From assembly GCA_951406725.2 (NCBI GenBank), contig OX597818.1:31372001-31436000 (forward strand): a stretch of 64,000 nucleotides of DNA, written 5' to 3'. Source of the DNA: Octopus vulgaris (lineage: Eukaryota). Position 1 is the stretch's first letter. Every line of letters begins with the position of its first letter. Made by a program: the position numbers and the translations under genes. Positions 1 to 64,000 of this stretch are shown here, one piece after another. The notes below the pieces were generated by a model. The model ran no database searches, was not told the DNA's origin, and saw nothing but the letters and a program-made list of their open reading frames with translations.

Positions 1-100
1 AAGTGATCTATGGAATAAGTACTAGGTTTTAAAAAATAAGCACTGGAGTCGATTCGTTCCAATAACTGTCTAATGACTAAAAGAAGCAAAATAAAAGACC
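1..100 (+). mobile_element. 3' end remnant of SINE family A
   Basis: gaataagtactagg...ctggagtcgattcgttc...aatgactaaaa matches the 3' part of the family A copies (e.g. 34820-35226). Confidence 0.55.
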
Positions 101-135
101 TGGTCAGCAGGTAGCCAAAGTGAAGCCGTCAGAGG

Positions 136-350
<215 letters not shown>

Positions 351-404
351 TATTATATGCAAAAGTACTTGATGAGAAATCAATTCAGTTCATTGGACTG
401 CAAC

Positions 405-500
405 TGTGTGGATTGAAGAGCCTTGCTCAAGAACACAATGTATCGTCTGTTTCAGGAATTGAATCCGGGGCATTAAGACCGTGAACCCAAGTTTCTAATC
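405..500 (-). mobile_element. Degenerate tRNA-derived SINE fragment
   Basis: ccttgctcaagaacacaa...caggaattgaatc is the reverse complement of a B-box-like head plus gtgttcttgagcaagg, similar to 22378-22590. Confidence 0.45.
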
Positions 501-747
501 GATGTACGGGGCGCTTTTATGTATGTATAATGTATATACATTATGTATAATTATACACGCATATACATAATACACATGTGTCTGCGCGCAGTTGAGAGAT
601 TTTGTATACATAAATATTTATATAGATAACATACAAATATGTGCACAATATGTAGTATTAATTACACGCAAAAACTCACACGCACAGATATACATGTACG
701 TATATAGGCATATATGTGCTATACAGATATACACATGATTACAAATA

Positions 748-2017
748 TCAGGTCATCCCGTAAGTTCCGTCCGATTTTACCTTGTTTAAAATTGGATAAA
801 ATTTAATAGTATTTTACAATGTCTAATCGAATTAAAAATTATTTTTATGCATCTGTGTTCATTTAAACTAATTAAATACTATTTTACAGAATAATAGAAT
901 TAAAATTTCTTTGATTAAAACCCTTTCTAACATGGAAGTATCCAAACAACATTTGAGGCACATAATGCTTTATGAATACAAAAAACGAAACACTGCAGCT
1001 GAAGCGACTCGAAACATACACTCAGTTTATGGGAAAGAATGCTTGAATAAAAGAACTTGCAGAAGATGGTTTGCAAAATTCACAAGTGGAGATTTCAGCC
1101 TTGAAGATGAAGATCGAACAGGACGTCCAGTTGAGTTTGATGATAAGCTCCTTGAGGCATTACTTGAAGAAAATTCTGCATTATCAGTTGAAGAATTGGC
1201 AATAAAGCTTACTTTAAACCATCGTCATCTTCAACAATTTGGAAAGGTTCCTAAACTTGGAAAATGGGTGCCTCATGAATTGTTCGAAAGCAACCGCAAA
1301 TCCCGAGTCGACATCTGCTCTTGTCTCCATTCTCGCGAACTCATTTCACCATTTTTGGATAGACTTGTGACTGGTGACGAAAAATGGATCTTCTATCGAA
1401 ATGTTAAACGTCGTAAACAGTGGTTTGGTAAAAGGGAAAAGGCTCAACCACAACCGAGAAGTGAACTTCATGGGGAAAAGGTTCTTCTCTCTATCTGGTG
1501 GGATTGCAAAGGAGTAATTCACTTTGAATTATTACCACCTAATGCAATAATCAATGCTCAAGTCTACTTCCAGCAATTAGAGTGTTTCGAGCAAGCTTTG
1601 AAGAAAAAAACCCGCTTTAGCGAATCGAAAAGGAGTGATGTTTCATCAGGACAATGCGCGACCCAATGCAAAGATCCCATCACAGAGGATCGAAGAGCTT
1701 GGTTGGAAAAAATTCCCCATCCACCTTATTCTCCCGACCTTGCTCCTTCAGACTACCATTTGTTTCATTGTTCACAGAATCATTTGGGAGACATAACATT
1801 CGCAAGCCAGGAGGAGATGGAAACTGACATTTCAGAGTTCTTCGCTTTGAAACCAAAGGAGTTTTACATTGATGGGATTAAAAAGCTTGTAAATAGATGG
1901 AAAGAAGTCATAGATAATCAGGGAAAGTACATTGATGATTAAATTTTAATTAAATATAACATTTGATCACATGTTTTCTTTATTCAAAATTCGGACGTAA
2001 CTTATGGGATGACCTGA
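748..2017 (+). mobile_element. Full-length (1270 bp) mariner DNA transposon
   Basis: TIRs of about 31 bp (tcaggtcatcccgtaagttccgtccgatttt / aaaattcggacgtaacttatgggatgacctga), TA target duplications at 746-747 and 2018-2019, internal transposase. Confidence 0.97.
932..1942 (+). pseudogene. Mariner (DD34D-type) transposase, open but with a frameshifted central catalytic segment
   Basis: MEVSKQHLRH start, HTH region, WVPHEL, TGDEKW and HPPYSPDLAPSDYHLF are in frame, but GVMFHQDNARP (second catalytic Asp) lies in another frame at about 1604-1712. Confidence 0.9.
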
Positions 2018-2493
2018 TATATACATAATACGTATATGTATATACATAAGTAAAAAAGCATATATATATATATATATACATATATATATGAATATACACA
2101 CAGACACACACGCACACACACACACGCACACACACACACGCACACACACATAGTTGTATATATATACACGACGCACTCACCATCTCACACATACAAACAT
2201 ATATGTATGCATGTATATTTATGTGTATATGTAAGTATGTAGGTCTGCGCATGTATGAATGCATGTCTATAGAGACAAACTTATTTGCGTATATATATAA
2301 ATGATGTATGTAATATCCTTGCTGAAACTAATGGATGTAAGATGTTATACATTGTATATCATGTATTAGTCATTAAACAATAGGCCTGCATTGACCATAC
2401 GCTCACTATGCAATGACCTTAAAGTAACCATTATATCAAGATCTCACTTGGGGTCGTGGTTGTAGGGTTTCTAGACACTTACTTATGTCACCC

Positions 2494-2906
2494 TTACTCT
2501 TTTACTCTTTTACTCTTTTACTTGTTTTAGTCATTTGACTGCGGCCATGCTGGAGCACAGCCTTTAGTCGAACAAATCGACCCCAGAGCTTATTCTTCAT
2601 AAGCCTAGTACTTATTATATCGGTCTCTTTTGCCGAACCGCTAAACTACGTAGACATAAACACACCTGCATCGGTTGTCAAGCGATGTTGGTAGGGAGAC
2701 TAACACAGACACACAAGCATCTACAAACACATACATATACATATATATGCATGTACGACGGGCTTCTTCCAGTTTTCGTCTACCAAATCCACTCACTATA
2801 GCCGGCCCGAGGCTATAGTAGAAAATACTTGCCCAAGGTGCCACGCAGTGGGACTGAACCCGGGACCATGTGGTTGGTAAGCAAGCTACATACCACACAG
2901 CCACTC
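2494..2906 (-). mobile_element. SINE family A (tRNA-derived head, internal microsatellite, (gagtaaaa)n tail)
   Basis: Minus-strand head gagtggctgtgtggta...gggttcagtccc (A/B boxes), caccttgggcaag core, tail repeats; many homologous copies in the window. Confidence 0.9.
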
Positions 2907-3099
2907 AGTGTCTTTACGTATCTTTTGTTGTGTCTGGGGAGAGTCACTTTGTCTTTACGCCTTATTAACACATTCACTGGTTCGATTTCCACTCCGTTTA
3001 TATATTTATTTATATTTTGACTAAGTCCGTTGTCGGATCTGCGTTCCTTTTGTTTGTTTCTGTGGACATGTGTCTGCGTCAGCGTGCATGCGTTTACAC

Positions 3100-3100
<1 letters not shown>

Positions 3101-3130
<30 letters not shown>

Positions 3131-3631
3131 TGTATGTATGTATGTATGTATGTATGTATGTATGTATGTATGTATGTATGTATGTATGTATGTATGTATG
3201 TATGTATGTATGCATGCATGTATGTGTGTGTGGTGTATGTGTGTATGTGCGTGCATGTGTTTATCTGTCCGTATTACCTACGTACTTATCTATCTACCTA
3301 CTTGTGTATCTATCTGTTTACCTATACATCCATGTACCTACCTATAAATATATATTATATTATATGCATTTCTATTGTTTTTTTTTTATATAGCCACGGC
3401 ACTATTGCTCGAATGAATACACAGTCAGATACAGGCAGAACAACATACAAACACGCATACATACATACATACATACATACATACATACATAGATACATAG
3501 ATACATACATACATACATACATACATACATACATAAATACATACACACACTCACACATATATATACGTATATATATATATGTATATATACATATATATAC
3601 ACATATATATGTATATGTATGTATATATATA

Positions 3632-3686
<55 letters not shown>

Positions 3687-3703
3687 ATATACACATATAT
3701 AGA

Positions 3704-3782
<79 letters not shown>

Positions 3783-3877
3783 GCATATATATATATACAT
3801 GGTAGATGGGGCCAAATAATTGTAGTGATCAATAAACTTTCTCGTATCTTCCAAGTTCAGTCTCTCTTATTAATCAA

Positions 3878-3951
<74 letters not shown>

Positions 3952-3980
3952 TTACACACACACATATATATATATATAAT
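3101..3980. repeat. Microsatellite block (TATG)n, (CATA)n, (TA)n, (GA)n
   Basis: Directly visible tandem repeats. Confidence 0.95.
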
Positions 3981-4169
3981 TTATACAGAGAGCTAAAATG
4001 CCCGTGTATGCATGTAAGCATAAATTCGCACATTCATGTATACACATGCCAATATATATTCATCTATATATACTCGCATGCAAACATATTTGATAGTCTG
4101 AAACTTAACCGTCTGATGACACATCCTTTCGTTCCTGCATAAAAGGGAAAACAAAATTTATCATCAGGA

Positions 4170-5130
4170 ATACCTCATCGTTGCTATTTTTTGACAGTAT
4201 CTCTGCTGACAGAATCGAACGCTTTGGTTAAATACAGTTCAGGACTTTTCTCACGAATTTTACCCGCACATTGACGAAGTGAAAAGACATTTTTCCCCAA
4301 TCTTTTAAGAATTAGCCTTGCCAGAATTTTACTTGCGACACACCGGAGTGAGATGCCACGTGAGTTATCACAGAAAAAATTCTCTTGTTCTTGAAGAGGT
4401 GCTTGATGGATGCATTCTTGTTTCTCTGGGGTACACGCATAACTCTCCAGATGACTTCTAAGAGCTGAAAGAGCTTTTGCGCCAACTTTTTACTCTCATA
4501 TTTGAATATTTGGGGTAGTATGCCATCCTTGTCATGGGTTTTGATAATATTTGCTTTATGGCATATTGCCTTATGATTGACGATAGAGTTTGAATTACAA
4601 GGCTCCTTCTTTGGCAAAGAATACAAATTCAAGTCTAAGAAGTGTGACCATCAGAAGACAGATTGGAGATGAACCATTTTCCACGGAAAACGGGGCACGG
4701 GGTAAAATCCTTTTTGAAATCTTCATAGAAACCTTTTTAAGTTCTTGCTTGCTGTTTCCTGGAATTCAGCAGCTTTAGATGACCAAGATTCCATCATTCT
4801 TTTAAGGGCAGTTTGCGTCTGCTTCTCTCATTCCTTGTATGCATGGTTTTTGATATCGGATTGTTTATCATTGACCCACGTCTTGTGTGGGCTATACATC
4901 GTTTTGATAAACTGTTCAATATTTGTTGCGGTCAACAAACCAATCCTGATGGATCTGCACAGGTAATGTTTCTCTTCGATAGTTGCAAGTTCAGAACTTG
5001 AACTTCAAGAACAAAATTGGCAGTAAGAGAAATGTGATGAAGAAGAACTGGATGTCGTGGTTAGTGTAAAGCCTGAAGGTGCAGTAGTTAAAAGCGAGTC
5101 GTGAGATTTGGCTGTTATTTCCAATAGGAC
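4170..5130 (-). mobile_element. Degenerate RTE-clade LINE fragment (linker and RT N-terminal half)
   Basis: Minus-strand translation DKDGILPQIFKY...IWRVMRVPQRNKNASIKHLFKNK and LTKAFDSVSR resembles non-LTR RT domains 0-3 of RTE elements; stops and frameshifts present. Confidence 0.8.
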
Positions 5131-5216
5131 GAGCGTCGTGTACAAGTACGTTTGTTGTATGTGGTCTGAATACACGCGCACAAATACACACGCAAATACA
5201 CACACATGCACACACA

Positions 5217-5264
<48 letters not shown>

Positions 5265-5648
5265 TACACACACACACAAACACACACACACAGAGTAGTG
5301 GGTGCATATACAGTGATTACATTTTTGACGATATGGTCAGTTTATCATCATACCTATCTCATTATTTCCTTGACATGAAGCTCTGTAAAAGTGAAAAAGC
5401 TGTTTTTTTTTTGTTGTTTTTCATTGAGAGAGAAGTACTGTTACCACAATTATTCTAAGTTTCATCGTCTTCATTAGAAGTGTTTTCACTGGCAGTTTTG
5501 TTAAGAAGCGAATCTTTTTAGTTAAATACAATACAACTTGACTCTTAACACTATTTACATTATGATGCCTTTCTGAAGCCAATAGCTTTCGACGCGTTTG
5601 CCAAAGTGCCAACCTTAGTAATTGCTGTTTATTTATCTATACCTTACC

Positions 5649-5988
5649 GTGGTATTCGTTGCTCAGCTAAGATGTATACAGACAACAGGCGTTTGTTGTG
5701 TGTGTGTTTTATATCTGTTTTTATTTTTTTTTTTGCTTTTAGTTTCTGGAATTTTTATTTATACATTTATTTGTTTACTCTACTCAGTCAGTGCAAAGAG
5801 CTGTTTCAAATGGTCCTTCAATTTTAGTATCAAATAACAAAGAGGAAGAGGTTGGTATCCAGCGAATTTTGGAACCGGGGTAAAGCCAGGTGGAAGGTGT
5901 CATTTTATCAGTAGCATATTTTTCAAAGAGAGGGTTAGAGAGAGAGAGAGAGAGAGAGAGAGTGAGTTGATGAGGAAAGGAGAGATTT

Positions 5989-6026
<38 letters not shown>

Positions 6027-6150
6027 GAAGATTTGAAGAGGGAAGAAGAGGTTTCAAAAGAGATAGAGAAATGAAGAGAGAGGGAGAGAGTGAGAGGGAG
6101 AGAGAGAGCTAGAGCATGTGTAGAAAGAGAGAGATTAGGGTGTGACTGAC
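5649..6150 (-). promoter_or_regulatory. Possible first non-coding exon and core promoter of a minus-strand gene (speculative)
   Basis: Inr-like TCAGTC near 6148 (-), (CT)n-rich leader, non-repetitive segment ending at a strong donor ACG/GTAAGG at 5649; no coding support. Confidence 0.2.
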
Positions 6151-8354
6151 AGGCTCATAATGATTTCTTAACAGACGCATGGCTTGTGATATCTAACGAA
6201 AAGATCCGGTTTCAATACACTCTTGAAGCCATTTTCACTTTATTAACATTGCTTATGTCATTCAAAAAGCATAACAAAAATATCACATTCTTTTATCCCT
6301 AATAAATTGAGTCGTGTGTCCAATCACAGTATCGATGATGAATATTTAAAACTAAAAACAATAATAATTCGAATGTTGTGACCAATACAACAACAATGAA
6401 AATATTCTGTGCTTATAGGGAATACAATTCGCTTTTAAGTTTCAAGTCCCGTTTTACTTTTCTGTCTTTGAATAAAAATGGTGGATCGCTTTAAGACAGA
6501 CATTCCATAGATATGTTTAAGTGGATGGATAGCTGGTTGCTTTAATACCATGATATTAGAGATTCTTTCCTTCACAAGAATGCACTGACAACATTTTGAT
6601 CGAAGCGTGTGTCTCATAAAGTCCTCCAACTCACTAGCCTACAGCTAAGAAGTAATGGGAAACCACTTGTGTATAAGTATATATATATATATATACGTAT
6701 ATGTGTGCGTATGTGCACGCGTGCGTATATATGTGTATGTGTGTGTGTGTGGTCGCGCATGTGTATATGTGCAGTACACACATATTTTCATTATATATAT
6801 ATGAGTTTGTATGTGCATTTATATACATGCATATATATATATATATATGCATATATAATATATATATTATACTTATATATATATATGTGTGTGTGTGTAT
6901 GTATGTATATATATAATATAAGTATAATATATATATTATATATGCATATATATATATATAGCAGTAAATACATACAGACATACACACACATACATATTTC
7001 TACATACATATCCATACATGTATCTACATGTATGTGTGTGTATACATATTATATATACATATATCTCTACATATATGCACACATATACATATGGTTATGT
7101 ATGTTCGTATGTATGTTTATAAGTTTGTTGGGGAGATAATATGAGGGATAAGAAAATACAATGTCGAAAGAAATAGAGCAAGGTTTTATTATTTTATTGC
7201 CTGATTTTTTTCTCTTCTCATTTAATGATTTTTCTTTTGTTTTCTTCTATATCATCTAAAAAAAAAATAGGGGGGCTTTTTTCTATTAAGTTTCACAAGG
7301 AAATTGGGTGTTTAATCAGGGTGTTCCTTCTACAAATATATATATGACCTGACCAAGTGCCTTCTACTGCCTAGCAGCAAAATAGACTGGGAAAAAAAAA
7401 TAAATGAAATAGACCCATTCACACAATTGCTTAGAAGACGACGGAAAGAAAGGAGAAGTATAATAATAATTTTGCTTGTCGTCTTGATAAAACTTCTGGT
7501 AGCAGAGAGACTAATGGAGCGTTCGTTTATGTAGCTCCCCTTTTTTTTTTATTTCTATGTTATATATATTTATATTTATATGCATTTTAGGGTTTCTTTT
7601 TTTTTTTTTTTTGTATGTCATGGACGTAGAAGTTACTGAGGCAAAGTAAGGGGAACAGAAATTACTTGTTAAGCCAGGCGAGAAAAACGGATGTCGGAAA
7701 GTGATTGAGATAAAAGAGAGTCGGGAGGAGAAATTTCAGTAACTTCGAAGTAAATTGAGCCTAGAAGTTAAAATAAAAACAAAACCAAACATAAGAGAAT
7801 ATGTCGATGTATGGGTACGATTTTAGGGTATCTAAAGAGGTAGAAGTAACAAGAATAAATAGATGAAAGATTACTTTGGCGTTAAACAAACCAGTCGAAA
7901 CAAAATGCTTAGGCATTTTGTTTCTTTTTTTTTTGTTAGTTGCCTATTTTTGTTTTGTTTTGCTTTGTTTTACGTTGTTCTGGAATAGATTCTTTGTTTT
8001 ATTATATTTTTGCCCGTTTATTATGATATTTGCTTGCTTTTTATTTTATGATTTATTTATTTATTTATTTATTTAGCTTCTTGAGAGAAGTGTTCTTCAT
8101 TTTCTGAAATAATGTCCAACAACACTCATCATACGGGAACAAAACGCAAATGACACACTACACGTACGTACAGATACATATATACAGATTCATACACACG
8201 CGCGAGTGCACACACACACACACACACACACTCACTCACACACACACGCACACAAATATATACATATGTTTTGATTATTGCTCTATTATGGCAAGTATTT
8301 GCCACAATAACTTAAATGACCACCAGCGTCAAAGCTCCTGATATTGCATTTGCT

Positions 8355-8388
8355 TATAACAATAACAATAACAACAACAACAACAATG

Positions 8389-8444
<56 letters not shown>

Positions 8445-8522
8445 TATGATGATGATAATGATGATGATGAGTATAATTATGATGAGTATAATGATGATGA
8501 TGATGATATGATGATAATGATC
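8355..8522. repeat. (AAC)/(AAT)/(GAT) trinucleotide microsatellite
   Basis: Directly visible. Confidence 0.95.
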
Positions 8523-8569
8523 CGAAAATAGCAAGGGTAATTGGAATTTGAAACGATTCCTGTCATGAG

Positions 8570-8710
8570 AGGCGAATTGACAGCGTTTACAGTGTCGGTG
8601 GGGGCGGGAGGAATACTTTTCGTTATTTTTTCCGATTCCTTGCGTTATGAGTTCGAATACCGACGAGATCCTCTTTCGCTCTCATCCATTTCGACGTCGA
8701 TAAAAAAATT
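8570..8710 (+). mobile_element. Degenerate SINE family B
   Basis: cgttatgagttcgaatacc...ctctcatccatttcgacgtcgataaaa resembles the family B consensus. Confidence 0.5.
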
Positions 8711-9173
8711 TTAAAAAGTGCCTTTCTAAGATGATGGAATTGTGAGAAAGATACACCGGATGCTTTGCGGTATTTCTTCCTGGTCTCTGCCTTTTTTCGT
8801 TGGTGACTTAACTCCTTTGACCGATTTAACACAAGCAACTGGCACCATCAGTAAGTTTAACTGAGTTTGCAGTTGGATTTAGTTGAGTTATAAGCAGTGG
8901 AGTTAGTTTTCAGGTTAAAGAGTATCTTACCGTCTCCCACCAAATTGGGAGAATTTACACAAAAAGATAAAAAAGTATATGCATTAAAATTATAAATACA
9001 GAGACGTAATATTTCATTGACATCATTGTAATCATTCATAGATATAACAAAACAATTCATTCATCACTGATACACGCGATAATGCACTCATAAATACATT
9101 GCTATATGTTTCTATGCATAGGCACATGTATGTATGTATGTATTATGCATGCATTCATACATGTATTATGTAT

Positions 9174-9346
9174 GTAGGGAGAGTTTACGAAAAAAACAAA
9201 AGACGAAGACAGGTGGTGTACAAAACAAACAGGAATATAACGCTCAGGAATAGAAAAAGTGTTTTACGTTTCGAGCCTACGCTCTTCTACAGAAAGGAAC
9301 ACAGAAAAAACAAGGAGAGAAAAAAATGTGTGTAGTGGCTAACGAT
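9174..9346 (-). mobile_element. Penelope-like pseudo-LTR fragment with a variant minimal hammerhead motif (9262-9295)
   Basis: Minus strand TTT-CTGTAGA-A-GAGC-GTAG-GCTC-GAAACGTA-AAA; homologous to 57724-57872. Confidence 0.6.
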
Positions 9347-9401
9347 GTACGTATGTACGTATGTATGTATGGATGTATGTATATAAGTGTGCATATACTT
9401 A

Positions 9402-9695
9402 AACTTAGGTACAAAGACACTCTGGAAAATAACTTCAAATGGAGCGGCATTAGAACTCGAAGCCTTTGCCGCAGACAGATCAGTGTGGAGGTCTCTCACC
9501 TCACGAGAAGAAGAAGCCTTCGAAGAGTGCTACAAGAGAAAGACGTCACAGGGCAAAATCAGGCTCAATCCAGACAACAGACTATCGTTGTAACATGTGG
9601 GCGCCTGTGTGCCTTCAGCTTTGAACTGCGGAATCACATGCACTTCCACCGCTGAGAACTCATGCTTTGTTGTCATCGGACATCGATGGACTGCT
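9402..9695 (+). mobile_element. RTE-clade LINE 3' end
   Basis: LRYKDTL...ADRSVWRS...AFEE...CGRLC...NHMHFHR* (terminal C2H2-like motif) and a short 3' UTR ending gtcatcggacatcgatggactgc. Confidence 0.8.
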
Positions 9696-10549
9696 TACCT
9701 CGTATGTACGTATGTATGTATGTATGTATGTATGTATGTATGTATGTATGTATGTATGTATGTATGTATGTATGTTTCATGAGCTGCATATAGACTTTAT
9801 ATTCTATATATTCCTCATGAAATAATCATCCCTGCCTGGATTTACTAGATTTCAACTGCATAGGGCTCTACATTACACCCCGCTAAGTATTGGTTTAGAT
9901 AGCTTGGTCCACTAAAGGAACTTTTTTGTGATTACTGCCGGATTAGATAATTCTATATATTGTGTATTAAATTTACATGCATATGTGTGTGTGCGTGTAT
10001 GCATGTCAACTAGTTGATGAAATTAGGAATAAACGTCCTTGCAATGTGATTACGCTGAGAAATGTAGATTCAGTTGAAGAAAATCACTATCTTACAGAAA
10101 TTTTGAATTCACTAAATATGAGTTGTCTGTCTTCTCACATCATAAAATTCAAGACGGGATGTTAATAATGGCTTCTCTGAAGCTTTAACCTCAGAAATGA
10201 CCACTGTAATAATACTTGATACACGGTCCTCAACGCTACTGACAATTTAGTTACTGGTCGTCAGCAAGTTTAGCGCGTTGACGATGCGAGAGTGTTAATG
10301 ATTCCTGGGATTTCTCTTCACTGCCTAGCACCAACTTATCATTCACTGCAATTTCCTATAAACTTTGCTTTTATTATGTCGATAAGCATGAGTCAATGGC
10401 AAAGTTTAAAGAGGTACGGAGAAACTCCAGTGTTCTCAGACAAATAAACAATTATATGATACTACCATCAAAACGGGCGATCCAACGAATTTGAAAATAA
10501 TTTCAGATCAAAGAGAATTGACTCGCACACTCACAGAAAGACACATGAT

Positions 10550-10910
10550 ATTGGTTTCAAATTTTGACACAAAGCCAGCAAATTCACGGGAGGGTGCCGC
10601 TAAACATTTTGCCTGGTCGGAATGCCGAGGTCGAATTTGACTTTTATCTTTCGAGTCGTTAAAATAAGTACCAGTTGAGCAGTGGGGAAATGTAATCGAC
10701 TTTACACCTCCCCGTAAATTGCTGGCCTTGTACCAAAATTTGAAACCAGTGTTAAAGAGTAGGTTCTAGAATGCATTTAGCATTTTGATGTGGATTATAT
10801 CAACACCAGTCTTCAATTGGTACTTATTTTATCGAACGAAACGATGAAAAGCTAAGTCGGCCTCTGCAGAATCTGAATTTGCCCAACATGTTAACTTTCC
10901 TGCCATAAAT
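10550..10910. mobile_element. Cluster of SINE family B fragments in both orientations
   Basis: gccgaggtcgaatttg...aagtaccag (+) flanked by minus-strand pieces (ggtttcaaattttgacacaaagccagc; tggtacttattttatcga). Confidence 0.75.
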
Positions 10911-10989
10911 AGATTTGTTTTAGAAAATGCACTAGATCAACCCTTAAAGAGTGGAAAATTAAGAACATTAATATTACTCTTGATAAGAA

Positions 10990-13256
10990 ACTTAGATAAG
11001 AGATGGCGACCAAACACAGACAAGCGTTGAAATCAATGATCTAGAGAATGTACAACACACGCAAGTGAAAAAGACCAAGGAAAAATATTATGGATGTGTT
11101 AAATTGATACTTAAATCATAGCTAAATAGAAAAAAAGTTAAGTAAAAGGCATAAACAATAAGAGCTATCCCGAAATATGAAGAAACGTATAACATTCTCA
11201 GTTGGATGCTGAACGAACTAGCAAGATTAGAAAGGCGAGAGAAAAAAAAACAGAATCCACCACCCTAAATCTCATATAGAAAGATTATATTTCTTATGAA
11301 TACTGAGTAGAAGAGCCGAAGGCAAGTAGAAAACTGTTATAAAATATCTACGGGACTACAAAAATATCATGGAGAATTACTATAAATATCTACACGACAT
11401 AATCGAAGGAGAAAAATATTTCTATTTTCAACGAAAGCATCAACTGTAAAAGATAAAGCTCAAATGACAGTCGGTTATAAAGAATATGGAGAAAGCACAA
11501 AAGAAATTGTGAAAAGGCTAAAATCTAAGCTAAAACTGGGCGAAAAAATGCTAAGAAAATCTATAGAAATAAAAACCTCGACATAACCAAAACAGGAAAA
11601 TGCTGAAATGAAAGGAAGTAGAGTAAGAAAATTTGCACCACTGGTAGAGAAGTACATGACTCGGAACTGAGACTGAAGGAGTTTTGGATGCAGTAATCAC
11701 CAAACCTATATAAACTTTTCTCCTCTATGCACAAAGCCCGAAATTTTTAGAGAGGGGCCCAGTCGTTTAGATCGACCCCAGTACGCAACTGGTACATAAT
11801 TTATTGACCACGAAAGGATGAAAGGCAAAGTCGACCTCGGTGGAATTTGAACTGAGAACGTAAAGACAGGCGAGATACCGTTAAGCATTTCACTGGCGCG
11901 CTAACGTTTCTTATTGCCCACAAGGGGTTAAACATAGAGGGGACAAACACGGACAGACAAAGGGATTAAGTCGATTACATCGACTGCAGTGTATAACTGG
12001 TACTTAATTTATCGAACCCAAAAGGAGGAAAGGCAAAATCGACCTCGGCGGAATTTGAACTCAGAACGTATCGGCAGACGAAATACCGCTAAGCATTTCG
12101 CCCGGTGTGCTAACGATTCTGCCAGCTCGCCGCCTTACCAAAAGTATATAATGAATCAGAGTACAGTACTACAAAACTTATACAGATGAGGAAGAAAAAA
12201 CTACCGCATTTAATAGGAAATAAGACGTACTTATTCTCTATCCAAAATGCCTAAAACAATCAGCTTCTTCTTGCTGAGTTGGGCCTATATTACATGTTTT
12301 AGTGCCCCTGAATAAGATTGATGTGCATCTAATGTGCCCAAGAGTTTTCTATGCCATCAAATACAGCAGCTAAATTATTTCTGACTGTCCATTCTTAGCC
12401 AGAAAGAATATAATAGTTCATGGACGACAGAGTTGGGACTTTAAAAAATTGGTCTTATGGGAGTGTATGAAATATTAATGTGAATGATAACGGGATCATA
12501 TTTTAGATACACATCAGGGCAGAGATATCAAACCTAATCGACCAGATATTGTTGTAAAGGATCACCAAGAGAAAAATAGCCTCTAATCGGAGAGTCTCAT
12601 GCGGCATCTAGTGAGAAATTATCCAAGTACAAAGATCTGAGAACAACAATAACCCGAATAAGGGGTCTAAAAAATCCTTATTAAAACTGGTGCCTTCGGA
12701 ATGATAAATTATGGAGCAACACATACTTAACAAAACGCCAGGATTTATATACATGCACAACATACAGAAGATAACAATGCTAGGCACCTCACACAGGCTC
12801 GGCAAGTTTGTTTCATTACACTAAAAACCAACAAAAACAAAATACAACAAACACCCAAAGCACTCCTGATGCACGTGGTAGTACAGTTAAATAGTGCATC
12901 CCAATTAATACGCAATACCAAGAAGTGGCTCTCATGGCTTCTGATCTCAAGGAATTCGAAATGTTAACATGTACATGATTTGTTTTGGTGTAAATGTTGG
13001 GCTGCAGAAAAATTTTCTGCTCAATACCACAGATTTGCTTGTCAGTTGCTTGATACTTACTTAACTAGTTGAACGTATCCCTTACCGGCGGACGATGTGT
13101 GCCTCTCTGCTCAGGAACAGAAGTAGTAGGGAAGCATCATAGCCATGTGTTGAGAGGGATTCTTTGATATGTGAGTAATTCACCCATGGAAAAGTGAGCG
13201 TTTCGTTCAAGTCTTATACAGACACCTTTTCATGCCATGCGATGCTCTCTAACTCA
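10990..13256 (+). mobile_element. Degenerate R4/Dong-type (RLE) LINE, interrupted by SINE B, ending in (TAA)n
   Basis: Remnant motifs HHPKSHIERLY, ETEG, NRPDIVVKD, EKLSKYKDL, IQKITMLGTSH; 3' UTR homologous to 13400-13936. Confidence 0.7.
11714..12137 (-). mobile_element. Tandem/dimeric SINE family B
   Basis: Two consecutive copies of the gaaaggatgaaaggcaaagtcgacctcggcggaatttgaactcag core with different tails. Confidence 0.9.
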
Positions 13257-13268
13257 ATAATAATAATG

Positions 13269-13353
<85 letters not shown>

Positions 13354-13399
13354 TGATGATGATGATATTAATAATAATGATAATAATAATAATAATTGC

Positions 13400-13935
13400 A
13401 GTAACAGACAGTGGCTCTCATGGATTTTGATCTTAACTGATTAGAAGTGTTATCATGTGCATTGTTTTGTCTTATAAAAGATGGGCAACAAATCATTCTG
13501 CTCAATACTACAGATTTGCTTGTCAGTTGTTTGACCATAACCAGTTGAGCATGACCTTTGGTAGCTGACGATATGTGCATCTCTGATCATGAGCAGAAGT
13601 AGTGGGGGAGCATCATAGCCATGTGTTGAGAGGAATTCTTTGGGATTTCCATTTACCTCAGGAAACATGGGTGTTTTGTTCATCATCCTTAAACAAACCT
13701 TATTCAGGGACTTTTTGAGCGAGATGGGCTACTTGACCCGAAAAAAATTTTAACTGGGCCCCACCTGCAAGATCATGCGCTGTTTATCTTGGTATGTGAT
13801 CACCATGTCACGCACATATGGTTGTGATGCATGTGCCTGGTGTACCCTTATCAGATGGGTAGTCATGATGGGTATAATGGACTTCGTATATTTTACCCCA
13901 GTGACACCTTGATGGCATTTACTGCTCTCTCACTC

Positions 13936-13936
<1 letters not shown>
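13400..13936 (+). mobile_element. 5'-truncated R4/Dong-type LINE 3' UTR flanked by (TAA)n
   Basis: Homologous to 12925-13256 (gtggctctcatgg...cagatttgcttgtcagttg...gctctctcactcaataat); (TAA)n on both sides. Confidence 0.7.
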
Positions 13937-14016
<80 letters not shown>

Positions 14017-14163
14017 TAATTATTTTTATGATGATAGTGATGATGGTGATAGTATTGTCGATGCTGCTACTGATGATGATGATGTTGAGTATAATGCTGA
14101 TGATAGCAAAAGTGATGAAGGTGGTTGTAATATTCGTGTGGGTGATAATAATGATGATTTTTG

Positions 14164-14216
<53 letters not shown>

Positions 14217-14833
14217 TTTATAATGATGAGGATGCTAGTAATGGTGGGGTAGGTGATGAATTTTCATGATCCAAGTCCCGTTCTTGTCATAGAAAATATT
14301 TTCTAGAAAAACATTAAAAAAAAAAAAAAAGAAGAAGAAGAAAGAAGGCGAAACAAAGCAGGAATTCCATTATTAAATGTCTCACATAGAGTAAGGCGAC
14401 GATCCTGTTTGCAAATAGTTTCATTATCTACACCGCGCCGGAGGGAATGTGTTGCATGTTATGTTATTAACAACGCAGTTATATAAATACATTCCAGTGG
14501 AAATGATAACGCTTATGACGTTGTTTGCGGTTCAGTGAGAGATCGCAGCCTTGTCAATCTAACTTAACTTTAGGTTTCAAAGTTTGCACTGTTATCCATA
14601 GAATTCTCTTTCAAGCTAACTTTCCAACGTTCTTTGAGTGAGAGAGACGTCAGACAGACTGGTTAGACGGCCGGCTGGTAGGTGGGTCAGTTCATGTTTA
14701 CCAATGAACTTCTGACATTTTGTTCGGTCCCTGGCAAGTCCAGTTTATTTTATATTACCAAACCAATAAAAGAGTGTCTGAGTTGGTCACTCTACATAAG
14801 AGACATCACAACCCTTTGTTTTTTGTTTTTTTA

Positions 14834-14933
14834 TTACTCTTTTACTCTTTTACTTGTTTCAGTCATTTGACTGTGGCCATGCTGGAGCACTGCCTTTAGT
14901 CGAGCAAATCGACCCCAGGACTTATTCTTTGTA
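14834..14933 (-). mobile_element. SINE family A 3' fragment
   Basis: tactcttttacttgtttcagtcatttgactgtggccatgctggagcac... Confidence 0.85.
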
Positions 14934-15023
14934 ATATTTCGTTTTATTGCACGTAACATATTATTTTTATAGTTGGGCATGAAATATCGAAAAAACTAAA
15001 AAACAAAAACAAAAAAAAATAGT

Positions 15024-15258
15024 TTATTCTTTTATTCTTTTATTTGTTTCAGTCAATTGCCTGCTGCCATGCTGGAGCACCACTTTTAGTCGAACAAATC
15101 GACCCCAGGACTTATTCTTTGTAAGCCAAGTACTTATTCTATCGTTCACTTTGGCCGAACCGCTAAGTTATGGGGACGTAAACACACCACTATCAGTTGT
15201 CAAGCGCGATGGCTGGAGAACAAATACTGACACACAAACATATACACATATACATACA

Positions 15259-15312
<54 letters not shown>

Positions 15313-15473
15313 CGACGGGCTTATTTCAGTTTCCATCTGCTAAATCCACTCACAAGGCTTTGGTCCGCCCGAGTCTATAGTAGAAGACATTTGCTTCAGG
15401 TGCTACGCAGTGAGACAGAACCCGGAACCATGTGCTTGTAGGCAAGCTACTTACCACACAGACACTCCTGCGC
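15024..15473 (-). mobile_element. SINE family A, full length
   Basis: Colinear with 2494-2906, with internal (CATA)/(TA)n. Confidence 0.9.
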
Positions 15474-15634
15474 TTGCCCATAATTATAAAGTAAAATTTT
15501 TCAATAAAATTTAATATTCCAGTATGATGTTTCTTGCCATTAGCAATGATAAGCTTTTTATCTCTTGTTGGTCAGGTAGAGGGAGATAACTCCACACCAT
15601 AACTTATTTTCATTTCAATAAATTTTAGTGGATC

Positions 15635-15792
15635 GGTATTTCGTCTGAGTTTACGTTCTGAGTTCAAATTCCACCGAGGTCGACTTTGCCTTTCATCCTT
15701 TCGGGGTCAATAAATTACGTACTGGGGTTGATCTAATCAACTGCCCCCCTCCCCAAAAATTTCGAGCCTTGGGCCTAGAGTAGAAAAGAATA
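15635..15792 (+). mobile_element. SINE family B, 5'-truncated
   Basis: ggtatttcgtc...gagttcaaattcc...cctttcggggtcaataaa...cctagagtagaaaagaat. Confidence 0.85.
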
Positions 15793-16269
15793 AATTTTAG
15801 TGTATGTCTCCCTCTCTCTGCTTCACCCTCTACTTGTGACTCACGTTCACTATTTATGTATAAACTCGTTTTCTCTATCTCTTTCACCCATTCTCTCCTT
15901 CTCCTCATCTCTCTTTCTTTCTCTCTCTGTCTCTGTCTTCCAAATTTTTCATCGTTAATAATGCCATCGCAAAAACGTCCCATTCCGCCCATTCCGTCCG
16001 ATTCCGCCTATTCGGGTTCATAATAATGCTTATAACTATCTCCTACCCACCGTAACCCGTAGCGTCAATCTAAATCTACCGTCATCTAACAGCCGATGAC
16101 GCTTGTGTGGAATTTCGAGACTCGCTGCTACCATCGGGGCTTAGTAAACAGTAACATTTTTTCCAAGCCTCTATTATCCGCACGGTATTAAACTGCTAAC
16201 CACAGCAAACAGATATCATAAGACGGTGCTCCACAGATCACAATTAAAATTTTCATAGGTTGTTAATAT

Positions 16270-16860
16270 TTGTTTCAAATTGTGAATCAAGGCCAGCACA
16301 TTCGGAGGAGGGGGTTAATCGATTACATCAACGCCAGTGTTCAACTGGTACTTATTTTATCAACCCCCTAGTGGATGAAAAGTAAAGTCAACCTCGGTGG
16401 AATTTGAACTCAGAACGTAAAGACGGGCGAAATGCCTTAAGCATTTTGTCCGGTGCGCTAACGATTCTACCGGCTCTCCGCCTTAAACCTAGTCTTTAGA
16501 ATTATTTGCCAATTTTGGTACACGACCAGCACTTTCAGGGGAGAGGATAATTCGATTACATCGACACCAAAGTTCAAATGGTACTTATTTTATCGACACC
16601 GAAAGGATGAAAGAACCTACTGTTTAAATCAAACAACCTACATGGCGGCAAGCTTGTAGAGTCTTTAGCACACCGGACAAAATGTTTAGCGGCATTCCGT
16701 CCGTCTTTTTGTTTTGAGCTCAAATTCCGCCGAGGTCGAATTTGACTTTTATCTTTCTAGTCGTTAAAATAAGTACCAGCTGAGTAGTGGAGGAAAATAT
16801 AATCGACTTTACTCCTCCCTGTAAATTGCGGGCCTTGTACTAAAATTTGATACCAGTATT
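16270..16860. mobile_element. Three SINE family B copies (-, -, +)
   Basis: Minus copies at about 16270-16485 and 16508-16615, plus copy at about 16643-16858, all matching the family core. Confidence 0.85.
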
Positions 16861-17159
16861 AAAGAGTAGGTTCTAGAATGCATTTAGCATTTTGATATTC
16901 GTATAAAGTATACCATGTCGGATATGAACAATGTTCCATAGAGGTGAATAGCCTATCTGGGGTACATATTGTGTCGGCAAGAATATTATTGCGCAGCTTG
17001 TTGTTCTTTGATTCAATTTTGAACACTCCTATGATGAGAGGATTTACTTCCGTTCTCTACCTATCATATTTTTCGCAAACTTTGAGTCAAGATGTACATT
17101 AATTGTTTTTTTCGTTTTTTTTTTTTTTCGTTTCTTATAATGATAGGATGGGTTTACGA

Positions 17160-17405
17160 AGATTTGGTTTGACTTGGAATTGCTAACGATTCTTCCAGTA
17201 ATTGCTGCAGTTGGCACAGCACCCAAAATGCTACCTAACAGACTAAATGAGATTAAAACTGAAATTCGCATTTTCTGCCTTCAGAAAAGTACCATCCTAT
17301 ATTCTGCAGGAATCCTAAGAAAAATTTTTGAGATTTGAAGAGATTTGTTGACACTAAACCTCAAGATAAAATACCTGCTAATTAAATAAGCATCCACTAG
17401 CGTCC
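17160..17405 (+). mobile_element. R4-type (RLE) LINE 3' end
   Basis: ILPVIAAVGTAPKML...LQKSTILYSAGILRKIFEI* resembles the RLE C-terminus. Confidence 0.65.
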
Positions 17406-17437
17406 TAACAATAACAATAGTAGAAGCAGTAGTAGTA

Positions 17438-18016
17438 GTGGTTTCAGATTTTGCCACAAGGGCAGCAATTTCGAGGAAGGGGATGAGTCAATTACATCGA
17501 GCTCAGTCTTCAACTGGTACTTATTTTATCGACCCCCGAAAGGATGAAAGGCAAAGTCGACCTCAGCGGAATTTGAACTCAGTTCAGAGCGGCGGGCGAA
17601 ATAACTATTTCTTTACTGCCCACAAGGGGCTACACACAGAGAGGACAAACAAGGACAGACAAACGGATTAAGTCGATTATATCGACCCCAGCGCATAACT
17701 GGTACTTATTTAATCGACACCGAAAAGATGAAAGGCAAAGACGACCTCGGCGGAATTTGTACTCAGAACGTAATGGAGGACGAAATACGGCTGAGCATTT
17801 CGCCCGGCGTGCTAACGTTTCTGCCAGCTTGCCGCCTTAAGAACAACAGCAATAATAATAATAATAATGGTTTCAAATTTTGCCACAAGGGTAGCCATTT
17901 TGTGGGAAGGGATGTGTCGATTGCATCAACCCCAGCGTTGAAGAGTTACTTAATTTATCGACACCGAAAGGATGAAAGGCAAAGTCGACCTCAGCGGAAT
18001 TTGAACTCAGAACGTA
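17438..18016 (-). mobile_element. Three tandem SINE family B copies
   Basis: Core repeated at about 17540, 17725 and 17970. Confidence 0.9.
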
Positions 18017-18029
18017 ATTACTATCATCA

Positions 18030-18112
<83 letters not shown>

Positions 18113-18124
18113 ATTATTATTATT

Positions 18125-19195
18125 TTATGTTTGACTTTTGTCTTACATTTGTACAAGTTGGCTCCAAGTCTCACCCAAAGAGCTCAAGAGACAACAAGTT
18201 AGAAGTTTATGTTGGTGTCATGCCTAGGGTGTCATATGTGGAGGCGCAATGGCCCAGGGGTTAGGGCAGCGGACTCACGGTCATAGGATCGCGGTTTCGA
18301 TTCCCAGACCGGGCGTTTTGAGTGTTTATTGAGCGAAAACACCTAAAAGCTCCACGAGGCTCCGGCAGGGGATGGTGGTGATCCCTGCTGTACTCTTTCA
18401 CCACAACTTTCTCTCACTCTTACTTCCTGTTTCTGTTGTACCTGTATTTCAAGGGGCCGGCCTTGTCACTCTCTGTGTCACGCTGAAATTCCCGAGAACT
18501 ACGTTAAGGGTGCACGTGTCTGTGGAGTGCTCAGCCACTTACACGTTAATTTCACGAGCAGGCTGTTCCGTTGATTCGGATCAACCGGAACCCTCATCGT
18601 CGTAACCGACGGAGTGCTTCCATCAGGTTGTCATATATTTAGTTTCGTACGTAGTCTTGTTCTAGAGAATGTTTAAGAAACCATAAGAAAATTATGTGTT
18701 TGTTTTAAAATTTGAGATTACATAGACAGAATTTTACGTAGGATATGGGCACTTCCCATGTGCACTATCTTTGAATTTCTGCCATTTTGGGGTTTCCTGT
18801 TATCTGAGCTATGTAGCAATCAGCTCATTTGCTATCATTCCTAGGGCACATATCACAACAGGTATTGTTTTAGTCTTCAGGTTCCACATTTTGCTAATTT
18901 CTATTTCATGATTTTTATACTTGCTAAGTTTTTAGTAGGTCTTGACATACGTTTATATCGATTAGGACAGACATGTCAATGAAGATACATGATTTTTGTC
19001 TGAAGTCTTTCAATATAATGTCTGACCTATCTTTCTGTCAGTTTGAATGGTGAAATTCCAGAGGAGTGAGATGTGATCATTTTCAAGCACTGGAGTTGAT
19101 TTGTGTTTCCACCAGTTTTTATCATGGGGCAGTTCCAGGTTTTTGCAAATTACCCAGTGAATATAGTGTGTAGCTCTATCATGCCTGTTGAGATA
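18125..19195 (-). mobile_element. R4/Dong-type (RLE) LINE 3' part, with (TAA)n tail and nested SINE
   Basis: Minus strand NRHDRATHYIHWVICKN...LLWNFTIQTD...DIILKD...IDMSV...KLSKYK...KMWNLKTKTIPVV; (TTA)n at 18032-18124 and 19242-19285. Confidence 0.85.
18238..18624 (+). mobile_element. SINE family C, tail type 1
   Basis: tRNA-like head (tggcccaggggtt A box, ggtttcgattcc B box); 12-bp TSD agg(g/t)tgtcatat at 18226-18237 and 18625-18636. Confidence 0.92.
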
Positions 19196-19240
19196 CTTTT
19201 ATCATCATCCTTGTCATCATCATCATGCCTATTGAGATAC

Positions 19241-19285
<45 letters not shown>

Positions 19286-19347
19286 GTATTTTGTGATGAG
19301 TGTGTAATGCATTGGTTATTTAGCTTGCTGGAGGACTACTGCTGCTG

Positions 19348-19398
<51 letters not shown>

Positions 19399-19429
19399 GT
19401 ACAACACTTGTTGCTGCTGTTATCATTAT

Positions 19430-19630
19430 TTGCAATTTTTGACACAAGGCCAGCAATTTTGGAAGCTGGGGGCAAATCGCTTACATCGACCCCAGTACTT
19501 GACTGATACTTTACTTTATCGATCCTAAAAGGAGGAAAGGCAAAGTTGATTTGACAAGACTTTAACCTGAACATAAAGAACCGGAAGAAATGCTGCGAAG
19601 CATCTTGCAAGAATCGGTAACGATTCTAAA
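19430..19630 (-). mobile_element. Degenerate SINE family B
   Basis: gacacaaggccagcaa...atcgaccccagtac...aaaggcaaagttga. Confidence 0.7.
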
Positions 19631-19804
19631 TAAGGAAGATAAAAGATGATTAGCTTAATGATTTATTAAGGTCAAGAAAGTTAGGGGAGATAACCACTAA
19701 TTGTAAGTAAATTGAAAATAATTAAAAATAGAATGTAGAGAAGTGTCAGACTTTTGAGACTTTTGTGATAATAGCCATTGAAAAGCAAAGTGAACTTTAA
19801 AAGT

Positions 19805-20113
19805 ATCCAGCCAACGGTTCTGCTCAGAAACTTAGATGCGTCCTGTTACTTGCATGATTCAGGAGCGCCAGCTCAGACTGTTTGGCCACGTTGCTCGATT
19901 TTCCGAGTTTGACCCTGCTTATCGTGTTCTGTTCTCAGAAAATCCGGCTGATGGTTCGTGTTGGTCGACTATATGCTACATCGTCACGGCAGATGAGGAG
20001 TTATCTCGCGGTGATGGGGAACTGACTGGGTCGGGGAATATACCGACAAATGGTGAACGCATGCAACGCCCTGCAACGGTACTTGGCCCCTCATCTGACC
20101 TGACCTGACCTGA
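19805..20113 (+). mobile_element. RTE-like LINE 3' end with (TGACC)n tail
   Basis: IQERQLRLFGHVARF...DPAYRVL motif followed by ctgacctgacctgacctga. Confidence 0.75.
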
Positions 20114-20914
20114 AATTGGTTAGGCAAAAAACCTCAATGAAGGAATGTTATACCAACAGGTCTGACACTGATAACATTTAAAAGCAGATGCTTCTTCATC
20201 CATCTTTGATGAATGTAGCTTTCACCATTATGAGTTAATGACATCAGATGGGTATCCAACGATCATCGGGTGTTTCGATGTTGAACCATAAAGCCCTTCC
20301 GTTGGTAGGTCAGTAGAAGTGGTCATATCACAGCTGAACATCTGGCTTACAGTTTGGTTCCGCTTTCTCATTACTACTTATTTGATTTCGTGAAAAACAA
20401 AGAAATACATGAACATACAAAATAAAAAAGAAATAGGTGAGATGAAAAGGCAGCAATAGAGAAAGAGAGAGAGAAGAAGAGAACAAGAAAGACAGAGAAA
20501 GAAAGTGAAAGAGCGAGGAGGGAAGAGAGAAGGAAAGAAAGACGGAGAGAGAGAGCGAGCGCATTCGAAAGAAAGAGTAGGGGGAAGAGAGGGAGAAAGG
20601 AAAGGAGGAGAGAATTTTAAAATGATTTTTTAATTCTGATTGAAACTAAAAACGTAGTAAGTCAAGTAGGCAGTTTGAAAAGATTAAATGTTCAGTGAAT
20701 TTTGTGCCCGCAGTGACCTTAAAATAGTAATATAGTGTTATGAGAAGCGTGACAATGAAAATAGTTTCATGTTACTTCTGTTTCAATGAACTGAACTTCA
20801 AAATATATTTAGAAATTTTTTAAAAGTTGTCCATAATTTTGCTCATGATATTAACTCACAAAGTGTAGGCAACTGGGATTATCTGAAGATGATGAGACGA
20901 AACATATATATATA

Positions 20915-21301
20915 TCTTTATATATAAAAGTGAGGTTGTGTGCTGTCTGTCTCCTACGATTTAGATTCCTAACTACTCCCACATTTTGCGGTGCAGTTTA
21001 ACCAAAACCGGGTATCTTATAGTCGTGATTCATATCGAGCCCATCTGGGTATTAGCGCGCGTCTACGATGAGTCTACGATTTAAAAAAAAATTACCATCA
21101 TTCTTTTCCATTTTAATGCATTTTTTCGCTATTATATAAGGGAAGTAACTCTCTAAAAATGTCTACGATGAGTCAACCATTTAAAAAAAATTTACCATAA
21201 TTTTTTTCCCATTATTTTGCTATTTTTTGGCTATAACTCTGTAAAAATGCTTATATAGTTATTTCCCTTACAAACCCGAGCAACGCCGGGCGATACTACT
21301 A

Positions 21302-21302
<1 letters not shown>
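20915..21302 (+). mobile_element. Non-autonomous Helitron (388 bp)
   Basis: A|TC 5' end, 3' hairpin cccgagc-aac-gccggg about 8 nt before CTAG|T, inserted between A and T in a (TA)n tract with no TSD; internal duplication of gtctacgatgagtc. Confidence 0.85.
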
Positions 21303-21351
<49 letters not shown>

Positions 21352-21824
21352 GAAATTATTTTCACACTGGCGACTGCCATGATTCAGCGCAAAACGAAAC
21401 AGTTGCAGCGCAGACTTCAACATGAAGGGTTGGGACTCTCTATCATAGTAACGCGTACTGAAGAAGGTGAAGCTATTATGCCAGTCCAGAACCGGTCCAC
21501 CTGAGACCAAATACTTGAATGTATGCTGAGAAATTGTCTTAGACGGTTTATCTTCGGACGGTTGATTTCTGTAGTTATTATCAGTAGCTTTTTGAAAAAG
21601 AGTTTTGACTGTTATTTTCAGCAGGTAGACATACCTAGTATGTCCTTTGATTAATTTAAATCCTTCTGCTATTTAATGTTTTTTTGGGGACCTGCAATCA
21701 CCTATATTGTTGATTGATTCTGTTATTATCATTTTAAAATTGTTACACTAGATAATAAGAGGGTCAATGTTATCTTCACAAATTATTTTTTCTCGTGAAT
21801 TATTTGCTCCGTATATATATATAG

Positions 21825-22085
21825 GATGTTTGGAAAACTCATATGTGTTTTGGCTGATGAGTACGGGACACTTGTATTTGCTGCAATATTTGCAGCTTTT
21901 AATAAAGCTGTTCTTCGTATGAAACAATTGTACTGAAAAACTAATTCATTCTTGTTGCTTTTTTCTTGTTTATAATCACCCCACATTATTTTATGGCAAA
22001 TACCCTATAGATTTCTGGTGCATCTAAGTTAAGTACCGCATTCATGTGAATTCATTGGAACTCACTTGAATCTTAATTGCTTTTA
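21825..22085 (+). mobile_element. Penelope-like pseudo-LTR copy 1 (direct repeat of 23945-24205)
   Basis: About 260 bp colinear, highly similar repeat carrying a hammerhead; flanked by (TA)n. Confidence 0.7.
21848..21938 (+). ncRNA. Type I hammerhead ribozyme (copy 1, wobble-weakened)
   Basis: TTTTGG-CTGATGA-GTACG[50 nt hairpin]CGTAT-GAAAC-AATT-GTA/CTGAAA; core intact, G-U pairs in stems I and II. Confidence 0.7.
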
Positions 22086-22377
22086 TATATATATTTATAT
22101 ATATAAGAAAGAAAACTTTACAAGGAAATTTAATGTTGGGGAATGATAATCGAATGTGTACTATATAAACTCAATGCATGCATCGTAAAATAACCAGCAA
22201 TGAAGTACTCTTTATATGTTATATCCCAGACAAGTAGTAGAAGCGATTTTGCTCGGCGTCGGACCAACTCTGAGCAACTGAGTACTGAATACTTCTTTAA
22301 ATAGGAATATTTCCAGCTTCACAGCCTGCAATTATCCAAGCTATGTTGTATGATATGTATTCTAGCTTTACAGAGTG

Positions 22378-22592
22378 AAGGCGCGTGACTTAGTGCTTAG
22401 GAGTGTTAGATTCGCGATCGTAAGACTGTGGTTTCGATTCCTGGACCGGGCGACACGTCGTGTTCTTGAGGAAAAAACACTTCTTTCCAGTGTTGCTGCT
22501 GTCCACTCAGATGGCAAAAATGAGTAATCCTGCAACGGACTGGCATGGAAACCAGGAAACCAGCCCTTATGAGTCGGCATGACTCGAAGTTT
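22378..22592 (+). mobile_element. Older tRNA-derived SINE (related to family C tail 3)
   Basis: A/B boxes (gtgacttagtg; ggtttcgattcc), gtgttcttgag, tail gaaaccaggaaaccagcccttatgagtc. Confidence 0.7.
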
Positions 22593-22762
22593 CTTTATCT
22601 AACTTTACAGAACCGTCCTTGTAAGAGAGACTACGAGATGAGAACAAACGACTGCATAGCAATGTTCTACGGAAAACTATAGACACAAACGTTTGTATCT
22701 GTTCAGAAAGACATCGCTGCATGATTTTGAATATCGCTTAAAAATCATGTCGTTTCGAGTTA

Positions 22763-22947
22763 CCGTATTTTAACGAGTATAAGGAACCCTCGTGTATAAG
22801 AAACCCCTTAATTTTGGGGGCTTAAAATTTGGAAAAAAGATTTTGTAAGGGATTATAATACTATCCATGTATAAGAAACTCCCATATTTTTTAAACCTAA
22901 TTTTTGACAAAAAAGGGAGGGGGTTCCTTATACACGTTTAAATACGG
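22763..22947. mobile_element. MITE (Tc1/mariner-pogo type), 185 bp
   Basis: TIRs of about 27 bp (ccgtattttaacgagtataaggaaccc / gggttccttatacacgtttaaatacgg), TA TSDs at 22761-62 and 22948-49, internal repeats of gtataagaaac. Confidence 0.9.
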
Positions 22948-23268
22948 TACATCGTACTTGACTAGTCTCAGTTTTCGCTTTGTACTTCAAGATGTGAGAA
23001 ACAGAAAGAACTCAGAATATATATTCTTGAAATATTTTACTAATTCCAGTCATTAAATTGCGGCACTGCCTTGCCTCTATCAACAGGAGTCGTTATTTTA
23101 TCGACGTACTTATAACAGTGGGACAAAACAAAATTAATTAACGATAATTAAACTCGTAAGCCAGTGAAAAAGTCATTAGTTTGATGGATTGAAGATTAAT
23201 TATGCTTTGGATGAACAAGGGTAACGATTCTGAAATCCAGTATTTCTCCGATACACACATACTATATA

Positions 23269-23299
<31 letters not shown>

Positions 23300-23506
23300 A
23301 CATATATATGTATATGTGTGTGCATGTCTGTTTTGAGTATATATATATTTATATATATAGTTATGTTATATTCCGTTAGTAACGGGGTAGAGTACAGTAC
23401 GAAGCACGTTGACCCTCAAAATTACCCAATACTATCCGATAGCAGTATTATATGCTTATACTTCTACATTTTTGTTTGGGTATTCGTCGTTGACACCAAT
23501 TTCTTC

Positions 23507-23587
<81 letters not shown>

Positions 23588-23671
23588 GGTCCCGGGTTGA
23601 TTCGGGGTTAACCACAGTAAATAAGGTACTCAATACATAGCAGAGTAAAATTAATTTATTATATAGAAGGA

Positions 23672-23720
23672 GCTTCTACAGGACTAGAACTGTTTCATTC
23701 AAGAGAAATCTTCAGGAAGC
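23672..23720 (-). ncRNA. Type I hammerhead ribozyme-like motif (left arm of fold-back)
   Basis: Minus strand GCTTC-CTGAAGA-TTTCTCTTGAAT-GAAACAG-TTCTAGTC-CTGTA/GAAGC. Confidence 0.55.
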
Positions 23721-23722
23721 AC

Positions 23723-23779
23723 AGGAGCTTCCTGAAGATTTCTCTTGAATGAAACAGTTCTAGTCCTGTAGAAGCTCCT
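23723..23779 (+). ncRNA. Type I hammerhead ribozyme-like motif (right arm of fold-back)
   Basis: AGGAGCTTC-CTGAAGA-TTTC-TCTT-GAAT-GAAACAG-TTCTAGTC-CTGTA/GAAGCTCCT: 9-bp stem I, 4-bp stem III, non-canonical U-U at the base of stem II. Confidence 0.65.
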
Positions 23780-23787
23780 TCTATATA

Positions 23788-23844
<57 letters not shown>

Positions 23845-23944
23845 ACTGTGCAACATTAAGGAACTTTGGAAGTCCATTTATTTTCTAAATCTGATTTTTA
23901 TAGAACTATCCCTGATGTTTCAGAAGTGTAGCCTCACCCCCTTA

Positions 23945-24203
23945 GATATTTTGAGAACTCAGATGCTTTTTCGGCTGATGAGTACGGGTCACTTGTATTT
24001 GCTGCAATATTTGCAGCCTTAATAAAGGTGGTCTTCGTACGAAACAATTGTACCGAAATATTGACCCATTTTTGTTGCTTTTTTCTTGTTTATAATCACC
24101 CCGCATTATCTTATGGTTAATACCATATAGATTTCTGGTGCATCTAAGTTAAGTACCGCATTCATGTGAATTCAACAGAACTCACTTGAATCTTAATCGC
24201 TTT

Positions 24204-24205
<2 letters not shown>
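23945..24205 (+). mobile_element. Penelope-like pseudo-LTR copy 2
   Basis: Direct repeat of 21825-22085, followed by (TA)n; may extend upstream to about 23840. Confidence 0.7.
23969..24058 (+). ncRNA. Type I hammerhead ribozyme (copy 2, canonical core and pairing)
   Basis: TTTCGG-CTGATGA-GTACG[49 nt hairpin incl. GCTGCAA/TTGCAGC]CGTAC-GAAAC-AATT-GTA/CCGAAA; predicted cleavage after 24052. Confidence 0.85.
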
Positions 24206-24252
<47 letters not shown>

Positions 24253-24687
24253 GTAACATATGGTGTTTGCTTTTGCATGGCAATATATAACAATTGCTTA
24301 ATATTAAATTGAAGAATTCCTCGGGATGTTTTAAGTAGAAAACATTGTTTTACAACGAAAAGTTAGAGAATGACTGCGAAGTTTCAATTTACAAGCTGTT
24401 ATTACGCTGATACACACAAACACACACAAACACATGAGTCTGATGAAGGCGAGTAAGTCACGTCCAACTCTTTTCTTGTAAATGTTTAGTAAAATTTTAT
24501 GTTTGTGTGTGTATGTGTGTGTGTGCGTGCATGTGTATGAGTGTGTGTGTGTGAATGCGTATGTTAACTTCTATTACAAATATCTATATCGTGTTTAAAT
24601 ACTTAGAATACCTTCAGGAATAACACTAAATAAATATTATTTCAAATTATACCAACTTATTCTCTCTCTTTCTCTCTCTCTCTCTCT

Positions 24688-24767
<80 letters not shown>

Positions 24768-25111
24768 ATATATGTGTGTATGTGTCTGTATATATGAATT
24801 TTTGCTTTGAATTCAGAACCAGAAGTTATATAACGACACTGAATTTTATCATCTTAAATCATCAATGAAACTGTTTTTATTTTCTTCTTCTATTTTACTA
24901 TCTTTTAAATGGCAATGTAGTTACATTTGAACAGCATTCTGGGATTTTTGAAGTAATATTTAATTAGTTTAACCGAATTTACCAAATTTGAATAATCAGC
25001 AAAGACAGACGAAATCATATACTTTCAAGTATTCTATTATCAAGACACAAATTATGATATTTAGTATCATGGTTTTGGAATAGTGGAAATAGTAATGATA
25101 ATAAAAACACA

Positions 25112-25181
25112 GTCTGTCTACCTACCTACCTACCTACCTACCTACCTATCTCCCTACCTACCTGCCTACCTGTCTATCTGC

Positions 25182-25246
<65 letters not shown>

Positions 25247-25267
25247 CATCCATCCATCCATCCATCC

Positions 25268-25307
<40 letters not shown>

Positions 25308-25374
25308 CAATCTATCTATCTATCTATCTATATATCTATCCATCTATCTATCTATCCATCTATCTATCTGTCTA

Positions 25375-25410
<36 letters not shown>
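25112..25410. repeat. Tetranucleotide microsatellite mosaic (CTAC/TATC/TCCA/TGTC)
   Basis: Directly visible. Confidence 0.95.
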
Positions 25411-25413
<3 letters not shown>

Positions 25414-25575
25414 CTCTGGCTATCTGTTTCTCTATGTGAGTATGTATATATGTATATGTATGTATACACGCGCGCGCGTGTACAGACTTATACATTATTT
25501 AAAACAATTTGATTTGGTTCTATGCGACTTAAAATTTCCCAGGCCTTTTGTTTTGTTTTGTTTGTCCACTTATTC

Positions 25576-25670
<95 letters not shown>

Positions 25671-25671
<1 letters not shown>

Positions 25672-25882
25672 GAGAGTGTACCCAAAGGTAACTGGAAACG
25701 TTCTTTGTGGGACAAGACCGTTGTAGTTCGGGCTTCTGCCGCTAGAAGCCACTCTACGCAACCTTCACTTAGCAGTCTGCCGACCGGCGTCGAACTCTCT
25801 GAGATCGTATTGCCACGTGGTGCCTCTTTATTTTGCAGTGCTTCTCCTCTGTTCATCGATATTTGCGATGTCTAAAACGAAG
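25671..25882 (+). mobile_element. Probable left end of a Tc1/mariner element
   Basis: TA followed by cgagagtgtacccaaaggtaactggaa resembles cgaggg-type mariner TIRs; no partner TIR seen. Confidence 0.35.
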
Positions 25883-26500
25883 GGACATAGTAATCCGTGG
25901 GATTACAATTGGGAGAATTAAAAGTCCAGAAATTCTCCCACATTCACATCTGATTCTTTCCAGAGGTATATATATATTTCTTTACTACCCACAAGGGGCT
26001 AAACATAGAGGGGACAAACAAGGACAGACAAAGGGATTAAGTCGATCACATCGACCCCAGTGCGAAACTGGTACTTTATTTATCGACCCCGAAAGGATGA
26101 AATGCAAAGTCGACCTCGGCGGAATTTGAACTCACAACGTAACGCCAGACGAAATACCGCTAAGCATTTCGCCCGACACGCTAACGTTTCTGCCAGCTCG
26201 CCGCCTATTCCAGAGGTATATATATATGACATTCCAGTTGTAAACCTCTCCAACATGAGTTTGGTGACAGTCTCCAGCAGATCCATATAACCGCCTGAAT
26301 TGAGCCTAAGGCCCTCTTCAAGCAAGTGGGGCGACATGACGTCCGTCTCCTGGAGGCATGCCTAAAGACCATTACAACTTTTGGCTATTTGGTTTTCATG
26401 ATACCCTTGTCACGTCTTATACCCTTTACAGTATTCTTAAAAGATTCAGTAGCATTCATGATGTCTGCATATCATCATGCAGACCCAGTGCGAATCATTA
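25883..26500 (-). pseudogene. maT/DD37D-like transposase fragment, interrupted by a SINE
   Basis: Minus strand MKTK*PKVVMVF...DVMSPHLLEEGLRLNSGGYMDLLETV...[SINE]...TSGKNQ...ENF...NSPNCNPTDYYV resembles maT transposase motifs. Confidence 0.7.
25978..26207 (-). mobile_element. SINE family B monomer with 20-bp TSD
   Basis: TSD ttccagaggtatatatatat at 25958-25977 and 26208-26227. Confidence 0.95.
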
Positions 26501-26545
26501 CGATACGGGTAACTCCTTTCCGATATTCAGATGACGTGCAGTCCC

Positions 26546-26626
26546 CAGACAGACAGATAGACAGATAGATAGATGGATAGATAGATAGATGGATAGATAG
26601 ATAGATAGATAGATAGAGATATATAG

Positions 26627-26671
<45 letters not shown>

Positions 26672-26672
26672 T

Positions 26673-26747
<75 letters not shown>
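26546..26747. repeat. (GATA)n microsatellite
   Basis: Directly visible. Confidence 0.95.
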
Positions 26748-26864
26748 TCATTATGTTCTCCACTGCTGTTGTCTGACCACAAATAGATCAAGCTATTCCT
26801 AAAAGAAAAAGGGAGACATAAAAACATCCATCAAATTTAACTCGAACATTCTATGGTATATATC

Positions 26865-27033
26865 TTTTGTCTTTTAATAGTTTCGGACATTTAACTGCGG
26901 CCATGCTGGGGCACCGACTTTGAAGAGCTTAGTCAAACAAATTGACCCCAGTACTTATTTTTAAGTCTCGTAGTTATTTTACCGGTCTCTTTTGCCGAAT
27001 CGCTAGATTACTGAAACGTAAACAAACCAACAC
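26865..27033 (-). mobile_element. SINE family A 3' part
   Basis: actgcggccatgctggggcacc...ggtctcttttgccgaa. Confidence 0.75.
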
Positions 27034-27085
27034 AAGAGTTCTATATTTAAGAGATGAGGAATTATGTACATTATTTACATCATTT

Positions 27086-27152
27086 ACATTATTTACATTC
27101 AACGGAGTTGTCCTCATCTTGAGGACAAATATCCGTCGAATGTAAATAATGT
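27086..27152. repeat. Imperfect inverted repeat (arms of about 31 bp)
   Basis: acattatttacattcaacggagttgtcctca-tct-tgaggacaaatatccgtcgaatgtaaataatgt. Confidence 0.8.
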
Positions 27153-27409
27153 CCTCAATAAATATTTAAATAATATAAATGTAAATAATATAAATATAAG
27201 TTGGGAAGCTTTGGTAGGGGACTAACATGCTATAAACACGCAAAATATATGTAAATGTAAGGATAAGCAAGTTAGGCAAGTCGATATTCAAAAAATATGA
27301 AATGCATTTAATACAAAATATGTGCATACGCTTACATATAAAAAGGTCCGACGTACACAGAATCGAAATGATATCAGGAATTAAAGGGATTGAATAAAAG
27401 TTTTACGAG

Positions 27410-27500
27410 CCCAACAGCTGTTTCTGGGGACTTGGTGATCCAGAATAATGATTATAAATTGATTCCATCCTCGGATAATACCAGGCTCTGTCTTCAGGGA
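27410..27500 (-). ncRNA. Degenerate type I hammerhead with long stem II
   Basis: Minus strand TCC-CTGAAGA-[66 nt, partially paired]-GAAAC-AGCT-GTT/GGG; core and palindromic loop 3 intact, base of stem II decayed. Confidence 0.5.
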
Positions 27501-27550
27501 AGAATTTTACAGGTGTTGACAGAAAGGAGATTAAAGATATATGTGTGTGT

Positions 27551-27596
<46 letters not shown>

Positions 27597-27600
<4 letters not shown>

Positions 27601-27906
27601 AGGCGCAATTGCTCACTGGTTAGGGCACGGACTCGCGGTTGTAGGATCACGGTTTCGATTCCCAGACCGGGCGTTGTGAGTGTTTATTGAGTGAAAACAC
27701 GTAAAGCTCCACGAGGATTCGGCAGGGTTGGGGTGAGGTGGCGATTCCTGCCGTATTCTTTTACCACAACTTTCTCTCACTCTTTCTTCTGTTGGCCTGC
27801 TCGCTTAGCCAGCGGGGTGGCGTTATTTGAAGGCTAAAACAATGCGAAGCACATTGTGACCAGCGATGTGTAGCAATATCTGATAGCCTGGTCGGTCACG
27901 GTGATA
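27597..27906 (+). mobile_element. SINE family C, tail type 2
   Basis: Same head and body as 18238, with a different tail (ggcctgctcgcttagccagcgggg...ggtcacggtgata). Confidence 0.88.
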
Positions 27907-28042
27907 TATATATATATATTTCCCAACCGGCATTGCAGTTAATTGTAAAAGAATTGTTTGAGCTGCAGATCATAGTTGAACAACGTTGATAAACTTCACG
28001 TCGGGTATCATAATTAATTTTAATTTGATTTCAGTTTCAGTA

Positions 28043-28207
28043 TATCAAATCCACTCACAAGGTTGTGGTTAGCTCGAGGCCACAGTACAAGACACTTGCC
28101 CAAAGTGACGCTCGCTGGGATTGAGAAGTGACACTCAGTGGGACAAAAAAACCGACGCTCATGAATGGCTAAGTAAACTTCTGGAGCACACAGCTACGAC
28201 TGCACCT
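28043..28207 (-). mobile_element. SINE family A 5' part, degenerate
   Basis: caaatccactcacaagg...gacacttgcccaaag. Confidence 0.65.
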
Positions 28208-29340
28208 ACACACACACACACACACACACAGACACACAAACACACACACACATACACACACACACAGACACACACACAGACACACAAATACACACACATA
28301 CACACACACGCGCACACGCACAGTCACACACACAAACACACACACACAAAAACGCACACACATATACACGCACAAATACACACACATACACGCACGTACG
28401 CAGACACTCACACGCAAGCACGCACATATACACGCATGCGCACGTGTATCAAGTCCGAATAGTTATACATTTCATTGCCTGTACGTACTCACCATTTTTA
28501 TGAAGACACTTAAATGTACACACATACGCACACACGCACGCACGCACGCACACACACTCACACACACATCACACAGAGGCTGAATTGATTACTTTCACAT
28601 ATAATTGATGGGTTGCAAATTAGATAATAGCAAAACATGGAACATCATTCAACATACATTGTTTACTTAAAGTCGTTTACAGACATGTAAAGCAGTGGGA
28701 AGGCTGCCGCTCTGCTTTGATCGTTCCAAGAGATGTCTTCGCAGAATCGAGACCTTGCAGTTTTCGTTTGCCGCGAAGTAATATAATTATAAATGTATCT
28801 ATTGGTCCCTGGCTGCTGTGAAGATATGATGCTTAGCTTGAGTTTCATGCCGTTAAGCAAATCAAATTTTAATTGCCCCTACAAAACCTCGATATAACCC
28901 AATCCTCGATACCCGGTATGTTATCCCTAGTAATTTGGTACCTGCTATCTGTTGACAGTAAGCGTTTTGAATGCCATGTACACATCAGATAAGTATATTT
29001 AAACCGATTGTAAGTACCGGGAAATCCTTCGGTATTGGTAGACAGCATCATTCATCTGCATGACCTTTTCTTATGGGAAGTGTAGGCTGAAAAAGAGGGG
29101 GATTGACGTCGTCTCCTCCTACCGACACTCTATATCAATACCAAAGGATCTCCAAGAACCATTCTACACGCACATACATACACACATACATACATGCATG
29201 CACTCACTCATCCATCCATCCATCCATCCATTCATGCATACATACATGTATACATACATGTATACATACATGCATACATACATACATATACATACATACA
29301 TACATACATACATACATACATACATGCATACATACATACA

Positions 29341-30770
29341 ACCTCTCTGCATTTAATAAAATAGTGGCCCACAATGTGTTTGTAGTGCCAGTACTCATAC
29401 CAACACTTGGGCTAATTAATTGGACGCTTGATGAGATCCGAGCCATTGATGTGAAAACCCGAAAAATACTAACAAGCAAACATAATTTTAACATAAACAG
29501 TGACGTAGACCGCCTCTACCTAAAGCGAAAACAATGTGACGGAGGTTTAACATCGGAAACATCTTTTAACCTCCAAGTGTCGAAGTGCATCCCTTGACCA
29601 AGTTTGCATACACGAGGCTGATGACATCATAAGACTTGGAAGGCAGCTCCTTGAGCAACACTCTTTGTCTAAAAACCTAGAGTACATGCCCAAAGAAGTC
29701 GCTCGATTCTACCGCAATGTTTCATCAGATGAAAGGATGAGTCTATATAAGCAGAAGACTATGCATGGATATGTTACTAGAAAGCTCCGTGGTGATAGTA
29801 ACATCGATCACTAATGCAGTTTATCATGGACTAATAGCTGGATTACTACCTTTCACTTTGAAAGGTATGCGTTCGCAATCCAGGAACAGGAAATAGCAAC
29901 CAAGTACCTGATGCACAAAAGGGATAAAGATGCTGGAAAAACCGTAAAATGTGACAACCGGTGCAGTCTTTGTGGAGTTCACATTGAAGATATTACACAC
30001 ATCATAAGCAGTTTGTCCGAAAATGTCATCACAGTAATATCTACCGATGAGGCATGACGTTGTAGCTAGGAGACGCTATAATGAAATCTGTCGGAAGGAT
30101 AATCCCGAGGACAAAGAAATAAGAACACACGATATGGTAGAAGCCATAGCTACTCATAATAAAAAGGAATAGTGGTGAATGTACCAGTGAAGACCTTGAT
30201 AAAATGTAAGCACAACATACCTGATATAATTATTATGGATAGAGAAGAGAAACTGCGCACAATTGTTGAAATTAGCTACCCAACGGATGTTGACATAAAG
30301 CTGGAGAGAAAAACTTATGCTGAACTATTGAGAAATCTTCAGTTACTCTATCCAGATTACAAGTTCAGGTTAATACCTGTAATTATTGGGGTCCTGGGAT
30401 ACTGAACACACTGCCTAAATACCAATCTTGACAAATTAGGCTTCTCAAAACCAGAAAGGAGAAAGCTAATTCGAAGACTACAGATCCAATCCATCACTGG
30501 AACTGTAAAAAATCTGTAGAACTTTCCAGAAATTTATCATTTAAGTATAAATGAGAATGTCTATATATGCAACTATATGCATGAGAATACATACCTAAAA
30601 CATACAAATCTGCACATACATACATACATACATACATACATACATACATACATACATACATACATACATACATACATACATACCCTGTTGTTGATGTTGA
30701 AATTCCAATGAAGGTTAGAAACCGGTTCTTTCTCTATTGGCAATAAATCTTGAAATAAACTGAATAATGA
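29341..30770 (+). mobile_element. 5'-truncated R4-like (RLE) LINE flanked by (CATA)n
   Basis: NKIVAHN...WTLDEIRAIDVKTRK...SDVDRLY, MHG, AIQEQEIAT, CSLC...HI..CP zinc knuckle, RHDVV, PDIII...EIS RLE motif; several stops and frameshifts. Confidence 0.9.
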
Positions 30771-31418
30771 CATACATACATACACACTTAAAAGCATGAA
30801 ATATTGCACATGTACATAAACATACGAATTTCTTTAAAGGCTTATCTCGGAGGACTCTGTCATAGACCGTGAAATATTTCAGGGCATTCATGATTTGAGA
30901 AATAGGAAGATATCAGCATACCAGATATCTTTTGGTAACAGAGTATAATCCACTCAAAAGACCTGTATCTGAGTTTAATTCTTATTATAAAAACATTTTC
31001 AAATTTCCTTTATTAGTTTTATATGTTTAGCGTAGAACAATAGCCTAATATTTCAAAGCTTACTCCGTTTCCTTCTCTGAACAGAATGATGATAGTGGTT
31101 CATTGTTGGTGCTTTGTAATAAGCAGCAATAGCTCATGAGAATGAAGATGTAACTGATAACATCACCATTGCCAGGCATTTTATCGGTTAAGTCTTAGTA
31201 ACTTTCATATGTTATTTTATGTGAATTGCACTTGAGTGTTGATACATTTTATCATTTTATCATTTTATATCACTTAATGTGATATCTATGCAATATTATT
31301 ATGCATATAGTCTTTATATACAATATTCAAAAGGAAAACAATTTCTTGAGTAAGTTGGCACACGTCCACACTTGTGTTTCACTATGCACTAATTAATGCG
31401 CCATTTCCAATACAATGG

Positions 31419-31462
<44 letters not shown>

Positions 31463-31469
31463 CATACAC

Positions 31470-31662
31470 ACACACACCACTGTTTGATAACCGGTATTGG
31501 TGTGTTTACGTCCACGTAAACTAGCGGTTCGGCAAAACAGATTGATAGAATGAGTGCAACACTTAAAATAAAAGTAAGCACTAGGATCGATCCATTCGAC
31601 TAAAAATTCCTCAAAGCGGTGCCTCAGCATGGCCGCAGTCAAAATGACTGAAACAAGTGAAT
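31470..31662 (+). mobile_element. SINE family A 3' half
   Basis: ggtgtgtttacgtcc...gcggttcggcaaaa...catggccgcagtcaaaatgactgaaacaag. Confidence 0.8.
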
Positions 31663-32174
31663 ATCAAAAAATTGTGTACATATATCTTCCACGTGACCGG
31701 TGTCCAGCCAGCCATGATCTTTTTTTCTTGGCCTGACTGCGACCGTCAATACCGCTTGTGTCCATCTCCCATGTTCCTGCCTTTAGGCTTTCACTCCATA
31801 CACGCCAGCTCGATTTGATTCGTTCTCAGCCGAAAGACGCCTGTTGTTATTTCTTGTTGTTTGTATTCGTAATTGTGTACCATGTTCTCCGTTTACTTTT
31901 TTTTGTTTATTTGTTTTTTGTCTTTGTTACCGTACACATTCGCTAGCTTTCTTACAAAGAGGTCTAATGCTCTTAGACTTTTTCTGGAGGCAACCAGATC
32001 AAACCATCTCAAGTATAACTGTTCGAAATGGTCGTGACTTCTGGGACTTGATTGATGAAAGAAAGCCAAGAATGACCCGTCTATTTTTTGCCTGTTCTTA
32101 ATTGTTGTCTCTCTTGTCCGCCTTTTTATCGTCTATCTGTCCGAACATTTTAATGCCCTCTATTGCGTCTTTGT

Positions 32175-32223
<49 letters not shown>

Positions 32224-32490
32224 GTTGTTTGTTCCTTATCGAGCAACGCTTGGCTCATAGGGCCGGTTTCCCGGTTTCATTGGCGTATAGGTTCCCCACC
32301 TGGACGGGACGCCGGTCCGTCGCGGGTGAGCTGCAAGATGCAGAAGGAAAGAGTGAGAGAAAGTTGTGGCGAAAGTTCGCCAATACCTTCTGCCGGAGCC
32401 GCGTTGGAGCTTAGGTGTTCCGCTCATAAACACGCACATCACCCGGTCTGCGATTCGAACCCGCGATCCCTCGACCGTGAGTCCGCTGCT
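32224..32490 (-). mobile_element. SINE family C, tail type 3, 5'-truncated
   Basis: Reverse complement of 46938-47243. Confidence 0.88.
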
Positions 32491-33090
32491 ATATATAATG
32501 TATGTATTATGCATATGTACATACATACACACATACACACACGCGCGCATGTCTGATAGTGGGACCGTTGTCACTGCTGATGCTTGCGGCAGTACTGATA
32601 CCCGTAGTGTGTGACTGCTGATTGTAGTTAGCGGCAGATCTGCCGTTTTCTTGATACCTTTCATATACTGATTACCTACCACGTAGGGAGCCGTTTTAAA
32701 GATAGTAATTATCGTCTATAGACCAAATGGGCCTACAGAAGCCACACACGGTACTGAAAATACATGTTTCTCTTGCTTTATCTTTCTCTGTATATGTATG
32801 TGAGTCACAGCAACGATGACGTTCCTCTCGCTTCTGTATATATTGTATTTTTAATACAAATCTATGGAGAGATTTTATCTCAGATAATTCTAGAGCCTCC
32901 TACTTTCCAACGGTGTATATACGTAAGCACGAGATCGACAATTGAGATGATGGTGTACACAATTAAATCCACACGATCACTTAGCTGTTAAAATGTTTCA
33001 CTGATTCCTGAAGAATGGAAGGCAATGTCTTCAGTGGGGGTATTTAAAGAAAGAACGGAAAATAATGCGAATTATAAGGAATTTCAATCG

Positions 33091-33449
33091 TTACTCATTT
33101 ACTCTTTTACTTGTTTCAGTTATTTGACTGCGGTAATCGATCCCCGGGCATTATTCTTCGTAAGCCTAGGACTTATTCTATCGGCTTCTTTTGCCGAACC
33201 GCTAGGTTACGGGAACGTAAACACACCAACATCGGTCATCAAACGATGGTTGGCGGACAAACACACAAATATTTTTATATATATACGACGGGTTTCTTTC
33301 TGTTTCCGTCTACTAAATCTACTCACAAGGCTTTAGTCGGCCCGAGGCTATAGTATAGGACACTTTCCCAAGATGCCACGTAGTGAGACTGAACCCGGAA
33401 CCATGTGGTGTGGCTGGGAAGCAAGCTTCTTACCACACAGCCACGCCTG
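33091..33449 (-). mobile_element. SINE family A, near full length
   Basis: Colinear with the other family A copies. Confidence 0.88.
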
Positions 33450-33966
33450 ATGACGATAAAAATTAAAGCGTAATGATCAGAAACCTATCGTTAATACAAT
33501 GTTTCGTTCTTTGCATGAGTTATTGTTGTTGTTAATGTCATTGTGTAGCTTCTAGTCAGCCCTGATTGAGTAAACATCTCATCAAAGTTCTTCAGGCCAT
33601 AACCATCTGTCATTTTTCTGCTTTTTTTCTGTTACTTTTAGAAATACTTCAATGTAGACCACACAAACCGATGCTTTCTTATACAGTAAGTTAAGGTATG
33701 GTAAGGTGTGGTTTAAGGGGAATTTTACTGCTATTTCTAGCAAGTTGCATAATCTTTCAGAGACTCCCTCTTTCATTAGACGTGAACTGATTTCCTTTTC
33801 AGTGTGTCTTTAACATCCTAAAATAGGAAAGGTGGAACTCTGAGTGAAAACATTTCGGCGACTGAATCAATCTCGCTACATTATTGTTAATATTAACACA
33901 GCCAATATTATATTATGTTCAACATGATCCTGATCATTACATATCATTACATATTCATTGAATATC

Positions 33967-34190
33967 TGTTTCTTTATTACACACAAGGGGCTAAACATAG
34001 AGGGGACAGACAAACGGATTAAGTCGATTACATCGACCCCAGTGCGTAACTGGTACTTAATTTATCGACCCCGAAAGGATGAAAGGCAAAGTCGACCTCG
34101 GCGGAATTCGAACTCAGAACGTAACGGCAGAAGAAATACGGCTTCGCATTTCGCCTGGCGTGCTAACGATTCTGTCAGCTCACCGCCTTT
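33967..34190 (-). mobile_element. SINE family B monomer with 9-bp TSD
   Basis: TSD ttgaatatc at 33958-33966 and 34191-34199. Confidence 0.9.
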
Positions 34191-34819
34191 TTGAATATCA
34201 TCATGATATTATATATGGATCAAACAACATTTATTTGTGTATTCATTCAGAGCATGATAAACACGATATGCCCGTGAGAGGCTCTTGTGATCCGGTACTT
34301 AAAATTATTAGATTTTTCCATTTTCGCCGAAATTTTGATACGCAATTATGTCGTTAGATGCACAGAGATACTTAAAGCTGAATTTATTATCACATCAAAT
34401 CTACTAAAAGGGTCCTTTCAGTTTCTGGTGACCTTTTTGGTGTCTGTCTGAAAATAATTATAGAAGTTTCTCCCCATTTTACCACTATTTGATTCGATAA
34501 AAATTAAACCGGGATATATAATAGTATCTCACAGTGAGAGATAAATTTTGATAACGAGAAATATACTTTCGTACAATTTACAAAGTATATTATTTGAACA
34601 GATTGATAACCGATACGCGCAAGATAGAATCTGTTTGGTGCTGTTAACGATCCCGTATATTCTTCTTCGTTCGAAAAGGTGTGAAGTCGATAATACATGT
34701 GTCGTATGATGTTCGTCAGAGATATAGCTTCGGACTTTAACAACATCTTTCAAACGACATAATAGACATACCTGCGACCAAACTTTACTACATAAACATA
34801 AACCAACATACATAGTAAT

Positions 34820-34971
34820 GGGCGTAGGAGTGGCTAACATAGGCGAACCACTTAGTTCCGGGTTCAGTCCCACTGCATGGCACCTTCGGCAAGTGTCTTC
34901 TACTATAGCCTCGGGCCGACCCAAGCCTTGTGAGTGGATTTAGTAGACGGAAACTGAAAGAAGCCTGTCGT

Positions 34972-35033
<62 letters not shown>

Positions 35034-35226
35034 TTATGTGTCTGTGTTTGTCTCCCCAACATCGCTTGACAACCGATGGCGGTGTGTTTATGTCCCCGTA
35101 ACTTAGCGGTTCGGCAAAAGAAATCCATGGAATAAGTACTAGGCTTACAAGAATATGTAGGGGTCGACTAAAGGTGGTGCTCCGGCATGGCCACAGTCAA
35201 ATGACTGAAACAAGTAAAAGAGAGTG
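34820..35226 (+). mobile_element. SINE family A, full length
   Basis: ggcgtaggagtggct head, gggttcagtccc B box, internal (TA)(TG)n, gaaacaagtaaaagag tail. Confidence 0.9.
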
Positions 35227-35271
<45 letters not shown>

Positions 35272-36984
35272 GTAATAATAATACTAATAAATACAGATAT
35301 TCACCAACATTCTGAAATCACGAACTACCAAAAAAATTTGGCTTTACCAGAAGCCGTCGTTTGTATCTGTCCTACCACGGCTACCACTCCCACCGTACAC
35401 CAAAACCACACAGCACAATTAAATAGTATCACGCACACGAGTGATTGAATACATACATATAATACAATTATACAGTAATTCAAGCCAAAAGCAAACACAC
35501 CCATCATCTAGTTTACCCATCATCATTATCATCATCATCATCACCAAACACAGATACATTTAAGCACCACCCTCACCAAACGTAATCATACATATATACC
35601 CAATAATGTTAGTAGATACCATCGCTGTATACGTTACAGAGCAAACAGCGCTCAGATAAAACTTTCGTTCAAGACCATTTAATGCGTACATGACATGAAG
35701 AAGATGTCTAAATGCTCATAGCAGAGATTGGAGATATTTCCCATCTGGAAACGGATCTTAATTAAAATCTTTAAATTTTTGCTGTTAATTGTAAAGAAGA
35801 ATTGTTTCAGCTGCAGACTATAGTTGAACCTCGCTGATAAACTTCTAGTCGGGTATCATACATTATTTTAAATTGATTTAATTTCATATTATCCTTTAGC
35901 CGAAGGTCAGTCAGTGGAAAATGATATATAAAAGCTCACTATTGTCTGTTGTTTATCGCTAGATTTCGAACAAGGCTAATTTTAGTAAATAGTTCTATTC
36001 AAGAGCGACCGAGAGAAGAAGGCCCGAGAAGAAATGGCCATTTAATAGTATCTTAAACTAATTAAACATACACCAATCTAACTATAAATAAGAAGTCTGC
36101 GAGAATTTCTGATATGATGGATAATAGATTTGTTATACAGACAATGACACACAACAGCAAAAGATATGCTCTGGCACGTGCGAATCTATTTCTAGAATTT
36201 TGCTTAGCAGTTTATGGTAAGTATTCAGCTAAGTTCATTTACATATACATAGCGATTAGGCATAAACAGAGACATATGTACATACATCAAAACAAGTAAC
36301 AGGCGATCAGCTACTGGGAAAAGCAAACTTCTATAGCAATAAAATATTTTTAATAGAAAAATAAGAAAAACACTAATATGATAAATATAAAATATAACTT
36401 ATGTCATTGCATAATACAAGTTTCTTTCAATAAGACATTCACTAATCCAAAATAAATACATTAATAAATAAACTTATATGGCTCTAAGCATCTTCATAAA
36501 TCTCGCAAAACGAACAAAATTAAACATATCATATTCCATATTGATCAGTGTGACCAGTTATAAGATACAGTTATTAAATATTCTAAAATTAATGATAAAT
36601 ATTTTGTTGTATCACGAGAGTCATTATACCGATAATTAACACACGAGCTGGATCTATTCAATTTTTTTTATTATAATTATTATCAGTCAGTTCATTAACA
36701 TTTAGCCACTTAACTAATCGAGTTGGTTAAATGTTAACGAATCGACTACCCATGAGATACAATTCGCAGTCTATGATATGAGTCAGTATATCAAAATATT
36801 TATGGTATCTAACGATAAAGACAACGCCAAAGCCAGGGAACATTTCTGCGAATGTACATGCGACCATGGTTACAATCATGCTTTGACATCGTCTGCAGGA
36901 ATTTAGTGGTTCCTGTTGACCCACGCACTCAATTTAGCCAATTATTTATTCCATCACTTTCAATTTACCGACCAGTTTAATATT

Positions 36985-37125
36985 AGTTTCAAATTTTGGT
37001 AAAATGCCCACAATTGTGACGGAGATAGCAAGTCGATTATATTACCCCCCCCCCTCCGGCCCCAGTGCTCGACTGGTACTTATCTTATCGATCCCGAAGG
37101 GCGAAAGGCTAAGTCGACCTCGGCA
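36985..37125 (-). mobile_element. SINE family B fragment
   Basis: gactggtacttatcttatcgatcccgaagg...aagtcgacctcggc. Confidence 0.7.
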
Positions 37126-37809
37126 AAACGACTAGTTTAATATTGAAAACATTCAAATACATATACGTGTGTGTATATATATATGTGTGTGTGGTGCTCC
37201 AGCATGCCCCACAGTCAAATGACTGAAACAAGTAAAAGAATGTATGTGTATGTGTTTGGATGGGTTTTTGTGTGTGTATGGGTATTTTTTAAATTTTATT
37301 TTATCTAGTTTCAGCTCACGAGATGTGGCCATGCTGGAGCACCGCCATTTTTGTTGTATGTGTATATACAGACACAAACACACATGTATATATATATTGT
37401 CTGGAGTTTATCTCGTTATCCGAAGTATAGTAGCAACTGAGATTACAAGGTTTCTCACCAGGTCGAATCTTTAGTTAATGGTTGTGCTCACAAGGAACGT
37501 GATGTACATTACTCATGGATACGAGGGTGCTGCCTAGTTGAACTCACAACCTTAGCATTGTGAACCTAACGCCCTAACGACTAAGCCACGCATCTTCGCA
37601 CATAAACGCACTTGTGTGTGTGTGTGTATAACTGTATGTTTGTATGTGCATGTGTGTGTGTGTGTGTGTGTGTGCGTGTGTACGTGGGCGTATTTGTATG
37701 AGTATGACTTTAGTGTGTATATGTGTGTCTGCACTTGAATAAGCCTGAATTTTACACTTAGACTTGCACACACACACACATATGCGCACCGAGTATATAT
37801 CTATCTATA

Positions 37810-37921
<112 letters not shown>

Positions 37922-38865
37922 CTTATCGGCACATATTCGAATAGTCTAAGACACACGCAGAATATGTCCTAAATTGTGGGTAATCTCGTTTCAAGATCTT
38001 CATAATTGGCTGATATTGCCTAAAAATATAGTAAATGATCTTGATAAGATGGATGGTGACCGTATTTGGATTTTAATTGGGTTATCCTCTCACACAAGTG
38101 TATCCCTATTTCATTTGTCAGATAATCTGATAAAGGAATCGCTGGTCCTTAAGTTCTTATTTTATTTGAGTTGTTGTGCGTGTACCTGATAAGCGTTTGA
38201 TTCTATCGCATATAACTTTTCACAGCAAACGTAAAGTTTCTTTTGTTAGGTGTTAGGAAAACAGAAAAAGAAAAGAATAAATGAAAAAAAAAAGGTTTAG
38301 ACGTGTCTTTTGAAACGTGAATCTTTCGCTTAATTGGAGATCACGCATACTTCTCTATCGCTCTCTCATCTTCCTCCTCCTCTCTCGCCGTCACTTGAGG
38401 CCTCGTAATAAATATCGTTACCGAATCATTTAGAGACACGTCAAAAGGATGTGAGACTTGCATCTTTAGTGTCCCACAGGGTTAGTATCAGGGATAGTAT
38501 CCAGCACCAATCACTGGAGCGTGAAGATGACGAACAACATTTTTCCCTTCTGGAAAGTCTTCCACTATGATATATTACATGTTATTTTCAGGGATGAACT
38601 TGTGTTTAATATCCTGTTGAATTACATGTCTTTCAGGGAAAAAACATTTTCAGAAGTGTAATATCAAGTCAGTAGAAGTCAGAATAACAAATATTCATGA
38701 CAAGAAAACATGAAAATTTGGATGCAGTTTATTCGGCCGCAACATTTTCTTCAAGGAAATTATAGCATGGCATTTTTAGTTTTAGTTTAGTTTTTCTTTC
38801 TAAATAATAAAGAATGAAATAGAATTTTCCTGCCCTTGTCAAAAAATAGTGAAAATAGAATTATA

Positions 38866-39431
38866 TTGGGTTTTCTGGAAAGTTTGTGCCAATTTTTAAA
38901 AGAAAGAAAAAGGTCAATAAATACTTGTCATTACATTTTTAATCAACCAAATATGAACCATTTTGTTGCACAATGCGTCTCCATCTTTCCTTTAACTTGA
39001 AAATACCCTCTTATCAGAATTGAGGTGGTTTCATGGCAAAGAATTCATCAAGGTATCTTTTTACGTCATCCAAGGAATTGAAATTTTTACCATTAAGACT
39101 ATTCTGCAGAGACCTGAATAAGTGGAAACCCGAAGGAGCAATATCTGGTGAATATTGAGGGTGGGGTAATACATCCCAGCCGAGCTGCAGCAATTTTTGT
39201 CTGGTTCCCAAAGCATCAAGTGTCGAAAATGAACTTTCTTCTCTTCCATTTTAAAGGGTTACAGAATTAACACAGGTTCTAGGAACGTAAACCTTCTTCC
39301 ACGAAAAGATAACTTAAACTGTGCTCTAAATGGAGGTGTAGTCAAATCCTAATTTATGGACTCCACCATGTTCTAAAATAAGTCGAAAGGTAAGCTACTA
39401 TAAATCGGCACGAACTTTCTGGACAACCCAA
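38866..39431 (-). mobile_element. Internally deleted mariner (566 bp)
   Basis: TIRs of about 30 bp (ttgggttttctggaaagtttgtgccaattt / aaatcggcacgaactttctggacaacccaa), TA at 38864-65 and 39432-33; MEEKKVHFRHLMLWE joined to TRQKLLQLGWDVLPHPQYSPDIAPS. Confidence 0.93.
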
Positions 39432-39968
39432 TAGTTTGAAAATCCAGTGTTCGTCATTGGGGCAATATTTAATTAAAATTGTCCTGAAATAACATCGGTT
39501 ATTGACTTGCTGTCTTAAAAAGTTCGTAAAATATATGTTTCACTCAGTAAGTCCGCAAGAGATAGTCTGCATATATTAAGTATTATATAATTTGAAGGCA
39601 ATTTTCATGACACAAAATAACCATTATAACTTTCCATATAACAAATAAAGCAATTATCATTTTAAAATAATTCTAAATGAAAAAGTTTGCATGTGATCTT
39701 CGGAGGATTTCGTTTATAGAAAACCTCAGTAACGTAATAAAATATAATCATGCTTCAGGAGGCAGATATCCATTGTCGAATAGTGTTTAAGAATATAGTA
39801 GAAAATGCAATATTTCAAAGTTATCAAAAGGTTTCGGTAAGTTATTCGTCCTAATAATTGTAACGCTTTTGTTACCACACGGTTATCGTCTAAGTTAAGT
39901 CATGCGATTTTATATTTTAATAGTGTAAGCGCGATATCATGTTTCTGAATCCGTGTATTATCTAGCTC

Positions 39969-40018
<50 letters not shown>

Positions 40019-40391
40019 GTGGAGGCGCAATGGCCAAGTGGTTAGGGCAGTGGATTCGCGATCGTAGGATCGCGGTTTCGATTCCCAGACCGGGCGGTGT
40101 AAGTGTTTATTGAGTGAAAATACCTAAGGCTCCACGAGGCTCCAGCAGGGGGCGGAGTGAACCCTGCTGTACTCTTTCACCACAACTTTCTCTCACTCTT
40201 TCTTCCAATTTCTGTTATACCTGTATTTCAAAGATTCAGCCTTGTCACTCTGCATCACGCTGAATCTCCCCGAGAACTACGTTAAGAGTGTCTGTGGAAT
40301 GCTCAGCCACTTGCACGTTACTTTCACAAGCTGGCTGTTCCGTTGATCGGATCAACTGGGGCCCTCGTGGTCGCAACCGACGGAGTGCCAC
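40019..40391 (+). mobile_element. SINE family C, tail type 1
   Basis: Colinear with 18238-18624. Confidence 0.9.
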
Positions 40392-40429
40392 TAATATATA
40401 TTTATATAATGCGTGTGTAAATGTGTATA

Positions 40430-40461
<32 letters not shown>

Positions 40462-40579
40462 CTACTGTTGTAGGATGATTGTATTAAATATTTTGTATTT
40501 GTCTTGTCTGAAAGATGATGCTATACTGATGTCCTTTCGAGTCCTTCTGAGAATAGTGACACCGGTATAATTGAGGTAC

Positions 40580-40860
40580 TTTTGAACAGTGGTTTGTCGA
40601 CAACTGGTAGAGAAAAATGAACAGGGACAGAATTTCGGAAGATGTGGATAAGAGGAAGGACTGGGCTTGATAATTTTGGCTGTATTTATCGGTTAGAAAT
40701 TATATGGAGAACACTAGAAGTGAGAAATTAGTCAGGGATGCTGAAGGAAGTTTGCACGAACCCAGCCAGCTCCGAAGGGTAGTAATTATTGTTGTAGCGG
40801 TAGAAAAGGCACATAGAGAGTTGACACAATGCAGGTAAGGAAACAGACAGGGTAATTGTG
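40580..40860 (-). mobile_element. Degenerate CR1-group (L2/Daphne-like) LINE C-terminal fragment
   Basis: Minus strand SMCLFYRYNNNYYPSELA...QSFL...RNSVPVHF...LFK resembles the SLFYRYY..CS.ELA...SF..RT..LWNSLP pattern. Confidence 0.5.
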
Positions 40861-41246
40861 AACGATTTCATGACAGTGACTGAACATGGTCAAGGATGTT
40901 TCTATTTAAGTAAGACCACGGCCTAGATACTACAACAGCATTGATTATAGTGTTAGTTGCTCTATGTAGAGCGTAAGAAATACTTGAGGACCACAGTATT
41001 TTCTAAACCTGAAGAGGAAGGTTAATGTTTGTAACATGGTCGTTCTATGTTGAACTCTTGCGTTCGATAGAAGATTTTGCTTCCAATTTTCTTCCAATAT
41101 TACGTGCGTACGTAAGTATAGAATGTTTGCTATTATATATATACATTACACAGACACACACAGACACACACAGACACACACACAGACACACACACACACA
41201 TATATATATGTATATATATATATGTATATATATATATATGTATATA

Positions 41247-41313
<67 letters not shown>

Positions 41314-41316
<3 letters not shown>

Positions 41317-41512
41317 AAGTTAATCCAAACATGAAAACACAAAGAGAAAACAACAACGCGAGGACGTGGAACAAATATAGTATAATTGGACGCTCAGGAA
41401 GAAAGGGAAGAAGGAGGGTTTAACGTTTCGAGCGGAGCTCTTCGTCAGAAACATAGGAAAAGGAAAGATCCAGAGAAGGGAAGACGGAGGAAAAAAATCG
41501 CCAACGGTACAC
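41314..41512 (-). mobile_element. Penelope-like pseudo-LTR fragment
   Basis: Contains a minimal hammerhead; homologous to 49908-50092; abuts (TA)n. Confidence 0.65.
41418..41452 (-). ncRNA. Ultra-minimal type I hammerhead motif
   Basis: Minus strand GTTT-CTGACGA-A-GAGC-TCC-GCTC-GAAACGTT/AAAC; stem III is only the palindrome ACGT, so it could form only as a dimer. Confidence 0.6.
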
Positions 41513-41601
41513 TAAAATATTTATTTCTTACACTTCTCTGACCTTTGGATATTTTAAGGAAACAAAATGTTCATTCTTTCTCAAGGGCACCAGTAACGTC
41601 A

Positions 41602-41683
<82 letters not shown>

Positions 41684-42544
41684 AAACACTACTTTGAAAT
41701 TCATTTGATGTGGACTGATTGCTGAGTCCTTATGAGGAGCTTATTGTGATTGCTGCATAAGTCTTTGAATCCACATCTCATTCTCCTTATTTATATATAC
41801 ATATATATTATACACCCCCCACACACATACGCACACACACACACACACGTATACATACATACATATATATATATATGTGTGCGCGTGTATGTGTATACAT
41901 ACATACATTCATACATATATATACACAGACACATACAGATAGTAACGTATCGTATTTTATATCGTACATTGGAGCCATTCTTTGTTCCAAAAGATCCTCA
42001 ACTTGTTCACTTGTTAGAAATGCTAGCTAAATCATACAGTGATTTATTGAAAGCAGTAAAATTATTATTGTAATCCAAGATATACTGTATATTAAAAAAA
42101 ATACCATGATATTGTTGTAACACTTTCCGTCATACGCGCAATTTACACTTTTGAGCTGTAATTGTATTATAACGTTCTAAAATCAACTCTATTGACGATA
42201 GTAATTCTGACAAATATAGGAAATCTATTAGTCGAGTGAGACATTTCTGTGTTATTACAACACATCAATAAAAGAGAAAAGAAATAATTTTACGCATTTC
42301 AAACAAAATACCTTAATATTGTATGATAAATACTGTGACATCATAGTGTTAGTAAAACCATTATCACCTCCTCCAAAATCCCTTTGCCAGACGGTTATTC
42401 ACATAATATATATATAATATATATCATATGTACTTATATATAATCCAATTTGTATTAAGGTGTCGAATATATATATATAAAACAAACACACACGCACACA
42501 CACAGGCATACATACACATCTATAACTATATAAGTATTTGTATT

Positions 42545-43860
<1,316 letters not shown>

Positions 43861-43886
43861 GTATCCGTTATACATACATACATAAT

Positions 43887-43917
<31 letters not shown>

Positions 43918-43923
43918 CATATT

Positions 43924-43968
43924 TCATCATCATCGTTTAACGTCCGCTTTCCATGCTAGCATGGGTTA
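43924..43968 (-). mobile_element. Retroposon 3' tip with (GAT)n tail
   Basis: Minus strand aacccatgctagcatggaaagcggacgttaaacgatgatgatga: stem-loop plus tandem tail typical of RTE-related LINE/SINE ends. Confidence 0.5.
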
Positions 43969-44076
43969 TACATATAATGTATAAACATACATAGATACAG
44001 CAACTCCCCCTATCCACAAGAATATACAATATGACTGTATATAGCGAGCAAGCGAGAGAGAGAGAGAGAGAGAGAG

Positions 44077-44121
<45 letters not shown>

Positions 44122-44809
44122 CATACACACGCACAAAACGAAAGAAGGAACGAGGGAAATTCAGAGAGCAAGGGAGATACAGAAGACAGAGAGAAAGAGT
44201 GTCAGGGCGAATGAGTGAGAGAGAGAAAGAGAACGTGTGTATGTGTGTGTATGTGTGTGTGCGTGTGCGTGAGAGAGAGGGAGAGATAGAGAAGGAGAAA
44301 CATGGGAAGGCACTAAGATACAGAGAATGAGATAATTTGAAGAAACAAAGCAAAGTATCTCCAAATAATATGTCAAGTGATCCACCTAGTTACCCCCTTC
44401 GAGCGATATCTTTGGCAAATTTTCTGAACTCTGGTCTCTGTCTGAGAGAAGAAACAGCTATGGCCTTATACATGAAATATATACAAAGTCTACAGACAAT
44501 TCTCCAACACAAAGACTCAGTGATTACTGTAAGTATTAAGGAACGAGTAGATTTTAAGTACTTCTGAGAAAGGTCAACAGAGGAACAATTTATAATAACA
44601 ACTGACACATCAGAACAACAAATGTTGGTTTGGCGGTGGTAGAAAATAGCTTAAAAAAATTTGGTGTTTATAAGTACATACATACCTCCGCTCTCTCTCT
44701 CTCACACACACACACACATACACACACACACATACACACACACACATACACACACACATGCACACATACACACATACACGTATATGTGAGTGTATATATA
44801 TATGTATAC

Positions 44810-44855
<46 letters not shown>

Positions 44856-44860
44856 ACCTA

Positions 44861-44900
<40 letters not shown>

Positions 44901-45046
44901 TATATATGTATGTATGTATAAGAATAATGCAAGCAAAATGTCAGTGGAGCAAAGAGACTGGACGGTCTAGTGTGGGGGAAGAAGAATTAAATAGAATATA
45001 AAAAGAAAGGTAGAAATCAAGGAAGAAAAAGAGAAAGAAGGAAGGA

Positions 45047-45118
<72 letters not shown>

Positions 45119-45297
45119 AAAAAGATGGAAGAAAAGAAGACACCGTTACGTAGTGAAGATTTTGTAAAACGTATAAACAGAAATAAAACGGGTTGTGAGA
45201 ATAAGGGGAGAGAGAAATAAGGGCAACTTGTAGAGAATTGCAGAAATGAGGGAGATTAGACAAAAAGAAAAATAAGTCAGAAGATTCTAAAGAAACA

Positions 45298-45650
45298 ATA
45301 GTTTCTAATTTTGGTGCAAGGCCGGCAAGTTCGGAGTAAATGTAAGTCGAGTGCAACAACCCTTGGGACTAACTGGTACTTATTTTATCGATCTCGAAAT
45401 GATGAAAGGCGAATGAAATATATATTTCTTTACTACCCACAAGAGGTTAAACACATAGAGGACAAACAAGGACAGACAAACGGGTTAAGTCGAAAATCTG
45501 GACCCCAGTGCGTAACTGGTACTTAATTTATCGACCCCGAAAGGATAGAAGGCAAAGTCGACCTCAGGAATTTGAACTCAGAACGTAACGGTTGACGAAA
45601 TACGGCTACGCATTTCGCTCGGCGTGCTAACGATTCTGCTAGTTCGATGC
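45298..45650 (-). mobile_element. Tandem SINE family B
   Basis: Two cores, with junction at atttctttactacccac (about 45424). Confidence 0.8.
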
Positions 45651-45974
45651 TTTGCTCTAAAGAAATAATAGTAAAAAACAGAAGTATGGTCGTTGGATTT
45701 GCTTGAAACAGTATCCAAAGTAAGGAATGAGATTTTGCCTAATGTGCCTTTAGATACGCCGAGAATATTCGGTATGGTCTCGGTTAGAAAGTTTGCACAA
45801 TCAAGGTTATCGAGGGGTGAAAAACCAAGGAAGTTTACACGAAAGAAAATGGGGAAACTAAGCTTAGAAAACATTTTCATTGCTTTTTCGTAAGGTTTAG
45901 CTTCTAGTTTGGGACTATGGGCAAGCGAGAGACGTTCAGGCTCTGACCAACTTGTCTTTTGTTTAGATGGAATA

Positions 45975-46190
45975 TTGGTTTCACATATTGGTATAAGCCC
46001 AGCAAGTTCAGGGGAGGACGTAAGTCGATTAAATCGAACTCAGAACTCAACTGGTACTTATTTTGTCGACCGCGAAAGGAAGAAAAGCAAAGTCGACTTC
46101 GGCGGAATTTGAACTCATAACGTAAAGACGAACGAAATGCTGCTGAACATTTTGGTCGGTGTGCTAACGATTCTGCCAGCTTGCCTCATT
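45975..46190 (-). mobile_element. SINE family B
   Basis: caactggtacttattttgtcgac...ggaatttgaactc...gctaacgattctgccagc. Confidence 0.8.
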
Positions 46191-46937
46191 ATTGCAATAC
46201 GATGAACATAAGGTGCCAAGTGAGCCACTTTTGGTAAACAGAAATGATGATGTAGGATGAACCGAACATCCAGCTAAGGTGCCCCACGCTACCTTACGTA
46301 GACACTGTATTCCTGACTACTTTATCTAACTAGTCTTTCGAGTTTTTGAGGCGGTATGTGGTAGTTTAATGGCGAATTGGCTGTTATTTCTAGCAAGAAA
46401 ATCAACTGCATTGAGGTGCCTCTGCTGGGTCAAATTATTTTTATTTTTTATTTGTATTTGTGTTCGTTATGAATCTTCTGATATGATGTATTGTTTCGGA
46501 CGTAAACATTCCTCAAAAACAAGACCTTGTCTTTCTTTTATACTTTTTATATTTGATCTGGTTTCTGTCAATGATCCACAACAACGTGCGCGGCTCTTTC
46601 ATCTGTTTCCCTCTAGAGTATAGCCGCCCGCTAATACTTTCTTCTGGTACATGATTTATCGTACAACAGCTAAGGCAACTTCAGAGCAGAGAGACGTGAA
46701 CGAGACCTCATCAAATTTCACTATTTCTTACCGACACTCAGAAATACACACATGTATATACATACATACATACACATGCACATATATATAATGCAAGGAT
46801 GCACTTATTGATGGTAGTCTGATAAAGTGCAGCTCATAAACTGCGTAACTTTTCACATGAAATCACTTCTGTACAACAAAATGGAGCGGTATCGAAACAT
46901 TTGTAACTAATAATAAAGATGTCCTGACCTCAATCTT

Positions 46938-47243
46938 GTGGAGGCACATGGTCTAAAGGTTAGAGCAGCAGATTCGCGCTCGAGGGATCGCGGGTTCGAA
47001 TCTCAGACCGGGCGATGTGTGTGTTTATGAGCGAAACACCTAAGTTCCACGCGGCTCCGGCAGAAGTTAATGGAGAACTTCTGCTGACTCTTTCACCACA
47101 ACTTTCTCTGACTCTTTACTTCTGCATCTTGCAGCTCATCCGCGACGGACCGGCGTCCCGTCCAGGTGGGGAACCTATACGCCAAGGAAACCGGGAAACC
47201 GGCCCTCATGAGCCAGGCGTGACTCGAGAAGGAACAAACATCA
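46938..47243 (+). mobile_element. SINE family C, tail type 3, with 11-bp TSD
   Basis: TSD acctcaatctt at 46927-46937 and 47244-47254; B box gggttcgaatc. Confidence 0.93.
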
Positions 47244-47400
47244 ACCTCAATCTTCGGCTTCTTAATTGAATTATATTTTACTCGTTGTTTCACTCACACA
47301 TGGCATTTATCAGTGACTTACCTGGAATTTCTGTACAGATGGTCTTTCGATTTTTCTGCTAGTTTCCATTTCTAGACCGGAGGTAACCAGGAGTATATAC

Positions 47401-47440
<40 letters not shown>

Positions 47441-47800
47441 TCTATAGAGTGGCATTAACTTTCTATAAACTACTTCTATTCTCTGCTGGTTTTGAGTATT
47501 TTTTCAGCCGGATCATTCTTTAGCAACAGCATTCATACATGCATGCGTACTAATATGCAAGCGCATACGTATATACATATGTGGATATATGTGCGTATAT
47601 ATGTGTGTATGCGTGTACGTGCACACACGATGTTTAAAATATAATGAGCGAAAGGAAATAACACAAATGGGCCAATGGCACGAATTTGCATAATTAAATT
47701 AAATGCCCTACACCAATTACTCCTAATTAATTGAAAATTTCCTTTCAGATGGAGAAAGAAAACAAAGCACTAACAGCAACCGTTAGCGACTGTAAAATTA

Positions 47801-47867
<67 letters not shown>

Positions 47868-48299
47868 CGAGAGAGAGAGAGAGAGAGTATATGTACATAT
47901 GAATTATGAGCATGTATATGTGTGTGTATGTGTGCGCGTATGGGTGTTCACGTGTATATGTGTGCATGCGTCTGTCTCTAATACAGACATACATTTAATC
48001 CTGCTGTGTTAGTAGTGTCACCGTAAATTTTTCGGTCGTTAGTCTTTTACCAGTATGTCACTTTCGCTATACTTGAAATAATTTTGTTTACATATTTGTA
48101 AGAAGCTGTGTGATTCTAAATCCCGGAAGCTAGTGTGTGCGTGTGAAGTAAGATTCTTTAATTAGAAACAAATCTAGTGTGAGCCATCTTTGTCTTCTAA
48201 AGTTCATGTGTGTTATCCACGTACTTGATATTTTAAGTTTCCGAAATATAACTTATATAGGTTGACTACTTCATCATTACTAAAAAGAATTATTTCTAA

Positions 48300-48472
48300 C
48301 TAGCGGGACCCGTGAATATTTCACGGAATTAATGGTAAATCTATTTCTGAAAACTTTATCCAAAAAAACCCGAAGGCATAGCCTGTATGGAAAGATAGTC
48401 ACACATCCTACTATTCATTGAAAAATGAAAGAAATTGGAATACGATGATTACTTAATGCACTTTATATATAC
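48300..48472 (-). mobile_element. Probable short non-autonomous Helitron
   Basis: Minus-strand perfect hairpin CCGTGAA-ATA-TTCACGG then 6 nt and CTAG|T; the putative 5' end tatatataaagtg resembles that of the 20915 Helitron but lacks TC. Confidence 0.5.
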
Positions 48473-48839
48473 ACTTTGTATACTTTATGCACAGTTTTAT
48501 AGACTTAATACACAGCACTCATAAAATAAACATTCACTCTTATTTTTCCATTTTTACTATAAACAAACAAGAAAAATATCTTGTACCTATGGTACAGTCT
48601 TTAGTTAAATTGCATATGTCTGACACGTAAATAAGCGTGAATGTTTCATGGAATTGCACTTATGTGCATGCATTAAGTAATAAGTGATTATTAATACAAA
48701 AAGTTTAATTAAATAAAAACAGTTTTCACTATCCAATTAAAGCCACCACCACCTGCACCACCAATACCACCACCACCATCATCATAATCACCTCTCTCTC
48801 CCTCCTTTCTCTCTCTCTCTTTTCCCTCCTCTCTCCATC

Positions 48840-48875
<36 letters not shown>

Positions 48876-48937
48876 CTTTCTTTAATCTCACCATCAGAAC
48901 ATCTCACCTATGCTAAAATTTTAATCACGTAATAAAT

Positions 48938-49550
48938 ATTCTTTTCTACTCTAGGCACAAGGCCCGAAATTTTCGAGGGGGGAGCCAGTCGATTAGATCG
49001 ACCTCAGTGCGTAACTGGTACTTAATTTATCGACCCCGAAAGGATGAAAGGCAAAGTCGACCTCGGCGGAATTTGAACTTAGAACGTAAAAGCAAAGGAA
49101 ATACCTATTTCTTTACTACCCACAACGGACAAAACACAGAGGGGACAAACAAGGATAGACAAATGGATTAAGTCGATTAAATCGACCCCAATGCGTTACT
49201 GGTACTTATTTCATCGACCCCGAAAGGATGAAAGGCAAAGTCAACCTCGGCGGAATTTGAACTCAGAACGTAGCGGCAGACGAAATACCGCTAAGCATTT
49301 TGCCCGGCGTGCTAACGTTTCTGCCAGCTCGCAGCCTTATCGTTCTATTATTGGCATAAGGCCGGCAACTTTTTAAGAGGAAGTGTTTAGTCGATTACAT
49401 CTACTACAATACATAACTAATACATTATTTTAGCGAACCCGAAAGTATGAAAGGTAAAGCTGAACATGATGGGATTTGAGCTAAGAACGTCAGAGCCAGA
49501 AGAAATGCCGCTAAGAATTTTGTTCGACGCGCAAACCATTCTGCTAGGAA
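48938..49550 (-). mobile_element. Dimeric SINE family B plus an older third copy
   Basis: Cores at about 49040, 49225 and 49445. Confidence 0.9.
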
Positions 49551-49907
49551 CATTAATTGAAGAATAAACTTCTGATAATATTGATTTCTAACATAGGAAC
49601 AAAAATTAAAATTTCTGATGGCGCAGTGCAGTCGACACGTTCGACCTTAATTCCTGACTGTCACTTTATTTCATTGAATCAAAAAGGTTTTTAAGACTTT
49701 CCTAAGTTATTACTTTAGAATATGAAAGACTGTATTTAAATACTGTAATGTATTTTGTATGTTACACCAAAGATCATGCCAAAGGACCCTGTCTTATGGT
49801 CGATAAAATAATATTTGTCATGTATTATTTTTTTGTTAAATAGAGGTTATCGGTCTCCCGAAGAACGTGGCCATGGGTAATGCTTGGATATATATATACA
49901 TATATAT

Positions 49908-50088
49908 ATAGTTAATTCAAATAAACGACTAAAATTAACGGACAACAAGAGGAAGTGCACAAGGAATGTATCGGCTTGACGTTCGCTAAAAGGAGAGTGT
50001 TTGACGTTTCGAGCATAGCTCTCCGTCGGAAAGAAGAAAAAAAGATCCAAAGATGGAAAAGAAATCGCCAACAACACGTGTAAACACG

Positions 50089-50092
<4 letters not shown>
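49908..50092 (-). mobile_element. Penelope-like pseudo-LTR fragment with mutated hammerhead (49999-50032)
   Basis: Minus strand TTT-CCGACGG-A-GAGC-TAT-GCTC-GAAACGTC/AAA; homologous to 41314-41512. Confidence 0.6.
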
Positions 50093-50141
<49 letters not shown>

Positions 50142-50495
50142 ACTACACAACACACATACACAAACATACGAGACACACTCACACACACAATAACACACAT
50201 ATCCGAAACACGATTTTTGATTGAGGATAAATTTCACCTAAGAATATTCTAGTACACTGGATAAACAAGCCGCCAAGAAAAAACTTATAAGCCCTAATGA
50301 AACCATATTTTATAACTAATTTCACTCTATTTTTATTATTGTGTCCCTCAATGAGTAAATATATTGTTAGGCTTAAAACTTCTTTAAAATAAAAATAAAC
50401 TGAAACTAACAAAATACACACACATACACACAAACACACACACACGCATACACACATGAACACGCGCATATGCATATATATGTCTCTCTCTCTCT

Positions 50496-50546
<51 letters not shown>

Positions 50547-50709
50547 CACACATGCTCGCGCACACACACGTTTTTTAAAATAAAAATAAAATAAAAATAA
50601 TATATTTTTTATTTCTATTTTATTTAAATTCAGGCTTTAATTTTTATTTCAAAGAAATATAATTCTTTAATATATATATATAATTTCATATAATTTATAC
50701 AATTATATG

Positions 50710-50750
<41 letters not shown>

Positions 50751-51105
50751 ACACACATAAATGAGTCCTATTAATAAGCATAATGAGAAAGATGAAATTC
50801 AAACTGCAGATAAAATAAAATTCAAGGATGATGATACTGATGACGGAGAAGATGATGTGGAGGAGATTAGAAGAGAAAGAACAAGAAACGTAGAGTTTAA
50901 ACATTGAATTTCTTTGTAGAATAATACATGTGTAGCTGCCTCCAGATAGCGCATTTAGAAAGTTTTATTATTGCTACACTAAAAAAGCTAAAACTAAAAA
51001 AAAAAGGAAATGGTGGTAGAAGCGATTGTGACGGCGTTTAGGTATGCTATACATTAATGATTATGTGAAGGTTCCCGTTTGTGCGTATCTGTTTACCGTT
51101 TATGG

Positions 51106-51173
<68 letters not shown>

Positions 51174-51609
51174 TGTGTGTGATTATACACATGGCTGTCT
51201 ACATGTACGTGTGTGTGACCGTGCTTGTAATTCGTTAACGAAACATGTCAAAATGGTTTGAAATCGGTTCCGTCTATAACACCAATGGGGTTATATAGTC
51301 TAAGAGAACATTTTTAGTCTTTTATATCTCTGGCTTTTTTTATTTTGATCGCTATTTATTCTTTATTTCTTCATTTATTGATCGTTTTCTGGTTTATGTG
51401 TTTTTTTTTAATTTAGATATTGTTTTCTACAAAACATTTCTCTCGAGGGTGGAACACTTCCATCTCAGCGACGCAGAAGCGCATTCTTCGACACTGTAAA
51501 ACACAGGTTCAACATAGTGTTTATACATCTATGATATTTGTCTACTGGAGGCCAAAACTGTGATTTTTTAACCCCTTCTCTCTCTCTCTTCCTCTCACTC
51601 TCTTACATG

Positions 51610-51648
<39 letters not shown>

Positions 51649-52896
51649 ACATACACACACACATCCTCATTTCGGATTCCCCACTCTTTTTTTTTTATTT
51701 GTCCTCAAATAAATAAACCTAGCAAACGGTCGGAATAAACAGTGGCACGCTGAAGGGTCCAATTAGAGTTTATTTGTTCAACATCAGGCTAAGATGTCAA
51801 GGGGCTTCTATCACTCTCTCTCTCTTTTCCTCTCTCTCCTCCCCTTTCTCTCTCTTTCTCTTTCAGCCTTGTTCTTTCATTTTCCCTTAAATCTTCTCTC
51901 ATTCATAGCTTCTTATTTCTTCCCTTTCAATTCACTATTACTCCTTCTTCTTCTCTATTCCCCTTTTCCTCTTGCTTTACCTTTCTTCTTGGTCCCAGTC
52001 ATTCTCACATATATTCCCTGCAATTCACTATTCACGATTCTCTCGATCTCCTCTTCTCTCTCTACACTCCAAGAACACCCACTCGATATCTCTATTTCCC
52101 TCCATTCTACATCTCATCTTTCTCCTCTACCTGTTCTTTCTGTACCTTTATTTCACTATGTTACATAACGGTTCTCTTTTGTCAGATTCCAAATGTATAT
52201 TGAGTACATTGAGGTTTCTTAGTTTATCGAACTAAACGTTTTAATGAATCGTCGACAAGCTATCATCCACTTAGTAATGTAGTTCGTATGTATGGAGCAT
52301 TCTCCAAAGGTACACTTCTTACAAATGGCAGCAGATCATTACATAACTGGTTGGGTCTTAAGTGCATCACAAAAGTATTTATCTTTATTTGTTATATTTA
52401 GAGAAAGGAAACTTATTGTGAGTTCGTACCTCTCAAGATGCAAACGGATAAACTCAGTTTTCAAAGACAAAAGAAAAACAAGATATTGAAAATTACAAGA
52501 AAATACTCGTTAACTTTACCATAGTGTCATTGCTTACATTTGTGATTAGTTCACATAGTATGATTAGATGGGTTTTTTTTTATCTAATGGAACTGAAAAT
52601 CTATTGTTTGCAGGATACGAACTGTCAACTGGTAAAGTTAGTGACCACTAAGTCATTAACGAGTTTTTGTAAAGGAATTACAAACAAGGTATTTCTACAT
52701 GGTTGTTCAGCCTGATAGCAATGGCAGCCAAATCTCCCTCAAGATGACATTCTTCATGAAAAAGTAGGTGCATACTGCACAATTTGGCCCGTGATTTATA
52801 AAACAGATTTGGATCAAGGATCAGTCACATTTATTCAATTGGCTGCTCTACTGGAATTGACGCGAGCTTTTAACAATAACAGTAGCAGCAACAACA

Positions 52897-53265
52897 GTGG
52901 AGGCGCAATGGCCCAGTGGTTAGGGCAGCGGACTCGCGGTCGGAGGATCGCGGTTTCGATTCCCAGACCTGGCGTTGTGTGTGTTTATTGAGCGAAAACA
53001 AAGCTCCACGAGGTTCCGGCAGGGGAGGTGGTGGCAATCCATGTTGTACTCTTTCGCTCCAACTTTCTCTCACTCTTTCTTTCTGTTTCTTGTCCCCGAC
53101 TTCCTACGCAACTGCTGAGCCTGGATGCGCATTCATCCATCCGTCGATGCTCTCGGTGTCGGGGGTTGACCTGCTTTCTCTTCTGCGGGTCTTACGAATA
53201 ACAAAGGACCACGTTTCGGACTTCTCCCATCTTGCGAGCTCTGGGACAAAGACCGTTCGCTCAAC
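52897..53265 (+). mobile_element. SINE family C, tail type 4, with 13-bp TSD
   Basis: Family C head; TSD agcagcaacaaca at 52884-52896 and 53266-53278. Confidence 0.9.
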
Positions 53266-53309
53266 AGCAGCAACAACAATAGCAACAACAGCAACAACAT
53301 AAGAGTAGT

Positions 53310-54340
53310 AATCTCACTGAGAGTATGTCGTCCCTGAAACTTAAAACAGAAGTGGTGAACAACTACATCACAATCATAAAATATTATTGCTTGACCATCT
53401 TTGCTGCTCCTATTTTCACATGACCAATTTAGAATATCAACTCTTTCCTTTTTTGTCAAAGTGTGGGTTTCACTTGGACAGGCATTTTGTCTGCTATCAA
53501 CACATTCGGCAAAGCGAGCTCACTATGCAACAGCAGGCATACATTGAGACTGCGGCATATGAAGAGTTTATGCAGGTGTAACTGCCATTTATATATCATG
53601 CTGGTATCAGAGCTGGTATCTGCAGTGGTGAGGCAGTCCTTTGTCGGCTGTAGAATAATATCAGTCATCTGGCATCGGGAAATGAGATCAGTGAAATGGT
53701 CACACGAGAATTCTATGATGGAATTATTTATGGTTGTTATGAGCGATGACGTTTTAGGATGACTTTGGGCAAAGAAATTCATTCTGCAAAACGTTTGGCC
53801 CAAAAACTGGCCTGACAGAGAACCAAGGTGGGAGAGGGTAGAATTACTAGAATCTCAACAATCATAGATGTACCGGATTTGTTTGAGACCTGTTCAAAAG
53901 TAATCTTTACACACTCGTTCATTGTTCGGAAATTAATGACCCATGTTGCTATGCCGAATGGCTTTAATGCTGTATGGTGGACCCAGCTCTCGATCGAGTC
54001 GCTCTTAAATATATGCTTGCCTTTGGCAAAGACGAGGAGACACAGTCCAGTGGCTATGTCATAAGAGATTTTACGGTAGATGCTCTTCAAAATATTGGGA
54101 ACAGAACTCTATACCTCCAACCACGCTGAATATATCTTTTTTCGATCCCTTCTGTGAAAGAAGGGAGCTGTCAAATTCTATGAACTGTGGGTGTTGCTCA
54201 CAAATTCTTACCTACAAAAAAAAAGCAGCATTTAAACTTTGCCGTGTTTTTTCGAGAGAGCGAGTCCCCGGAGCGAAAAGTGGTCGTGGTTTTCGGGTAC
54301 CTTCTTTGTCTGTAGAAGCAGCTCCATCGTCTCGCGGGTA
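53310..54340 (-). mobile_element. Possible degenerate 5' part of an APE-type LINE (ORF1-like region plus endonuclease start)
   Basis: Consecutive non-repetitive minus-strand frames; ALKPFG...ILPS resembles L1/Tx1 ORF1 RRM, SLNV...VDIL resembles the APE N-terminus; weak similarity only. Confidence 0.3.
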
Positions 54341-55532
54341 ACTTTATTGTTTTAACATTTTAAATCTATTTTTCATACCGAATTACATTTTCGATCGTCC
54401 CTCGTTCAATGTATATTGCCTTAAAATGTTTAGAGTTCTCTCGCTACAATATCGCTTCACTTGTGAAAATGGATTCAGGTATATGATAAAAATCAATTAT
54501 GGTTGTGATGCTTCACATAAACATCAGGAATAATTATGCCTGTTATTCCACATATATAAACATGAGTAAAATTAAGTGGAGTCAGCAAAAGAGTAAGTAA
54601 TTCCTTTACAGAATAAAATAAAATAAAAAAAAAATTGATGAAATATCTATTTCAATAGGAAAAGACTGAGAATTCTCTATAATTTAAAAACATCAACTCT
54701 TAACATAAAATATGTGGTTTAGGGCGTAGCTAGAAGAGTAAATGAGCATCTGTATTGCAATTCCTTTAAACATCAAGAAGTTACTGATTCTAAGATTGCA
54801 GTGTTAACATAAAGAGACATTAAAGGCTCTGAATAGAGTAGTTGAGAATGTGCGCATGGTGGTCTTGGATGAAAATCTTATAACTACGCAAGCATTTATT
54901 TTGTCCTAATATTTTTAGAAGAGAGCTTTCGAGATAGTGTGGTGTTCATATTTAATCTAACAAATAAAGGCATGATAATTGAAGTGAAATTGTTTCAAAT
55001 GAGAATTGAACCCGTGTCTGCAATTTCATTTCACCAGGAATTTATGTGTTGTTCTACGGCACTTACAGTTTTTTAAAGTACGTATATGAAGCGATGTAGA
55101 AACTGAGCGGCGAGGTTATTACATAATAAGAAATGCTAAAAAAAAAAAGGAATGTTTTTATAGGTTTATTTAATTAAATATCCATCCATTTTAAAATCTG
55201 AGGAAAAGTTCAACGGAACTATAAAAAAATAAAGCTTAGATAGTGTTGAGGTATGTAATACACGCCTGTGTTTCGTTTTTATTATTTTTAATTAATTTTT
55301 TTTTTTTTACGAAAGTAAACGATAGTCGATTTCGAAATGAACAAATAAAGAAAAAAGTTTTAATTCTAAGTTTCTTTTTACTTTTGATGTAATGTATCTA
55401 AAGCTTTGTAGAATCTTCAGTCGTGTTAATAATATTAAGAAGAAAAAAAACTGGACAAGATTTGGTAAGTATTTACTGTATAAATATTTTTTCTGCATGT
55501 ACAGCTATTTGTATTCATGTATATATATATAT

Positions 55533-55830
55533 GTTTGACTGAAGATGACTGCCTAGTTGCAAACCCTCGATATTGAAAGCAGCTGTAGTTGGTATGAATG
55601 GAATGGTGTTAGATACAAAGAGCATTTCACAGAGAACTGCAACTCTATTTTTTTGTTATATAGTCCACATGAAGAAACTTTTAAAAACCTTGATTTAGGA
55701 TATTCCTCTTATCTACAAATGCCACACACACATAGAAACATCAAAATCAAAGAATTGTTGTTTATGTCGTACCAGATTATCGACAATCCATCCAAGACCA
55801 ACCTTCAATATTTTATAGATCTCTTATCCA
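55533..55830 (+). mobile_element. Possible Penelope-like remnant (decayed hammerhead plus GIY-YIG C-terminal-like peptide)
   Basis: CTGAAGA...GAAAGC-AGCT-GTA next to (TA)n, followed by RYKEH....NSIF...H...F...RNIKIKELL. Confidence 0.35.
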
Positions 55831-55969
55831 ACATGTCATTCATTTTTTTTTTAAACAGAAGAATGTGTTCTAAAGATTTGTTTCCTATTTCTAACAGTTT
55901 TAGAGACGGCATAAAGGTTTCTTCATCGGTTCGAAATTGAGTCGTATCATATTCCATGTAAGAAACCAG

Positions 55970-56170
55970 TAAATTGGTAGAATAGTTAAACCGTCAGGCA
56001 AAATGCTTTCCGGTATTTATTTCGGTTCTTTGCCTTCAGTGTTCAAATCCCACGGAGGTAATTTTTGCTTATCTTTCTACGGTCCATAAAATAGTCAAGT
56101 AATGGGGATAGATTTAATTTGCTAGCCTCCTTTACCTTATGTTTGTGACCTTGTGTTTGTTAAAAATCAT
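55970..56170 (+). mobile_element. Degenerate SINE family B
   Basis: aattggtagaatagttaaaccgtcaggcaaaatgc...gttcaaatcccacggagg. Confidence 0.55.
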
Positions 56171-56377
56171 TATAACAGGGGTAGATTTTTTCTCAGCAAA
56201 AAAAACATTTTTTTAGCCTGAAATCAAAAAGTATCTTAAGTGACTAATCCTTAGGCATATCTGTGAACTAATTAATTTATGATTTTTTAATATAATTTAT
56301 TATAATTTATGCAGACAACTTTTCGCATGCCACCCTTGGAATTGGAAGATAACATATTACGAAAAATATACAATGCA

Positions 56378-56820
56378 GTAAGGAGTTTGCTTCTTAGTCA
56401 TGTGGTTCCAGTTTCAATACCACTGCGTGACACCTTGGGCAAGTATCTTTTACTACAACTTCGGGCCGACTATAGGAATGAATTTTGCAGACAGAAACTG
56501 AAAGAAGCTCATTATATGTGTTTGTGTGTGTGTGTATGTATGTTGTATGTATGTATGTATGTATGTATGTATGTATGTATGTATGTATGTGTGTGTCATT
56601 GTGTCTGCGTTTGTCCCCCATTGTCACTTGACAACTGGTGTTGGTTTGTTTACGTCCCAGTAATTTGGCGGCTCGGCAAAAGAGAGCGGTAGAATAAGTA
56701 CCAGGCTTAAAAGAATTAAGTATTGGGGTCGATTCGTTCGACCAAAAGTCCTGAAGACGGTGCCTCAGCATGACCGCAGTCCAATGACCAAAGCATGTAA
56801 AATAAGACGGAAAATAAGAG
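56378..56820 (+). mobile_element. SINE family A
   Basis: caccttgggcaag, internal (TATG)n, ggtaga/ataagtaccaggc tail region. Confidence 0.85.
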
Positions 56821-57224
56821 TATCCATTTAGCAAAAATGATGCAAATAACAAATGTGGGTTTTCATGTTTGTGTGTTTTGATAAGGCAACAGCGATTCTT
56901 AAAATAAAAGTTTAACTATGTATCCACGGAATGAAAGTATTACGACTAAAAGTTCTAGAAGGCGGTACCCCAGCTTGGCCGCAGTCTAATGGCTGAAACA
57001 GACAAAAGATAAACGATAAAAGATAAATCTAATAGGGATAGTTGGGTCAATAAAAAGTCTTTATCTTCGTATATTAGAAGACAACATTCGTAAAAGGGTT
57101 CATCATTCCCCAGGGAAATAACTGCTGTGTCGCATATACGATTCGTCAGTTGTAACACACCTCAATCACTATATTGACAGGTATATGCCAATAATAGTAA
57201 GAGCAGAATAACTCACATTTTGAG

Positions 57225-57397
57225 CAATGTCACACTGCTCGCCTTTGTTTTGGCCACTTCCAGCCCATACATGAATCTCAGCACGCTGTTTACTCCTCTC
57301 TGGATCGCGCATTCTTCATCCACGTGATCCCAATCGCCCTCCTGAAATCGTAACTCCACCGTCGTGGAGGCCTTCCGAGTGGTCGTTTCCGCTCGCG
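57225..57397 (-). mobile_element. RTE-clade LINE 3' end
   Basis: Minus strand RERKRPLGRPPRRWSYDFRRAIGITWMKNARSREE* matches the RTE C-terminal KR.GRP..RW.D...W...A..R pattern. Confidence 0.8.
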
Positions 57398-57509
57398 TGT
57401 TTATTTATATATTCATTTAATTAAAGACTCATTTATTTATATAATTATTTATATTATATAACTGTCTATATATTATATAATTTATACACCCAGTTTGAAT
57501 ATCTTTTTT

Positions 57510-57706
57510 CTTTTAGCTTTTACTTGTTTCATTAATTGGACTACAGCCATGTTGGAGCTCTGTCTAAATGGTTTAGTCGAACAGATTGACTCCAGTATTT
57601 ATTTTTATGTCAGATACTTATGCTATCGCTCTATTCTCCGAACCGCTAAGTTACAGAGACGTAAACAAACCAACACCGCTTGTGATGCAGTGTTAGGGGG
57701 CAGACA
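57510..57706 (-). mobile_element. SINE family A 3' half
   Basis: ttttacttgtttca...gccatgttggagc...gaaccgctaagttac. Confidence 0.75.
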
Positions 57707-57723
57707 TGAAGTGTGTATGTATA

Positions 57724-57872
57724 TAGGGGGAGAATTCACAAAAAATAAAGACGAGGACAAGTGGTGTAGACAAGAAACAGATGTATTAGTATAACACTCG
57801 GGAAGTGAAAAAGTCTTTAACATTTCGAGCCTACGCTCTTCAACAGAAAGGAACGCAAAAGGAAACAAGGAA
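57724..57872 (-). mobile_element. Penelope-like pseudo-LTR fragment with variant hammerhead (57815-57850)
   Basis: Minus strand CTTT-CTGTTGA-A-GAGC-GTAG-GCTC-GAAATGTT/AAAG; homologous to 9174-9346. Confidence 0.6.
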
Positions 57873-58654
57873 TCCGTTTACTATTAACTTTCGGAAGAAG
57901 GAGTGCTCAACAACATAGTGGAGATTAATATGTGTGTGAGTATGCGTCTGTGTCTGTGCGCGCGTGCACGTGTGTGTGTATTCAAATCTATACGTATATG
58001 TTTGTGTGTGTGTATGTTTAATGTATTTTGTGACTATAAAACATTGCCCTCGAATGCGTATGCGAGTGCTGTGTGTGTGTATGTGTGTGTGAATATGTAA
58101 ATTATGTTTCCACATGTAGCTTTAAACAAATATTTTAAAAACCTAACCTTTTTAAGCGACATAACAAGTGAACACGTGAGTTCCTACTCCGACAAATAAC
58201 TTCATCCGCACAGCCCAGCCCCATCCCAAAGAAAAACAACAACAACAACAACAAACAGAAAAACAGGATCAAGTGATCATATTAATGGTAAAACTTTCGT
58301 TATTAGTATGAATATTTTATTACAGAGCAGTCAAGATAATAAATGACTGAGCATTAGAATAATATTCCCACGTTCTTCATAGAAAGATAGAAACGAGAAA
58401 CGTAGAAGAAAGAGAGAGAAGCAAATGGAGAGCGTAGAAGGCCAGAGAGTGAGAAAAAGAGAGATGGAGAAGGAGAGAGAGAGAGAGAGCAAGTGAGCGA
58501 AAGACAGAAAGCTATATATATATATATATATATATCGTTTCATGAGAGCTTCAAATACACACGTACACACCCACACCCACACCCACCCACACACAAACAC
58601 ATATGTGTATGTATATATTTATCTATCTATCTATACATTTAATTATCTAATATC

Positions 58655-60345
<1,691 letters not shown>

Positions 60346-60929
60346 TAGACAAACCTATTAAACAAGTATGCTTGTGTATATGATTATGTAAATGTGTAGC
60401 TGTTTTTGGTTACAATTTGTCAACAGACCAGTTCTTGAGAAACGGTAAAATCATTGCGCTGAGCAAGCCATGACGGACTGTAAAAAACATTGAGATTTCA
60501 ACTATTTTTGTTGTCTTTTTTATGCATGTAATTTAGGACAACTAAATTGTTATGCATCTGTCTATTGAACGATCCCTGCTGTTTCATTGCTCTTCGTGAC
60601 GGTAATGGTAGTTGTTTATGTGGGGGCGGCGGTGGTGGTATTAGTAGTAGTGGCAGCAGTGGTGGCGGCGATAGCGATGTTACTAGTGGTGGTAATTGTA
60701 ATAGACGTGTTAATGTTGTAGAAGTATAGGCAGCAGTAGTTATACTGATATGTTTGTGGTAGTAGTACTGCTTATAGATATGTAGTTTATAGTTTCTGTG
60801 ACTGTGGCGTGGTGCTATGGTGAAAGGGGTGACGATGGTGGCGTGATGGTCATGATAGAGTCAGAGGTATGGTTGTTCTTTTCGTTGTTTTCCATCTTCA
60901 GATTATCTCTGATTATTCAGTAGAGATAT

Positions 60930-61174
60930 ACTCTTTTACTGTTTTACTTGTTTCAGTCATTTGACTGTGGCCATGCTGGAGCACCGCCTTTTAGTCGAGC
61001 AAATCGACCCCAGGACTTATTCTTTGCAAGCCTAGTACTTATTCTATCGGGCTCTTTTGTCGAACCGCTAAGTTACGGGGACGTAAGCACACCAGCATCG
61101 GTTGTCAAGTGATGTTGGGGGGGACAAACACAGAGACACAAACACACACACACACATACATACACACACACACG

Positions 61175-61247
<73 letters not shown>

Positions 61248-61671
61248 CGATCGTGAGGTTGTGAGCTCGAATCCCGATATATATATACTCAGCTGTAGAA
61301 ATATTGCGACGTCACAGGTGCCAAGCTATCGGCCTTGCCTTTCCTTGACAACATCGGTGACGTGGAGGGAGGCCGGTATGCATGGGCGACTGCTGGTCTT
61401 CCATTAAAACAACCTTGCCCAGACTTGTGCCAGAGGGTAACCTCTAGGTGCAAACCCATGGTCAGTGTCTGACCGAAGGGGTCACCACCACCATATATAT
61501 ATACATAAATACGACAGGCTTCTTTCAGTTTCCGTCTACCAAATCCACTCACAAGGCTTTGGTCGGCCAGAGGCTATAGTAGAAGACACTTGCCCAAGGT
61601 GCCGCGCAGTGGCACTGAACCCGGAACCGTGTGGTTGGTAAGCAAGCTACTTACCACACAGCCACTCCTAT
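60930..61671 (-). mobile_element. SINE family A split by a nested element
   Basis: 3' half at 60930-61140 and 5' half at 61510-61671, separated by (CA)(TA)n and an insert. Confidence 0.9.
61245..61493 (+). mobile_element. Nested SINE-like element of a further family
   Basis: Partial tRNA-like head (cgatcgtgaggttgtgagctcgaatccc), GC-richer body, (CAC)n tail, flanked by (TA)n. Confidence 0.6.
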
Positions 61672-62062
61672 GATAAAAGTACATTATCTTCACCTAGCGA
61701 ATCGTTCATCATATCAACTGCCTCAGGGACGGCCTCATCGTCGATCAGAAGTACAATGGAGTAAGTCTCAGAGCTGTTTTATATAAATCATGGAAAACCA
61801 GTGTACAGAAATACACGGATGAAAACAAACTAGAAGATTTCTATTATGAGCTCAAAACTGCGTCTGACACTTTAAATCGAGCATTTATCACGTAACGTTT
61901 TTTTTTTTCTGATTGCCAAATAATGATCAAAGATGAGGTCACTTTCTGTCTCTACTAAATCTACTAAATCAACGCAGTCCTTCCGAATTGTATTAACACA
62001 AAACTAACAGCCTAACAACATTTCATTAATATTCATAATGACCCAAAACTAAATGAAATCTA

Positions 62063-62230
62063 CGTGGGGTGCTGAAAAGTTCCTGGCTTTGGGTAAAAGA
62101 AAATACAAGATTTAATTATAATTTTAGTCAACATATTCCCCTCTCAGATTCACAAACTTATTGCCGTGGGCCTTCAGTTTAAAAGAATTTTGAAGTTTGA
62201 GCGATACCCCTAAAGCCAGGAACTTATGTA
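62063..62230. mobile_element. Mariner-derived MITE, degenerate
   Basis: TA then cgtggggtgctgaaaagttcctggcttt; 14-bp inverted match aaagccaggaactt at 62212-62225; outer right TIR decayed. Confidence 0.55.
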
Positions 62231-62242
62231 ACAATTCAATCC

Positions 62243-62636
62243 TTACTCTTTAGCTTGCTTCAGTCATTTGACTGCGGCCATGCTGAAGCACCGCTTTTAG
62301 TCGAGCAAATCGACCCCAGGACTTATTCTTTGTAAGCCTAGTACTTATTCTATCGGTCTCTTTTGCCGAGCTGCTAAGTTACGGGGACGTAAACACATCA
62401 GCATCGGTTGTCAAGCGATGTTGGGGGGACAAACACAGACACACAAACACACACATACACATATATACATATACATATATACGACGGGCTTCTTTCAGTT
62501 TCCGTCAACCAAATCCACTCACAAGGCTTTGGTCGGTCCGAGGCTATAGTAGAAGACATTTGCCCAAGGTGCCACGCAGTAGGACTGAACCTGGAACCAT
62601 GTGGTTGGTAAGAGCAAGCTACTTACCACGCAGCCA
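62243..62636 (-). mobile_element. SINE family A, full length
   Basis: Colinear with the other family A copies. Confidence 0.92.
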
Positions 62637-62764
62637 ATCTATGTTCAAAGTATAAGCTTAGTAACCAGATTTCATGAAAAATCACTATAATTTGGAAGAG
62701 CTTTACATTGGAAACCGAACACATTAATATCGATATTGTGTATGTGAAAAAATAAAAAAGAAAG

Positions 62765-63090
62765 GTAATTGATCTCTCTTTGGAAATCGTGGAGAAATCT
62801 CTGGTATGAAGTTGGAAAAATATCACCCAACAGATTACGTATTTTATACTTCTTGGACGCTATGTTGTGAGGGCTCTCCCAGAATTTCTGTATATTTTTT
62901 GAGTAAATCGAGGGAAAAAATCTATCGAGGTTGTATTCACTTTCTGTATTTTCTTCAAGAAATGTACAGAAAAACAGTAAGGTATGTACTTTGTTTTGTA
63001 GATCTTACCAAAATCTTTGATACAGAATATAGAAATATTTTTTGTAGCGTTTTAGGCAGAAATGGTTGACCTCTCAATTCTACTGTTACA
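62765..63090 (+). mobile_element. Degenerate RTE-type RT fragment
   Basis: LQEMY....LCFVDLTKIFDT..R....VLGRNG matches the RT motif FVDLTKAFD. Confidence 0.7.
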
Positions 63091-63257
63091 CCAAGTAATG
63101 CGCTTTGTCAATCCAGCTGATGGTATTCGAAATCATTGTTACCCAATACAGCAGTCTCTTAAATCCCAGTCATATAGGATTTCTTAGGTGTCATTGAAGA
63201 TTCATTCCATTACCTCGTTTATCCGATGTTTAGCAACCAAGAAGCAACATCAAACAT

Positions 63258-63348
<91 letters not shown>

Positions 63349-63412
63349 AACACACACACACAAATACAAACACGAGCGCGCGCTTAGAGGGAATTGAATC
63401 TTAAACAGTGCT

Positions 63413-63698
63413 GTATTCAACTAATGGCGACATCTGTGGATATCGAAAAACATTATAGAAATAAAAAAAATAAGCATATTTAAGAAAGACCATTTTTGTA
63501 TTCAACTATTGCTGACGTCAGTGGATTACAAAACAATAAAAGAATTAAACATATGAATTCTATATTATGACAATTAGAAACATGGAAAAATATAATTTAA
63601 AAAGGCTATTTTCGTATTCAATGATTGGCGACGTCACTGGATAACTAAGGAATAAAAAGTAAACGTAAGAATTCTGCGTTGTGATAATTAGAAACACA
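63413..63698. repeat. Diverged tandem repeat, three units (about 85-116 bp)
   Basis: gtattcaa.(t/g)a.tg..gac.tc..tggat recurs at 63413, 63498 and 63614. Confidence 0.7.
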
Positions 63699-64000
63699 AA
63701 GATTTTTACGTGACAACAATTAGTTATCTATTTTTTAAATGTAGTAAGGCTTTTAGACAAATTAACCTCAATATAAATAACATGAAAAGCTATCATATTT
63801 AAGAACTGAAATATCTGAATATCTTTCGATATTTATGGCAAGATCTTATTCTAAAGCTCACATTAAAATTCCATAAGATTCATTCTTCAAGGCAAAAGCC
63901 ATATGTAGAATTACCAAAATTGTACGATGTAGCTCTAGGTAGGTATTTCCTAACTTTAAGAGAATATGGATAATTATTTAATTGCCATAGTAATAAGCTT

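Follow-up and report, generated by a model that had tools for sequence, protein, structure and literature searches.

We analyzed a window of 64,000 nucleotides from Octopus vulgaris (contig OX597818.1, positions 31,372,001 to 31,436,000 of the forward strand), within which all coordinates below are numbered. Two copies of a repeat, here called family A, lie in it in direct orientation with a start-to-start spacing of 2120 nt. Alignment of copy 1 (21825–22105) with copy 2 (23945–24226) gives 89% identity over 283 nt, TA tail included, in agreement with a first-pass annotation of this DNA that had described two direct repeats of about 260 bp set 2120 nt apart. Copy 1 (21824–22085, plus strand) is a 5'-truncated, decayed hammerhead-bearing repeat with TA runs on either side (21812–21823 and 22084–22105). 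Copy 2 (23842–24206, plus strand) has a longer 5' side and is bounded by TA runs at 23792–23839 and 24207–24249. Both copies end in (TA)n and copy 1 is flanked by it on both sides, so that the earlier statement that both abut (TA)n stands to this extent; it does not hold for the 5' side of copy 2, where the aligned repeat begins ~100 bp after the upstream (TA)n. Of the stretch in between, a minimum of ~25 nt at its 3' end resembles family sequence found in loose contig ends (see below), and 23842–23920 probably belongs to copy 2. A 3'-terminal stem-loop is predicted at 24148–24197 (plus strand; 22028–22077 in copy 1), with the same stem in both copies and a differing apical loop. The two copies diverge at 8 of 91 positions in the ribozyme, close to the 16 of 148 in the 3' part.

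With a descriptor applied to the whole window on either strand, we identified one type I hammerhead in each copy, built as stem I (6 pairs)-CUGAUGA-stem II-GAAA-C-AAUU-G-UA-stem I'. Motif 1 (21848–21938, plus strand) has its CUGAUGA core at 21854 (C3), a stem II domain of 60 nt (21861–21920) and a predicted cut after 21932. Motif 2 (23969–24058, plus strand) has C3 at 23975, G10.1-C11.1, a 59-nt stem II domain with 24 predicted pairs, a 2-bp stem III with an AAUU loop, and a predicted cut after 24052. The predicted cuts are 2120 nt apart and lie 152 and 155 nt from the TA run in the two copies. The type I core (C3-U4-G5-A6-N7-G8-A9, G12-A13-A14, A15.1-U16.1 and H17) is intact in copies 1 and 2, with no core change between them, and both copies display three helices with an open stem I: a 6-bp stem I, a long stem II and a 2-bp stem III. 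The complete cores and 6-bp stems confirm the annotated type I hammerhead in each repeat. The description of copy 2 as fully canonical applies to its core and not to its stem II, which was rightly noted as unusually long: the GUACG...CGUAY insert measures 50 nt in copy 1 and 49 nt in copy 2, and the 59–60-nt domain folds as a single rod.

The rod is more stable than expected from composition in both copies (z −4.61 with 0 of 200 shuffles as good in copy 2; z −3.34 with 1 of 200 in copy 1). When each copy is folded alone, the hammerhead fold comes within 1.3 kcal/mol of the minimum free energy for copy 2 and within 5.0 kcal/mol for copy 1; in sequence context it lies 12–13 kcal/mol above the free ensemble for copy 1 versus 6–7 kcal/mol for copy 2. 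The copy 1 hammerhead is thus predicted to misfold. Relative to copy 2, one of its pairs is broken and three are G-U wobbles, 10.1-11.1 among them. Comparison of the 32 predicted pairs shows 27 identical, three kept by a change on one side, one kept by changes on both sides, and one broken. Of the four changes that keep a pair, three are C-to-T at CpG and need no more than decay to arise, so that the two copies by themselves are weak evidence of selection. Motifs as strong as these two did not occur in 60 Markov-resampled 64-kb windows, and motifs of any strength occurred at 0.08 per resampled window compared to five observed.

The palindromic stem III favors pairing between molecules, with a calculated −6.4 kcal/mol for the dimer duplex through ACAAUUGU versus +2.4 kcal/mol for the monomer hairpin. 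This is consistent with the earlier assignment of the motifs to the Penelope/retrozyme type, in which dimers can form through stem III. A loop I–loop II tertiary contact of the usual kind is unlikely in this model, because the apical loop II would sit 24 pairs away from the core. We also considered an ORF starting at the AUG within the core, as in one Anolis Penelope-like element (PLE), and discarded it, as the frame in copy 2 closes after 14 codons.

The Rfam hammerhead search that had been proposed as a check matched neither copy. No hammerhead reached the gathering score anywhere in the window, and none was among the 43 Rfam matches down to E = 10 in 21300–24700; the long stem II is the likely cause of the miss. 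A pattern specific to family A had no match in viral contigs and none in metagenome contigs. A relaxed pattern matched 18 metagenome loci, none with both stems and the best with three stem II pairs, and we regard these as chance matches. ARAGORN returned no tRNA genes. The literature that we searched held no description of family A, and a motif search of it returned unrelated papers only; Repbase, Dfam and bioRxiv supplements lay outside that search and may already annotate the family.

To place the repeat in a genomic setting, we aligned contigs of four public runs (X1, X2, X4 and X13) to 21350–22370 at 80% likeness. X1, X2 and X4 are DNA-like runs from three coded organisms, and X13 is, by our guess, RNA. 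The depth ratio of the unit to the spacer ranged over 661–11,608 (X1), 882–7,609 (X2) and 765–7,976 (X4); as summed depth is not copy number, these ratios give an order of magnitude, namely thousands-fold. The spacer at 22117–22370 is covered by one long contig in each DNA-like run, is single-copy, and is orthologous in two other coded organisms with five differences; these 254 bases are the depth-tested part of a spacer of ~1,860. Contig depth collapses at the TA run at 22085. Because the unit lies thousands-fold in depth above the single-copy tested spacer, what is repeated is the unit, as a high-copy dispersed family, and not a 2.1-kb element made up of the pair. Upstream of 21822, all four runs display high depth and loose ends, with median loose-end lengths of 20–51 nt in the DNA-like runs and 115–142 nt in X13, where one loose end continues into a TA tail. 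Beyond the 5' end of copy 1 the family continues, with two or more versions, one of which resembles ~23920–23945 upstream of copy 2. As these loose ends continue the family beyond 21822, copy 1 is 5'-truncated. Family A contigs are present in X13 and carry no strand, end or locus information, and X13 does not cover 22085–22370, which has no weight on expression either way.

The family contigs also place the two copies relative to one another. At four sites copy 1 departs from the family majority and copy 2 carries the majority letter. At 21852, 22038 and 22039 both copies share a minority letter, the majority letter accounting for 59–87% in the DNA-like runs, which indicates that copies 1 and 2 belong to one subfamily; a common burst or a re-insertion nearby would explain this pattern no less well than chance. 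With U21934, the majority A at 21852 could form a pair where copy 2 has G-C, which suggests a compensatory change in stem I, although 21934 falls outside the 40 variant rows listed of 266. No head-to-tail joint of family A was present among the 15 joints listed of 87.

The DNA around the copies is a nest of insertions. The spacer holds an old SINE-like insertion (22375–22600, plus strand, 3' end approximate) with matches of 72–78% at 40019–40096 and 52896–52974, whose head we take to be of the tRNA type with A/B-box-like elements, and a MITE (22761–22949) with 29-bp TIRs (93%), both as annotated earlier, as well as several microsatellites. Further along, family C (23586–23795) is an inverted pair of a different type I hammerhead flanked by TA runs, with cores at 23732 (plus strand) and 23715 (minus strand) and predicted cuts after 23770 and 23677. 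These hammerheads have a 4-bp stem III and a U-U at the stem II base, and together they form a long palindrome (23652–23795), similar to an arrangement reported for PLEs, in which 5'-truncated copies are inverted. Within this hairpin both ribozymes are predicted to be locked, at a penalty of 78 kcal/mol. Scores for a mir-3199-like Rfam family at 23680–23767 were below the gathering score and reflect the palindrome.

Immediately upstream of copy 1, which sits at its TA tail, lies family B (21352–21814, plus strand), a separate high-copy unit of 463 bp with a depth of 75–3,400-fold and a degenerate minimal hammerhead at 21452–21503. The latter shows an apparent A-A mismatch at the stem II base; the core and stem I agree with family letters at 21457, 21462 and 21501 and with an A inserted after 21489. 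Head-to-tail joints (21814 to 21352/21353) occur in all four runs, including the presumed RNA run. The degenerate motif and the two family C cores add to the hammerheads that the first-pass annotation had recorded.

Several further elements were seen in the window. An intact minimal hammerhead (41310–41456, minus strand) has its core at 41448, is predicted to cut after 41422 and precedes a TA run by 113 nt. It is faced across a microsatellite by a CUGAAGA half core at 41009–41075 (plus strand), in which an intact second half is absent and folding is unconvincing; this is possibly a decayed hammerhead of another family. A hammerhead-like core with one mismatch, a 68-nt spacer and a similar stem III at 46811–46914 (plus strand) may be a chance match or a distant long-stem relative. 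All six hammerhead-like motifs in the window, which are not six independent events, lie 22–315 nt upstream of a TA run, compared to 30% of random positions within 320 nt. An element at 20990–21302 (plus strand) with an internal 74-bp duplication terminates in a GC-rich hairpin, CTAG and then (TA)n, an end that we presume to be like that of a non-autonomous Helitron. About 150 bp between microsatellites at 23360–23510 (plus strand), with a long TA run at the end and no other copy in the window, is possibly another retroelement tail. A mariner transposase frame of the Mos1 type (872–1942, plus strand), open over 356 aa between stops, matches Pfam Transposase_1 and HTH_48, and its nearest database protein is 83% identical. 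Fragments at 4184–4650 (minus strand) and 29091–29597 (plus strand) have no Pfam match at E ≤ 0.05 and read, in our judgment, like non-LTR retrotransposon proteins. The suggested linkage to RT or GIY-YIG reading frames was not borne out at the locus: Pfam searches of 28 of the 64 local ORFs of at least 35 aa gave no match to either domain at E ≤ 0.05, the remaining ORFs being mainly low-complexity, short or flanking.

The closest look-alikes of family A are PLEs of the Hydra clade, elements with (TA)n as their insertion site and with similar hammerheads in sense orientation close to the 3' end (Craig et al. 2021, PMC8557442 Files S1/S2). In the same files several of these hammerheads carry CUGANGAG...CGAAACA..UGUA, and the clade includes Hydra-1_Obim of Octopus bimaculoides (PMC8557442). 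As described there, their hammerheads share with family A a type I fold in sense orientation a few hundred nucleotides from the 3' end, (TA)n insertion, a similar core context and a palindromic stem III. They differ in the stem II domain, which is ~12–26 nt in the listed Hydra elements and 59–60 nt with 24 predicted pairs in family A, and the family A sequence differs from the Hydra-1_Obim motif. Family A resembles the Hydra clade by motif, and no RT/GIY-YIG ORF was found linked to it at this locus. PLE pseudo-LTR hammerheads (min-HHRs), as reported by Cervera and de la Peña (2014, PMC4209133), likewise are mostly solo copies with a short palindromic stem III, a helix II longer than canonical and a dimer model for cleavage; their helix II is 6–8 bp, usually with an extra base after A9, whereas family A lacks that base and has a rod about three times as long. 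Long arms have precedent in the PMC8557442 supplement. PLE-X1_sMoe of Selaginella has a domain II of ~53 nt, and the “HHR_half_core” Naiads have core halves 35–50 nt apart, although these lineages are unrelated to family A and PLE-X1_sMoe is marked there as deviating from the canonical structure. Naiad_Ovul was rejected as a parent of family A, since its 3' end is not homologous by eye and a motif search was negative. Five short motifs from the window were absent from the PLE consensus supplement (PMC8557442).

Animal non-LTR retrozymes (PMC7229834; 10.64898/2026.07.22.740005) are described as sharing with family A a non-coding unit of a few hundred nucleotides, low GC, a type I hammerhead and high copy number. 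In these accounts they form head-to-tail tandem units and circles of 170–400 nt; the family A pair is not tandem, and its spacer is single-copy where depth was measured. Family B fits this tandem layout better and is the better non-LTR retrozyme candidate. Two-base-pair stems with tetraloops are typical of invertebrate hammerheads, and most cleave efficiently in retrozymes according to PMC7229834. Plant-type LTR retrozymes carry type III hammerheads in their LTRs, unlike the type I motifs found here.

We consider it probable that copies 1 and 2 are 3' ends, each truncated on its 5' side and separate in origin, of a Penelope-like element that targets (TA)n, or of a non-autonomous derivative. 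Family A has a sense hammerhead near its 3' end followed by (TA)n, as Hydra-clade 3' ends do, and, like PLE tails, it is dispersed, 5'-truncated and high-copy; an ORF with RT and GIY-YIG domains, which would mark a PLE, was not found between the two repeats among the 28 local ORFs searched. Solo motifs predominate among the PLE hammerheads surveyed in PMC4209133, and most PLE insertions are reported to be 5'-truncated with one terminal repeat (10.64898/2026.07.22.740005). The motif, the repeat family, the depth contrast, the truncation of copy 1 and the TA ends are observed, and from them we infer the Penelope-like origin, the targeting, the independence of the two insertions and any cleavage. 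The RT/GIY-YIG protein of the parent element would nick (TA)n and start copying the RNA close to its 3' end; early termination, the usual outcome, would leave tails of 260–370 bp with the hammerhead ~150 nt from the end. Two tails likely came to lie 2.1 kb apart because the TA-rich DNA here attracts insertions of this kind. Cleavage of the parent RNA would follow GUA and be weak in the monomer, and tandem copies would be expected to cut better as a dimer through ACAAUUGU. At this locus the folding models suggest that copy 2 may cut if transcribed and that copy 1 is likely impaired. For 1,000–10,000 copies in an assumed genome of 2–3 Gb, chance alone would place 0.4–53 pairs on the same strand within 2120 nt of each other, and two tails of one family 2.1 kb apart would be expected now and then. 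A single burst or a local re-insertion would also be compatible with the minority letters that both copies have. Independent insertions, which the first-pass annotation had offered as an equally plausible reading, are supported, and the high-copy unit and the single-copy part of the spacer that was depth-tested make them the better reading, not an equal one.

A different reading makes family A a self-standing, non-autonomous retrozyme or SINE-like element, with a short hammerhead RNA mobilized by PLE proteins in trans, the two copies being monomer insertions. The short unit, its thousands-fold depth and the family contigs in X13 are compatible with this, as are the monomeric retrozyme derivatives reported to be common (10.64898/2026.07.22.740005) and the head-to-tail units formed by the neighboring family B. 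We nevertheless regard it as unlikely: the 5' ends of the copies differ and the family continues upstream in at least two versions, as truncated tails would, and the joints listed include none that is head-to-tail for family A.

The excision of a 2120-nt RNA was the proposal of the first-pass annotation, in which the two hammerheads of one plus-strand transcript meet through ACAAUUGU, cut after 21932 and 24052, and release an RNA that is circularised. The geometry is suited to it, with both motifs on the same strand, complete cores, a spacing of exactly 2120 nt and a dimer duplex more stable than the monomer stem III; in Schistosoma, PLE ORFs lie between hammerheads separated by ~3 kb (PMC4209133), and the family C ribozyme within the spacer, predicted to be locked in its palindrome, need not destroy the RNA. 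The support does not extend beyond geometry, and we judge the circle very improbable. The unit is high-copy while the tested part of the spacer is single-copy, the spacer is made up of unrelated insertions and gave no RT or endonuclease match in the ORFs searched, the (TA)n ends are separate for each copy, and copy 1 is predicted to misfold. Precedent points the same way: animal non-LTR retrozyme circles are given as ~170–400 nt and arise from tandem units (PMC7229834), eight of nine genomic Xenopus dimers tested were reported uncleaved (10.64898/2026.07.22.740005), and one Anolis PLE inserted in vitro without need for cleavage and, in the same report, had no RNA-seq reads starting or ending at the cut (PMC11167929). 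Finally, it is most improbable that a single old PLE insertion left the two copies as its pseudo-LTRs, or that they stem from a local duplication, with later insertions filling the place of a deleted body. Their direct orientation, a spacing near Hydra-clade element size (<3 kb, PMC8557442) and the minority letters common to both at three sites are set against a copy 1 with its own TA run followed by single-copy DNA orthologous in other organisms, the lack of an RT remnant in the 28 local ORFs searched with Pfam, and a copy 2 that, at 89%, is no closer to copy 1 than are most aligned contigs (families A and B mixed).

Hammerheads in Penelope-like tails have been known since 2014, and the pair of separate tails is in itself ordinary. 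Within 2.9 kb, hammerhead tails of families A, B and C lie at TA runs, which makes this neighborhood a compact case of microsatellite-targeted nesting. If the circle existed, against long odds, chance neighbors would be creating a circular RNA out of host sequence. The novelty lies in the long, structured stem II, rare but with precedent, and copy 2 provides a ready construct for measuring the effect of a long stem II on monomer versus dimer cleavage. Because Rfam misses this stem II, yet the depth of the family is thousands-fold in three organisms, ribozyme surveys of such genomes likely undercount. More tentatively, and with more doubt than confidence on our part, family A could represent an overlooked class of animal retroelement hammerheads in which stem II has grown into a conserved ~60-nt domain that selection maintains in thousands of copies, over several related species, and that Rfam and short-spacer descriptors fail to see. 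If so, hammerhead counts in these genomes would be large underestimates, and the ~60-nt stem II would be a functional module, acting in RT binding, as a folding switch or as a tertiary dock.
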